NCBI GenBank assembly: GCA_036881885.1
Contig: JBAJNL010000001.1
Coordinates: 2,377 to 66,376, forward strand
DNA: 64,000 nt
Origin: Holosporaceae bacterium
GTDB taxonomy: Bacteria; Pseudomonadota; Alphaproteobacteria; Holosporales; Hepatobacteraceae
Reading direction: 5' to 3'
Shown: positions 1 to 64,000 of the stretch, one piece after another
How positions within the stretch are numbered: the first letter of the stretch is position 1
How the letters are laid out: each line of letters starts with the position of its first letter
Notes under the pieces: model-generated
What the model saw: only the letters and a program-made list of their open reading frames with translations
Told to the model about the DNA's origin: nothing
Databases searched by the model: none
Made by a program: the position numbers and the translations under genes

Positions 1-876
1 AAAGCTCACGCTGTTTTTGAAAGTAAGATTGCGTTTTTGGTGGGCACAACGCCTGTTTTTGAGCGCTCGCTTAAAGAGCGTATGCGTTTTGTGTTGCTGA
101 TGACAGGTGCGCCGACAGATGGTGCCAGTGTGAGCAAAGAGATGCGCGCTTCTGTGATTCGGGGCATGATTGATGAGATCTTGCAGTTAAAAGCTGCCAA
201 CGCCATTGGCATCAAGGTCACCGATGCACAAGTGAAAACAGCGCTTCAAGGGCTTGCTAAAAACAACGGCATGACCTACGCACAGCTTAAAGACATGTTT
301 GTGCAAAAAGACGTTCCCTTTAGCATTTTGCAGCGCCAAATCAAAACGCAAATCGCCTGGACACAGTATATTCAACGCAAATACATACGTGATGTGGCCA
401 TTTTACCGGCTGATGTTAAAAAGCAGCGCCAGCGTCTTTTAAGACAAAAAGGCAAAACAGAGTATCGTGTGGCCGAGATTATTCTCTATAGCCCCAAAGC
501 AGGTCGAGCCGCACTTGAGCCACGTTTGCGTGACATTATTATGTTGCTGCAACAAGGCTCGCCTTTTCCGGGGGTGGCGCGGCAGTTTTCTGAAGGCCCC
601 ACAGCCTCAAAAGGTGGTTATGTTGGCTGGATGCACACCGATGATCTTGAAGAGTCTGCGGTGAAAGCGCTTGATCTGATCTCACCCGGGATGATGACCA
701 TGCCGGTGCCGCTGTCGTCAGGTTATGGACTTTATGTGCTGATCGAAAAGCGCCAAAACAATAAGATGCCCAAAAATGACATGATCTATGTTTCCTTGCA
801 GCAGAATCGCTTTGAGCTAGCCGCACGCAAAGAACTTGTTCAACTGCGCCAGAAAAGTGTGATTGAATACCGTTAA
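1..876 (+). CDS. SurA-like periplasmic chaperone / PpiC-type peptidyl-prolyl isomerase (5' end upstream of window)
   Basis: Frame 1 is open from nt 1, with no stop before the ORF-track start at 37. The product has a SurA-like helical N-region followed by a parvulin-like segment (EYRVAEIIL, GGYVGWM, GYGLYVLIEKR). Confidence 0.6.
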   Translation, partial: KAHAVFESKIAFLVGTTPVFERSLKERMRFVLLMTGAPTDGASVSKEMRASVIRGMIDEILQLKAANAIGIKVTDAQVKTALQGLAKNNGMTYAQLKDMFVQKDVPFSILQRQIKTQIAWTQYIQRKYIRDVAILPADVKKQRQRLLRQKGKTEYRVAEIILYSPKAGRAALEPRLRDIIMLLQQGSPFPGVARQFSEGPTASKGGYVGWMHTDDLEESAVKALDLISPGMMTMPVPLSSGYGLYVLIEKRQNNKMPKNDMIYVSLQQNRFELAARKELVQLRQKSVIEYR

Positions 877-960
877 CGTGTTACGGTGAAAACAAAAAGG
901 AGCAGGCTTATGTGTTCTATGCAAAAGGCGCACACAGCGCAGGCGTTAGGAGAAGAGGCA

Positions 961-2217
961 ATGCGTCTTTCAATCCAAGATCCAGAAATTTTCTCGGCCA
1001 TCAAACAAGAGCGCCGGCGTCAAGAAAACCATCTTGAACTTATCGCATCTGAAAACATTGTCTCAGAGGCTGTGTTGGAAGCACAAGGATCACTGCTGAC
1101 AAACAAGTATGCCGAAGGCTATCCATCAAGGCGCTATTATGGTGGCTGTGAAGCGGTTGACCAGGTAGAAGCCTGTGCGATTGATCGGGCGAAAAAGCTT
1201 TTTGGGTGTGGCTTTGCCAACGTGCAGCCGCATTCGGGCTCTTCGGCAAACTGTGCGGTCTTTTTGGCGCTTTTAAAGCCCGGCGATACGTTTATGGCGT
1301 TGTCCCTTAATGCGGGCGGGCATTTAACCCATGGGGCGCCGGTTAATTTTTCGGGCAAGTGGTTTCAGCCTGTTCCCTATGGTGTGGACCCAAAAACGCA
1401 TCTGATCGATATGGATCACGTGCGCGATGTGGCGCGAAAACATCGGCCACGCCTGATTATTGCGGGCATTACCGCGTATCCGCGTTCTATTGATTTTAAG
1501 GCTTTTAAAGAGATTGCTGACGAAGTTGGCGCCTATCTTATGGTGGATATGGCGCACATTGCGGGTCTTGTGGCCACAGGCCTGCACGCTTCACCTTTTC
1601 CGCATGCGCACGTGGTGACCAGCACAACACACAAAACCCTTCGTGGGCCCCGTGGTGGTCTTATTTTAAGTGATGATGCTGCCATTGCCAAAAAAATCAA
1701 CACAGCTGTGTTTCCGGGCCTGCAGGGTGGGCCTTTAATGCACGTGATTGCAGCCAAAGCGGTGGCCTTTCAAGAAGCGCTTGCGCCTACCTTTAAAACG
1801 TATATCAAAGATGTTGTGCGCAACGCCCAAACCCTGGCCCGTGTGCTGTGTGATGAGGGGCTTTCTTTGGTCACGGGCGGCACCGATAACCACATGTTGA
1901 TTGCTGACCTTAGGGCCCTTGATATTTCGGGCGCTGCGGCAGAAAAAGTGTTAGAGCATATTGGCCTGGTCTGTAATAAAAACACGGTGCCAGAAGAGAC
2001 GCGCTCACCCTTTGAAACCTCGGGTATCCGTTTGGGCACACCGGCTTGCACCACCCGTGGTCTTCAAGAAGACGATTTTGCGCACATTGGCCGCTGGATC
2101 GCCATGGCGTTGAAAAGCCTTGCGCAGGGTGACGAAGGCGCCACGGTGGCCTCACTTAAAGAAAAGGTTGCAGCGATGGCCAAAAAGTATCCTCTTGCCT
2201 ATCACATGAAGTATTGA
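961..2217 (+). CDS. glyA: serine hydroxymethyltransferase
   Basis: SHMT hallmarks are present: [20 protein letters not shown] and the PLP-lysine region [16 protein letters not shown]. The ATG at 961, preceded by AGGAGAAGAGG, fits the usual N-terminus better than the ORF-track start at 886. Confidence 0.9.
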
Positions 2218-2261
2218 TTATGAGGGCGCCTTTTTAAAGGGTACAAGAAGGGTCATCTTTC

Positions 2262-2984
2262 ATGCTTCATCAAACAACACAAAAACTGCCGCAGGGTTTT
2301 GTAGACGTTCAAAAGGTGATTCCCGACGCCTTGGTGGCTTTGAAATATGCCACGTCTTACAACTTTTTGGGGCGGCCGTTAAATGGCTATCGGTGCCAGC
2401 GTTCTTTGCTAACAGTTCAGGCGGCAGAGGCTCTTTTGAAGGCGGCGCAAACGTTTAAAAAGGCGGGGTTTGGTCTTGTATTGTACGATACTTACCGTCC
2501 TTTAAAAGCGGTGCGTGATCTTGTGGCGTGGGGGGGTGAAAACGTGGTGTTTGCCAAAGAAAAAGCGCTCAAGGCTTTGTACTACCCAACCTTTGAAAAG
2601 AAAGAGCTGTTTTTGAAAGGGTATATTTCAGATCAGTCAGCCCATGCGCGGGGCAGTACCGTTGATTTAACGCTGATTGACTTAAAGCGCGCGCCTTTAT
2701 TTGATCCTTGTCAGGGGGTGGTCAAAACACACACGCTGTCTGATGGCCGCGCTTTGCAGGTGATTGATGATGGTACGTTGGATATGGGTGGGCATTTTGA
2801 TCTGTTCGACCCCTCAGCGCATCAGGGATCAGCGCTTGTGTCACCCGCAGCACAGAAAAACCGTGCTTATCTGCTAGATGTGATGCGTTCTTGCGGCTTT
2901 CAGCCCATTCAAACCGAATGGTGGCATTTCACGCTAGAAAACGAGCCTTTCAAAGAGCGATCGTTTGATTTTGATGTGGCCTAA
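2262..2984 (+). CDS. ddpX: D-alanyl-D-alanine dipeptidase (VanX/DdpX, peptidase M15D)
   Basis: Family motifs YDTYRP, SAHARGSTVDLTL and EWWHFT are present. The 240-aa size fits. Confidence 0.7.
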   Translation: MLHQTTQKLPQGFVDVQKVIPDALVALKYATSYNFLGRPLNGYRCQRSLLTVQAAEALLKAAQTFKKAGFGLVLYDTYRPLKAVRDLVAWGGENVVFAKEKALKALYYPTFEKKELFLKGYISDQSAHARGSTVDLTLIDLKRAPLFDPCQGVVKTHTLSDGRALQVIDDGTLDMGGHFDLFDPSAHQGSALVSPAAQKNRAYLLDVMRSCGFQPIQTEWWHFTLENEPFKERSFDFDVA

Positions 2985-4435
2985 TGTTTGGGCGCCTGTG
3001 CAAGGTTGCCGGCAGTGCTTGTCTGGTTTGCAGAGGTGGGCAGCATGTGGGCCAGCTGTGTGATTTTGCCAGCACCCATGCAAATGACAAGATCATCTTT
3101 GCGCAGGTGTTTGTGCAAATAATCAGCAACGTCGTCAAATGTGTTGACCGAAAGGCTTTTGGTGCCTTTGTTGGTAATTTCTTCTGTCAAAAGGGGCGAT
3201 GACACGCCCTGAATGGGTGATTCGCCTGCGCTGTAGACAGGCACTGTGATCACACAATCTGCCACCTTAAGGGCGTCAGCAAAATCTTCAAAAAGGTCTT
3301 GAAGGCGTGTGTAACGATGTGGCTCACACACAGCAAAAAGGCGCCCGCGACAAAGCTGCTTGGCCGTCTCTAATGTGGCCTCAATTTCTGTGGGGTGGTG
3401 CGCATAGTCATCAATAATACGCACGCTGTTCAGCGTTCCTGTGGTTTGAAAGCGTCTTTTAACACCTCTAAAGTCTTGAAAGGCATAACGAATGGTTTCT
3501 TCGTTAAGGCCTAGCTGAAAGGCAATCGTAAGGGCCGCGCCTGCATTTAAAACGTTGTGGTGCCCGTGTAACGACAAAAGCAAGTCCTTTAAGCAGCTGC
3601 CATCAGGCATAAAGGCATCAAAGGCAAAGCCTTCAGATCTTGGTTTGATGTTTGTAAGGCGTACCTGGGCTTTGGGTGACGTGCCATACGTTAAAAGAGG
3701 GGTCTTAAGGTGCGGCATCAGCTCTTGCACCAGGGGGTTATCAAGACAAGCGATGCCGGTGCCATCTTTTGTCAGGTTATCAAAAAACACCTCAAACGAT
3801 CGCAGCAGCTCTTTTTTTGTTTTATAAAACGCCATGTGTTCTTGATCAATATTGGTGACCACCCCAATAAAGGGGTGCGCGTTTTGATGCGAGCCATCAG
3901 ATTCATCCATCTCGGCCACCAAAAACTTGCCTTTGCCCAAATAGACGTTGCTTTGATAATCCTGCATCAGGCCCCCTGTTAAGATGAGGGGGTCAGCATT
4001 GGCTGCAATAAGCAGCTTGCCCGTTAACGAGGTGGTGGTTGTTTTGCCGTGGCTTCCGGTGATGGCAATGGTGGGTTTGTGCTGGGTCATCAACCCCAGC
4101 AGCTGGCCACGTTTTAAGATGGTTCGGTTTTGCTGTCTTGCAAAGGTCAGTTCAACGTTTCTGGCTTGAATGGCAGAGGAGACAATGATGGTTTGGGCCT
4201 GGCCTATATTGCGGGCGGCGTGTTTGTGAAAAACAGGAATACCGGCACGTTTTAACGTTTCAATCGTGGGTGAATGCGAAAGGTCACTTCCCTGAACTTT
4301 GTAGCCATTTTGCTGCAAGGCAAGCGCCAGCGCGCTCATGCCCACACCACCAATGCCGATAAAATGCAGCGTACCTAATGTTTTTGGTGTGTCAGGCAAA
4401 AGATAGTGGCTATCGTCAGAGCTGACTTGGGTCAT
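2981..4435 (-). CDS. murC: UDP-N-acetylmuramate--L-alanine ligase
   Basis: Mur ligase features are present: GIGGVGMSALA Rossmann N-terminus, P-loop GSHGKTTTTS and DDYAHHPTEI. The 484-aa size fits MurC. Its TAG stop overlaps the ddpX TAA within CTAA at 2981..2984. Confidence 0.75.
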   Translation of the reverse strand: MTQVSSDDSHYLLPDTPKTLGTLHFIGIGGVGMSALALALQQNGYKVQGSDLSHSPTIETLKRAGIPVFHKHAARNIGQAQTIIVSSAIQARNVELTFARQQNRTILKRGQLLGLMTQHKPTIAITGSHGKTTTTSLTGKLLIAANADPLILTGGLMQDYQSNVYLGKGKFLVAEMDESDGSHQNAHPFIGVVTNIDQEHMAFYKTKKELLRSFEVFFDNLTKDGTGIACLDNPLVQELMPHLKTPLLTYGTSPKAQVRLTNIKPRSEGFAFDAFMPDGSCLKDLLLSLHGHHNVLNAGAALTIAFQLGLNEETIRYAFQDFRGVKRRFQTTGTLNSVRIIDDYAHHPTEIEATLETAKQLCRGRLFAVCEPHRYTRLQDLFEDFADALKVADCVITVPVYSAGESPIQGVSSPLLTEEITNKGTKSLSVNTFDDVADYLHKHLRKDDLVICMGAGKITQLAHMLPTSANQTSTAGNLAQAPKH

Positions 4436-4520
4436 AAAAGATGTATTCCGATGAAAGAGATTTCCAGGTTATTAAGCATAACAAATATTAGGTTATTTTA
4501 TAAATAACATTTTCAATCAT

Positions 4521-4536
4521 TGGCATTTTTTTTGCT
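4521..4536 (+). promoter_or_regulatory. sigma54-type -24/-12 promoter candidate upstream of flgK
   Basis: TGGCAT-TTTTT-TTGCT matches TGGCAC-N5-TTGCW with one mismatch and correct GG-to-GC spacing. It lies 39 nt upstream of the GTG start at 4575. Confidence 0.4.
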
Positions 4537-4574
4537 GATGCGCAGGGTACAAGGTAAAAAAAAGGACACGAAGC

Positions 4575-6386
4575 GTGGCATCAGGTTTAGAAGGCATCCT
4601 TGCAAGTGCATACAGATCTGGAAATCGATCTTATCAAAATACGGCTCAAAATGATGTGAATGCCGAAAACCCAGATTACTCAAAAGTCAGAAGTACGCAG
4701 CAGACAGTTTATATGAGCGATCAGCTAGTGGGTGTTAAAACGGGCAAAACGATTCGCTGCACCGATCCGATTTTGCGCAATAACTTGGCATCGGTGAAAA
4801 CGCAGCTTGAGACACTGCGCGTGACCTCGAACACTTACAACATGTTGCAAGGTTTGATGGGGCAAGTGGGCAGCGAGTCCGAAACACTGTCAGGGCTGAT
4901 CGGTGACTTTTTTACCTTGCTTGATACACCCAGCGTGCAAGAAAGTGTGGTCTTTTTAAACGATCTTACGGCTAAAGCAGACGCGGTGGCCAAAAGCTTT
5001 CGCAAGTTGTCCAAAACTGTACAGCAGCTGCGGGCAGATGCCGATCAACAAATTTTTTTAAGTCTTCGAAGAGTCGAAGAGCTGTTGCAAGAATACGACG
5101 ATGTGAACAAAAGCATCACAAAAGTATCGCAAGACTCAGCGCGCTTGCATGCAGTAGAAGACAGAAAAGATGCGATTTTGCTCGAGCTTTCAACCTATCT
5201 TGAAGTCCATCAAACCGTTGATGTGACGGCACAAGGCAGTGATTCCAACATGCATTATTTATGGGGGCCAGATGGTATTGCCCTTGTGACCAAAAAGGGT
5301 GCGAATACCTTGACGTTTCAGCCAACACAGGCCATTAATGCCACCCAAACGCGCGAGAATGGGCAGTTGTCACCCGTAACACTGCATTTTGATGCGCTGT
5401 CTATTGATATCACAGACAATCTTGTGGAAGGCCAGCTGGGCGGCCTTTTGGCCATGCGTGACCATGATTTGCCTGACATTCAAGCGGTTTTGGATCGCGG
5501 GGCCTCTTGTTTTGCGGACTATCTGAACCAGGTGCACAATCAAGGTACGTCGTACGAGCTGGTGAATGAACTAGAGAGCGGGCGCAATCTTGATCAGAAC
5601 ATGGATTTTGCAAACAAAGAGGGCGTTTTGCGTGTGGCCATTCTGGATGCACAAGGCGTTGTGGTGGATAAACAAGATATCTTACTGCAGGTTGCGAATA
5701 CATTGCCGCTTATTTTGGCCGACATGCAGCAGCTTGACGGCGTTACGCCTTATTGGAAAGGTGACAAGCTTTGCATCAGCGTTGCGAACAGTGCCGACGG
5801 CGACAAGCGCGGCATTGCTTTGTGTGGCTTAACCGAAGATGCCAAAGAGGCTTTGGCCTCGTTGGGCCTGAATGATCTGTTTTGGGGCAATGAAACCTAT
5901 ACGCCGTTTGCCGATGAGGTGCCGGTAGGGTTTGCTGAAAACATCACGCTGAATCCGCGCATTTTGAACAATCCACAAACCTTTGCCCATGCAAAGTTGA
6001 ATGACCAACAGCATCTGTCGATTGATGAAACGGGTACGCAAAAGTCTGATAATCGTCTGTTAGAGGCGCTTTCTGAGACACAAAATGATAACTGGACTTT
6101 TAAAGCTGCGGGCTTTTGGCAAGAAAAAGTGATGCGGCCGTTTGATTTTGGCAGGCAGTTTATGACAGATGTGGCGCAAAAGTCTGGTGTGGCCACGCGT
6201 CAGTTTCAAGCTGCCGAAAGCGGAAAAAACATTATCGATGAGGCATTCTTTAAGGTGAAAGGCGTTGATGAAACCGAAAACCGTCTTGAGCAAATGAAGT
6301 GGTCAAACTATCTGCAAAACATCATGACGTTAATGGGCATTAGTCAGAAACTTGATCGCACTCTTTTGGATATTTTAAGGTACTAA
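4575..6386 (+). CDS. flgK: flagellar hook-associated protein 1 (FlgK-like)
   Basis: A 603-aa protein with flagellar axial-protein-like N- and C-terminal helical regions. It lies directly upstream of a flgL-like gene. An AAGGA Shine-Dalgarno (SD) sequence precedes the GTG start. Confidence 0.6.
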   Translation: MASGLEGILASAYRSGNRSYQNTAQNDVNAENPDYSKVRSTQQTVYMSDQLVGVKTGKTIRCTDPILRNNLASVKTQLETLRVTSNTYNMLQGLMGQVGSESETLSGLIGDFFTLLDTPSVQESVVFLNDLTAKADAVAKSFRKLSKTVQQLRADADQQIFLSLRRVEELLQEYDDVNKSITKVSQDSARLHAVEDRKDAILLELSTYLEVHQTVDVTAQGSDSNMHYLWGPDGIALVTKKGANTLTFQPTQAINATQTRENGQLSPVTLHFDALSIDITDNLVEGQLGGLLAMRDHDLPDIQAVLDRGASCFADYLNQVHNQGTSYELVNELESGRNLDQNMDFANKEGVLRVAILDAQGVVVDKQDILLQVANTLPLILADMQQLDGVTPYWKGDKLCISVANSADGDKRGIALCGLTEDAKEALASLGLNDLFWGNETYTPFADEVPVGFAENITLNPRILNNPQTFAHAKLNDQQHLSIDETGTQKSDNRLLEALSETQNDNWTFKAAGFWQEKVMRPFDFGRQFMTDVAQKSGVATRQFQAAESGKNIIDEAFFKVKGVDETENRLEQMKWSNYLQNIMTLMGISQKLDRTLLDILRY

Positions 6387-6398
6387 GGTCAAAACACG

Positions 6399-7370
6399 AT
6401 GAGTATTAGCACAACGATTCTTTTGGGGGGCGGACCCGAGCTTGCGAAGCGTGGCTTAAAGCAGCTGAGAGACAATGTAGCGCGTACCGGCACGCAAAAT
6501 GTCAGTGGGCAAAAAACGTTCGAATTCAAAGATATGGGCTCACGCACCTGGCAGCTTTTGGGCGCCACATCGCAAAAAAGCACGGCCGATCGCATGAATT
6601 TGTTTTGTGAGCAAAATATTCCTGTTTTAGAACGTTATAACGACTTGCTTGAGCAAATGAATCAAGAGCTGATTGCACAAGCACATGCCGTCATTACCTG
6701 TGCCAACACGCAAAATATGTATGACCTTTTAGGGCCCATGCAAGATGATGTCAGAAGCCGTGTGGCCGTGATTGTTGATTTGCTGAACACCTTTGACAAC
6801 TCAAGTGGCTATTTGTTTAGTGGCGCGCAAAGCGACCAAGCGGCGATCAACGATCAATTGATTCCCGATTTGTGCCAAGAGGGCGGGCCCAATCTGACGC
6901 AAGGTGAGATTGCTGACTACTTTCTGAATGGCCAAACGCCCAATGTGCAGTTGCCGCTTACTTTGATGTTTGAATCTAAGTTCTCGCTTGATTTTCCCCT
7001 TGCGGCCAATGATATGCAAGACATCTTTCAGGCGTTTAAAGATCTGCTTGAGCTAACCCCAGAGACAGCAAGGGACGGCATTACGGCCTTTCAAGCGGCG
7101 TTTGATCCGGCATTGGCGCGTATTGAAAACGCCATTTTAAAGACGTCAGATTTGCTGAATGCCTTTCAGGGTAAAGAAAGCGCAGCACAAGATGTGCAAA
7201 ACAAAACGCAGGATGAAATCGATCTTTTGGTGGATGTTGAACCCGTTGATAGCTCGCTTGATTTCTATAACGCCAGTAAAGCGCTTGAGACGTATCTGCA
7301 GTTCTTAATCTTTCTGAACGCTGGCAGTCAAAAACTGCGCGAGATGACCGAAGCGGCCATGATGCTTTAA
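6399..7370 (+). CDS. flgL: flagellar hook-associated protein 3 (FlgL-like)
   Basis: It is 13 nt downstream of flgK. It has a flagellin-N-like start (MSISTT...) and the FlgL-like motif SGYLFSGAQSD. Confidence 0.6.
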   Translation: MSISTTILLGGGPELAKRGLKQLRDNVARTGTQNVSGQKTFEFKDMGSRTWQLLGATSQKSTADRMNLFCEQNIPVLERYNDLLEQMNQELIAQAHAVITCANTQNMYDLLGPMQDDVRSRVAVIVDLLNTFDNSSGYLFSGAQSDQAAINDQLIPDLCQEGGPNLTQGEIADYFLNGQTPNVQLPLTLMFESKFSLDFPLAANDMQDIFQAFKDLLELTPETARDGITAFQAAFDPALARIENAILKTSDLLNAFQGKESAAQDVQNKTQDEIDLLVDVEPVDSSLDFYNASKALETYLQFLIFLNAGSQKLREMTEAAMML

Positions 7371-7412
7371 CGTCCTAGTGCTGGCATGTCCCTAAACGTT
7401 ATTGTTTTTTTT

Positions 7413-7478
7413 GGCGTGTGCAAGGCATTCTCCACCATGCGTAAGTTTAGAAAATTTTTAAGCAAAATCAAGTTAACC
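7413..7478 (+). repeat. Module C intergenic repeat, copy 1 of 4
   Basis: ...GGCATTCTCCACCATGCGTAAGTTTAGAAAATTTTTAAGCAAAATCAAG... is near-identical to the copies at 15655..15725(-), 46826..46900(-) and 55283..55345(+). Confidence 0.85.
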
Positions 7479-7532
7479 ATGCATCTTTTACATGTAAGAA
7501 CGAAGGTGCGGTGTGTGTTAAAATGCTTTCAA

Positions 7533-7704
7533 GTGGATCGCGCGGGGCTAAAGCCTTCTTGATGACGACCAAAGTGACGCGGCATTCCCCAAAACCGTCA
7601 TTGCGAGGAGCAGCGTGCTGCGACGCGGCAATCCATGTGTGCTTTGGCCGCTCAAGGTGCCCCGCAAGTGGATCGCGCGGGGTGCTGCCCACCTTCGCGA
7701 TGAC
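7533..7704 (+). repeat. Palindromic mosaic repeat array (modules B-D-A-B)
   Basis: The modules are B 7533..7566, D GTGACGCGGCATTCCCC, A 7597..7649 (GTCATTGCGAGGAG-N10-CGACGCGGCAATCCATGTGTGCTTTGGCC) and B 7668..7704 (GTGGATCGCGCGGGG-N9-CCTTCGCGATGAC). It lies between the convergent flgL and M23 genes. Confidence 0.9.
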
Positions 7705-7731
7705 AAGGGGGGGGGCGTTAAAGGCCTGCCT

Positions 7732-8523
7732 TTAGGTGCTCAGAAAGTTTTTAGGGTTGATGTGGCGGCCGTTTTTAATTAGCTCAAAGTGCAGGTGCGC
7801 GCCCGTTGAGCGGCCTGTGTTGCCCACATAGCCAATAAGCATGCCTTTTGTCACTTTTGTTCCGGCTTTAATGCCTTTGTGGTAGCGGCTTAAATGTGCA
7901 TAGCCTGTTGAATAGCCGTCTTTGTGTTTGATTAAAACATACTTTCCATAGCCACCAGCGTGCTGGGCCAGCACAATCACACCATCGGCGGCGGCTTTAA
8001 TGGGGGTGCCTTTTTTGGCCGCAAAGTCCATACCTTTGTGCAGCTTTCTTTTATGCAAAACGGGGTGATGGCGAAAGCCAAAAGGTGATGACACTCTGGC
8101 CTTGTGTAAAGGGGCCTTCAGTTCAAAATCTGATGCTTTGGCTACGGGGTCTTTTTTTGAAGCTGGTGCCGCTTTAGGTGCAGGTGTTTTTTTGGTTGCC
8201 GCTACCGTGTTTGCGGTGGTGGCTTTGGGCGCGTTAGTTGTTTTGGCAGGGCTTGTGGTCTTTTGGGTCGCAGACGCTTTGTCTGCAGTTAAAGAAACGA
8301 CAATGGGTTGGGGCGGTTTGGTGATTTTAGGTGCTTTGTGTGTGTGTAAAGTGTTGCCTTTGCCCTGCTTGCGTTTTTTAGAGGACTTCGTTGCGCTGAC
8401 CTTTACCATGGCAGGTTTGGCCTGTGCTTTCAGGTCTTTTTTGCCCCAAAAGCCTGCGCCCGACAAAAACAAAAGCGTTTTTAAAAAGAGTAGCCGGCGT
8501 TTAACCTTTTTTTGACGACCCAT
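7732..8523 (-). CDS. M23/LytM family murein endopeptidase
   Basis: Motifs HKGMDFAAKKGTPI and GNTGRSTGAHLHFEL are present, with a signal-like N-terminus and a Lys/Ala/Thr-rich linker. The ATG at 8523 is preferred over the TTG at 8535. Confidence 0.8.
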   Translation of the reverse strand: MGRQKKVKRRLLFLKTLLFLSGAGFWGKKDLKAQAKPAMVKVSATKSSKKRKQGKGNTLHTHKAPKITKPPQPIVVSLTADKASATQKTTSPAKTTNAPKATTANTVAATKKTPAPKAAPASKKDPVAKASDFELKAPLHKARVSSPFGFRHHPVLHKRKLHKGMDFAAKKGTPIKAAADGVIVLAQHAGGYGKYVLIKHKDGYSTGYAHLSRYHKGIKAGTKVTKGMLIGYVGNTGRSTGAHLHFELIKNGRHINPKNFLST

Positions 8524-8579
8524 AATCAAACCCAAAACAAAATATCTAAAACAAACAGGAGAAACTCTTGGCGGTGTGC

Positions 8580-9194
8580 CTAAGAGACGGCCTCGACGGC
8601 CTGAACTTCAGGGATAAAGTGGCGCAGCATGTTTTCAACGCCTTGCTTTAATGTTGCAGATGCGCTGGGGCATCCCTGACAAGCGCCATGCATCCTTAAA
8701 TAAACAATACCTTTTTCAAAGCGCTCAAAAATGATGTCGCCACCATCTTGTGCCACAAACGGACGAATCCGCTGATCAAGCAAATCTTGAATGTCGCGCT
8801 CTGTGGTGCCCTCTTTTGCCTTTTCAGGTTGAGATACAGCGGCATTTTGCGTGGTGCCCTCTTGTGCGCGCCACAAAGGAAGATTGTCGCTTAATGCGGC
8901 AGCAATTTTTTCTTGCAGCACACGGGCCAGTTCAGGCCAGGCAGCCTCTTCTTTTTTGGTGACGCTGATAAAATTCTGGCCAAAGAAAACCGCTTCCACA
9001 CCATCGACTTTAAAAAGCGCCTCTGCAAAAGGTGAATCTTTCGCGCTTTCAGCATCATTAAACGCCAAAGGGCCCTCTGCCGAGATGGTACAGCCCGGCA
9101 AAAACTTGCGTGTTGCAGGGTTAGGCGTTGTTTCAACCAAGATAACGGGGTCTAAAGACGCGTCCGATGCCGCCTTCTGTGCTGGTGTGTTCAT
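8580..9194 (-). CDS. NifU/Nfu-type Fe-S cluster scaffold protein
   Basis: An Nfu_N-like N-half plus a NifU C-terminal CxxC (MHGACQGCPSA). The ~200-aa size is typical of the alphaproteobacterial form. Confidence 0.75.
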   Translation of the reverse strand: MNTPAQKAASDASLDPVILVETTPNPATRKFLPGCTISAEGPLAFNDAESAKDSPFAEALFKVDGVEAVFFGQNFISVTKKEEAAWPELARVLQEKIAAALSDNLPLWRAQEGTTQNAAVSQPEKAKEGTTERDIQDLLDQRIRPFVAQDGGDIIFERFEKGIVYLRMHGACQGCPSASATLKQGVENMLRHFIPEVQAVEAVS

Positions 9195-17982: not shown

Positions 17983-20598
17983 CTAGCTGGTTTTCTTGGT
18001 AGCCAGTTCTTTTGCGGTATTGGCTTTGAAAACAAGTGTTTTGTCACCTTTGGCGCTTGTTTGCAGCGCAGCTGTGAGGTGTGTGCCGTTTAAAAGAGTG
18101 CCCTTTAAAATCATCTCTGACAAAGGGTTGCGCACATGCAGTTGCAAGGCGCGTTTTAGCGGGCGTGCGCCATAGGCGGGGTCATAGCCCTGATCCGAAA
18201 GCCAGCTAATGGCGTCTTTTGCAAAGGTGATCTCAATGTCTTTTTCTTTCAAAAGGGTTTGAACGGCGTGCAGCTGAATTTGCGTAATCTGATCCATATC
18301 AGCGCGCTGCAGGCGGCGAAACAGTAGTTGGCCGTCTAGGCGGTTTAAAAATTCGGGCTTAAAGGTGTCGCGCACGATCTTTAAAACGCCATCGCGGATT
18401 TCAGGTGTGATGTCTTCGTTCTCTTTTGTGCTGGCCAACAACTGGCTGCCCAAGTTCGAGGTTAAAATAATCAAGGTGTTCGAAAAGTTCACAACATGGC
18501 CTTGGCTGTCGGTTAAGCGGCCATCATCAAGCATTTGCAAAAGTAAGTTAAAAACCTCGGGATGTGCTTTTTCAACCTCGTCAAACAGAACCACTTGATA
18601 AGGGCGGCGGCGGACAGCTTCGGTTAATGTGCCGCCTTCCTCATAGCCAACATAGCCAGGGGGTGCGCCAATAAGGCGTGCAACAGCGTGTCGCTCCATA
18701 TATTCCGACATATCAATGCGCAAAAGAGCGTTGTCGTCGTTAAACAAAAAAGCGGCCAGGGCTTTGCAAAGCTCGGTCTTGCCAACGCCAGTGGGGCCCA
18801 AAAACAAAAAAGAGCCCATGGGGCGCTTGGGGTCCGATAGACCCGCGCGCGAGCGCCTAACGGCTTGGCTGACCGCCTTGATGGCTTCTTGTTGGCCCAC
18901 AACGCGCTTTGAAAGAACGTCTTCCATGTGCAGCAGCTTTTCTTGCTCGCTTGAGAGCATTTTATCAACGGGAATACCGGTCCATTTCGACACAATGGCG
19001 GCAATATCTTCTGCGTCAATCACCTCTTTCAGCAGGTGCTTGTCTTGATGCGTTTCGGCCTCTTTCAAGCTGGCTTCAAGGGTGGGGATTTTGCTATACA
19101 TCAGCTCACCTGCACGCGCAAGGTCTCCGTCACGTTGTGCTTTTTCAAGGTCGTGGCGTGCCTTGTCCAGATCTTCCTTCAGCATCTGAAGGCGCTTCAG
19201 CTGCCCTTTTTCCTCTTGCCAATCGGCGGTTAATTTTTGCAAGTTGGCTTCGCGCTTTTTAATATCCGCTTCTAAAGCTTCAAGGCGGCTTTTTGAGGCG
19301 GCGTCTTTTTCGCGCTTTAAAGCTTCTTGCTCCATTTTAAGGTGAATCAGTTGGCGCTCTTGCTTGTCCAAGGCTTCGGGTTTTGAGTGAACGGCCATCT
19401 TAAGGCGCGAGGCGGCCTCATCCATCAAGTCAATCGCTTTATCTGGCAAAAAGCGGTCTTGAATATAACGCGCCGAAAGCTTGACGGCGGCAATCAGGGC
19501 GCCGTCGGCAATGCGAATGCCATGGTGTAGCTCGTATTTCTCTTTTAAGCCGCGTAAAATAGAAATGGCGCTTTCCACCGAAGGCTCGCCCACGTAAACC
19601 GGCTGAAACCGCCTGGCTAGTGCGGCATCCTTTTCGATATATTTTTTGTACTCATCAAGGGTGGTGGCGCCAATGCAATGCAATTCGCCGCGCGCCAAGG
19701 CAGGTTTTAGCATGTTCGAGGCATCCATGGCGCCATCTGCTTTGCCGGCGCCCACTAAAGTGTGTAGCTCGTCAATAAACAAAACGATGCGTCCTTGGCT
19801 GGCGATGATTTCAGACAGAACGGCCTTTAGGCGTTCTTCAAACTCACCTCTAAACTTTGCGCCTGCAATCAAAGCGCCCATGTCCAGTGAAATCAGCGTG
19901 GTGTCTTTAAGGGTGTCCGGAATATCGCCCTGAATAATGCGGTGGGCTAAACCCTCGGCAATGGCGGTTTTGCCCACGCCTGGCTCGCCAATCAGCACCG
20001 GATTATTTTTGGTGCGCCTTAATAAAACCTGAATGGTGTGGCGTATCTCGTCATCGCGCCCAATGACGGGATCCACTTTGCCTTCGCGCGCAAGGGCGGT
20101 CATGTCTTTGCCATACTTGCGTAAGGCGTCATAGGTGGCCTCGGCGTTGTCGCTGTCAGCCGCCCGCCCTTGGCGTATTTTATCAATATAGCCCCTCGCG
20201 GCTTTCAGTTGCCCGCCTTTTTCTTCTAAAAGCGTTTTCACAACACCAGGGGCTTTAAAAAGCGCTAATAGCAGCGTATCCAGGGTGATAAACTGATCGC
20301 CTTTTTCTTTGGCAATGCTTTCGGCAACTTGCAGCACGTGCGCCAGCTCGGACGACATATAAGGCTTGGGTGTGGCCTCGGTTGAAAGGGGCAGTTGTGT
20401 CAGTTTTGCATCAACGGCAGCCTTAAGATCGGCCAGCTTTACACCCGCTTGTAACAACACATCTTCCGCAAGATTTTTTTCGTGTTGCAAAAGCGCATGC
20501 AACAAATGGAGGGGAAGAAAGTTTTGGTGCTTCTGCTCTGTTGCAAAAAAATGTGCTTTTTGAACAATTTCTTGCGCTTTAGCTGTTAACTTCTCCAT
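17983..20598 (-). CDS. clpB: ATP-dependent chaperone ClpB
   Basis: It has two AAA+ modules ([18 protein letters not shown]), a long middle coiled coil and a Clp N-domain. Length is 871 aa. Confidence 0.95.
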
Positions 20599-20617
20599 GC
20601 GCCCTCCGTTCTAAGCG

Positions 20618-21169
20618 CTACTCCTCTGCTTTGGGGGAAGCAGTGCGCGTGCTTGCTTTGCTAGTGCTTGCTTTAGATGGTGTCTTTCTAGCCGCAACCG
20701 ATGTGCGTTTCAGTGTTTTCGGCTTTTCTTCAGCTGGTTTGGGTGGCGCTTCCTTGGCTGTTTCTTTGGGCGCTTCTGACGTGACAAGGAACGAGGGCAA
20801 TTCTTCAGTGGCTGCAGCCGCTTCTGCTGTTCTTTGTGTGGTGGGCGTTTCTTTTAAGGGGGCCGCGTTTTCACCTGGTTTGCTGGCGCCGCTGTCGTCT
20901 GACGGTGCGTTTTTAGGTGGTACCTTAGTGGCTTTGTGTTGGGCTAAAAGGCGTCTGTAATGTTCGGCATGTTGAAAAAAGCTTTCAGCTTCGGCGAAAT
21001 CTCTGCCACCTAAAGCCTCTTTGCCTAAAGCCATGTAACGATCGACAAGATGTTGCAGGTTGCCGCGTACTTTGCCCGCAGGGCCCACGCTTTCAATTGT
21101 ACTGTCTTTTGAGGGAAACCGATTGCCACGGTTGCTTTGCCCGTGTCGGCGCGAAGAGTTTATTTTCAT
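20618..21169 (-). CDS. DUF4167 domain protein
   Basis: The conserved alphaproteobacterial N-block is present (NLQHLVDRYMALGKEALGGRDFAEAESFFQHAEHY), followed by a Pro/Ala/Lys-rich tail. Confidence 0.65.
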   Translation of the reverse strand: MKINSSRRHGQSNRGNRFPSKDSTIESVGPAGKVRGNLQHLVDRYMALGKEALGGRDFAEAESFFQHAEHYRRLLAQHKATKVPPKNAPSDDSGASKPGENAAPLKETPTTQRTAEAAAATEELPSFLVTSEAPKETAKEAPPKPAEEKPKTLKRTSVAARKTPSKASTSKASTRTASPKAEE

Positions 21170-21480
21170 AAGAGTCGACTAATAACCATTTCAATCTTTA
21201 ACACAGCACCACTGGTCTGTCTGCTTTTATGCATACATCCCATTCTTATTTGAATACAAAAGATGCCTTAAAAAAGCGTAAAACAAAAACAACGTCAACG
21301 CCAACCTTAACAAAAAAGTAAAGAAATAAAAAGGGCCTTTTTTATCGCCTTTTTACCAAGAAGTCATTTTCTTCGCAATAAAAAACATCTAAAACAGAGG
21401 TATTTGGACATGCTTGAGTGATTTTTTTGATTATTTTAGCTATAGTGAATGGAAGGTGAGTGGTATCCTTTGGGGTTTGA

Positions 21481-21804
21481 ATGGTGCGTTATCAAATCAA
21501 CATTACCTTGTTTTTTGTTTTTTTTGGTTTTTCGTGTGTCATGCTTTATGCGTGGGGCGAGCCCGAGCAAGTGCCGCAGCAGCAGTGCCGCAACAAATGT
21601 CTTAAAACAAATGTAATTTGCTATTTCAGTGGTGGCCATGGCTGCCGTGACATTTATCAGCAGTGTGAAGACAGTTGTCAGCCCGATGGGGAAGAAGGTG
21701 GCATCAGTGAGGGTGATGGCATGGCGCCCGAAGAAGAGATCCTTCAGCTTGAAAAGCGTAAAAACGCTTTGTTTGCACTGCATGAAAGCGATGCTGCGTT
21801 CTAA
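21481..21804 (+). CDS. hypothetical small Cys-rich secreted protein
   Basis: It has a hydrophobic N-terminus (INITLFFVFFGFSCVMLYAWG), a region with 8 Cys and an acidic tail. Coding status is uncertain. Confidence 0.3.
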   Translation: MVRYQINITLFFVFFGFSCVMLYAWGEPEQVPQQQCRNKCLKTNVICYFSGGHGCRDIYQQCEDSCQPDGEEGGISEGDGMAPEEEILQLEKRKNALFALHESDAAF

Positions 21805-21870
21805 GGAATAGCGTACCCCCTTTGTGCAGGGGGGTTGTAAATTTTTGTAAAACCGTTATCACCTTGTGAT

Positions 21871-23259
21871 ATGGCGAAAAAATGTGATCTTGCAATTATT
21901 GGTGGTGGCCCTGCGGGCTACACGGCGGCGCTGAGAGCCTCTGAAAAAGGCTTTCGGGTTGTGTGCATTGAAAAAGACGGCTTGGGGGGCACGTGCTTGC
22001 AGCGTGGCTGTATTCCCTCGAAGGCGTTGCTGCACACAGCGCATGTGTACCATCAAGTGCTGCATGTGAAAGATATGGGCCTTAAGGCGCAAGAGGTGGG
22101 TTTTTCACTGCCAGCGATTCAAAAGCGTTGTCAGCAGACAATTGGTGCCCTTGAGCAGGGTATTGGCACTTTGTTTAAAGCAGCGGGTGTTGAACATCTC
22201 AAAGCCACAGCACAGCTAACGGGTGGGCGGTCGCTCAGCCTTCAAAGCAAAGACGGCAAAACAGAGTTGCTGGCTGAAAAAGCCATTGTGCTGGCATCGG
22301 GGTCTGTTCCCTTTATGCCGCCACAGCTGCCAAAGCATGCGCGTCTTTTGTCGTCTGATGAAGCGTTGTCCTTGGATCACTTGCCCAAAACCCTGATTGT
22401 GGTTGGTGGTGGGTACATTGGCCTTGAGCTTGGACTGTTTTGGGCACGTTTGGGTACACGTGTTTCGGTGATCGAGGCTGCCCCAAACCTTTTGCCTGCC
22501 TGTGACGACGATGTGCGAGCCGTGTTGCAAAAAGAGCTTGAAAAGGCTGGCGTGACTTTTTACCTTGGTGCCGCGATGGAAAGTGCTAAAGGGACCGATA
22601 AAACGGCCGAGATCAAGGTCTTGCAGGCTGGTGAAACAAAAGAGCTTAAGGCAGATTATGCATTACTTGCGTTGGGGCGCAGAGCCGCCAGAGAAGGCCT
22701 TGGTTTAAAAGAGGCAGGCGTTCAGACCGACGAAAATGGCTTTATCATTGTGGATGATGGGTTTCAAACATCTCAGCCTGGCGTTTATGCGGTAGGTGAT
22801 GCCATTGGTGGTGCTATGTTAGCACACAAGGCCGAAAAAGAAGCCGAGGTGCTGATTCAACATTTTGCAGGTCAGCATAACGTTTTACAGTATGGCTTGA
22901 TTCCCTCCGTGATTTATACCGACCCCCAAATCGCATCGGTTGGCTTTTCTGAAAAAGAATTGAAAACGCAAGATGTTCCGTACGTTAGTGCTAAGGCGTT
23001 TTATGCGGCAAACGGCAGGGCCAAAGCGGCAGGCTACACGGCGGGGTTTCTGAAATTGCTGGCGCATCGCACCTCGGGGCGCCTTTTGGGTGTGCATATT
23101 GTTGGTGAGGATGCCGAGACACTGATAGACAAAGGCGTTTTAGCCATGCATTTAGGTGCCAGCGTGTTTGATCTTGTCGCAATGGTGCATGCCCATCCAA
23201 CTTTAAGTGAACTTTATAAAGAGGCAGCCCATAGCCTGGCTTTAAAAGTTGTCAAATGA
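21871..23259 (+). CDS. lpdA: dihydrolipoyl dehydrogenase (E3)
   Basis: It has an FAD motif (IIGGGPAGYTAA), the redox disulfide GGTCLQRGCIPSK and a C-terminal HAHPTLSE. Confidence 0.9.
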   Translation: MAKKCDLAIIGGGPAGYTAALRASEKGFRVVCIEKDGLGGTCLQRGCIPSKALLHTAHVYHQVLHVKDMGLKAQEVGFSLPAIQKRCQQTIGALEQGIGTLFKAAGVEHLKATAQLTGGRSLSLQSKDGKTELLAEKAIVLASGSVPFMPPQLPKHARLLSSDEALSLDHLPKTLIVVGGGYIGLELGLFWARLGTRVSVIEAAPNLLPACDDDVRAVLQKELEKAGVTFYLGAAMESAKGTDKTAEIKVLQAGETKELKADYALLALGRRAAREGLGLKEAGVQTDENGFIIVDDGFQTSQPGVYAVGDAIGGAMLAHKAEKEAEVLIQHFAGQHNVLQYGLIPSVIYTDPQIASVGFSEKELKTQDVPYVSAKAFYAANGRAKAAGYTAGFLKLLAHRTSGRLLGVHIVGEDAETLIDKGVLAMHLGASVFDLVAMVHAHPTLSELYKEAAHSLALKVVK

Positions 23260-23362
23260 TGACTGCCTTTGGGGGTGTTTTGCGCACAAGGTAACGTGCG
23301 GTGCACACTGCCTTTTGCACAAGTGACTTGCAAAAAACAATAACTTTTTTCATAACAAAGGC

Positions 23363-24559
23363 ATGGCTCTTCAAAACCGACCCTTTTTTTTACACCTCTT
23401 TGCGCGTGTTGCTATTTTGCTTGTGTTTGCAAAGGCTGCACATTCAGGCGCGACTTACACGCCCAGTGTGCCCTTTAGTGATGGTGCGAAGCAGATCATT
23501 TTGTACGATATGCTGACCGATACGGTGTTGTTTGAGAAAAACGCGCATCAAGCAATGACGCCGTCATCCATGACAAAGGTGCTGTTGGTCTATATGGCCT
23601 TTGCAAAGCTGAAAAACGGCCAGGCCTCTTTGCAAGATTTGGTTCGGGTGAGTGCTAAAGCGCGCCATATGCAAGGCTCGCGCATGTTTCTAGAGCTTGC
23701 TTCAGACGTGACTCTAGAACAGCTTTTGCAAGGGGTGATTGTGCACTCGGGCAATGATGCGTCGGTTGCGCTTGCCGAAGGGCTTTATGGATCCGAGCAG
23801 GCGGCTGTGGCTGAGGCAAATCGCCTGGCACAAGAGTTTGGCTTGCGCCAAAGTCATTTTACAAACGTGACCGGATGGCCTGACTCAGATCATGTCTCGA
23901 CGGCTTACGATATCTTGCGTTTGGGCATTCAAACCATTCGGGACTTTCCCCAGATGTACCGGCGTTTTTATGCGCAAAAATTCTTAACACACAACAAAAT
24001 CAAACAATACAATCGCAACCCCCTTGTGCATCGCGGCTTGGGCGATGGCCTTAAAACGGGTACCACCGAAAAAGGGGGATATGGTTTGTTGGGCTCGGCC
24101 AAAAAGAAAGGGCGGCGTTTGGTTTTTGTGATTAACGGTCTGTCGGGCAATGCCGCGCGGGCGCGGGCAGCCTTTTCTTTGCTGAACTGGGGGTTCAAAA
24201 ATTTTGACACCGTCACACTGTTTAAAAAAGGTGATGTTGTGGGGCGTGTGGCGGTGGAAGAAGGTGTGCAAAAGCAGGTGTCTGTTGTGGCGCCGCATGA
24301 TATTGTGGTGGCGTATCCTCGCGGTCTTAAAACGCGTGTCAGGGTGCGTTGCGTTGAACAAACGCTGAAGGCTCCCTTTAAAAAAGGTGATGCCGGTGGT
24401 CTGCTGCAAATTACATCACCTTCTTTGCCGCTGAAGACGGTGCCGCTTGTGGTGGGGCAAGATGTCAAACGTTTGTCTTGGGCAGGTCGGCAATGGGCAC
24501 GTTTGTATCAAGCGATTGCGGGGCTTTTTGTGGTCGAGGAAGCAGGTTTGTCCGCATGA
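23363..24559 (+). CDS. D-alanyl-D-alanine carboxypeptidase (PBP5/6 family)
   Basis: It has a signal-like N-terminus and the motifs SMTK (SxxK), SGND (SxN) and KTGTT (KTG). Confidence 0.85.
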   Translation: MALQNRPFFLHLFARVAILLVFAKAAHSGATYTPSVPFSDGAKQIILYDMLTDTVLFEKNAHQAMTPSSMTKVLLVYMAFAKLKNGQASLQDLVRVSAKARHMQGSRMFLELASDVTLEQLLQGVIVHSGNDASVALAEGLYGSEQAAVAEANRLAQEFGLRQSHFTNVTGWPDSDHVSTAYDILRLGIQTIRDFPQMYRRFYAQKFLTHNKIKQYNRNPLVHRGLGDGLKTGTTEKGGYGLLGSAKKKGRRLVFVINGLSGNAARARAAFSLLNWGFKNFDTVTLFKKGDVVGRVAVEEGVQKQVSVVAPHDIVVAYPRGLKTRVRVRCVEQTLKAPFKKGDAGGLLQITSPSLPLKTVPLVVGQDVKRLSWAGRQWARLYQAIAGLFVVEEAGLSA

Positions 24560-25209
24560 GCACACAGGTGCAAAAACGCCTTTTTATCACCTTTGAGGGG
24601 GGGGATGGCGCTGGTAAAACAACACAAATACACCGTTTAAGCCAGTTTCTGACCAAGCAAGGTATTGATCACATCACAACACGAGAGCCCGGCGGTGCGC
24701 CGTTTTCTGAAAAACTGCGCAATGTGATGCTGGGTGAACAAGGTCGCGATGCGCAGCCTTTAACACAGGCGCTGTTAATGACGGCGGCGCGTTTCGAGCA
24801 TGTCACAAAAGTGATCCAGCCCGCTCTTGAAAAAGGGCAGTGGGTTTTAAGTGATCGTTTTTTAGATTCAACAACTGTGTATCAAGGGTTCGCGCTGGGG
24901 GTGCCGCAACCCACGCTTATGCAGCTACATAAAATGGTTCTGGGTAATTTTAAGCCAGATATTACCTTTGTGTTTAGGTTAGGCGCTCATTTGGCCGAAA
25001 AGCGTGGGTCTTCAAAGCATCAAAATCATTATGACTTGCAAGATATTGCGTTTCGGCAGCGTGTCATGCAAGGATTTGATCAGTTGATCGAAGACAACCC
25101 GCTTCGCTGTATTGGCATCGACGCCGAACAAAGTGTTGAACATATCACCGCTTTTATTCGCGAAGCGTTGGTGCATCACGGCGTGATTTTAGACAAGGCC
25201 CATTCCTAA
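24556..25209 (+). CDS. tmk: thymidylate kinase
   Basis: The P-loop FITFEGGDGAGKTTQ is present. The ATG overlaps the preceding TGA in ATGA at 24556..24559. Confidence 0.85.
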   Translation: MSTQVQKRLFITFEGGDGAGKTTQIHRLSQFLTKQGIDHITTREPGGAPFSEKLRNVMLGEQGRDAQPLTQALLMTAARFEHVTKVIQPALEKGQWVLSDRFLDSTTVYQGFALGVPQPTLMQLHKMVLGNFKPDITFVFRLGAHLAEKRGSSKHQNHYDLQDIAFRQRVMQGFDQLIEDNPLRCIGIDAEQSVEHITAFIREALVHHGVILDKAHS

Positions 25210-25413
25210 TGATGCTTGCCAATGAAGCGCTTAGGCAGCTTTAGCATTGTTGCCCGCTTGTAAGTAGCCTGTCACAGATAAAACGTTTTTCAATCAATAA
25301 GATGTGCTTTCGGCATTGTGAAAGCAAAGGTGCGCGGCTTTTTTGAAAGAGGTTTCTCTTTTTTCATCTTTTTGTATCTAAAATAGATATAAATGGAGTG
25401 TGGGTCTTCTTAA

Positions 25414-26757
25414 ATGACTACAAGAATTGTCTTTTGTTTTTTGTTTTCTTTTTTGTGCGGGGTCTCTTTTCTAAAAGGGGATTTTTTCTTAGGAACCAAG
25501 CCGCTTAAAAAAAAGCCCCAGGCAATAGAGGTTTTTTTTGAGCCCTGCGTCAAAGGTGATAAAGCGCGTGTCATCTTGTATGCCGCTGGTAGCGTGGTTT
25601 TTAAGGGTTGCCTTAAAGAGGCTGCGACCCTTTTAATGCCGTTGCTGCCTAAAGAGCAGGTCCAGATTCAAAAAGGTGTTTTAGCCTATGAAAAAGATTT
25701 GACCAGTTTTATTGCAGAAAGTGATCGCAGGGCCTTTATAAAAGAGATGGCAACGGCTTTGTTTTATGCCGATTTAAAGGCCTTGGGCGCCGAGCGTGAC
25801 AAAAGACTTGCAGCTCTTTTTCCAACGACAGCCTTACCATCTGCAAAGGGGCCACAACCTGATGAGCCTAAAGATCATGCAACTGCCTGTGCCGAAGAAG
25901 CAACGCATGTTTTTGGCCCGTGGAATGCCGAGATAACGCAGCAAGACGCAGACAGTAAGGGCGGTATCCGTGAAGACGGTTTCTTAAAACGTCCCCATGT
26001 GCCGCAACGTTTGGGCGGCCAAAACGGCGGCCAAGCACCCGGCGCAGACGGTTGGCGCTTTATCAAGGGTGATGGGCGCGAAACGCCAGCAAATGCGTTA
26101 CAGGTGGTTTTGTGGCCAGGCAAGGTGCAATTGCAAAATGCCGATGGAAACAACCTGTGGGTTCCTTTGATTTTTACAGTCAAAGAGCGCAAAGATGCTG
26201 CCAAAACGCGTGCGCAAGCCCTGTGCTTTTTTTGGGTACGCGCCATGGCGTGTTTGGGCACAAACGATTTGCAGGGGCCCTTAAGCAAGCAAATTGGTGC
26301 ACTCACTTTGATTGAGCGTTCCAAAGGTGATGACACGCCCCAGCAAGCAGTGCGCGTGGGTGAGAAAGTTGAAGAGGCGTGGATTGTGCACCCTGACAGC
26401 CAACGCAAGGTGCTTCATGCCTCGTTAAAAGAAACACCACAGGCGCAGCATGTTTTGTCACTGTTTGATATCGGCGGCGTGGGGGTGTGGCAGGCAGCCA
26501 AAGGCACAAGCCGTGGCAAGATGCATATTGTGGCCATGAAGCCGGTAGGGGTCGATAATCAGCCCGGCCAGTGGGCCTTTTCACGCATGGCTACCTATCG
26601 TCAGTCAGCTTTTAAGCCGTGTCCCTTGCGTTTTGCGGCGGGAACAAGGCTGCTGATAGGGCACACCCTCTCCCCCAAAACGACTGAAGAGGTGGTGCAC
26701 AAAAGTCAGGCGTCTAAGGTACCATCTTTCCCCAATGCCAAGCCCGCCTTACAATAA
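25414..26757 (+). CDS. hypothetical secreted protein, paralog family P (member 1)
   Basis: The N-terminus is signal-like (MTTRIVFCFLFSFLCGVSFL). It shares blocks with 28003..29313: FFWVRAMACLGTNDL versus VEIFLKGMVCLGHDEV, and CPLRFAAGTRLLIGH versus CPLRLASGLRFFTAH. Confidence 0.55.
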   Translation: MTTRIVFCFLFSFLCGVSFLKGDFFLGTKPLKKKPQAIEVFFEPCVKGDKARVILYAAGSVVFKGCLKEAATLLMPLLPKEQVQIQKGVLAYEKDLTSFIAESDRRAFIKEMATALFYADLKALGAERDKRLAALFPTTALPSAKGPQPDEPKDHATACAEEATHVFGPWNAEITQQDADSKGGIREDGFLKRPHVPQRLGGQNGGQAPGADGWRFIKGDGRETPANALQVVLWPGKVQLQNADGNNLWVPLIFTVKERKDAAKTRAQALCFFWVRAMACLGTNDLQGPLSKQIGALTLIERSKGDDTPQQAVRVGEKVEEAWIVHPDSQRKVLHASLKETPQAQHVLSLFDIGGVGVWQAAKGTSRGKMHIVAMKPVGVDNQPGQWAFSRMATYRQSAFKPCPLRFAAGTRLLIGHTLSPKTTEEVVHKSQASKVPSFPNAKPALQ

Positions 26758-26776
26758 AGACAAGGGTGGCATTGAT

Positions 26777-27841
26777 TTAGTTCACTACCGGTGACGTGGA
26801 TGTTAACGAGATGTGTATGTCAGACGAGCCCCCCCCCCCAGGCTTTGTGCGCGAACTAAATCTTTGCTTAATCGCTGCAAACTTTTTTCGTGCTGCGTTA
26901 AAACCTTTTTGTGGCAACTTAACAAACACTTTATGCAGTGTCGAGCCCATGGCATTAACGGCCTCGTTGCATTTTTTGAAAAATTTCTTCCTTAATTTGT
27001 TAAATTCGCGCAGATTTTCTTGTGTCACCGAAACCAGTTCTCTTGACTTTTTAATGTCGCTGTCAATCTGCGTGTATTGCTCTTTTTTTAAAGCGTCAAA
27101 GCCGTCATATCTTTTATCTGGGGATTCCTTGATATTACAAATGCTGTTGAGGTGATCTTCTAATGTTTTTTTCATGTCGCGACATTTCGGTACAAGCTCC
27201 TCTAGTTCAGTTTGCCGAAGATTAAGATAACTGGCTTGCCTGCCATGAAAAATTCTTTGAGCTTCGAAGAAATTTTCTTTGGCGCTTCGGTATTTAGATG
27301 CAGGATCTTGCCCAATCAGCTTGATTAGAACCTTTTTAACGGATCTTTCCCCTTTTGCAACGTTTGTGTCAACTCTTAAAAGATCGTCGTCAAGTGCTTT
27401 GATTGCGCTATCGGCTGCTTTCATTTTTTGTCCGATCCTTTTTTGATCCTCAGTAGCGTTCGCAAGCTCGGTCGTTGCTTCTGCCAAAACCGTCTCAAGA
27501 CTTTCAATCCGCGGTTTAAGCTGTCTTTTTAAAGCGCGATGTTTCTTAATCGTTTTTTCTGTTGCTGTTTTTTTTCTAAAAGGGTTACTTTGCTTAAGCT
27601 TTTGGCCCCACTCTTTGAACATCTCGCCCCAACTTTGTTTCTGTCCTTCCTGGGAGTTGACGACATTATCATATGCTGGGGGCATGTCGTTCTCGGGTGG
27701 GGCAGTGGGACTGCTGTCACCCCCTAAGTTCACTGCTTCAAATTTTTTATCAATATCTTTGTGTGCCAAAAGGCCTTGTGGTTGCCAGATAAAGCTTCCG
27801 CAAACGATGAAAGCAAAAAAGACTTTTTGAAAAGCAGACAT
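26777..27841 (-). CDS. hypothetical secreted coiled-coil protein
   Basis: It has a signal-like N-terminus, a long charged helical region, a PPAY motif and a G11 tract near the 3' end. The gene is visibly AT-richer than its neighbours. Confidence 0.55.
   Translation of the reverse strand: MSAFQKVFFAFIVCGSFIWQPQGLLAHKDIDKKFEAVNLGGDSSPTAPPENDMPPAYDNVVNSQEGQKQSWGEMFKEWGQKLKQSNPFRKKTATEKTIKKHRALKRQLKPRIESLETVLAEATTELANATEDQKRIGQKMKAADSAIKALDDDLLRVDTNVAKGERSVKKVLIKLIGQDPASKYRSAKENFFEAQRIFHGRQASYLNLRQTELEELVPKCRDMKKTLEDHLNSICNIKESPDKRYDGFDALKKEQYTQIDSDIKKSRELVSVTQENLREFNKLRKKFFKKCNEAVNAMGSTLHKVFVKLPQKGFNAARKKFAAIKQRFSSRTKPGGGGSSDIHISLTSTSPVVN
26829..26839 (-). repeat. homopolymeric tract, G11 on the coding strand
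   Basis: C11 on the plus strand encodes the GGGG in ...RTKPGGGGSSDIH... It is the longest homopolymer G/C run I saw in the window. Confidence 0.9.
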
Positions 27842-28002
27842 GCTATTGAGCCTAAAGAGTATTTAATGTTAAAAAGGCAAAAAGCATGCCGATCTCTTTT
27901 TTGTATAAAACGTTGTTTTTTATCATAAAAATGTTTTATAGATTTTAATCTATTGATTTAATTTATTTTTTAAAGCCATTCATCTTTACCAAAGGATCTT
28001 TT

Positions 28003-29313
28003 ATGAAGCTTCAATCTCTTTCGTTCAATCCCTTGATACGTTTTAATCACCTAGCGCTGCAGCGGTTTTGTGTGGTGTTATTGATGACAGCAAGCACGCA
28101 AAGCTTTGCTGTTGTGCTGAAAGACGGCCAAGAAGAACCCCAAGCGGCATCTTGTACGCAAACAGCCGATCCAAACGTTTCTGTTCTTGAAGCAGCCGTA
28201 TCCCAGCCAGTATGGCCGGCACCTGTCGGTGATGTGGGCACGATGCAGCTAACCGAACAAGGTCATATCTTTTTTCAAGGAGAGTCCACTCTGCGTGGGT
28301 TCACCGGCAATATCATGATGGATAATAAAGAGCCCAAGGCCTTTACGTTGCCTTTAAGTTGGGCGATTGATTGCCACGGCTTTTTGCAGCCTCAAGGACG
28401 TTTTGAAGCTTTTGCCCAAGTTTTAAAAGCAACGTGGGATCGGCGCGCTGATTGGAAAGAAGCGCCTGGTCTTTCAGATTTGGCCAAAGAGACTACACCC
28501 CATATTTTGCGTCATCTTTCCCAAAGTGAGGATGTTTTGCCGCAACCTACCTTTCCAACACGTGATGGCGAGACAACGTGGTTTGGAACAAACACGCAAT
28601 CAAGGTCGGGCTATACGCTGCACCCGGTTGAAGAGGTGAAAGATTCAGTGTTTGTGCGTGTTTATGACAGGCCTTTTACATTGGTTGACCCCCAACAAGA
28701 ACCTTATTTACCAGATCAAACCTTTTATTTGGTCGAGATTTTTTTAAAGGGCATGGTGTGCCTTGGGCATGACGAAGTCAAAAGCGTGGGTGCTGGTTTT
28801 GAGCCATCTGCTGAGCCGTTTGATAAAAGGCAGCGCATGCTGACGCATCAAGGTAAAGTGCAGCATCCATGTGGGTGGGTGACGGCATCCCTTGGTGCAC
28901 TGATCAGTGAAGAGGGTAAAGCTTTTATTCTTGAGGGCGCTGATGAAAAAGATAGCGGCTACACGTTCTTGCAAGGCATGCCAAAAGCCTATAACAACGG
29001 TCTTTGTGTGCACAATGAAAGCTTTAATACGCTTGAACAATCAACGGTGTGCCCACTAAGGTTGGCATCAGGCCTTCGTTTTTTCACGGCGCATGACGGC
29101 TTGGTGCAAGAAAGCACTGCAGAGGGCTTGCGGCAAAACGTTGAAAAGGAAACCGAAAAGGCGCTTGATGCCGCCGCAAGAGAAACTGACAGAGCGGTTG
29201 CCGAAGTGGCGCGTGCCACCAACAGAGCCGCCGCCGAAGTGGCTCGCGGCACCCAAAGAACGACGAAAGAGATAGAGCGTGGGATGAAAAGGCTGGGACG
29301 CTTTTTCAAATAA
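28003..29313 (+). CDS. hypothetical secreted protein, paralog family P (member 2) with C-terminal 4 x 11-mer repeat
   Basis: An AAGGA SD lies 8 nt upstream. It shares blocks with 25414..26757. The tail reads RETDRAVAEVA/RATNRAAAEVA/RGTQRTTKEIE/RGMKRLGRFFK. Confidence 0.55.
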   Translation: MKLQSLSFNPLIRFNHLALQRFCVVLLMTASTQSFAVVLKDGQEEPQAASCTQTADPNVSVLEAAVSQPVWPAPVGDVGTMQLTEQGHIFFQGESTLRGFTGNIMMDNKEPKAFTLPLSWAIDCHGFLQPQGRFEAFAQVLKATWDRRADWKEAPGLSDLAKETTPHILRHLSQSEDVLPQPTFPTRDGETTWFGTNTQSRSGYTLHPVEEVKDSVFVRVYDRPFTLVDPQQEPYLPDQTFYLVEIFLKGMVCLGHDEVKSVGAGFEPSAEPFDKRQRMLTHQGKVQHPCGWVTASLGALISEEGKAFILEGADEKDSGYTFLQGMPKAYNNGLCVHNESFNTLEQSTVCPLRLASGLRFFTAHDGLVQESTAEGLRQNVEKETEKALDAAARETDRAVAEVARATNRAAAEVARGTQRTTKEIERGMKRLGRFFK

Positions 29314-29328
29314 GTTTTAAGGTGCGCG

Positions 29329-31191
29329 CTACACAACGGTGACCGATTTGGCCAGGTTGCGGGGTCGGTCAACGTCATGGCCCAAGGCCGCGGCAACATC
29401 ATAAGCCAAAAGCTGCAGGGCCACCGTTTGCGTGAAAACAGACAACACTTCAGGCACGTCAGGCAAGACCAGGGCGTGCTTTTTTTGCAGTGTATTAAGG
29501 GCCGTAAAACCAGTTTCGTCGGTTAAAATAAGGGCGTTGGCGCCGCGCGCCATAACCTCTTGAATGTTGGCCAGCGTTTTTAAGAAAAAGGGGCCAGAAG
29601 GTGCTAAAATCAAAACCGGCAGACCTTCTTCGACAAGAGCCATGGGCCCATGCTTAATTTCGCCGGCGGCATAACCTTCGGCATGAATATAGGTGATCTC
29701 TTTCATCTTAAGGGCACCCTCAAGCGCCATGGCAAAGAAAGGTCCGCGACCCAAATACAGCATAGATTTGGCGCCCACAAGCGTTTGGGCTTTTTGTTGA
29801 AACGTGTGTGACAAGGCCAGGGTTTGGGCCAAGGCGTCAGGCAGTTGCTCAAAGGCATCAATGATGTCGCCGCGTTGTTTGTCTGAAAGCGTCTTGCGCT
29901 CTTTGGCGGCCTCAAGCGCGATAAACATCAACACCAAAAGCTGGGCGACAAAAGCTTTTGTTGAGGCCACGCTCATTTCGGGGCCGGCGCATAATGGGAA
30001 AATGGTGTCCGAAAGGCGGCCCATGGCACTGTCTGTTGTGTTCAGCAAAGAAAACGTGTGTTGATGGTGCTTTTTGGCGTGACCTAAAGCCGCCAGCGTG
30101 TCTGCGGTTTCGCCTGATTGCGAAATAAAGCCCACAGCACCCCCTTTGGGAAACGAGGGAACTTTTAACGGAAACTCAGAGGCCACATCCATCAGTGTTG
30201 GCAAGTGAGCCCACATCTCAAAAAACGTGGCGCCCAGCATGGCCGCATAAGAGGCCGTGCCGCAAGCCGTTAAGCGCAGTAACGAAAGATCGCTCCACTT
30301 AAAGGGTACTTTGGGCAAATCAAGCCGGTGAATATGGTGGGTATAGTGATCAAGCAGCGCATGCACCACTTTGGGCTGCTCCCAAATCTCTTTGTGCATA
30401 AAGTGCGGGTGGTCGCCGCGGCACAAAACATTGTCCATGGGGTGTTGTTTGCTGTACGCAGGCTGCTTTTTCTGACCCTTGTGCCAAAGGGTGATGCCAT
30501 CTGCAGACAACAGGGCAAGCTCTTGATCGTCAAGGTAAGCAATCTGTTCGACCAAATTGCCAAGGCTAATGGCGTCTGAACCTGCTGCACACACGCCGTT
30601 TTTATAGCCAACGGCTAACGGGTTGTGGCCTTGCCTGAAGGCAATCAGCGTGTCTTCAAAACCACGCACTAAAAACAAAACCGCAAACGAGCCTTCAAAA
30701 CCCTTCAATGTGTTGGCCACCAAAGCAGGCAAGTGCTCTTGCTGCACAGGCTTTGTTTGCGCGGCTTGCGCTAATGCGCGCTCAAGCGCATACGAGAACA
30801 GCTCAGCGTCGGTTTCACTTTCAAAAACAGCGCCTTCGTTTTCAAAGTGTTTACGCAAGGCTTCCATATTCTCAACAATACCGTTTTGAACCACCAGCAC
30901 GTTTTGTGTGCCGTGTGGGTGCGCGTTTTCAAGCGTCACATTGCCATGGGTGGCCCAGCGTGTTTGGCCAATGCCTGCATTGCTGGCAATACTGTCGTTG
31001 GCTTGGGCTTTTTGTGCGATGCAGTCACGCAGGGCCTGAATGCGCCCAATCGAGCGTGTGCGCCACAAGGCTTCCTTGTTCCACAAGCCAATACCGGCCG
31101 AATCATATCCGCGGTATTCAAGGCGCTCTAAGCCTTCTAAAAGAGCCTCACGCACATCAGTTTGCCCAGTAATGCCAATAATACCACACAT
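29329..31191 (-). CDS. glmS: glutamine--fructose-6-phosphate aminotransferase
   Basis: It has the N-terminal nucleophile MCGIIGI, two SIS domains and the C-terminal LAKSVTVV. Confidence 0.95.
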   Translation of the reverse strand: MCGIIGITGQTDVREALLEGLERLEYRGYDSAGIGLWNKEALWRTRSIGRIQALRDCIAQKAQANDSIASNAGIGQTRWATHGNVTLENAHPHGTQNVLVVQNGIVENMEALRKHFENEGAVFESETDAELFSYALERALAQAAQTKPVQQEHLPALVANTLKGFEGSFAVLFLVRGFEDTLIAFRQGHNPLAVGYKNGVCAAGSDAISLGNLVEQIAYLDDQELALLSADGITLWHKGQKKQPAYSKQHPMDNVLCRGDHPHFMHKEIWEQPKVVHALLDHYTHHIHRLDLPKVPFKWSDLSLLRLTACGTASYAAMLGATFFEMWAHLPTLMDVASEFPLKVPSFPKGGAVGFISQSGETADTLAALGHAKKHHQHTFSLLNTTDSAMGRLSDTIFPLCAGPEMSVASTKAFVAQLLVLMFIALEAAKERKTLSDKQRGDIIDAFEQLPDALAQTLALSHTFQQKAQTLVGAKSMLYLGRGPFFAMALEGALKMKEITYIHAEGYAAGEIKHGPMALVEEGLPVLILAPSGPFFLKTLANIQEVMARGANALILTDETGFTALNTLQKKHALVLPDVPEVLSVFTQTVALQLLAYDVAAALGHDVDRPRNLAKSVTVV

Positions 31192-31224
31192 AAGACTGTA
31201 CTTTGCTCCAATGGTTTAGGGTTG

Positions 31225-32559
31225 TTATAAGGTTTTAAGATTTTTTTTCTTTTTACAAGGGTGCAGTGACGTTTTTGCGCGTGCCACTGCCAGTGTATCA
31301 CTGGGCACGTTTTGCGTTAGCGTGCTGCCGGCGCCCACAAAGGCGTTTTTTCCAATGGTTAAAGGTGCTATCAGCGCGGTGTTGCTGCCAATAAAAGCGT
31401 TTTCTTCAAGAACCGTTTGATGCTTTTTGGCGCCATCAAAATTGCATGTGATTGTGCCGGCTCCCACCAAAACATGATCTTTCAGTGTGGCGTCGCCCAA
31501 GTAGGTGTGGTGCTTGGCTTTAACTTTTTTACCAAGGGTGCTGCGTTTGACTTCAACAAAGTTCCCCAAAACCGTCTCTTGCCCCACGTGTGTTTTTTCT
31601 GACAAGTGGGCTGAAGGGCCAATGACAGCGTTCTTTTCCACGTGCGTGTGTGACAGGGTGCAAAACGATTTAATATGCGCGCCTTTCTCAATCACAACGC
31701 CGGGGCCAAAAACCACAAAGGGGTCAATCACCACATCGGCGTCCAGCTGTGTGTCGCACGCTAAAAAAGTGGATGCTGGGTCTTTAAGGGTGACGCCGCG
31801 TGCCAAAGCTTCAGCGCGCAGCTCGTCTTGCAAAAGGGCCTCGCTGTGTGCCAAATCAGCCTTGGTGTTAATACCTAAAAACTTTTTGGCGCTGCCCTCG
31901 ATAAAAAAGGTCTTTTGGTCGTTAAAAAGGGCATGCTCAACCAGCGCGGTTAAATAAAGCTCTTTGGTGGCGGGGCTTGGCGGGATATTGGTCAAAAGCT
32001 CAATGGCGGCGGGCGCACACCACATAACGCCTGTGTGGCAAAGTGTTTCAGCTTTCTCAGCGGGGTTGGCGTCCTTTTCTTCCACAAGGCGCTTGACAAA
32101 ACCCCTGTCATCTAAAAGACAGCGGCCATACCCTTTGGGGTCGTCGGGGCGCATGGCCACAAGGCCGATTGTCTCGTGCGCTGTTTTGGGGTGGTCCACA
32201 AGTTGGTGCAAAAGCAGTGCAGGCACCAAAGGGGCATCGCCCATCAATACCAACAGATTGGCGTCTTGATGGGTTGAGTGTTCTAGCGCATACAAAAGGG
32301 CATCGGCGGTGCCGCGTGGCTCGTCTTGTACCACAACCCGTCCGTTGCGTCCTTGCACCATGTCTTGAAACAGCGTCTCTTGCGTTAAAGCGTGCGAGGC
32401 TACCACAATCAGTTCCTCAGGCTCAAGCGCTGCAGCCGTTGTCAGCACATGATCTAAAATAGGTTTGCCTGCCAAAGGATGCAAAACCTTGGACGTTTGC
32501 GAGAGAAAACGTTTACTCTGTCCAGCGGCTAAAATAACAAGGCGCAATGGGTCTTTCAC
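31225..32559 (-). CDS. glmU: bifunctional GlcNAc-1-P uridyltransferase / GlcN-1-P acetyltransferase
   Basis: It has LAAGQSKRF at the N-terminus and a left-handed beta-helix hexapeptide C-half. It lies upstream of glmS. Confidence 0.9.
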   Translation of the reverse strand: MKDPLRLVILAAGQSKRFLSQTSKVLHPLAGKPILDHVLTTAAALEPEELIVVASHALTQETLFQDMVQGRNGRVVVQDEPRGTADALLYALEHSTHQDANLLVLMGDAPLVPALLLHQLVDHPKTAHETIGLVAMRPDDPKGYGRCLLDDRGFVKRLVEEKDANPAEKAETLCHTGVMWCAPAAIELLTNIPPSPATKELYLTALVEHALFNDQKTFFIEGSAKKFLGINTKADLAHSEALLQDELRAEALARGVTLKDPASTFLACDTQLDADVVIDPFVVFGPGVVIEKGAHIKSFCTLSHTHVEKNAVIGPSAHLSEKTHVGQETVLGNFVEVKRSTLGKKVKAKHHTYLGDATLKDHVLVGAGTITCNFDGAKKHQTVLEENAFIGSNTALIAPLTIGKNAFVGAGSTLTQNVPSDTLAVARAKTSLHPCKKKKNLKTL

Positions 32560-32645
32560 AAAAGCCTATTGTTTTTGGGAACATTTGGACCTTTTTACCA
32601 CAAGAACCCAGCCATGGTCAAAATTTTTAAGATGCCTTCTACACT

Positions 32646-32750
32646 GTCATTGCAAGGAGAAACGTTGTTTCGACGTGGCAATCCACCTGTGCTTTGGCCA
32701 ATTGAGGTGCGCGGCAAGTGGATCACCCGGGGCTTCGCCTTTGCGATGAC
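32646..32750 (+). repeat. Palindromic repeat unit A-B
   Basis: GTCATTGCAAGGAG...CGACGTGGCAATCCACCTGTGCTTTGGCC is followed by GTGGATCACCCGGGGCTTCGCCTTTGCGATGAC. Confidence 0.9.
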
Positions 32751-32760
32751 ATTTTTGGTT

Positions 32761-34605
32761 TTAGGGTTTCTCGTACCACCAGGCATAAATTGAGGGCACA
32801 AAGATGCGCGTCAATTGCGGGTGGTGCATATGCGACCAAAAGGCCACGTGCTCGGTACCCCGATAAAAAAGAGGCGTCATAAAGTGTTGCGAGCGCAAGA
32901 CACGGTCCAACAAACGCATCAGGGCCTGCTGCTCTTCTGATGTTTTCGAGTCAATAACACGGTCGCACAGCTCGTCAACCACTTTCAACGAAACGCCTGC
33001 ATGATTGCGCGAGGGTACATCGGCAAAGTAGCTGCCATAATAAAGCTCTTGCTCAACGCCCGGTGACAGGCCTGTGCCATAAAAGGTGATCATCATGTCA
33101 TAATCACGCTTTAAAACGCGGTCTTGATGTTGGGCGCTGTCAATCACTTGAAGGCGCAATGTAATGCCCGCTTTTTGCAAAACGCGTTTGTAAGACAAAA
33201 CCAGCTTGTCAAAGCGGTTGCCGCTTAAAATCAGCGTCAGCACAAGCGGTTTGCCCGTTTTGGCATTGCGCATCAGGCCGTCTTTGTAAACCCATCCTGC
33301 CTGCTTTAAAAGGGCATGGGCTTTTCTAATGGCCGGGCGCATGCCTTTACCTTGGCTTTCAAAAACAGGATCCAAGGTGTCCATTGCGCCATCGGGCAAA
33401 GGTGACTTCAGCGTGCCAAGCAAGGTCTTTTGTGCATCGGTTAATTCATCTTCAGCTTTAAAGGGGGTGTCGGCATAATGGCTGGCACTGCGTTGCAACG
33501 CATTATAGAACAGGTTTTTGTTGATCCAGTCAAAGTCAAACAAAAGGCCTAAGGCTTTGCGCACAAGGGGCTGGCCAAGAGGGGGGCGCTTTGAGTTATA
33601 AATCAAAAAGGCCACAACCGCGGCATCGTTAAACGAGACCACCTGTGTTTTGACGCGGCCGTCAACCACTGCCCTGAAAGAGTAATTGTTGTGCCAGCAT
33701 TGGGGGTCAGCCTCAGACCAATAATGAATGTCGCCTGTTTTAAAGGCTTCAAAGGCGACGGTTGTCGAGCCAAAATACTCGTACGTTAAGGTGTCAAAGT
33801 TATAAAGGCCTTTTACGCAAGGCAAATCTTTGCCCCAATAGTCGGCGCGGCGCTTAAACGTAATCGCGCGCCCTGCGTCAACCGCTTTGACGGCATAAGG
33901 GCCCGAGCCCAAGAAAGGTTTCATGCCGCGGTCAGTAAAGCCGTTTTCTTTGATGTCTTTTTCTGAAAGCACAATGCGTTGTGCAAGCACAAACGGTGCC
34001 TCGCGATCATAGGTGCCGTTGGGCAGGGGGTTAAAGGTAATCTTAACGGCATAGCGCGACAAAACGTCGATGCTTTTGATTTTTGCGGCATAGGTTTTAT
34101 GGGTGGGGCCGCCTTCTTTGGCCAATGTTTCAAACGTAAACTTAACGTCCGAGGCCAAAACGGGTGATCCATCAGCAAAACGTGCTTTGGGGTTAATGTA
34201 ATAAATCACCCACGAGCGATCTTCGGCTACCTCAACATATTGGGCCAAGCGCCCATAAAGGGTGTAGGGCTCAAAGGGACATTTTTCCATCAGTGTATCA
34301 TAGGGAAGATAGTGATAGCGGCCCACGCCCTCGGCGCAGGTGGCGCCTATCAAAAACGGATTCAGGGTGTCAAAACCATTTTTAATCACCGCAAAACGCA
34401 CATCCCCACCTTTGGGTGCATCAGCGTTATAACCATCAAAGTGGGTAAAGCCCTCTTGATAGTTAGGTGTGCCCCGCATGGCGATGGCATGCACTTTTTT
34501 TGTGGGTTTATCTGCAGCATCAGCGTACAAAGATTGAAAACCGAGTACAAAAAGTACGCAAGGCAAGATTGCCTTCATCAGTGAGGGGTATTTTTGAAAC
34601 AACAT
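32761..34605 (-). CDS. ABC transporter substrate-binding protein, family 5 (peptide/YejA-like)
   Basis: A 614-aa protein with a signal-like N-terminus and SBP_bac_5-like composition. No permease or ATPase gene is adjacent. Confidence 0.65.
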   Translation of the reverse strand: MLFQKYPSLMKAILPCVLFVLGFQSLYADAADKPTKKVHAIAMRGTPNYQEGFTHFDGYNADAPKGGDVRFAVIKNGFDTLNPFLIGATCAEGVGRYHYLPYDTLMEKCPFEPYTLYGRLAQYVEVAEDRSWVIYYINPKARFADGSPVLASDVKFTFETLAKEGGPTHKTYAAKIKSIDVLSRYAVKITFNPLPNGTYDREAPFVLAQRIVLSEKDIKENGFTDRGMKPFLGSGPYAVKAVDAGRAITFKRRADYWGKDLPCVKGLYNFDTLTYEYFGSTTVAFEAFKTGDIHYWSEADPQCWHNNYSFRAVVDGRVKTQVVSFNDAAVVAFLIYNSKRPPLGQPLVRKALGLLFDFDWINKNLFYNALQRSASHYADTPFKAEDELTDAQKTLLGTLKSPLPDGAMDTLDPVFESQGKGMRPAIRKAHALLKQAGWVYKDGLMRNAKTGKPLVLTLILSGNRFDKLVLSYKRVLQKAGITLRLQVIDSAQHQDRVLKRDYDMMITFYGTGLSPGVEQELYYGSYFADVPSRNHAGVSLKVVDELCDRVIDSKTSEEQQALMRLLDRVLRSQHFMTPLFYRGTEHVAFWSHMHHPQLTRIFVPSIYAWWYEKP

Positions 34606-34710
34606 GTTGAACCTTTAAGGACGTCAAGAAGCTAGGATTCAAACCTTTAGGCGCTTCTCTTTTGTTTTTATTGTGGTTACCATAGTCCCCATGGCCAGTG
34701 CAAGCACACG

Positions 34711-36051
34711 ATGACAAAGTCAAAGAAAACAACCACAAACGAAGATGTTCCGACGGCAAATCTAAGACGCACGTTAAAAACCGCAGGCGTTTTTGGAAAA
34801 ATTTTCCTTAAAGGTCTTGAAGAGCGTTTAGGCAAAGAGCCCGATCATCAAAAGCTGGCAGAGGCGTTGACAAAAGATTTGGGCGCCTTTAAAGGTCCCT
34901 TGATGAAAATAGGGCAAATTTTGGCAACAGTGCCAGGGATGTTGCCGCCGGCCTATGCCGAGGCCTTTTTGACCCTTAGCAACCAGGCACCACCCATGGG
35001 CCCTTTGTTTATGAAGCGCAGAATGGCGGCTGAATTAGGCGCTGACTGGCAAGCAAAGTTTAAAACGTTTGATCCAAAGCCGACGTTTGCCGCCTCGCTT
35101 GGACAAATTCACAAAGCACAAACGCTAAAGGGTGAAGCGGTGGCCGTTAAGCTGCAGTACCCGCACATGGAAGAGGTGATTGCAACGGATCTGCGTCACC
35201 TGGCTTTTTTGTGCCGCCTTTACGAACGTTTTGGCAAAGCCCTTTTCACCCAAAACCTGCAGGCCGAGCTGAAGGATCGTCTGTATGAAGAGCTTGACTA
35301 TGCGCAAGAGGCGCGCCACACCACGTGGTTTCAAGCGGCCCTTGAAGACGAAGAGGGCGTTTTGGTACCGTCGGTTTACCCAAGCCTTTCAACAAAGCGT
35401 CTTTTAACGCTGTCTTGGCTTGAGGGTGTGCCGCTTTTGCAGTTTCAAAAAGCCTCGCAACCGGTGCGCGAAAAGCTGGGGCGCAGGCTTTTTCGGGCTT
35501 GGTGGCGCCCTTTTTATCAGCTGGGTTTGCTGCATGGCGACCCACACCTTGGCAACTACACCGTTTGCCACAAAACCCATGCGATCAATCTTTTGGACTT
35601 TGGCTGTGTGCGCGTGTTTGCGCCGCGCGTGATCGAAGGCATCTTGCTTTTGTTCAAGGGCCTGCAGCAAAAAGATGATGCACTGATGCACAAAGCCTAT
35701 ACAAAAATTGGCTTTCAAAAGCTGTCGCCTGCCTTAATGAAAGCGCTTAATTTGTGGGCTGGTTTTTTATATGCGCCGCTTTTGGATGATACAAAGCGTC
35801 CCCTGATGCATGATATCAGCGGTGACGAGGGGCGCGCGGTGGCGCTTGAGGTGCACCAGATTTTGCGTGCCGAAGGCGGCGTGATGCCCCCCCGAGAGTT
35901 TGTGTTTCTAGATCGGGCTGCGGTGGGCATTGGATCAGCCCTCACACGCCTTGGCGTGCAGCTTAACTGGCACAGGCTTTTTCTTGACTTAACCCAAGGC
36001 TTTCACGCCAAAACCATGCAAGAAAAACAAAAGCAACTCTTAAACCTCTAG
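34711..36051 (+). CDS. ABC1/UbiB (AarF/ADCK) atypical kinase family protein
   Basis: Motifs FAASLGQIHKA, AVAVKLQYP, HGDPHLGN and LLDFG are present. Confidence 0.8.
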   Translation: MTKSKKTTTNEDVPTANLRRTLKTAGVFGKIFLKGLEERLGKEPDHQKLAEALTKDLGAFKGPLMKIGQILATVPGMLPPAYAEAFLTLSNQAPPMGPLFMKRRMAAELGADWQAKFKTFDPKPTFAASLGQIHKAQTLKGEAVAVKLQYPHMEEVIATDLRHLAFLCRLYERFGKALFTQNLQAELKDRLYEELDYAQEARHTTWFQAALEDEEGVLVPSVYPSLSTKRLLTLSWLEGVPLLQFQKASQPVREKLGRRLFRAWWRPFYQLGLLHGDPHLGNYTVCHKTHAINLLDFGCVRVFAPRVIEGILLLFKGLQQKDDALMHKAYTKIGFQKLSPALMKALNLWAGFLYAPLLDDTKRPLMHDISGDEGRAVALEVHQILRAEGGVMPPREFVFLDRAAVGIGSALTRLGVQLNWHRLFLDLTQGFHAKTMQEKQKQLLNL

Positions 36052-36162
36052 TGTTTTGTACAATTTTTTTAGAATAGTTGTTAAGTATTTGTTATTCTTG
36101 ACTTAATGTGAAAAATAATGAATATATTTTGACTAAATAGCCATGATGATTCAAACGGTTAA

Positions 36163-38007
36163 GTGAAAAAAATTTACAATATGGGTGTGCTGTGTTTTGC
36201 AGGCCTTTTGGGTACAACACAAATAGGCCTTGCAACCTCTCCGCGTGCATCTGACAGCGACATTGACCATGACCTTGTAGAGGGGAGGCGCGCATCTCAG
36301 AATTCAGGCAATTCGCTGGCACCCCAGTCCTCAGCACCTTCTTCAGGGGCGCCCTTTGGTGAAATACCGCCAAACCAAGAAGTCCTTTTAGGCAGGGTGT
36401 CTTCTCTTTCAACCGGGCCATCCCAGGCAAGTGTGGCCACACAGCCTGACAGCCCACCCCTTGCACAGGCTCAATTGAAAATCACGCCTACCAAGCGCCA
36501 AAGAGACGGTTCTTCCGAGAAAGACAAAGCCATGACGCCGTCGCGCAAAAAAAGGCGTACTAAAGAGGAAAACGCCGAAGACACGGCGACAAGCGCCGAG
36601 GTGCAGGAAATGGCGGTTCAGCTGCGCAAACAGATTAGCGATTTTCTTTTGCAAGGCGGTGGCGGTATCCCTTTTATCGAAACGGGTGTTTTGGTTGAGG
36701 CTGTGATGAATGGTGGGCTAAGGCCCAGCAGTCATCAACAGCCAATCACAGATGACGAGGCGATGTGTTACACACACGAGGAAGGGATGCATTTTAATGC
36801 ATTGAAAGCCATAACGCCTCGGATGTGGTGTGAGCTTTTGTCCAAAACAACACTGGTTATTAGCGGCAGCGGGACGGTACATCAGCCTGTGTTTAATCTT
36901 TCTTTTTTAAACACCTTGTGTCTTGTAAACTGTTCTGTGGTGAAAGAGCTTCCCGCCGCACCGCATCTTAAAACATTGGTGTTACATGGGTGCACGGTCA
37001 TCCCACCCATTCAAGATCAGCCAGGGCTTAAAACGCTGGATATTGCATCAGACACAACGAATGGCCAAATTCCAACCCTTAACAACTTGCCGTCTTTGGA
37101 AAGTCTTTTGCTGAAAGGGCCTGTAACCGAAAAGGGAGAACCCTTTAGCTACAGCGGTTCTCTAAAATTGCTTAACTTAACCAAGTTAGTGTTGGATTTA
37201 GAGATTGGGCGCCCACGGTTTAACGTCATGGGCCCGTTGCCGAATCTGCAAACACTGCATATCAAAAGCGCCGATCTTACAGACTATCAAATATCAGATG
37301 GGTTGGAGCATTATACAGTCCTTAAAACACTGGTGCTTGAAAACTATTATGGGAATCTTGAGATCACACATCGGCATATTAGTCAATTGACCGTGGTGTG
37401 CTCTGATGTGTTGCTGCAGTTAGGGCAGTTGCCAAACTTGGAAAGTCTTTATCTCAGTGGTGTGGATACGCAAGATGGCTTTGAGCCCCTCATGGCACCA
37501 GAAAAGATTGGTCCTTATCCTTATCTTAAAGAGATTGTTTTAAGGCATTGTGTTACAACCGCCACTGTGCATAAGACGCCCTACCTTAGGTGTCTGCGGG
37601 TTGAAGGGGTTAACAGCATTAAGAAGCTTCAGAACCTTCCCTCGCTTGAAAGCCTATCGTTAGATTTTCATGTGCTTTTTTCTAAATTGACTCTAAATAA
37701 GCTGCCAGCTCTTTCAAAGCTGTGTATCCATTTTCTCAAAAGACAGAATGAAGCGGTGGACGGTTTCCAACTGGCCTCTTTCGAACAAATCACAGAACCG
37801 GGCAAGCTTTTGTCTTCAGCGCTTTTCATCCAGGTAGCCCTGCCTTCATTAAAAAAGATGAATCTTACATTTGGCGCCCATAGCGAAGTCGATTTTGACA
37901 CCTTAAGCGAAAAAGACCAAGCTAAAGTCGAGTTGTTACCTGTGCAAAAAATCAAGCTCCCCAAGCTTGAAACCTTCCGCGTTTACAACCTCTTGTCACG
38001 CACATAA
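36163..38007 (+). CDS. secreted LRR protein with NLS-like basic cluster
   Basis: It has a signal-like N-terminus, a disordered Ser/Pro region with KRQRD...RKKRRTK (36493..36564), then more than 15 LRRs (LKTLVLHGC, LESLLLKG, LQTLHIKS, LESLYLSG, LESLSLDF). Confidence 0.65.
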   Translation: MKKIYNMGVLCFAGLLGTTQIGLATSPRASDSDIDHDLVEGRRASQNSGNSLAPQSSAPSSGAPFGEIPPNQEVLLGRVSSLSTGPSQASVATQPDSPPLAQAQLKITPTKRQRDGSSEKDKAMTPSRKKRRTKEENAEDTATSAEVQEMAVQLRKQISDFLLQGGGGIPFIETGVLVEAVMNGGLRPSSHQQPITDDEAMCYTHEEGMHFNALKAITPRMWCELLSKTTLVISGSGTVHQPVFNLSFLNTLCLVNCSVVKELPAAPHLKTLVLHGCTVIPPIQDQPGLKTLDIASDTTNGQIPTLNNLPSLESLLLKGPVTEKGEPFSYSGSLKLLNLTKLVLDLEIGRPRFNVMGPLPNLQTLHIKSADLTDYQISDGLEHYTVLKTLVLENYYGNLEITHRHISQLTVVCSDVLLQLGQLPNLESLYLSGVDTQDGFEPLMAPEKIGPYPYLKEIVLRHCVTTATVHKTPYLRCLRVEGVNSIKKLQNLPSLESLSLDFHVLFSKLTLNKLPALSKLCIHFLKRQNEAVDGFQLASFEQITEPGKLLSSALFIQVALPSLKKMNLTFGAHSEVDFDTLSEKDQAKVELLPVQKIKLPKLETFRVYNLLSRT

Positions 38008-38069
38008 AGCAGCGGTTGCTTAAGCGCTTTTTTGCCGACAAGCGATACACCTAGACTTTGTCTGGCGCC

Positions 38070-38834
38070 TTAAAGCTTCCGCTTTCTTTTATATAAATTA
38101 AGCGACAGGGGCGTGCCTTTGATGTCTAAAACCGATGGAATAACCAGAGGCTGTTCACCACTGACATTATCCCACACCGCATCATCGGGTTGTCCGCCTA
38201 GCGTTTGACCGCGATCATCAATCGAAATAATTTTAGACCCCTTAAACAAAGACAGATCCGGATAATGATCGCAGCAAAGGCATGAAAGCAGCAAAACCTT
38301 ACGCTTGGGATGCGCTTCTATGGCGCTGTGCATGTCCAGAGGTACAATGTCTGTATAGTGTATGTTGGGGACGGTGATATCGGTTGCAAGAACATCAACG
38401 CCTTTCTTCTTCAAAAGGCCCTCTAACAAACCACCGCCGCAGCCCACCGAAAGCATTTTATCACGGCCAATAAAGCGGACGATAGCCTTCAAGTCTTGTG
38501 TGCTTGGGCACACGCCACCGTATGTGTGACTTAAAGATGCGCTAAGGCGCCTGTTATAAAGCGTTCTTGCATTGTGCATTGTTGGCGTGTCATAGCTTGA
38601 CGTGATTGAGTTAATTTGATGTTGCTGCTGCAGGGCGCTTTGAAAGCCTTGGTAATGCTGCATAATAGGGCGCGTCGGCAACGGCACTTCAAAGCCGGCT
38701 GGCCTGCCAGAAGCAGACACAAGCGGCTGCGTGTGATCCTCGAGTCTGCTGAACTTAGACTGCGTTTCGCCTCCACAACAGACAAAGCTAAAAGCTTGCG
38801 GCACCACACACATGATGAATATTTTTTTTTTCAT
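38070..38834 (-). CDS. secreted/lipoprotein-like class I SAM-methyltransferase-fold protein (paralog 1)
   Basis: The ATG at 38834 has a GGAGG SD 8 nt upstream. The N-terminus is MKKKIFIMCVVPQAFSFVCCGG. Motif I-like sequence MLSVGCGGGLLEG...VLATD is present. The tail is basic (YKRKRKL). Confidence 0.55.
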   Translation of the reverse strand: MKKKIFIMCVVPQAFSFVCCGGETQSKFSRLEDHTQPLVSASGRPAGFEVPLPTRPIMQHYQGFQSALQQQHQINSITSSYDTPTMHNARTLYNRRLSASLSHTYGGVCPSTQDLKAIVRFIGRDKMLSVGCGGGLLEGLLKKKGVDVLATDITVPNIHYTDIVPLDMHSAIEAHPKRKVLLLSCLCCDHYPDLSLFKGSKIISIDDRGQTLGGQPDDAVWDNVSGEQPLVIPSVLDIKGTPLSLNLYKRKRKL

Positions 38835-38961
38835 AAAAAACAACCTCCACTGACTTTTTGAGATCATTTTTATTCTTTTTAGATAAAAAATGTCTATTTT
38901 TGTTTAAAAAATTGAAAACATGATGTTTTTCAGTTTATGAAATGGGGAACCCTTCCACGTT

Positions 38962-39055
38962 GTCATGGCGAATAGCCCTTTGGGACACCGCGGCGTGCCC
39001 CTAAATCGTCATTGCGAGGAGAAATCTTGATTTCGACGCGGCAATCTATGTGTGC
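38962..39055 (+). repeat. Palindromic repeat (degenerate B, D, A)
   Basis: The order is GTCATGGCGAATAGCC, CCGCGGCGTGCCCC, then GTCATTGCGAGGAGAAATCTTGATTTCGACGCGGCAATCTATGTGTGC. Confidence 0.8.
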
Positions 39056-39187
39056 GTCACAGTCAAGATAGCTTTAAGCGTGTTTGCGGGCAGATCTGAC
39101 ATAAAAAGCGCATCACGCTTGGTCAAATCAGTGTTTGGTTTTTTTGCTTGAGGGGAGGGGGGCTCTTTTGATATAAAGGGGGTGTGT

Positions 39188-39263
39188 TCCTCGGTAGCTC
39201 AGTTGGTAGAGCAAGTGGCTGTTAACCACTGGGTCGCTGGTTCGAGTCCGGCCCGAGGAGCCA
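39188..39263 (+). tRNA. tRNA-Asn (anticodon GTT), CCA encoded
   Basis: The sequence is TCCTCGGTAGCTCAGTTGGTAGAGCAAGTGGCTGTTAACCACTGGGTCGCTGGTTCGAGTCCGGCCCGAGGAGCCA. The cloverleaf arms pair, and the anticodon loop is CTGTTAA. Confidence 0.95.
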
Positions 39264-39340
39264 GTTGGCCCTTTGCTGAGCTTTGTGCATGGTGACTCAA
39301 AGCGCAGGAAAGGTGTGCTATTTGAAAAATTTTTGCCTCC

Positions 39341-40144
39341 TCAACAGCGTATGCAAGATGACCTCAAGTTTTTTCTGCGATACAGGTGCAAGCGAATCGG
39401 TGGCGAATGGGATGTGCCGTGTGGCGCAAGATCTAAAAAAGACTTTAAGACAGGCCCATCGTGTGGTACCTCTTCCCATATGTTAGGGTCAGGGGTAAAA
39501 CCGACATCGTTGCCCTGATTGTCAATGCAGATAAGGCGGCTCCCCTTAAAGGCCGAGATATCAGGCATGTTCACCGGCAGAATGTTTGAGAGCAAAAGGA
39601 TGTCTTTATCCGGATTGTCTTTTAAGGCCTGTTTCGGACTTTGTTCGAGCACATGGGTATAGCGCTTGGGCTTCTTTCTTTTGCAAACTCCTTTGTTGCT
39701 TTCTGTCGCAATAACATCAACGTGATTGTTGCGCAGCATCCACGGTGTGTAGGCAGATCCAGCCTCAAGGGATAACACGCTATCTTTTTGTGAAAAAGGA
39801 CTATGTTCTCTAATAAACTCAAGGATGCGAGGAAGTGCTGGTGTGGGGTCAGCACCTTCGAATTTTTGTCTAAGGGTAAGATATTCCTTGTCTTGGATAA
39901 AGGAACCAAGGCCTGGATATGAGGTGTCGTAAGCCTTGGCATTGTTGAAGGACACTTCAAAGTCTTGGGGGTAAGCAATAGGGTTTGCATTCGCTTCTAG
40001 TCTTTGCGGGGTCAGTGTCTTGGACGAATCCCCTGATAAAAGATGTTCTTTTTCTATATTGGCTTTAGAAGCGCCCCCACCAGCATAGCATCCAAAGTTA
40101 CCTACCTGCTGCAAGATACACAGCAACACAATTGTTTTTTTCAT
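39341..40144 (-). CDS. secreted/lipoprotein-like protein, paralog 2 of 38070..38834 with degenerate SAM motif
   Basis: The N-terminus is MKKTIVLLCILQQVGNFGCYAGG. The C-terminal halves align: PDISAFKGSRLICIDNQG...LHLYRRKN versus PDLSLFKGSKIISIDDRG...LNLYKRKR. Motif I is replaced by VLSLEAGSAY. Confidence 0.55.
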   Translation of the reverse strand: MKKTIVLLCILQQVGNFGCYAGGGASKANIEKEHLLSGDSSKTLTPQRLEANANPIAYPQDFEVSFNNAKAYDTSYPGLGSFIQDKEYLTLRQKFEGADPTPALPRILEFIREHSPFSQKDSVLSLEAGSAYTPWMLRNNHVDVIATESNKGVCKRKKPKRYTHVLEQSPKQALKDNPDKDILLLSNILPVNMPDISAFKGSRLICIDNQGNDVGFTPDPNIWEEVPHDGPVLKSFLDLAPHGTSHSPPIRLHLYRRKNLRSSCIRC

Positions 40145-40518
40145 GTCTATCTACCCCTGTTGATTCAGAACAAACCACGCCATCACGCGCAAGTAGAAAG
40201 GCTGATATATTCTAAATATAAAAAAACCCTTAAAGGATATAAATCTAAATAATGGTATTTATTTTTATCTATAATATACAATAGCAAGGTGTTTGACGTG
40301 CGATCACACGTGTGGGCTGTGTGCAACGGCGCACAACATAACACTTAAAACCTTAAGTGCGATGTTCAGCTTTCGGTGTAAAAGGGGATGTGGCTGCGGT
40401 CTTTGTCATCAAACTTGGCGCGGTGAGACGACACCATGCACACATGATCGCCGTATAAATCTGCAGGAATCGCCTTTGCAGCATTAATGGGGTCGCAGTC
40501 GTCACCCAAAGCCGGTGG

Positions 40519-41115
40519 TCAGCATCGCGCAGGCCGCCTCTGAAAAATGCTCTTGTGGCCACAAAAAGCAAACCTCGGGTAGACGTTCTTTAAGATCAGG
40601 TCATACGACCACACATGCAAACGGCGCAACCTGTGTGCCTTTAAAGGGCGCAGTGGCCTTGCGCTGTCGCCCAGATGTAAAAGTTTGACCGCCTTTGGGT
40701 GAGGGGGTATCGGCAAACCACAAAGGTCAAGTCTGCCCGCGATCTGAAGCGCCTGAAGGTAGACACATTCCTCAACCAGTGCCTTTTGCTGCGCACCTGT
40801 GTTGTCATTAAGATACACGCACGCATATAAGGCATTGGTGTTTGGCGTTGTGCCCACCACAATCTCGTTTTTTTGGTGGCACGGCAGGTCAGAAAAAAAG
40901 TTCATCTGAACCTCAAGGTGCCGCCTTTGCACCACCTTTCTGGGCCTGGCTTTTGGTTTTTTGGGCGCGTCCTTTGTGGGTGGTTTTTTGGCGGCGGCTT
41001 TGACCGGCGCGGCGCAGGCTTGGGGCGTTTCATCAGGATTGTTGTCACCGGGGCCAACGGCGCGAAGGGTGGCAGGCAAAATCAAAGCCAGAAGTGCGGT
41101 GTAGAAAAACTTCAT
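40519..41115 (-). CDS. truncated member of the LRR-protein family (possible pseudogene)
   Basis: It has a signal-like N-terminus and shares ARPRKVVQR and LCGLPIPPHPKAVKLLHLGDS with 14311..15459 (AAPRKVVSR, LGDLPLLPCPDKLESLMLSHS). The frame stays open for 50 codons after the TGA at 40519..40521, down to 40366. Confidence 0.4.
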   Translation of the reverse strand: MKFFYTALLALILPATLRAVGPGDNNPDETPQACAAPVKAAAKKPPTKDAPKKPKARPRKVVQRRHLEVQMNFFSDLPCHQKNEIVVGTTPNTNALYACVYLNDNTGAQQKALVEECVYLQALQIAGRLDLCGLPIPPHPKAVKLLHLGDSARPLRPLKAHRLRRLHVWSYDLILKNVYPRFAFCGHKSIFQRRPARC

Positions 41116-41262
41116 TTTTCAGAAAGATATCAAAACTCTAAACGATAATAGACTGATTTATAAGTAGCTTTTTGTCAATATGTTTTTTGACATTTGATTT
41201 GTTGATTTAAAATTATTTTTATGGCAAGTTTATGTAAAAATGCTAGTAGTTGGTGATTTTGT

Positions 41263-42591
41263 ATGCTAAAATGCTGTCTTGCGCTTGTCTTTCTGGTCAA
41301 TTGTGTGATACCTCTTGCGTTGTCCGTGGGTGGTGAGACAGAAACGTCAACGCTTCCGGCGACACCGGCAGCGTCGCGGGTTTGTGCGGCGCCGCTTGAA
41401 AGAGATACGACGCAAGACGTGCACCTTAAATCGTTTGAGGCGGTTGAGCAAGTGGTGAACCGTGGGTCGCGCCAGCATGTCGTTCTTGAAAGCAAGGCAA
41501 CAAAAGAGCTTTTAGAGCCGTCCAATAGCGCTTTTGTGTCGCGCCTGAACGCGTTTGCCAAAAACCGCTCTATGACGTTTAAAATTGACAGGCCCACAAA
41601 AGATCAGATGCTTGCCCTTTCAAAGATTGCTTGTGCCAGTGAAGTTGAGATTTGGAACTGTTCATCCGATGCGCTTAAGGTGTTTCAGCACGTTTTACAC
41701 GTGCAACATCTGGTCGTGACCCGCAGTTATATACCAAACACATTCGATATAGGCAGTTTTGCTCATTTAAAGACCCTGTACCTTTCGTACTGTGATGAAT
41801 ATGTGCAAGGCCTTGCCACGTTGCAAGGTTTAAAGCGTCTCATGATTTTTGATTGTAACCGGGATTTGAACGGCGCAAGGCTTTATGACGTTGAAGCGCT
41901 TGAAGGTTTGCAATGGTGTAAGCTCGTTTGTTTGGAAAACCTTCGGTTGCTTGACGTCGGCAGACTTGTCAATCTGCAAGCACTATCCATTGGCCTTTGC
42001 CCCGCTTTGAAAAGCGTTGTCGGGTTTAAAGCGCTGCCAAACTTGCACACATTAGAGATCCGTTATTGCCCTGTGCTTGACGTTGAAGCGCTTCTGGAAT
42101 GTGCACAGTTGCGTTGTTTGGTGCTTGCGTTTGCGGGCGACGAAAATCCGCGCTGTCTTGATTTAAGTCAACTGACACGTTTGGAACACTTAACAGTCAA
42201 ACGCTTTGAATGGATTTTTGGGCTTTCAGAAATGACGCGATTAAAAACGCTAGAGCTAAGAAATGGGGGAGCACCAAATATTGTTATGTCTCTTCCAGGG
42301 GTTAAAGACCCTGTCATAAAAAATCCGCGTTTAGTGCAAGAAATGGATCTGAGGCGGTATCCGTATCTTACAAAAGTGACGATTCACAATTTTGCCGATC
42401 TGAACTTGCTTGGGCGTGAAAGCTTTGGTGGCGAGCTTAACATTGCCCCCAGTGCTGCTGTGATTGATAGGCCGCAGGCACCCCCTACAGAGGCGTTCGC
42501 TGTTGAAGAGCCTCAGGGTCATACTTTGCATCCTGGAGCTTCAGCGCCATTTTGGATGCAGATGCTTAGATGTTGTTGCGGCTTTGGTTAA
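41263..42591 (+). CDS. secreted cysteine-containing LRR protein
   Basis: It has a signal-like N-terminus and ~24-26-aa repeats with Cys at a conserved position (LKTLYLSYC, LKRLMIFDC, LQALSIGLC, LHTLEIRYC, LRCLVLAF). Confidence 0.65.
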   Translation: MLKCCLALVFLVNCVIPLALSVGGETETSTLPATPAASRVCAAPLERDTTQDVHLKSFEAVEQVVNRGSRQHVVLESKATKELLEPSNSAFVSRLNAFAKNRSMTFKIDRPTKDQMLALSKIACASEVEIWNCSSDALKVFQHVLHVQHLVVTRSYIPNTFDIGSFAHLKTLYLSYCDEYVQGLATLQGLKRLMIFDCNRDLNGARLYDVEALEGLQWCKLVCLENLRLLDVGRLVNLQALSIGLCPALKSVVGFKALPNLHTLEIRYCPVLDVEALLECAQLRCLVLAFAGDENPRCLDLSQLTRLEHLTVKRFEWIFGLSEMTRLKTLELRNGGAPNIVMSLPGVKDPVIKNPRLVQEMDLRRYPYLTKVTIHNFADLNLLGRESFGGELNIAPSAAVIDRPQAPPTEAFAVEEPQGHTLHPGASAPFWMQMLRCCCGFG

Positions 42592-42912
42592 CAAAAACGC
42601 CAAGCCCGACGTGGTGTGGCCCGAACGTCATGGATGTACCCTGGATAAGATCCTGTGCGCCAAAAGCGTCTGACCTATTTGAGGTCTGTAAGGCTTTGTG
42701 TATTTGGGTTTTTGGACCATCTTCAGCAAACACAATGCTGGGGCTGCGCAAAGAGGTGTGGGGCCGATTGTCACGTTTTTGTCGTCAAACATGATCAGTG
42801 GCGCTGATGTGTCGGTGACCGTTTAAGCATATTTTGTGGTGTTTTTTCTTGCATCCACAGCCCTTTTCAACGCAGGCTATGGAAGAACATCAACCAACAA
42901 GGGCACCGTCAC

Positions 42913-43527
42913 GTGACCGAAAAACAACCGCAGTGGCTGATTGTGGGGCTGGGCAATCCTGGCGCACGCTACGCACGCCATCGCCACAATGTGGGCTTTC
43001 AGTTGTTGGATGTGCTGCATCAGCGTTATCACTTTGAGCCCTTTGCTGACAAGGCGCGCTATGCCTTTGTGCGTGGCACCATGCCGCTGTCGCTAGAGCG
43101 CCAAACGCCAACTGCCAAAGTGATTTTGATGAAACCCCTTACCTTTATGAATCTGTCGGGCCCGCCGGTGGGCGAGGTGATGCGTTTTTATAAAATTCCA
43201 CCAGATAATGTGCTTGTGGTGCATGACGAGCTTGCGCTGAAACTGGGACAAGTGCGTTTGAAAAAAGGCGGCAGTGCGGGCGGACACAATGGCCTTAAGT
43301 CGCTTGATCAAGCCATTGGACAGGGTTATGGCCGGCTGCGCCTTGGCATTGATCACCCAGGCGATAAAGAGGCGGTCACAGGCTATGTGCTGGGCAATTT
43401 TACCAACGCCGAAGATGCGTCCCTTAAGCCCTTGTTGCAACACATTGCAGATTTGATACCCCTTGTGTTGCAAAAAGAAACGGGGCTGTTTTCTACCAAA
43501 CTGGCACTGTTACAGCAAGCCAGCTAG
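42913..43527 (+). CDS. pth: peptidyl-tRNA hydrolase
   Basis: Motifs WLIVGLGNPGARYARHRHNVGF and GGHNGLKS are present. It has a GTG start and a TAG stop. Confidence 0.9.
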   Translation: MTEKQPQWLIVGLGNPGARYARHRHNVGFQLLDVLHQRYHFEPFADKARYAFVRGTMPLSLERQTPTAKVILMKPLTFMNLSGPPVGEVMRFYKIPPDNVLVVHDELALKLGQVRLKKGGSAGGHNGLKSLDQAIGQGYGRLRLGIDHPGDKEAVTGYVLGNFTNAEDASLKPLLQHIADLIPLVLQKETGLFSTKLALLQQAS

Positions 43528-43641
43528 CGCGCTTTTTGACACCCGTGATTGTGCCTCGCTGCTGTAGAGGTCAGATAATTCGCCCGTAAAGTATCCTGTA
43601 ATCAACGAAAGGAACGCGTTATGCGTATCATGCCCCCAACC

Positions 43642-43777
43642 GTCATTGCGAGGAGAAACTTTGTTTCGACGCGGCAATCCATCTGTACTTTGGCCAACTC
43701 AGGTGCACGGCTAGTGGATCGCCACACGGCCGTTGGCCGTTCGCGATGACGATTTAAGCTGGTGCCTTCGCGATGAC
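43642..43777 (+). repeat. Palindromic repeat unit A-B plus extra B-end
   Basis: Module A spans 43642..43695, module B spans 43714..43750 and CCTTCGCGATGAC ends at 43777. Confidence 0.9.
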
Positions 43778-43837
43778 GTTCTTTAAGTTAAAGTACACTG
43801 CGCCCTGCAGACAACAAGGCACAGTGATGTCAAACTT

Positions 43838-44023
43838 TTATTCATGACCGTAAGAATCGTCATGCTTGTCGCAGTTTCGAAAACAATTGCAATATTGACG
43901 CTGTCTTTTGTGTGAATTCGCGACTTGTTGATGAATCGCTACACCTTGTGTTGCGCCACAAACTAAAAGCGTTAGCGCACAAAGCACGCACCGGATATAT
44001 TTTTTTGTCTTGGGTTGCATCAT
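43838..44023 (-). CDS. hypothetical small lipoprotein-like peptide (61 aa, Cys/His-rich)
   Basis: An AAGGAG SD lies upstream of ATGATG. It has a signal plus lipobox-like sequence (LTLLVCG) and a Cys/His-rich tail. Confidence 0.4.
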   Translation of the reverse strand: MMQPKTKKYIRCVLCALTLLVCGATQGVAIHQQVANSHKRQRQYCNCFRNCDKHDDSYGHE

Positions 44024-44168
44024 GATAAGCTCCTTTAGTGTTTAAGACACACTTTTATTTTTGCCTAAAAAAGCTTTTTTTATAAGTAAGACAAAAAAAT
44101 CAAATGATTTTGATCTTAAAAACACATATTCATGACATGACTTGCCATTGCAGAACAGGGGGCAGCGC

Positions 44169-44801
44169 TTATGAGGTTTGCTGGTGGTACGCATGCTTAA
44201 GGCGTCTGATCAAAGATGTCAGCCGGATGTCAGCCCCGCCCACTTCAAGACGGCAATGTAAGTGCGGCACTGTCTGCGCGCCGTTTGAGCCCATATGCAC
44301 CGTCATGCGCGCCGTGATTCCTTGGCTTTTAAGGGCCTCGAAGGTGGTCTCCCACAGCGTCCACAAATCGCTTTGCTCATTGGGCGTTGCGTTGTTCAGA
44401 AAGCCCGCGAGCGTGACATAAGGTTTTTGTGGGATCACCAAAAGATTACCCGACATGGACCGAATTAAAAGAGAGTGCTTTGTGGCAAACAGCGCAGATT
44501 TTGGATGCGTTAGATAAGGCGTGAAGGCGTTGTTGGGATAAGCCGCTTCTTTCCAGATGGCCTGTTCTGTTGTGCTTGTGTATGGCACTGCCTCAACATC
44601 ATAACGGCCTTTTGCCTTTTGCTTAAACAAAACTTGCGCCCCCTTGTAAGGGCCGATGTGCTGTTGCAACCAGGTCTTAAAGGTGTCATCACGCATCACC
44701 CAAACATCATAAACCCCAAGAGACGCTGCAACAGCACTGTTGGTTGTCACAGCCACACATAATAAAAAGGCACATGCAATGCCCACTAAAGACAACCTCA
44801 T
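44169..44801 (-). CDS. HIT-like (histidine triad fold) protein with signal peptide and degenerate triad
   Basis: Starting from the ATG at 44801 the N-terminus is MRLSLVGIACAFLLCVAVTT. The C-terminal block LLVIPQKPY...MTVHMGSNGAQTVPHLHCRLEVGG resembles HIT xHxHxHxx with the third His replaced by Arg. Confidence 0.4.
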   Translation of the reverse strand: MRLSLVGIACAFLLCVAVTTNSAVAASLGVYDVWVMRDDTFKTWLQQHIGPYKGAQVLFKQKAKGRYDVEAVPYTSTTEQAIWKEAAYPNNAFTPYLTHPKSALFATKHSLLIRSMSGNLLVIPQKPYVTLAGFLNNATPNEQSDLWTLWETTFEALKSQGITARMTVHMGSNGAQTVPHLHCRLEVGGADIRLTSLIRRLKHAYHQQTS

Positions 44802-44979
44802 GATACTAATCTTCCATAAAACGGTTGCGTTCAAAACTTTTTTATCAAAACATAACAAGAAAGCTTTGTCGTCCCTGTTATTAAAGCCTTCGCAAGACTG
44901 TTCCGCATCTTGACGCAACCCTGCGCGCTTATGCTAGTCTTTAGCAGATAACTTTTATAGACGTAATCAACAAACTGCA

Positions 44980-45402
44980 ATGGCTTTTGAGAAACAAACA
45001 AGCTGGATTGACCATTTTGTGGCGTGGCTGCGTCTTGAAAATGCGTTGCTTTTTTGTGCTGAGCTGTGCTTTTACTACACGTGGTCGGGCGATTGGTGGC
45101 TATTTGCCAAGCTGTTTTTGCTGCCTGATCTTGGCCTTTTAGGCTATGTCTGGGGGGCGCGCGTGGGGGCCGCCTGTTATAATATAACCCACACACTGAC
45201 ATTGCCTTTGGGTCTTTTGTTTGTGGGCTTGATGATTTCACATCATACCTTGGTGACCGTCTCACTGATTTGGATTATTCACATTGCCTTTGATCGTATG
45301 CTGGGCCTGGGCCTTAAAAGCCGCAAGGGCTTTACTATCACGCACCTTGGCACGCTGAAAGGTTTTGGAGGGTTCGGCAAAAAGCCACCCTCTCACCCAT
45401 GA
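44980..45402 (+). CDS. DUF4260 family membrane protein
   Basis: It carries LLPDLGLLGY, GAACYNITH and HIAFDRMLGLGLK blocks and four hydrophobic segments. Confidence 0.55.
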   Translation: MAFEKQTSWIDHFVAWLRLENALLFCAELCFYYTWSGDWWLFAKLFLLPDLGLLGYVWGARVGAACYNITHTLTLPLGLLFVGLMISHHTLVTVSLIWIIHIAFDRMLGLGLKSRKGFTITHLGTLKGFGGFGKKPPSHP

Positions 45403-45875
45403 TCATTAAATCCCTTTTCATATTCTTCATAACCGACCCCCTCTTATTTTGTCTCACTCTTTTGACGTGCATGGTTGTTTTTTTGATACGCGAACGCTGG
45501 ATCAAGCGTTGGTGGGTTTCCATTTGCTATCACGGCATCCTTTTTTTAATACTAGTCCCAATAGGTGTTGGGTATGGTGGCGTGCAAAACACTGCGTACC
45601 ATGACCTAGAGGTTTTTCGTCAACTGGAAAAAAACAATCAAGTGGCCGAAGCAAGAAAAGATCCCGCGCACTATAAAATTTCCGGCTCTCTCGCCCTTGA
45701 TTTTGAAACGTCTGACGCTTTTCATGACTATATTCGTCATACCTATGACAGCCAGGCTGATAAGCTTTTCGCGATCATAATAGGCTGGCTTGTCGCTTTG
45801 ATGTGCGATTTAGTCATTGCCATTGTGTGCCTTTTAAGGCGCTTTTTTAAAAGTAGAAAAATCGCTCTTTTCTAA
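45399..45875 (+). CDS. hypothetical membrane protein
   Basis: Its start overlaps the preceding stop (ATGA at 45399..45402). It has 3-4 hydrophobic helices. I recognise no family. Confidence 0.45.
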   Translation: MIIKSLFIFFITDPLLFCLTLLTCMVVFLIRERWIKRWWVSICYHGILFLILVPIGVGYGGVQNTAYHDLEVFRQLEKNNQVAEARKDPAHYKISGSLALDFETSDAFHDYIRHTYDSQADKLFAIIIGWLVALMCDLVIAIVCLLRRFFKSRKIALF

Positions 45876-45903
45876 AACGACTGTGCATTCTCCGCAGGTC
45901 ACA

Positions 45904-46641
45904 TTACTCATTGTCAGAAAGCACATCCATTGCTGGCGATGCGCGCTTTTCGCACGCATCCGATAACGCTTGATCCACTAACTTGTACCATCCATCACCA
46001 CCCCCTGCTGCAGAAAGCGTGACCTCTTCGTCAGAGCTCTCTTGGGCCATAAAAGCGGCATAGGTGGCTGCTGCTTCAGCGTATAACGCTTGCTCTGCCT
46101 CAGACAGCGCTTTGATCTCATAAAAGATTATCTTCAGGCTCTGACTGCTGTCGCCGTCGACTCCCGCATAAAAGCTATAAAGATAAGGTCCACGCTTTTT
46201 CGCCATGGCCAATAAAAGCTCTCCTTCTTTTGGTTGTGACGTTGCAAGAGAAAGGCTGGGGTTCACATAATCTGATGTCAGATCAATGATTTCTGCGTTG
46301 TCTGTTATGTGACAGACTTCAAGACATTCCTCGGCCTCTTCTGGTGTTAATAAAGGCGCAAAGTGCTTTTGAAACCTTTTGGTAATCAAAGTGGCCTGGT
46401 TTTCTTTCATCTCAACGTCTTTCTTGGCCCGCTGCACAAACGCCAGATGCGCCATATCTGTAAGCGGTTCAAGCGCCGTGTCGTTTTGTGAGCCGCCTGA
46501 TGCTGCGGCAGCCAAGGGCTGTGTGCTTTCTTCGGCTACAGGTTTTGGATATCCACAAGATAAAGCTGCTTCTAAACGCTGTGCCGACACCCCCAAAACG
46601 AAGACAAAGGCAACCAAACTAATTTTAGTTATTTTTGACAT
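45904..46641 (-). CDS. hypothetical secreted protein
   Basis: The N-terminus is signal-like (MSKITKISLVAFVFVLGVSA). I recognise no family. Confidence 0.45.
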   Translation of the reverse strand: MSKITKISLVAFVFVLGVSAQRLEAALSCGYPKPVAEESTQPLAAAASGGSQNDTALEPLTDMAHLAFVQRAKKDVEMKENQATLITKRFQKHFAPLLTPEEAEECLEVCHITDNAEIIDLTSDYVNPSLSLATSQPKEGELLLAMAKKRGPYLYSFYAGVDGDSSQSLKIIFYEIKALSEAEQALYAEAAATYAAFMAQESSDEEVTLSAAGGGDGWYKLVDQALSDACEKRASPAMDVLSDNE

Positions 46642-46825
46642 AAAAAGTATTTATAAAATTAATATTTATCAAATACTTATAAAAAATATTTCGTACAACT
46701 GTCAATAAGATCACAAAAAATGATAAAAATGCGACGCAGAAGCTCTATTGCAAACGTCCTTACAACCAGAAACCCAGGTTTTCGTGCGACCATCCGGTGT
46801 GCCGTCGCCACCACTATTTTGCCAA

Positions 46826-46900
46826 AACCAATTTAATGAATTGATTTTGTTTAAAAATTTTCTAAAGTTGTGAACGGTGGAGAATGCCCTTCGCGCGCAA
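46826..46900 (-). repeat. Module C intergenic repeat, copy 3 of 4
   Basis: The plus strand reads TTGATTTTGTTTAAAAATTTTCTAAAGTTGTGAACGGTGGAGAATGCCC. Confidence 0.85.
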
Positions 46901-46939
46901 AAAGAGAAAAAGTACAAGAATCGACGTCATAAACTGATA

Positions 46940-47182
46940 CCTTCGCGATGATGACCGGTAAGACGCGGCAGGCCCTCAAACCGTCATAACCCTTACAGCA
47001 GTGACATACTAAATCGTCATCGCGAAGGCGTGATAACGCCCCGCGCGATCCACAGGCAGCGAACTGAAGTAGCAAAAGCACACATGGATTGCCGCGTCGA
47101 AACAAAGTTTCTCCTCGCAATGACAACCCCAAAAAGCCATTCCCTCGTCATCGCGAAGGCGCGCAGTGCCTCGGGCGACCAC
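46940..47182. repeat. Palindromic mosaic array with mixed orientations
   Basis: The forward part comprises B-end(+) at 46940..46955, D(+) at 46958..46977 and a truncated A start. The reverse part comprises B(-) at 47016..47053, A(-) at 47072..47124 and a degenerate B(-) at 47147..47182. Confidence 0.8.
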
Positions 47183-47207
47183 CCGGGGCAACAGCTCAAG
47201 ATATTTC

Positions 47208-48398
47208 TTAGAGTTTGTAAGCAAAAAGGTAACGAAAGGCCTCGGACGGATCGATCGTCTCATCTGCTGGCGTGTCTGTTGTTGTGGTGCGAATCAGTTG
47301 AATCAGATGTTCATAAATATCCCGAAAGATGCGTTCATAGGCAGGTGCTTTTTCAAAGGGCACGTATCCTTCTGCAAGAGAACCTAACGGGACGCCATAG
47401 TCTGTTAGCAGCCATTGCTTGGCCACACCGCCAAAAAGATGAGGCAGTGCTTCTGCAAGTACCTCTTGGCAGGCCTCATCTTGCAGCATCTGTAAGGCGG
47501 TTTCTGGCACAGCGTGACTTTTGGCTACAAGTTGTTGCGATAAAAGTTCTAGCTGCGCTTTCATAGCCTGTTGTGCGGCCTCTTGGCGCAAGGATTTGGC
47601 AAAAAGCTTCTCAAACAAGTTCACGCGTAAAATGTCGTCTGTTTGCCACTTAAGATGACTGGTCTCTAACATGTCAAGTAACGCGCGCATGGGGTCTGCA
47701 ATTTCTTCGGTGGGACCATTGTCAACATGTTCATCCAGTACAATGGTTGCACACGTCGTTTTAAAGGGGTGTGTGAAGCTGCCTTCTTGCACCACAGTGA
47801 GGCAGTTGTTGCAACCGATCCACGATCTGAAAAGGTTTTTCATCACCTTGGGCATGTCTGTGATAAAGTTGCTGACAGCTTCGCTGAGTTTCTCATTCTC
47901 TGTGGCACGACTTTCCTGAATGTGCCGGCTTTCGGCTGCGGCTTCTTCGCTGCCCAAAGCGGGTGTTAAATGTTGTTCAAGGGCTTGGCGTGCTTCTTCA
48001 AGACAGCGCGCTTCATGGTCAGCCGCTTCGTCGGGCTTCCAGCGAGCCGAAGCTTTTATTAACTGAATGTTCAGTGCCGGCACAATGTCGTGCACCTTTT
48101 GCATGATATCAACCATCAAACCCTGTTGCTCTTCGGTCAGTGACTGAAAATCACCCCCTAGCTCTTCGTTTAGGTTGTCCCGCACTTGCTCTAAGCGGGA
48201 TGGGTGTAATGCTTCTTCTGGCGCGGCAGAGGCGTTGGCCACAGGCGATGCTGTGGGCGGTGTGGTGTCAGCAAGCCCTTGTGCCTGTACTGAAAGCGTT
48301 GCCTCTGGGGGCTGATTGTCACCCGGTACTGCATGCAGCATCAAAGAGGTGCTAAGTGCACCAAGCAGTACAAAAGCGAAAAGTTTTTGATTCATCAC
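47208..48398 (-). CDS. hypothetical secreted helical protein
   Basis: An AAGGA SD precedes GTGATG. The N-terminus is signal-like (MMNQKLFAFVLLGALSTSLMLHA). I recognise no family. Confidence 0.5.
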   Translation of the reverse strand: MMNQKLFAFVLLGALSTSLMLHAVPGDNQPPEATLSVQAQGLADTTPPTASPVANASAAPEEALHPSRLEQVRDNLNEELGGDFQSLTEEQQGLMVDIMQKVHDIVPALNIQLIKASARWKPDEAADHEARCLEEARQALEQHLTPALGSEEAAAESRHIQESRATENEKLSEAVSNFITDMPKVMKNLFRSWIGCNNCLTVVQEGSFTHPFKTTCATIVLDEHVDNGPTEEIADPMRALLDMLETSHLKWQTDDILRVNLFEKLFAKSLRQEAAQQAMKAQLELLSQQLVAKSHAVPETALQMLQDEACQEVLAEALPHLFGGVAKQWLLTDYGVPLGSLAEGYVPFEKAPAYERIFRDIYEHLIQLIRTTTTDTPADETIDPSEAFRYLFAYKL

Positions 48399-48574
48399 AA
48401 ATCCTTTATCACAGATGTTTTTATTTTGAAGTTTTTAGTTTTAATTTGTGCCTTTTTTATCTGTCATTTTTCTTTTGGTCAACCTTTTTTTGACGTAAAA
48501 ACAATTATTTAATTATTTTTTATCTATTTTAGGCAAATAATAAAGCAAGAAATGAAAAACTGGCGGTTTACGGC

Positions 48575-49930
48575 ATGATAAAGCTATTTTCAATCAAGTC
48601 TTCGCGCAGGGCGCGTGTGGCGTTTGTTGTGTGTGGGTTGTTGTGTATGGGGGCCGTTACATTAAACGCCAACTGGTTTCATCATCTTACACATCGTATC
48701 AGTCACACGTTTAAGAAGGTGACTCATCCGTTCAACAAGGCAGTGCATAAGGCAACGCATGCAGTTTCAAAAGTGGTCAATAAGGCAGGCCAGGCGGCCA
48801 TTGATGCGGCGCATCAGGCGATTCATACAGCGAATGTGGCGAAACGTGCGGCCAAAGATGCGGCGCGCAAAGTACAAATTGCAGGCCAAGTGATGACCAA
48901 AGAGGCGCATGATGCCGCGCACTTGGCGGCGCATGTGGCGCATCAGGCAGCCAACCAAGCGCACAAGGCGGCTTTGCATGCAGGGCGCATGACCATTCAG
49001 GCGGCGCAAGCGGCGTCAACCGGTGTGCAGGCGGTGGGGCAGGCGGTGCAGCATGAAGCGCATAAAGCGTTGGTTCAAGCACACGATGCAACGCAGGCCC
49101 TGGGGCGCAAAACCCTTCAGGTGGCAAACCAAGCCATTCATCAGGCAAGTACTGTGGGCCATGCCATTGAGCACGAAGGCGAGCAGGTGGGCAAAGCGGT
49201 CGCCCAGGCCGGCGAGGTTGTGGGCGAAGGCATTGTGCACGCTGGCAAGTTTATGGGTAAGGGGATTGAGAAAGTGGCCGAGCACGTGTATCGCGACCTG
49301 TCTCATCCTGGTGATTTGTTGGCAGATATGGTGAAGCTGAAGATGGATATCAACAGTGCCCTTGACAAGATGGGGCCGTTGCGCCAGATCCTTACAAATC
49401 CTTTGTTTGACACACTTGTGGTGGGCATGATTCCCGGTATGAACCTTGCCATGCCGTTGATGCAGCTGGTCTTGATGCCGTTGCCTGGTGGCGGCAGTGA
49501 AGAGGTGCCCATGCAGCCTTCGCCCGATATTGTAAAGGACGCGCAAGAACAGTCTATGCGTTTTGTGGCAGGTAACTTGTGCAATCCCTTCGATTTTAAG
49601 GCTTCTCAGGCGCGTTTGAAGCGTGTTGAACGGCTGGCCAAACAGCCTTCTGCCAAAACACTAGAGGATGACATGTTCAAGGCGATGTCAACGGGTCTGA
49701 CGCCGCAATCAATGATTGATGGGCTGGTGCAAACAACAATAGATGAGAACGGTATAGAGCGATCAGATGCAGATCCCAAGGCTTTGCTTTTCTTTTTGAT
49801 GGTGCAAAATGGCGCAAAACCCGACGCGGTGGCGGCGGTGACGGGCTATAAAAAGCGGTGCAAGGCCAAAATCAAAGGGATTATTCGCAAAATCAAGCAA
49901 GCACGCAAGCGCGCGCCTGCCACAACATAA
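48575..49930 (+). CDS. secreted His/Ala/Lys-rich protein with ~17 tandem 11-residue repeats
   Basis: It has a signal/TM-like N-terminus. Residues ~48-234 read in an 11-residue register: KATHAVSKVVN/KAGQAAIDAAH/QAIHTANVAKR/AAKDAARKVQI/... The C-terminal ~200 aa are non-repetitive. Confidence 0.6.
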   Translation: MIKLFSIKSSRRARVAFVVCGLLCMGAVTLNANWFHHLTHRISHTFKKVTHPFNKAVHKATHAVSKVVNKAGQAAIDAAHQAIHTANVAKRAAKDAARKVQIAGQVMTKEAHDAAHLAAHVAHQAANQAHKAALHAGRMTIQAAQAASTGVQAVGQAVQHEAHKALVQAHDATQALGRKTLQVANQAIHQASTVGHAIEHEGEQVGKAVAQAGEVVGEGIVHAGKFMGKGIEKVAEHVYRDLSHPGDLLADMVKLKMDINSALDKMGPLRQILTNPLFDTLVVGMIPGMNLAMPLMQLVLMPLPGGGSEEVPMQPSPDIVKDAQEQSMRFVAGNLCNPFDFKASQARLKRVERLAKQPSAKTLEDDMFKAMSTGLTPQSMIDGLVQTTIDENGIERSDADPKALLFFLMVQNGAKPDAVAAVTGYKKRCKAKIKGIIRKIKQARKRAPATT

Positions 49931-49943
49931 CGGGAGAAAGATC

Positions 49944-50453
49944 ATGAAACAACTTAACAGCTTTTGGGCACTGCTCTTTGTCATGGGGCTTGTGTTCGCA
50001 GTGGCTCCGCTGTCGGCCAATGTGGGGCACGATATCTCACACTTTTTTAAGCATGATGTAGGGGGGGCCTTCAAAAAGTTTGGCAACATGACGAAAGACG
50101 CTGTAAACAAGGCAACGCACAAAATGGATCATGCCTTTAAAGATGCCCTGAGAGAGGCAAAAAAGCGCACGAATGATGCCATTCACTGGACCCGTGGTGC
50201 GGCCAAAACGGTGGGCAAAGGGGTTAAAAAAGGTGCCTATGCCACGCGTGATGCCGCCAAAGTGGTGGGTAAGGGTATTAAAACCGCAGCCTATGCCACA
50301 GGTAATGGCTTGAAAAAGTTTGGCAATTATATGTACGAACACCGTCAAGATATTTTGGACGGCACGATGACTGGCCTGGATAAGCTCCAAGACTTTGCCG
50401 ACAGCCCCGCAGGGCAAGTGCTTATGGAGGAGGCGCCTGAAATGATGGCCTAA
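49944..50453 (+). CDS. small secreted Lys/Gly/Ala-rich repeat protein
   Basis: A GGGAGAAAG SD precedes the start, which is 13 nt after the preceding gene. It has a signal peptide (MKQLNSFWALLFVMGLVFAVAPLSA) and the tandem 18-mers AAKTVGKGVKKGAYATRD/AAKVVGKGIKTAAYATGN. Confidence 0.6.
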   Translation: MKQLNSFWALLFVMGLVFAVAPLSANVGHDISHFFKHDVGGAFKKFGNMTKDAVNKATHKMDHAFKDALREAKKRTNDAIHWTRGAAKTVGKGVKKGAYATRDAAKVVGKGIKTAAYATGNGLKKFGNYMYEHRQDILDGTMTGLDKLQDFADSPAGQVLMEEAPEMMA

Positions 50454-50645
50454 TCCAACTTCAAAGCTTAAAAGATAAAAAAAAGGTGCGCTTTCAACCG
50501 AAGGTGCCCCTTTTTTATGGATGCAAGTGTTGCAAAGGGAGCCTGGTACAAAAAGCCTTAAAGAGGGGGGGGTAAGGCTTGACGTTTGGGTGACATTTTG
50601 ATGAACTAAACGCAGCAAAAAGAAAGCGTGTTCACGTTTTTTGTT

Positions 50646-50731
50646 GCCCCTGTGGCGGAATTGGTAGACGCGGTAGACTCAAAATCTATTGTTCCTGGAA
50701 CGTGGGAGTTCGAGTCTCCCTGGGGGCACCA
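50646..50731 (+). tRNA. tRNA-Leu (anticodon CAA), CCA encoded
   Basis: The sequence is GCCCCTGTGGCGGAATTGGTAGACGCGGTAGACTCAAAATCTATTGTTCCTGGAACGTGGGAGTTCGAGTCTCCCTGGGGGCACCA. It has a long variable arm and the anticodon loop CTCAAAA. Confidence 0.9.
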
Positions 50732-50752
50732 CATCCACTTGCTTTAAAAGGC

Positions 50753-51493
50753 CTAGCCGCCGTCTGCATTGGCGGCCGCAACGGTTCCCCAAATGGCAAC
50801 AGCGGATGCAGCTGTGCCCGCGATACCTGCTGCAAGGGCTGTGCCTCCCTGAAAAGATTGGCTTTTGGTGGCGCGATTTAAAAGCGTGCGCTCTTTTTTC
50901 TTGACCTTCTTTTGAATATCCGGGTCTTCCAAAAGGCGATTCACAAATTTTTTCTGGTCATCGTCCAAATAAATGCCTGTCTCTTTATCATGACGCAACT
51001 TTTTTTGCAGTTGCTCAAGGTACAACAAATCTTCTTCCAGCAGGTTAGGTGATTTGTTGGCCTTTTTGACAAGCGTTTCTAAAATCTGCACTTGCTTTTC
51101 TGTGAGGGGTTTTTTGATCCGTTGGGTCGGCCTTTTTTTGATGTGCTCTTTTTTGTCTAAAAGCCGTTTTCCTTTTGTTTGTGCGAGGGGCTTTGGGGGA
51201 CTCTTTTTCACCACATAACCCGCCTTTGTGGTGGCGGCCTTGGGTGTATGTTTAAGGGATCGCTTGATGTGTCTTGCAGGTTGTGGCGCCGTTTCGTCTC
51301 CCAGCGCGCCCTCTTTTTGCCGCGCTTTTGTGACAGGCATCTTGGGCCGATCTTCCTCTTTAGGCACATTGTCTTTCAAAGAGGGGGCGCGGGCTGGTAA
51401 AACGGGTGTTTCAAGCTCATGAGGACTTTCAGAGCGCCCAAAACTGGCAAATATTAAGCAGCAAAAAGTGGTCAAAAAGTATGTCATGGGCAT
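50753..51493 (-). CDS. hypothetical Lys/Pro-rich protein with signal-like N-terminus and hydrophobic Gly/Ala C-terminal tail
   Basis: The N-terminus is MPMTYFLTTFCCLIFASFG. The tail is GGTALAAGIAGTAASAVAIWGTVAAA. It is a paralog of 51565..52175. Confidence 0.5.
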   Translation of the reverse strand: MPMTYFLTTFCCLIFASFGRSESPHELETPVLPARAPSLKDNVPKEEDRPKMPVTKARQKEGALGDETAPQPARHIKRSLKHTPKAATTKAGYVVKKSPPKPLAQTKGKRLLDKKEHIKKRPTQRIKKPLTEKQVQILETLVKKANKSPNLLEEDLLYLEQLQKKLRHDKETGIYLDDDQKKFVNRLLEDPDIQKKVKKKERTLLNRATKSQSFQGGTALAAGIAGTAASAVAIWGTVAAANADGG

Positions 51494-51692
51494 CAAGATA
51501 AACGCTCTTTTCAATTTAAAACACTGCAACAAAAAGACCAATTCGTCTTATAAGGAAATATTATTTATCCAGCTGCTGCTGCCGCAGCAATGGCGCCCGA
51601 GGCGACCATGGCTGTTAGCGAAACGCTGAACATAATCGCCCATTGACCACCAATTTTACCTGCCGATTTTTTGAGCAGCGTTTTGGCAGACT

Positions 51693-52175
51693 CTACGGTT
51701 TGTTTTTGAGTGCGATGGCTTCTTTTTGTGTCAGCAATGTCTCACCACTTGGATCTGCGACAATGGCTCTGATTTTCTGCTCAAGGTTTATTTTAGGATT
51801 TTCTTCGTGATGTTGCTTAAGTCCTTCTACCACTTTTTCGTCGTTTAGTAGGCTCTTGAGCCCTTCCTTTTCTTCTGGTTTTAGGTAATATTTTCTTTGT
51901 TTTTGGGGTTTTTCTGGTGTCGTTTCAGGCATTGGTGGTGGCGTGGGAATCGCAGATGTCATTGGTGCAGGTTTATGAGCTCTGTGTTGAGAAGGACCCA
52001 CCTGTGGCTCAGCAGATTCTGGTGGATTGGGTGGTTTAGCACCCAAAGGGGGCGTTGTGGGCGCCATCACTGTCAGTACACAAAAAAGTACACACACTGA
52101 AAAGAGTGTTTTCTGAAACAACATTTTTCTTAGACTTTGGTAAGGCTTACCTCTTGAACGCAAAAAAGATGCCAA
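51693..52175 (-). CDS. hypothetical Pro-rich secreted protein; the paralogous C-terminal tail lies in the -1 frame (51565..51697)
   Basis: The N-terminal segment is signal-like. The ORF stops at 51693, but the -1 frame continues as KQTVESAKTLLKKSAGKIGGQWAIMFSVSLTAMVASGAIAAAAAAG*. This matches the tail architecture of 50753..51493. Confidence 0.5.
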   Translation of the reverse strand: MASFLRSRGKPYQSLRKMLFQKTLFSVCVLFCVLTVMAPTTPPLGAKPPNPPESAEPQVGPSQHRAHKPAPMTSAIPTPPPMPETTPEKPQKQRKYYLKPEEKEGLKSLLNDEKVVEGLKQHHEENPKINLEQKIRAIVADPSGETLLTQKEAIALKNKP

Positions 52176-52198
52176 AATTTAAGAGGTTCTTAAGTGTT

Positions 52199-55093
52199 TT
52201 AAGTGCGCAGCAAAGGCTTTAAAAACTGCCCGGTGTGGCTGGCAGCGGCGGTGGCAAGGTGTTCGGGCGTGCCTTCGGCCACAAGGGTGCCGCCGCCGGT
52301 GCCGCCTTCGGGGCCAATGTCCAAAACCCAGTCGGCGGTTTTGATCACATCAAGATTATGCTCAATCACCAAAACGGTGTTGCCTTGCGCAACCAGGCGA
52401 TGCAGTACATCAAGCAGCTTTTTCACATCCTCAAAGTGCAGGCCCGTTGTAGGCTCGTCCAAAATATAAAACGTTTGCCCTGTGGCTTTGCGCGCCAGCT
52501 CTTTGGCAAGCTTGATGCGCTGTGCTTCACCGCCCGACAGTGTGGTGGCGCGTTGCCCTAAGTGGATGTAGCCAAGGCCCACCTCTTTTAAAACCTGCAG
52601 TTTGGTGCGAATGGCGCCCATTGACTCGAAAAAGCTGTGGGCCTCATCAACGGTCATGTTCAAAACATCGGCGATGGATTTGTTTTTATAGCGCACCTCA
52701 AGGGTTTCGCGGTTATAACGTTGCCCTTCGCACGCCTCGCACGTTACATACACATCGGGCAAAAAGTGCATTTCAACCTTAATCACGCCGTCGCCACAGC
52801 AGGCCTCGCAGCGTCCGCCGCGCACGTTAAACGAAAAACGCCCCGGTGTATAGCCGCGGGCTTTGGCATAAGGCAGTGCCGCAAACCAGTCACGAATGGG
52901 GCCAAACAGGCCTGTGTACGTTGCGGGGTTTGAGCGCGGCGTGCGCCCAATGGGCGATTGGTCAATATCAATCACTTTATCCAGATGTTCAAGGCCGCAA
53001 AGGGCTTTAAACGGCCCCGGCACCTCTTTAGCGCGGTTCAGCTTGTTGGCCAGTGCCTTGTACAGTGTCTCGATAATCAAAGACGATTTGCCGCTGCCCG
53101 AAACACCCGTCACACACACAAAGGTACCCAGCGGAAAAGTGGCGGTCACATTTTGCAGATTGTGGGCCGAGGCGCCCTTCAGTTGCAGTGTTTTATCTTT
53201 TTGAAACGGGCGCCGTTTTTTTGGCACGGCAATTTTTTGTGTGTGGGATAAATAGGCACCCGTGATGCTTTGAGGGGCCTTTAAAATGGTTTGCAAAGGG
53301 CCTTCTGCCACAATCGCGCCGCCATTCACGCCAGCGGCCGGTCCCATGTCGATAATATGGTCCGAGGCACGCATGGTATCCTCATCATGCTCAACGACAA
53401 CAACGGTGTTGCCAAGCTCTTTTAAGCGTTTTAGCGTTTGGATCAAACGCGCGTTGTCGCGCTGGTGCAGGCCAATAGAGGGCTCATCCAAAACATACAA
53501 AACACCCGTTAAGCCCGATCCAATTTGCGAGGCCAACCGAATGCGCTGCGCCTCACCGCCCGAAAGGGTGCCCGCGGCCCGCGAAAGGTGCAGGTAGTCA
53601 ACACCCACATGCACCAAAAAGGTCAGGCGCTCGGTGATTTCTTTTAAAATGCGCTCGGCAATTTGTGTTTGCTTGGGGGTTAAGTGCGTCAGCAGGCCCT
53701 CAAACCATTTGTGTGCGTCTTGAATCGAAAGGCCTACAACGTCTGCAATGGATTTATCATGCACTTTCACGCACAACGCCTCGGCCTTTAGGCGCTTGCC
53801 TTTACAGCCAGGGCAGGGTAATCTTTTGTGCCAGCGCTCGCTGTCGTCAAGATCACCACCGGCTTGGCGCTCTTGATGGCGACGCTTTAGCATGGGCATC
53901 ACGCCCTCAAAAGGCTTGTTCGATTTAAAGGTGCGCTTTTCATCCTTAATTTCCATGGCAATGCGCACGCGGCCCGAGCCGTTTAAAATGACGTCCTTCA
54001 CCTCGTCAGACAGCTCTTTAAACGGCACCCGCAATGAAAAATCATAGTGTTGCGCCAGCGCCTTTAAAATCTGCATGTAGTAAAAGGTAAAACCGCCCGA
54101 CCATGGCGCAATGGCGCCGTCTTCAAGGCTTAGGGTGTCGTCAGGGATAATTTTTTTAAGATCCATATCCACCACAGCGCCCAGGCCATCGCACGTGGGG
54201 CAGGCGCCAAAAGGGCTGTTAAACGAAAAAAGGCGCGGCTCTAACTTTTCAAGCGTAAAGCCGCTCACAGGGCAGGCAAAGCGGGCCGACAACAACATTT
54301 CATGGGGCTTTGTGGGTGTTTTGCTTGTGTCAGCTGTCTTTTCTGTTGGTGGCATGTGCTGTACCAGGGCCAGCTCGTCAGGCGATGTGCGTAGGGCCAT
54401 TTCAAACGCCTCGGCCAGGCGCTGCTTCAAATCATCGCGGTTGCCTTTAAGCATCAAGCGATCCACCACCACGTGAATGGTGTGCTTTTTGTTTTTGTCT
54501 AAAAGTGGAACATCGTCGATATCATGCAAAGCACCATCTACCCAAACGCGCATAAAGCCACGTTTTGATAAATCCACCAGTTCGCGCCGATACTCGCCTT
54601 TGCGCCCGCGGATAAAGGGTGCCAAAATATAAAGGCGTCCATCGGGCAACGCAAGTGCCTGATCCACCATTTCAGAGACGGTTTGCGCTTTAATGGGCTC
54701 GCCCGTTGCAGGCGAAATGGGCACTCCCACCCGTGCAAATAAAAGGCGCAGATAGTCATAGATTTCGGTGACGGTGGCCACGGTTGAGCGCGGATTTTTG
54801 CTGGTGGTTTTTTGCTCAATGGCAATGGCTGGCGACAAGCCATCAATGCTGTCGACATCGGGCTTTTTCATCATATCCAAAAACTGCCGGGCATAAGACG
54901 ACAGGCTTTCAACATAGCGCCGCTGCCCTTCGGCATAAAGCGTATCAAACGCCAGCGACGATTTGCCCGAGCCCGAAGGGCCTGTAATCACCACAAGCTT
55001 ATGCCGTGGAATGGCCAAGGTCAGGTTCTTAAGGTTATGCTCACGCGCGCCTTGAATGTAAATGCTATCTTTGGGGTTTATCAAGGGCGCCAC
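52199..55093 (-). CDS. uvrA: excinuclease ABC subunit A
   Basis: It has two ABC modules ([33 protein letters not shown]) and zinc-finger Cys clusters. The GTG at 55093, preceded by AAGGGA, gives the usual N-terminus. The ORF-track start is the TTG at 55159. Confidence 0.95.
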
Positions 55094-55234
55094 GTGTCCC
55101 TTGGTATGATGTTGTTTGCAGGCATAAAAACAAGTCGTCTGATTACTTAACTTATTCAAAAAGAAAGCCTCTCAAACGTCAAGAGCACCCGTGACATCTT
55201 GTCAACACTTTATCATTGCAACGGCCCCTCTGCG

Positions 55235-55374
55235 TCATAGCGAAGGTGCACGCTCTTGTTGTGTGTAGGTTTTGTTGTTTTAGACGCGCGCAGGGCATTC
55301 TCCACCATTCGCAAGTTTAGCAAATTTTTAAACAAAATCAAGCAAAAAGTTCACCACGTCATCGCGAAAGCGCT
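55235..55374 (+). repeat. Module C copy 4 of 4, flanked by half-modules of the palindromic family
   Basis: GTCATAGCGAAGG lies at ~55235..55250. Module C spans 55283..55345 (GGCATTCTCCACCATTCGCAAGTTTAGCAAATTTTTAAACAAAATCAAG). GTCATCGCGAAAG lies at ~55358..55370. Confidence 0.85.
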
Positions 55375-55396
55375 CAACACACCCCTGTCATGTGTT

Positions 55397-57064
55397 TTAA
55401 GAGATCTGTGCGATGGTTTGAATCACAAACTTATCAAGCTCGACGGCGATTTTAAAAAGCGTGGTGTTCACCTCGGTGGCGCGGGCCATGGTGTGGCCGC
55501 CCAACAATGCTTTTTGGGCATTCACGTTAGATTGCACAATGGTTTTGGCCTCGGTGGATCCAAGGTTTGATGTTAGCGGTGTCGATAGCACATAAAAATC
55601 ACCGCACTCGGGCGTGGGTCTTAAAACGTTGCTGGTGTCTTGCACCATGCCATTGTTGTTTGGATAGTGAATCAAGGGAATCGCCCATGCAGGCTTTGAA
55701 GGCTGGCCATAAAATTCAAACGAAATAATGCCGTTGCTTGAAACATCAATGCCCTTAAACGAGGTTGATCCCATGCCGTCTTGAACTGGCGTTTGCACAA
55801 TAAATTGGTTGCCCGTTAAGCGATAAGCCGAAGGGTCCAGCGCAATGGTGCTGTTGGATGATCCCACAAGTTCGCCTTCGCTGTTGCGCCAATCGGTCAC
55901 ATACACATTAGGTGGCCGGCTTGATGGCACCAAAACGGTCTCAAGGGCCTGAAAAGCCGTTTCTTGAGCGGCTTCATACGTGGCGCGTTCTGTTTCGGCT
56001 TCCTGAAGAGCGAGTGCAAGCGTAGCGTTGGTCATGGCGTTCGCAACGGCAAGGCCAGCTGTATTTTCGTTGGGATGTGTAGTGGCGGGGTAGGTTGTGT
56101 TGATATGGTTTTGCGTGGCGGTGACCAAGGCTGCGGTGGTAATACCGGGCTCTTCGCGGCTTTTTTGCAAAATATATTCCGAGGCACTGTTGGCGCCATC
56201 AAGGGACAAGTTGGCCGTATCAAAGGCTTGAAATTCGGCATTCGATGTGGGAACGGTGCCTTGATAATCACCATTAACGTCAAACCCCACAATGCAGCCA
56301 CCACGACCGCCTAACGGTGTATTGACCCACGAGTCACCATTGATTGTGTCTTGTGTCAGCTTGGCGTTTTGTGAGTCTTGCGCTGTAAGCTGCCAGATGC
56401 GTGGTGCTAAAAAGGTCCATGAAAAGCGCAGCTGATGTACAACACCCAGTGAGTCAAAAACGTCAACGGCGTTTTCTTTCACATCGTTTACCTCGATATT
56501 ATCGGCGGGCAAAATGCCACCAAAGGCAATGTTGGTGGTGGCATCGGCTTGTGACGGGTTCAGGGGAATCTTAATGCGCTCTAAATGTTCAATTAAGCTA
56601 AAGGGGGACACGCTGCCGTCGTCTTCAACGGGAACGCCCAAAAGTGTGTTGCCGCCTTCGTCATAAATATAGCCGTCGCGGTCAAGCTGAAAGCTGCCGG
56701 TGGTTTTCATGCCGTGCTCGATAGGGGTGTTGTTATCAACCGAGCCCGAGGCATCCACAATCATAAAGCCCCGCCCATTCACAGCAATGTCTAGCTCGCG
56801 CTCTGTGTTGTGCAAGGGGCCGCGTGCCTGATCATCAAAGTTGTTGATTTCAATGCCGCGCACCTGCTCGCCATTGGGGCCATTGGTGGCGTGGCACAGG
56901 GTGTCGTGCATATAGCCAAGCGAGTGCAGGTTCGCCAGATGTTTGCCAAAGTGCGCCAGGCTGTCTTCATAGGTCTCCATGCCCACGGCCGAGGTCATGG
57001 CGGCGTCGCTTGTGGTGGTAAAGCTGGGGTTTGATCGAACGGTTTCGTTAGGATTGGTGGGCAT
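55397..57064 (-). CDS. flgE: flagellar hook protein FlgE
   Basis: It has the hook-type block ELDIAVNGRGFMIV and a C-terminal axial-protein helix. It lies downstream of flgD. A GGAGG SD precedes the start. Confidence 0.7.
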   Translation of the reverse strand: MPTNPNETVRSNPSFTTTSDAAMTSAVGMETYEDSLAHFGKHLANLHSLGYMHDTLCHATNGPNGEQVRGIEINNFDDQARGPLHNTERELDIAVNGRGFMIVDASGSVDNNTPIEHGMKTTGSFQLDRDGYIYDEGGNTLLGVPVEDDGSVSPFSLIEHLERIKIPLNPSQADATTNIAFGGILPADNIEVNDVKENAVDVFDSLGVVHQLRFSWTFLAPRIWQLTAQDSQNAKLTQDTINGDSWVNTPLGGRGGCIVGFDVNGDYQGTVPTSNAEFQAFDTANLSLDGANSASEYILQKSREEPGITTAALVTATQNHINTTYPATTHPNENTAGLAVANAMTNATLALALQEAETERATYEAAQETAFQALETVLVPSSRPPNVYVTDWRNSEGELVGSSNSTIALDPSAYRLTGNQFIVQTPVQDGMGSTSFKGIDVSSNGIISFEFYGQPSKPAWAIPLIHYPNNNGMVQDTSNVLRPTPECGDFYVLSTPLTSNLGSTEAKTIVQSNVNAQKALLGGHTMARATEVNTTLFKIAVELDKFVIQTIAQIS

Positions 57065-57079
57065 GGGAGGGGCTCCTTA

Positions 57080-57796
57080 TCAAAGATTGCGCATAGAAAG
57101 CGCGTTGTCGATCAAGCTGTAATTGCTTTCATAAAGGGCTTTAAGCTGATCAACGGGTTGCATGTTGCTGCGTGATCCCGCATAAATGCGGTTGTCTTTA
57201 AATTTAAGATGATCCAGTTTCGAGGTAATCAGTGACTCAATCGGCACCTCGTTGCCTTCCATATCGGTTCCCTTAATGTGCAGTGAATACCGCCCTTTGG
57301 GCATTTCATGCAGCTTGTCATTTAAACTGTGAAGGCCTGCGGTGGTTTCGCCCTTCAATGTGGCAATCTTAAAGCCGTCGGCGCGGTGAATGCTGATTTC
57401 AACTTCTTTAAGTTTCAAATCTTTTGAAATGTCATAGGCAATGTCATCTTTGCTGTCGCCCACTTGAAAGTGGTTGCCTTGAAACTGCCCTCGTTTGCCT
57501 ACCAAGCTTGACGCTTGCAGCAAGTTATTTTGCAAAAGGGCGCTTTCCATGGTCTTAAGGCGCTCGCCTTCTTCAATGCGCGAGTGTGCCTCGACAAGGC
57601 CCTGAATCAACCGCATGCCTTCGGCGGGGTCATTTTGGCTTAAGGGGTTGGATGAGGCGCTTTGCAGCATGGTCATAAAAACCTCGCTCATTTCGCGCAA
57701 GGCGTTTTGCTTTTCGGTGCCATCTTTTGAAATGGCTGCTTGCTGGGTTTGGGCCCATGACAAAACAGGCGACAGTGTTGATTGAGCAATGGTCAT
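57080..57796 (-). CDS. flgD: flagellar hook capping/assembly protein FlgD
   Basis: It has the FlgD-like N-block FMTMLQSASSNPLSQNDPAEGMRLIQGL and a beta-rich C-half. Its ATG overlaps the fliK TGA in ATGA at 57793..57796. Confidence 0.7.
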   Translation of the reverse strand: MTIAQSTLSPVLSWAQTQQAAISKDGTEKQNALREMSEVFMTMLQSASSNPLSQNDPAEGMRLIQGLVEAHSRIEEGERLKTMESALLQNNLLQASSLVGKRGQFQGNHFQVGDSKDDIAYDISKDLKLKEVEISIHRADGFKIATLKGETTAGLHSLNDKLHEMPKGRYSLHIKGTDMEGNEVPIESLITSKLDHLKFKDNRIYAGSRSNMQPVDQLKALYESNYSLIDNALSMRNL

Positions 57797-58854
57797 GCAA
57801 AAAGCCCTTTCCTTAGTTTTTTTAAAAGTGTGTGTGTTTGCGGTGGTTGTGATCGTTTATCTTCTTTGCTGTTTGCAGGCGGTGGGTCATCTGTTTCGGC
57901 ATGATCGTTAAATGACATATCGTTTTCGTCAATCCACAGGCCCTGGTGCGACAAATCTTGCGCAAGCTCGCCGGCATGCGCTTTTAAAAGGACCAGAGTG
58001 TGTGCTTCGCCCTCAAACGACAACGTGCGTTGGTTGTCTTTGGTGGTCATGTGAATGTGAACAACGCCCAGCTCTTGCGGCACCAGTGTTAGCTTTAAGA
58101 TATGCGTGTTGTTATGTTGCTGAAAGGTCAGATTCTTCAGTGCTGTGCTGATTTGTGACAACACAAACGTGGGTGACGCAGCCCTTGTGGTTGGCGAAAT
58201 GCGTTGCGTTAAAGGCAGATCACTTGTTTTAAGGGATGTCAGGTTATTGGTTGTCGGATGCGTTTCTTTCACTTCAGGTTCGGTGGTCTGCGTTGCTTTG
58301 GAGTCGGTCTGTTGTGGCACCTTTATGGGATCAGCGGTTTCGTCCAAAATCCTAAGAGGGATGGTGATTTTTCCCGGCTCTGCAGCATTGTCGGTGGTTG
58401 GCCTTTCAGGAAGAGCGTCTTTAAGTTGTGGCGCTTTTGGCTGCGGCGCAGGCTGTGAAAGGGGGCGGTTGTGTTCAAAGTTTTGAAGGGCCAGGGCTGC
58501 GTCATGCGAGCGCGCACCCATGACATCCTGCAAGTTTCTTTTGGGGCGTGTGGTTTCAAGGGCAGGCTGAAGCGCGGCGGGGGTGATGCTGACAAGGCTT
58601 TCTTCAGTTTCTTGCTCGCTTGGTGTGTCTTCAGCTTGTAAGGTGGGCTCTTTCAAAAGGGGCTGGGCACCATCGGGCTCTTCTGCGGTGTTTGTGGGTG
58701 CCTCTCTGCCTTCTTCTTGGCTCTGCGGCTGCAAGTTTTGAAGGTGTTGTGTAAAGCTGTCATCAAAATCAAAAGCGCTGCGTTTTTCGCTTGAAAAAGC
58801 GCCGTGTGATTCTGTGAGGCCGTCAAAAGTGTGCGTTGCGATGGGTGCTTGCAT
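57793..58854 (-). CDS. fliK: flagellar hook-length control protein FliK-like
   Basis: It has a disordered Pro/Thr/Gln-rich N-region and a Flg_hook-like C-domain (LKLTLVPQELGVVHIHMT...LAQDLSHQGL). It lies upstream of flgD-flgE. Confidence 0.55.
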   Translation of the reverse strand: MQAPIATHTFDGLTESHGAFSSEKRSAFDFDDSFTQHLQNLQPQSQEEGREAPTNTAEEPDGAQPLLKEPTLQAEDTPSEQETEESLVSITPAALQPALETTRPKRNLQDVMGARSHDAALALQNFEHNRPLSQPAPQPKAPQLKDALPERPTTDNAAEPGKITIPLRILDETADPIKVPQQTDSKATQTTEPEVKETHPTTNNLTSLKTSDLPLTQRISPTTRAASPTFVLSQISTALKNLTFQQHNNTHILKLTLVPQELGVVHIHMTTKDNQRTLSFEGEAHTLVLLKAHAGELAQDLSHQGLWIDENDMSFNDHAETDDPPPANSKEDKRSQPPQTHTLLKKLRKGLFA

Positions 58855-58961
58855 GGTGCCTTGTGGTTACAAAAAACACACTTAGCATACCGCGCAATGA
58901 TTGAGTTTTTGACAAAAGACCGCAAAGAAGGCGTTAAGATGGCGCCCTTTGATTCTAAACT

Positions 58962-59205
58962 ATCATTGCAAGGAGAATGGTTTCGACGCGGCAATCCATG
59001 TGTGCTTTAGCTGTGTGGGCTCACAGGTTGTTCTTGCGACCCCGCTCACTTTTTTCTCTTTTAGATTTTTTTAGTGCGCGCGGGGCTACGCCTTCGCGAT
59101 GACGTTCTTTCTTGTCATTGCGAGGAGCCTCTTAGGGCGACGCGGCAATCCAGTGTGCTTTGGCCGCCTAAGTTTCTGGCATGTGGATCGCGCGGGGCTG
59201 CGCCC
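58962..59205 (+). repeat. Palindromic mosaic array (A, degenerate B, B, A, B)
   Basis: The recognisable modules are A at 58962..59011, B at 59063..59092, A at 59104..59154 and B at 59173..59205. Confidence 0.9.
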
Positions 59206-59236
59206 TCGTGATGACAGGCTTGAGGTCAGTGTGGTT

Positions 59237-59722
59237 TTAGGCCGGTTTGTTTTTAGATTCGGCGCTAAAGATAAAGTGGCTTAGCATTGATTCAAAGTTC
59301 ACGGCGCTTTGGGTGCGCTCGATTACATCGCCTGCTGCCAACGTTGCGGTGTCGCTGCCAGGTTTGATGGCCAAAAACTTGCCGCCCAAAAGGCTGTGTG
59401 ACACAACGGCAGCGCTGCTGTCACGCGGAATTGAAACGTTTTGTCGTAAATCAAACGTGACCTCGGCAATAAAGTTTTCGGGATGTAGCTTAATCTTGCG
59501 CACCTTGCCCACCAAAACGCCGGCCATGTGCACAGGTGAGCCTTCGGTTAAGCCCTCAACTGATTGAAAAAGGGCCGACAAGCTATAAGAGCCCTTCAGC
59601 GGGCTTTGAATGCTAAGCTTTTGATAGGTGAACACAAGAAAAAAAACTGCGGCGGCTAAAACAAGCGCGCCCAAAAGTGTTTCAAGACCTTTGTTAATGA
59701 CTGTCATGCTGTGAGCTTTCAT
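59237..59722 (-). CDS. mlaD: outer-membrane lipid asymmetry protein MlaD (MCE domain)
   Basis: It has an N-terminal TM segment (LETLLGALVLAAAVFFLVF) and an MCE-domain block (GLTEGSPVHMAGVLVGKV). The start is ATG 59722 or 59707, and it overlaps the upstream gene's end. Confidence 0.7.
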   Translation of the reverse strand: MKAHSMTVINKGLETLLGALVLAAAVFFLVFTYQKLSIQSPLKGSYSLSALFQSVEGLTEGSPVHMAGVLVGKVRKIKLHPENFIAEVTFDLRQNVSIPRDSSAAVVSHSLLGGKFLAIKPGSDTATLAAGDVIERTQSAVNFESMLSHFIFSAESKNKPA

Positions 59723-60068
59723 GTGGTAAGGGCGGTTTCCACGTTTGATAGGGCGGAAATCCCTTTTGTATAGAAGGCGAAAGATTGGGTTTAAACGCAT
59801 GCCGCGTGCCCGTTAAGTTGGGGCGGTGGGGCTTTTCCCAAGAGGCATACTTTTTTTTGACGGTTAAGGGAAACTGTGTTGTGTGATGCAACCAACTGTG
59901 CCAAAGGGCAGGGATCTTCGATGCCTCCACCGTGCCTTTATAAAGAACCCAACGTAGCTCTTTTTGCCATTTTCCCTGATAATTTTTGCGGCGGTAATAG
60001 CGGTTTCCAAAGGCATCTTTTGCCACAAGTTCCCCAAAAAAGAGCGAGCGCAAGTGCATGGCAATCAT
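59694..60068 (-). CDS. NADH:ubiquinone oxidoreductase subunit NDUFA12-family protein
   Basis: Motifs GELVAKDAFGNRYY, RWVLY, IPALWHSWLHHT and YQTWKP are typical of the alphaproteobacterial B17.2-like protein. Confidence 0.65.
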   Translation of the reverse strand: MIAMHLRSLFFGELVAKDAFGNRYYRRKNYQGKWQKELRWVLYKGTVEASKIPALWHSWLHHTTQFPLTVKKKYASWEKPHRPNLTGTRHAFKPNLSPSIQKGFPPYQTWKPPLPHESSQHDSH

Positions 60069-60143
60069 ATCTTAACCAATCTTTTTTTACATTTAACCCT
60101 ATTATGACAGAAAATGCACTAATTTTACGTAACATTTTTTGTT

Positions 60144-60740
60144 TTAAAGGGAATTTTCTTGGCGCATATTGTAAAAAAACTTTGCGTACTGCATCAATGT
60201 TGACACAAAAATGTCAGTTTGCTTCAAAAACGCTTGACCAGCTTTGTGGTCGGGGGAGGCGTTTTGTATGTTGCCTGCAGGGTCAAGCAATTCGTGCACC
60301 CGCGCACACGATAAAAGGGGCGCAATAGAAGGCATGCCCAAAGTATCGGCTATGGTGCGCAAAAAGGGCTCAACGCGCGCGCCGCCTATGTTACCGGTTG
60401 AGTAGGTGACAAGGCCCGATGGTTTGTGGTGATATTCGGGATAAAAAAAGTTAAGCATGTTCAAAAGCCCCGGTACAGGCAGGTGGTTGTACTCGGCACT
60501 GACTAAAACGAAGGCGTCCAGGCTTTCAAAAAGTTCATGTAGTTGTTGTATGTTTTTGGCGGCGCTTTTGGGGTCGGCGGCATAGGTTTTGTCAAGAAGC
60601 GGTACGTCATATTCTTTGGCATCAACAATGACAACATGGGCACCCTTGGCACAAAAAGCATTTTGAAGATACAGCCCAAGTCTTTTGGCTTGGCTTTCAG
60701 GGCGATACGATCCGCTTAAAATGCCAATAGAAAGTGTCAT
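60144..60740 (-). CDS. NAD(P)H-dependent FMN reductase family protein
   Basis: It has a flavodoxin-like N-terminus (IGILSGSYRPESQAKRLG) and an internal YNHLPVPG-type block. Confidence 0.5.
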   Translation of the reverse strand: MTLSIGILSGSYRPESQAKRLGLYLQNAFCAKGAHVVIVDAKEYDVPLLDKTYAADPKSAAKNIQQLHELFESLDAFVLVSAEYNHLPVPGLLNMLNFFYPEYHHKPSGLVTYSTGNIGGARVEPFLRTIADTLGMPSIAPLLSCARVHELLDPAGNIQNASPDHKAGQAFLKQTDIFVSTLMQYAKFFYNMRQENSL

Positions 60741-60867
60741 CAGGGCAGCCCCCTTTTTTTTAGGTTTATAGTCACCATCCTAGCATGCTTGAAAAAAAGT
60801 TTTCTATACAATTTTTGTGTTGTCTATTATAGTGAATGCTAAAGAATATCGGTTACTAAAACCTTGT

Positions 60868-61725
60868 ATGTGTGCGTTTCTATCAAGCGATACTGCGTCG
60901 CCCTTGCCCCGTGTAACAGCACTTGTGGCAGGAGGCGGTCGCTTGCCGCAGCTTTTGATAGAGGCTTTGAGGGCCAAAAAGCAGGCTTTTGTGGTGCTGG
61001 TTTACAATGAAACAGATCCCTTGTTGTGTAAGCGTTTGGCAGATCAATCTGTGCCACATCTTTTGGTATCGCTTGGGCAGGTGGGCAAGGCGCTGCATTT
61101 TTTAAAAGAGCACCATGTGACAGACATCACCATGGCAGGCAAGTTTCAACGCCCGCACCTTAAACAGCTAAAAGTTGATCTAAAGGGCGGTCTTTGGTTA
61201 GCCGGCCTTTTAAAAGAGCCTCGAGGCGATGATGCGCTTTTGCGTTTTTTGGCCAAAAAACTTGAAGGCGAGGGGTTTCAAATTGTCAGCCCTCAAGCTG
61301 TGCTTCAAGACCTTACACTGCCTGCAGGCTGCCTGACAAACGCTGTGCCACAGACCGCAGATCACACAGCCATTGAGACAGGCTTTAAGGTACTGCACGC
61401 GCTGTCTCCCTTTGATGTGGGTCAGGCACTGGTAATGGTTGATGGTGTTGTGGTGGGTATCGAGGGCGCCGAGGGCACCGATGCCCTGATCAAGCGCTGT
61501 GCCGTGTTCACAAAGCCCGGGCAGCGTGCCGTGCTGATTAAAGGTGCCAAAGCAACCCAAGATTTAAGGCTGGACCCCCCTGCGCTTGGGGTCACAACGA
61601 TTGCATTGTTGCAGCAGCATGATTTTGCAGGCGTTGCATTTGAAGCCCATAAAACACTTGTGTTAGAAAAAGAGACCTGTATTCAAAAGGCCAATGCGGC
61701 CTCTCTTTTTGTGTGTGCCGTTTAA
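60868..61725 (+). CDS. lpxI: UDP-2,3-diacylglucosamine pyrophosphatase LpxI (DUF1009)
   Basis: Motifs LVAGGGRLPQ and DVGQALVMVDGVVVGIEGAEGTDALIKR are present. It lies directly upstream of lpxB. Confidence 0.7.
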   Translation: MCAFLSSDTASPLPRVTALVAGGGRLPQLLIEALRAKKQAFVVLVYNETDPLLCKRLADQSVPHLLVSLGQVGKALHFLKEHHVTDITMAGKFQRPHLKQLKVDLKGGLWLAGLLKEPRGDDALLRFLAKKLEGEGFQIVSPQAVLQDLTLPAGCLTNAVPQTADHTAIETGFKVLHALSPFDVGQALVMVDGVVVGIEGAEGTDALIKRCAVFTKPGQRAVLIKGAKATQDLRLDPPALGVTTIALLQQHDFAGVAFEAHKTLVLEKETCIQKANAASLFVCAV

Positions 61726-61742
61726 CAAGGGGCAGGGGGTGT

Positions 61743-62909
61743 GTGAGTTCTAAAGAAAAGCCGTGTATTTTTGTGGTGGCCGGCGAGCCGTCGGGTGATC
61801 GCTTGGGTGCCGATGCCATCGAGGCGCTTAAAGAGACAAAAGCTTATGAATTCTGCGGCATTGGTGGGCCGCTGATGGAAGAGGCTGGCGACTTTCGCTC
61901 GCTTGTGCCGCTTCAAACGTTGTCTGTGATGGGGCTTGGGTTTTTAAAAAAGATGCCCCAGATTGTGTGCGCCTTTTTAAAGGCAAAGCGCTTTCTTGCC
62001 AAAAAAGAACCCGATGTGTTTTTATCGTTTGATGCGCCCGATTTTGCGCTGCGTCTTGTGCAATATGTGCCCCCCAAAACCTATCGTGTGCACTGTGTGG
62101 CGCCATCGGTGTGGGCGTGGCGGCCGGGACGTGCGCTTAAGATTGCCAAAAAAATAGATCATTTGCTGGCGCTTTTTCCTTTTGAGCCACCCTATTTTGA
62201 AAAACACGGCCTAAAGACCACGTTTGTGGGGCACCCCAAGGCCGAGAGGGTGCAGCCGCCGGGGCGTTCTTTTTGGCGATCATACCCTCATTTGAATGCT
62301 AAAAAACCTTTGTTGCTTTTAATGCCTGGCAGTCGCGCGCAAGAAATCAAAACGCTGCTGCCCTTGTTTTTGCAAACGGCGCGAGCGGCCCTTGAGCAAG
62401 TGCCCCAGATGCAGGTTGTTTTGTTAACGCTGCCTGCTTTGCGCAAAAACCTAGAGCCTCAATTGCCCTTTTGGGTGACCGTGGTTAGCGAGCCACAACA
62501 CCATGGTGTTTGCATGCGTGCGGCAACGGCAGCGCTTGTGGCGTCAGGCACGGCCACGCTTGAGCTTGGTCTTGCCACGTGCCCCATGGTGGTGGCCTAT
62601 AAAGTTTCTTTTTGGCTGGCAGCTGTGTTAAAACAGCTGATTAAAATCCCCTTTGCCGGGCTGCCTAATATTTTACATCAAAAAGAAGTGGTGCCCGAAT
62701 GCTTGCAAGAAGGGTGTACCGTTGACAGGTTGCTTCATCACCTTTTGCCCCTTTTGCGCAAAGAGTCTGCGTTTCGGGTGCAAAAAAAGGCCTTGCTGAA
62801 GCTGGGCAGCTTGTTGCGTGCGCGGGTCTCGTTTGGTGAGTCGGTCGCCAAAGCGGTGCATGAGGGTTGCCTTCAAAAAAGAAAAGGGCGCCGTGGTTCA
62901 CAGTCTTGA
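61743..62909 (+). CDS. lpxB: lipid-A-disaccharide synthase
   Basis: Motifs IFVVAGEPSGDRLGA and SGTATLE are present. The GTG at 61743, preceded by AGGGGG, is preferred over the ORF-track start at 61713. Confidence 0.85.
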   Translation: MSSKEKPCIFVVAGEPSGDRLGADAIEALKETKAYEFCGIGGPLMEEAGDFRSLVPLQTLSVMGLGFLKKMPQIVCAFLKAKRFLAKKEPDVFLSFDAPDFALRLVQYVPPKTYRVHCVAPSVWAWRPGRALKIAKKIDHLLALFPFEPPYFEKHGLKTTFVGHPKAERVQPPGRSFWRSYPHLNAKKPLLLLMPGSRAQEIKTLLPLFLQTARAALEQVPQMQVVLLTLPALRKNLEPQLPFWVTVVSEPQHHGVCMRAATAALVASGTATLELGLATCPMVVAYKVSFWLAAVLKQLIKIPFAGLPNILHQKEVVPECLQEGCTVDRLLHHLLPLLRKESAFRVQKKALLKLGSLLRARVSFGESVAKAVHEGCLQKRKGRRGSQS

Positions 62910-63150
62910 AACTTTTAAAAAAACGTTGCTTTATCACGCGACACACCGGGGGATGCGTGAAGCTGACTTAGTGCTTGAAAGACTGGCTAGGGCTTATTTG
63001 CCTTTAGCGAATCAGTCACAGTGTCAGCTTTTTGAAGCTTTTTTGGCCCTTGAAGACAAACGCATTTTAGATATTTTGGCTGGCAAAATCTCTTGCCCTC
63101 CCACCTTTCAAACTTTCGTTCAAACGATGACTGCCGCACCTTCAATTTAA
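62905..63150 (+). CDS. sdhE: FAD assembly factor SdhE (Sdh5/DUF339)
   Basis: It has the RGxxE motif HRGMREADLVLERL. The ~80-aa size fits. The TTG at 62905 overlaps the lpxB stop. The ORF-track start at 62818 would run inside lpxB. Confidence 0.6.
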   Translation, partial: LETFKKTLLYHATHRGMREADLVLERLARAYLPLANQSQCQLFEAFLALEDKRILDILAGKISCPPTFQTFVQTMTAAPSI

Positions 63151-63332
63151 AAGATTGTTTGTTTTACGAAATACAAAGAGGTTGTCATGTACAAAAGGCC
63201 AACAGAGGGATCTGCGGTTAAAACTTCTCTCTTGAATGTGGTAAAAAAGGCGCTTAGAATGAGTGGATCTTTTTGATAAGAAAAGAGAATAGATCAACGG
63301 TCTGATCAGAAAAAGTGGAGGGTAAAGTCACT

Positions 63333-64000
63333 ATGAATCGTTCGTTTGAAAGGCCTGTCGAGAAAGATGCAACCCATTTGGATATGGGTCTTCGCTCTTA
63401 CATGCAAAAAGTTTTTGCCATGATGGGGTTGGGTCTTGCCGTCAGTGGCGGTGTTGCCTATTTTGTTGCCAACACGCCATCCATCATTATTCCTCTTTTA
63501 ACCACCCCCTTAAAATGGGTCTTTTTGATTGCCACCTTTGCCATCCCACTTACATTGGGCATGGGGATTCAGCGCTTAAAAGCGTCGACAGCGCAAGCGC
63601 TTTTTTGGACGTACGCTGGGCTGATGGGCGTGACGGCGTCTTGGATCTTGCTGGCTTACACCTATGAAAGTGTGACGCGCGTTTTCTTAATCACCGCGTG
63701 CATGTTTGGCAGCATGAGTCTTTACGGTTACACCACAAAGCGTGATCTCACGGCGTGGGGATCGTTTTTGTTTATGGGCTTGTTTGGCTTGATCATCGCT
63801 TCGCTGGTAAATCTTTTCATGGGCAGCACGGTGGTGCAGATGGCACTTTCAGTGATTGCCGTTATCGTCTTTACGGGTCTTACGGCTTATGATGTGCAGA
63901 TGATTCGCAACTTTTACTCAAGCGGTATGAGCCAAGAAGCTGAAACCAAAGCTGCAACGCTGGGTGCTTTGCATCTATATCTTGACTTTGTGAATATCTT
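63333..64000 (+). CDS. BAX inhibitor-1/YccA family membrane protein (3' end beyond window)
   Basis: This CDS is not in the ORF track because it runs off the window. The ATG at 63333 follows GTGGAGGG. My translation gives MNRSFERPVEKDATHLDMGLRSYMQKVF... with multiple TM helices and GALHLYLDFVNI. Confidence 0.75.
   Translation, partial: MNRSFERPVEKDATHLDMGLRSYMQKVFAMMGLGLAVSGGVAYFVANTPSIIIPLLTTPLKWVFLIATFAIPLTLGMGIQRLKASTAQALFWTYAGLMGVTASWILLAYTYESVTRVFLITACMFGSMSLYGYTTKRDLTAWGSFLFMGLFGLIIASLVNLFMGSTVVQMALSVIAVIVFTGLTAYDVQMIRNFYSSGMSQEAETKAATLGALHLYLDFVNI

Follow-up and report, generated by a model that had tools for sequence, protein, structure and literature searches.

CGTC-tagged hairpin repeats in a Holosporaceae genome as probable partners of an Ssn-type nuclease

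The intergenic repeats described here probably form a lineage-specific family of CGTC-tagged REPs, or Ssn-related motifs (SRMs): on sequence comparison, they are best explained as the multiplied, ORF-less partners of an Ssn-type nuclease. Because no ssn/GIY-YIG ORF lies within the window (the whole 64-kb stretch of Holosporaceae DNA that was analysed), we infer that this enzyme is encoded elsewhere in the genome. The kind of repeat is known, and its link to the nuclease is not new, having already been described by Chenal et al. in 2025 (Nat Commun 16:2388; PMC11893778); the sequence variant is uncatalogued.

Two published families frame this interpretation. CGTC-tagged REPs (Di Nocera, De Gregorio and Rocco 2013; BMC Genomics 14:522), which include Neisseria dRS3 (CGTC-1) and Rickettsia RPE-4 and RPE-6, are recognized by an unpaired CGTC tag (TGTC and CCTC are allowed), a stem that starts with A,T and an unpaired tail of the CCA type, and the published members have an 8-9 bp stem and a 4-5 nt loop within a total of 20-40 bp (PMC3733652). 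They occur at high copy number as intergenic inverted dimers near 3' ends, mostly between unidirectional or convergent ORFs, and the 2013 survey placed them in five phyla, mostly in alphaproteobacteria (PMC3733652). SRMs are present as hundreds of ORF-less copies in intergenic DNA, and the gene for their partner Ssn, a single-domain GIY-YIG nuclease of ~95 aa, is itself flanked by SRM/NTS motifs (PMC11893778). Ssn binds the hairpin strand only as ssDNA, and the cut falls a few nucleotides upstream of the head; its recognition is both sequence-specific and structural, with determinants that were mapped by mutagenesis to a GTC before the palindrome, the palindrome itself and a C right after it (PMC11893778). 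In Neisseria, this cutting restricts incoming transforming ssDNA (PMC11893778).

Repeat modules in the window

The terminus GTCATYGCGARG, with at most one mismatch, occurred 22 times in the window, compared with 1.0 ± 1.0 expected from 100 dinucleotide-preserving shuffles (maximum 5). Profile searches with nhmmer, using A and B profiles derived from copies in the window itself, resolved 10 A and 11 B modules, plus fragments. Individual modules are 34-56 nt long, and eight complete A+B units of 102-142 nt lie with their heads outward beside four head-to-head junctions. All ten loci named in the preliminary description of this DNA were recovered, each of them intergenic in the ORF map, including half-sites at 55235-55374 that are present but give marginal matches (E 0.05-0.08). 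Total coverage, at 1,594 nt or 2.5% of the window, fell short of the ~2 kb proposed earlier. The features are as follows (E values are from nhmmer; z-scores are relative to shuffled sequences).

7533-7566, minus strand: solo B module (E 2.3e-6); head at right end, head-to-head with the A module at 7597 across a 'D' piece
7573-7594, plus strand: 'D' piece GTGACGCGGCATTCCCC, direct-repeat family D7; corresponds to the 3' half of a third, degenerate type of module, of which 14254-14297 is a fuller copy
7597-7704, plus strand: full A+B unit, heads outward; A 7597-7650 (E 4e-17), spacer, B 7668-7704 (E 4e-8); folds with a terminal stem, RNA z -2.4
14114-14140, plus strand: degenerate B-like half-site (ATCATCGCGAACAGCC..), read from the sequence, with no significant profile match
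14143-14252, minus strand: full A+B unit; B 14143-14181 (E 1.7e-7), A 14198-14252 (E 5.9e-17); DNA z -3.5, RNA z -3.7 and -3.9
14254-14297, minus strand: degenerate module resembling A (GTCATGGTGAG..GACGCGGCATGCCCC), from which the 'D' piece derives (A profile, E 0.018)
15537-15572, minus strand: solo B module (E 1.4e-4); head-to-head with the A module at 15582 across a 9-nt gap
15582-15637, plus strand: solo A module (E 3.5e-19)
15804-15825, plus strand: 'D' piece (GTAACGTGGCATGCCCC), repeat family D7
15827-15932, plus strand: full A+B unit; A 15827-15879 (E 3.5e-15), B 15896-15932 (E 6.5e-9); RNA z -3.3; 15 nt from the 3' end of a tRNA-Ser
32646-32750, plus strand: full A+B unit; A 32646-32700 (E 4.5e-18), B 32718-32750 (E 1.4e-6); between glmU and a substrate-binding-protein gene
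38962-39000, plus strand: degenerate third-type module (GTCATGGCGAAT..GCGGCGTGCCCC), read from the sequence
39008-39058, plus strand: solo A module with truncated tail (E 1.3e-15, profile positions 1-50 of 55)
43642-43750, plus strand: full A+B unit; A 43642-43696 (E 2e-19), B 43714-43750 (E 2.4e-6); downstream of pth; RNA z -3.4 on each strand
43764-43777, minus strand: B-module head fragment (CCTTCGCGATGAC; E 0.047), exact terminus match
46939-46980, plus strand: B head fragment (46939-46951, E 0.27) and 'D' piece (repeat family D7)
47016-47124, minus strand: full A+B unit; B 47016-47053 (E 9.2e-9), A 47070-47124 (E 2.5e-19); DNA z -2.7
47147-47180, plus strand: solo B module (E 2.8e-7), head-to-head with the unit at 47016-47124
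55234-55251, plus strand: marginal B head half-site (E 0.054), terminus with one mismatch
55358-55382, plus strand: marginal B head half-site (E 0.084), terminus with one mismatch
58962-59103, plus strand: A+B unit with a long spacer (~58 nt); A 58963-59013 (E 1.4e-16), B 59072-59103 (E 1.1e-5); DNA z only -0.6
59114-59215, plus strand: full A+B unit; A 59114-59166 (E 1.3e-15), B 59183-59215 (E 3.1e-6); head-to-head with the preceding unit across a 10-nt gap

Module B had been taken for the reverse complement of A. It is instead a related, distinct and shorter type, with a stem that reads ATCGCG..CGCGAT rather than ATTGC..GCAAT. The third piece, 'D', does exist, but it is the 3' half of the degenerate third module type, seen more fully at 14254-14297 (minus strand) and 38962-39000 (plus strand), and not a unit of its own.

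Module structure and folding

All modules are hairpins with a defined orientation. From an unpaired head, (C/T)GTC, they pass into a lower stem of 5-6 bp that starts with A,T (type A, ATTGC..GCAAT; type B, ATCGCG..CGCGAT); an internal loop comes next and, above it, an upper hairpin of 3-6 bp that varies, and a C and a CCA tail come after the stem. Among the 21 modules the heads are CGTC (11), TGTC (8), GGTC (1) and TATC (1), so that GTC was read in 20. The C lies directly after the stem in 10/10 A and 9/11 B modules, and the tails read ..AATCCA in nine of the ten A modules and ..GATCCAC in nine of the 11 B modules.

Both tiers of the hairpin show evidence of conserved pairing. In the upper stem of the A modules, four of five pairs carry compensatory changes on both sides, and 96.6% of cells are paired versus 84% in shuffles (0/500 shuffles reached the observed value). 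The lower stem covaries across genomes: in loci that were retrieved by protein alone, we counted ATTGC..GCAAT 127 times, ATCGC..GCGAT eight times, ATTCC..GGAAT seven times and ATCCC..GGGAT three times. The A:B long hairpin was considered as the functional unit and rejected, because this covariation is confined to single modules and the differences between A and B weaken pairing between them.

The preliminary description asked whether the hairpins are more stable than shuffled controls. As RNA, whole units folded better than shuffles (z -1.5 to -3.9), about equally on the two strands. As DNA, the same units gave a mixed result (z -0.6 to -3.5), and single A modules folded weakly as ssDNA (-4 to -7 kcal/mol; z +0.4 to -1.2), no better than their shuffles.

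The compensatory changes in the upper hairpin and the negative RNA z-scores are features that a family of structured non-coding RNA genes would also display. We regard such genes as an extremely improbable source of the repeats: the two strands fold about equally well, copies are inconsistently oriented relative to their neighbours, and there is no interaction between SsnA and an RNA version of its motif (PMC11893778). Rfam searches of the whole window at the gathering threshold, and of positions 7500-7730 at E ≤ 10, returned only three tRNAs and noise.

Genomic placement and arrangement

All ten arrays are intergenic, as had been claimed, and they occupy six unidirectional, three convergent and one divergent region. 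No module in the window lies within a gene; the preliminary description had named in-frame copies inside conserved proteins elsewhere as evidence against an intergenic REP. The modules lie 5-27 nt from gene 3' ends, and this placement, in these contexts, is the pattern described for CGTC REPs (PMC3733652).

A position just past gene ends is also what one would expect of orphan or host-serving REPs, that is, repeats of CGTC/SRM descent that have lost their nuclease partner and whose A:B hairpin serves to terminate transcription, to influence RNA stability or to bind a protein. The better-than-shuffled RNA folding of whole units on both strands, the lack of an ssn gene in the window and the absence of ssnA from ~19% of SRM-rich genomes (PMC11893778) all fit this alternative. 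It is nevertheless unlikely in our judgement. In the unidirectional contexts inspected, the transcribed strand shows no run of T after the hairpins; the GTC of the head and the C that follows the stem, conserved in nearly all modules, are positions important to Ssn for cutting and binding and not to an RNA hairpin; and ssn-like genes of other genomes are closely flanked on both sides by this module class.

Within arrays, modules alternate in orientation, either as heads-outward A+B units or at head-to-head junctions, which bears out the preliminary description of a REP/BIME-like mosaic of small, palindromic, intergenic modules. These doublets and their alternation resemble REPINs and BIMEs, and could suggest that a single-copy Y1 (HUH) transposase of the RAYT type, encoded elsewhere, recognizes the hairpins and multiplies the doublets. 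Several observations make this highly improbable. The heads are CGTC or TGTC, not GTAG; no tyrosine transposase with flanking CGTC repeats came to light in the 2013 survey (PMC3733652); and scans with NCBIfam or Pfam found no transposase domain in 20 repeat-adjacent proteins of the window, in agreement with the earlier statement that the window lacks a RAYT or other transposase. In 120 repeat-bearing loci from other genomes, the GIY-YIG gene was the only shared one to emerge.

The inverted termini of the 100-110 nt units (GTCATYGCGARG/CYTCGCRATGAC), together with the presence of cargo (a gene or a ~450-nt non-coding insert) between the same termini in other genomes, would be compatible with a classical MITE of the Correia kind, namely an insertion sequence that has lost part of its interior but kept terminal inverted repeats (TIRs), is mobilized by a DDE transposase acting in trans and duplicates its target site. 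The details speak strongly against such an origin, and we give it very little credence. The 12-nt flanks of 8/8 A+B units contained no common direct repeat that would indicate target-site duplication, solo modules and head-to-head junctions are found as often as complete units, and the covariation lies within modules, not between the two ends. The sole recurrent cargo gene encodes a nuclease of an ssDNA-cutting family and not a transposase.

Association with GIY-YIG nuclease genes in other genomes

Evidence for an Ssn-type partner comes from loci outside this genome. At three of these (L071, L010 and L022), modules on the left and on the right enclose a cd10448-type PF01541 GIY-YIG gene of ~95 aa. 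The protein at L071 shares 43% identity with the gonococcal SsnA orthologue (E 9e-25), and it conserves Y6, Y17 and E64, residues that were mutated in the Ssn study (PMC11893778). Neither PADLOC nor NCBIfam supplied a specific name for the GIY-YIG protein. Naive ORFs at such loci read through from a module into the nuclease gene.

The bracketing recurs widely. Among the 71 metagenomic loci with ≥150 nt on either side of the GIY-YIG gene, a left terminus lay ≤200 nt upstream in 59, a right terminus ≤200 nt downstream in 58, and both in 51. Up to 250 nt from the gene there were 4.78 modules per kb, and at more than 400 nt 0.15 per kb, a 31-fold difference. CGTC/TGTC hairpins also adjoin the GIY-YIG gene in nine of ten loci from named organisms. 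When 1,912 ORFs from the 120 repeat-bearing loci were clustered all-against-all, the largest cluster spanned nine loci, and no protein common to these loci, other than GIY-YIG, turned up. A RAYT, which the preliminary description suggested looking for, is not the right enzyme for this class: its published partner is Ssn, a nuclease of the GIY-YIG type (PMC11893778), and the loci of other genomes analysed here show that bracketing too.

An HMM built from 51 GIY-YIG-flanking modules connects these loci to the window. It matched eight of the ten window A modules at E ≤ 0.003, with the unit at 59114-59215 as its best match (E 1.6e-6), and window B modules only at E 0.2-0.3. The published SRM pattern, HGTCWYN(0-2)YYVSBRHN(0-5)WNVSBRGN(0-2)RNCYNB (PMC11893778), had no match in the window (0.14 expected), and a loop-relaxed version found only two unrelated sites (0.9 expected). 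Nor did the published pattern match anywhere in 80 metagenomic GIY-YIG loci, though 67 of the 80 carry the module class. Because the published search sequence matches nothing in the window, SRM membership of the modules rests on the shared determinants and on our own HMM.

Distribution beyond the window

The A-module pattern gave more than 120 matches in genome contigs from many phyla (~14, judged from record titles), and more than 120 stretches in viral contigs, so the family extends outside the window, as the preliminary description required. The tail specific to the window's A modules (GGCAATCCA..TGTGCTTTGGCC) was absent from the repeat-bearing loci and viral contigs that were fetched. A search of the literature for the repeat sequence strings yielded chance primer matches only.

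Close relatives of the genome are few. Among homologues of GlmU, we found a 98%-identical strain in one pair of Logan samples and a 62%-identical relative in a TARA ocean sample, the rest being ≤47% identical. Contigs of the 98%-identical strain end inside the unit at 32646-32750, the behaviour expected of a multi-copy repeat. In 14 kb of the 62% relative, there were no such repeats. Repeat DNA of this kind breaks assemblies and can generate false ORFs.

Proposed mechanism and significance

With its flanking motifs, ssn has the look of a mobile element that has been domesticated and whose motifs have increased in number, and the A and B modules would be the multiplied, ORF-less partners of an Ssn-type nuclease with its gene in another part of this genome. 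By analogy with Ssn, such a nuclease would cut beside the modules when replication, DNA uptake or repair exposes them as single strands. Since Ssn recognition is sequence-specific as well as structural, cutting of the window modules cannot be assumed. As a side effect, the modules would be transcribed along with genes, at the 3' ends of mRNAs, and there the long A:B hairpin may influence the ends of transcripts.

A broader proposal, on which we are evenly divided, is that the two-tier GTCATTGCGAG..GCAATC modules constitute a major uncatalogued class of SRMs, spread over many phyla, including bacteria of the candidate phyla radiation, and phage contigs, and served by their own Ssn clade with a new ssDNA cleavage specificity; in this genome, the two module types, always paired as A/B heterodimers, would then be read by one enzyme of relaxed specificity or by two. 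If this is true, Ssn-motif systems are considerably commoner than in the 2025 census, and the modules represent a new recognition site for site-specific ssDNA nucleases.

With these repeats, a poorly sampled lineage of bacteria joins the probable hosts of Ssn/CGTC-REP systems. The repeats also indicate that the published SRM definition is too narrow, given that it misses the module class present in most of the metagenomic ssn-like loci (67/80), and that a wider definition would alter estimates of how frequent nuclease-repeat pairs are. Every additional pair offers a candidate enzyme that cuts ssDNA site-specifically at a new recognition sequence, and it is in such enzymes that the practical interest of the Ssn family lies.

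Comparison with known systems

Correia elements are MITEs of the TIR type, with 26-nt TIRs, a duplicated TA target and an IS-like ancestor. The window units share with them a size of ~100-150 nt, an intergenic palindromic character and co-transcription with neighbouring genes, but they lack a target duplication, and each of their halves is an independent hairpin module; the closest Neisseria relatives of the modules are dRS3/NTS, not Correia. The in-frame Rickettsia palindromic elements encode peptide inserts within ORFs, whereas the window arrays are intergenic without exception.

The REP/BIMEs of E. coli belong to the GTAG-tagged superfamily served by RAYTs (PMC3733652). Window modules resemble REP/BIMEs and REPIN-RAYT systems (E. 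coli, Pseudomonas) in being short imperfect palindromes with an unpaired tag, arranged in mosaics of alternating orientation, and the module class, as seen in other genomes, resembles them in having a single-copy nuclease gene that is itself flanked by repeats. The differences are in tag (CGTC instead of GTAG) and in probable enzyme (a GIY-YIG nuclease instead of a Y1 HUH transposase), and there is no sequence relationship. Of the parallels drawn in the preliminary description, that to REP/BIME therefore survives in outline but not in tag or enzyme, that to Correia fails for want of a duplication, and that to Rickettsia elements applies to RPE-4 and RPE-6 only (PMC3733652).

The likeness to CGTC REPs is closer, and includes the unpaired CGTC/TGTC head, the A,T stem start, the CCA tail, the inverted dimers (often heterodimers of two stem types) without an adjacent transposase, and the intergenic position near 3' ends, with 9/10 arrays here in unidirectional or convergent regions; the 64 kb of this genome hold 21 modules. 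In contrast to the simple 8-9 bp stem and 4-5 nt loop of the published repeats, the window modules are two-tiered and 34-56 nt long. Published dimers are mostly head-to-head, whereas heads-outward (tail-to-tail) units are frequent in the window, and the A-module pattern occurs in many more phyla than the five of the 2013 paper.

SRMs differ from the window modules in that their published degenerate pattern matches none of them, and the window lacks an ssn gene. What the two have in common is an oriented hairpin with GTC before the palindrome (20/21 modules) and C after it (10/10 A, 9/11 B), and, for the module class as seen in the loci of other genomes, a motif-gene-motif bracket around a cd10448-type GIY-YIG gene.

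Two module types in the window

The window holds 22 copies of the 12-nt terminus GTCATYGCGARG (≤1 mismatch), compared to 1.0 ± 1.0 in dinucleotide-preserving shuffles. Profiles made from the window's own copies identified ten A modules (E 2e-19 to 3.5e-15), 11 B modules (E 6.5e-9 to 1.4e-4) and four marginal fragments, and recovered all ten loci named in the preliminary description. The repeats, which are real and REP/BIME-like as that description held, cover 1,594 nt (2.5% of the window) and, as it also stated, are intergenic at every locus on the window's ORF map. Eight A+B units, with heads facing outward, span 102-142 nt; the other modules are solo or lie head-to-head with a neighbour.

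Starting from the head, A modules run (C/T)GTC-ATTGC-GAGGA-(variable hairpin)-GACGCG-GCAAT-CCA, then TGTGCTTTGGCC, and B modules run (C/T)GTC-ATCGCG-AA-(variable hairpin)-(C)CG-CGCGAT-CCAC. Their lower stems differ by one compensated change, T-A in A and C-G in B. Given these differences in lower stem and sequence, B is not simply the reverse complement of A, as had been proposed, but a second module type. The short 'D' piece that often precedes A represents the 3' half of a degenerate module, the third type (14254-14297, 38962-39000).

Covariation within the modules

The lower stem is invariant in all ten A modules, while four of the five upper-stem pairs have changed on both sides. Upper-stem cells are paired in 96.6% of cases versus 84% in shuffles (0 of 500 as high), and slid registers gave only 15-64%. 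Across 80 loci chosen by protein similarity alone, lower-stem combinations were ATTGC..GCAAT (127), ATCGC..GCGAT (8), ATTCC..GGAAT (7) and ATCCC..GGGAT (3), with few mismatched combinations.

The stability over shuffles expected in the preliminary description was seen for whole units as RNA (both strands, z -1.5 to -3.9), was mixed for whole units as DNA (z -0.6 to -3.5) and was lacking in single A modules as ssDNA (z +0.4 to -1.2). Five of seven single B modules as ssDNA reached z ≤ -1.7. Because single A modules fold no better than shuffles, their hairpin is supported by covariation, not stability; thermodynamics is the weaker witness to module structure.

Genomic context

Arrays occupy six unidirectional, three convergent and one divergent intergenic regions, typically 5-27 nt past the 3' end of a gene. 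A transposase had been reported absent, and none was present among the 20 repeat-adjacent proteins scanned, which are housekeeping or unknown (including GlmU, Pth, M23 peptidase, UvrA, FliK-like and MlaD). Direct repeats flank no unit in the window; this lack of target duplication, together with the covariation within modules, makes it very improbable that the repeats are TIR-type MITEs.

Several other features of the window were also noted. A run of nine G directly follows unit 7597-7704 (window 7705-7716), between convergent genes, and could be slippage-prone. A second, unrelated ~75-nt repeat (core TTGATTTTGTTTAAAAATTTGCTAAACTTGCGAACGGTGGAGAAYGCC) has four copies, always beside REP arrays:

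7402-7472, ~75-nt repeat, one orientation
55272-55342, ~75-nt repeat, same orientation
15650-15721, ~75-nt repeat, opposite orientation
46820-46894, ~75-nt repeat, opposite orientation

By eye, it contains a -35-like TTGATT, then 16-17 nt and a -10-like TAAACT, a pair absent from promoter scan output; the repeat could represent a small RNA gene or an element that carries a promoter. The 361-aa protein at 16160-17245 (minus strand) includes a lysine methyltransferase (SET) domain (Pfam E 5e-6); such domains are not common among bacteria, and host-associated species often carry them. Lastly, the 169-aa ORF at 49944-50453 contains a 54-nt (18-codon) tandem repeat of 76% identity at 50190-50297.

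Distribution beyond the window

The A-module pattern GTCATTGCRAGGAG-N6-16-GACGYGGCAATC matched more than 120 stretches in contigs of one genome per species. Judged from titles, the matches listed span about 14 phyla, among them Chloroflexota, Bacillota, Patescibacteria, Bacteroidota, all proteobacterial classes, Planctomycetota, Spirochaetota and Actinomycetota. Among the matches listed, 76 of 142 left modules have an inverted partner giving a 70-160 nt unit and about 50 are solo. More than 120 stretches also matched on IMG/VR viral contigs; among those listed (L216-L335), a single locus has a GIY-YIG ORF, without flanking modules. The motifs may travel from host to host on phages or prophages, or these contigs may have been wrongly classed as viral.

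The window's own lineage is barely sampled: the closest GlmU match (98%) is from one Logan sample pair, the next (62%) is from a TARA sample with no repeats in its 14 kb, and no further match exceeds 47%. Two short-read contigs of the 98%-identical strain (L201 1-40, L202 1-10) end inside the unit equivalent to window 32646-32750; the repeat disrupts assembly, as a high-copy element would be expected to.

A GIY-YIG nuclease gene between modules

In three of 120 genome loci among the matches listed (Phycisphaerae, Oscillospiraceae and Falkowbacteria), the 'loop' between left and right module contains a PF01541 GIY-YIG gene of ~95 aa. We scanned metagenomes for relatives of the bracketed protein and used the best 80 of 560. 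Among the 71 of these loci with ≥150 nt on both sides, a left terminus lies ≤200 nt upstream of the gene in 59, a right terminus ≤200 nt downstream in 58, and both in 51. Up to 250 nt from the gene there are 4.78 modules per kb, versus 0.15 per kb beyond 400 nt, and the median gap between a module's inner end and the gene is 28 nt on the start-codon side and 8 nt on the stop side.

Using tblastn against plasmid records and mislabelled chromosome records, we inspected ten named organisms. The gene is flanked by the organism's own CGTC/TGTC hairpins in nine (N. gonorrhoeae, with dRS3; S. meliloti, N. aromaticivorans, A. lipoferum, Sphingobium, Shinella, Aeromonas caviae, Planktothrix and Spirosoma) and lacks them in R. 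tumorigenes. The bracketed protein of L071 is 43% identical to the gonococcal orthologue (E 9e-25), with Y6, Y17 and E64 kept.

Individual loci show further arrangements. In Azospirillum lipoferum 4B plasmid AZO_p3 (254912-256387, L209), an ssn-like gene, flanked left and right by a REP dimer, sits between sufB and sufC, within a normally tight operon. In a Sinorhizobium meliloti record (L207, labelled pSymB), where tblastn placed the gene twice, a repeat of the gene's last ~50 nt and its downstream REP directly precedes the intact copy and is left over from a second unit in tandem. In a Falkowbacteria MAG (L022 2350-3150), a ~165-nt insertion with inverted ends (GTTACAAAACTATTT..) that looks like a MITE splits the ssn-like gene, which REP modules still flank. 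Elsewhere the left and right modules enclose, in place of the gene, some 440-520 nt of conserved non-coding cargo:

L088 5062-5497, plus strand, non-coding cargo, second genome contig
L063 5142-5665 and 5747-6195, plus strand, non-coding cargo, Desulfovibrionaceae MAG contig

Relation to published systems

CGTC-tagged REPs, defined by Di Nocera et al. 2013 (PMC3733652), have a CGTC or TGTC head, an A,T stem start and a CCA tail, occur mostly in alphaproteobacteria as inverted dimers near 3' ends of genes, include dRS3 and RPE-4/-6, and are stated to lack a dedicated transposase. RAYT-type REPINs are a highly unlikely identity for the window repeats, as these carry the wrong tag and the 2013 survey did not find a tyrosine transposase flanked by CGTC repeats. 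The partner came from Chenal et al. 2025 (PMC11893778): SsnA, a 94-aa cd10448 GIY-YIG protein that restricts transforming DNA in N. meningitidis. Its target, the NTS motif CGTCATTCCCGCGMAVGCGGGAATCYRG, is bound only in single-stranded form, and the cut falls a few nucleotides upstream; cutting depends on the GTC ahead of the palindrome, and binding on the C that immediately follows it. RNA, dsDNA and the opposite strand do not serve as substrates. The gene sits in an NTS-ssnA-NTS unit, a motif lies near 71% of homologues, and 81% of motif-rich genomes have the gene (PMC11893778). The bracketing described here is therefore an independent rediscovery of a published link. That the repeats are ncRNA genes is the least credible alternative, as no Rfam family matches them, they show no strand preference and the enzyme ignores RNA.

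The published search sequence for Ssn-related motifs (SRMs) had no match in the window (0.14 expected) and none in the 80 metagenomic loci (best 80 of 560), 67 of which contain our module pattern; it matched six of ten named proteobacterial-type loci. An HMM trained only on 51 modules flanking ssn-like genes detected eight of ten window A modules at E ≤ 0.003 (best 1.6e-6), and window B modules at only E 0.2-0.3. The A modules thus belong statistically to the set bracketing ssn-like genes.

As established elsewhere, class motifs are ssDNA hairpins recognised and cut by Ssn, whose gene they bracket. By extension, the window modules would be served by an Ssn homologue encoded outside the window, their arrays would stem from multiplication of an ORF-less form, and the long A:B hairpins may also influence the 3' ends of mRNAs. 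That they are instead orphan or host-serving hairpins without a nuclease is unlikely, though the most plausible of the alternatives.

Together, the window modules have the determinants and placement of the class. They share the head, A/T stem start, CCA tail, dimer arrangement and placement of CGTC REPs, but not the simple 8-9 bp stem and 4-5 nt loop; like SRMs, they keep the three mapped Ssn determinants (GTC, palindrome, following C). The family and its enzyme are already described; the new contribution is modest and consists of a two-tier sequence variant not yet catalogued, the occurrence of A/B heterodimers in a poorly sampled lineage, and evidence for a widespread variant class that the published search pattern misses.
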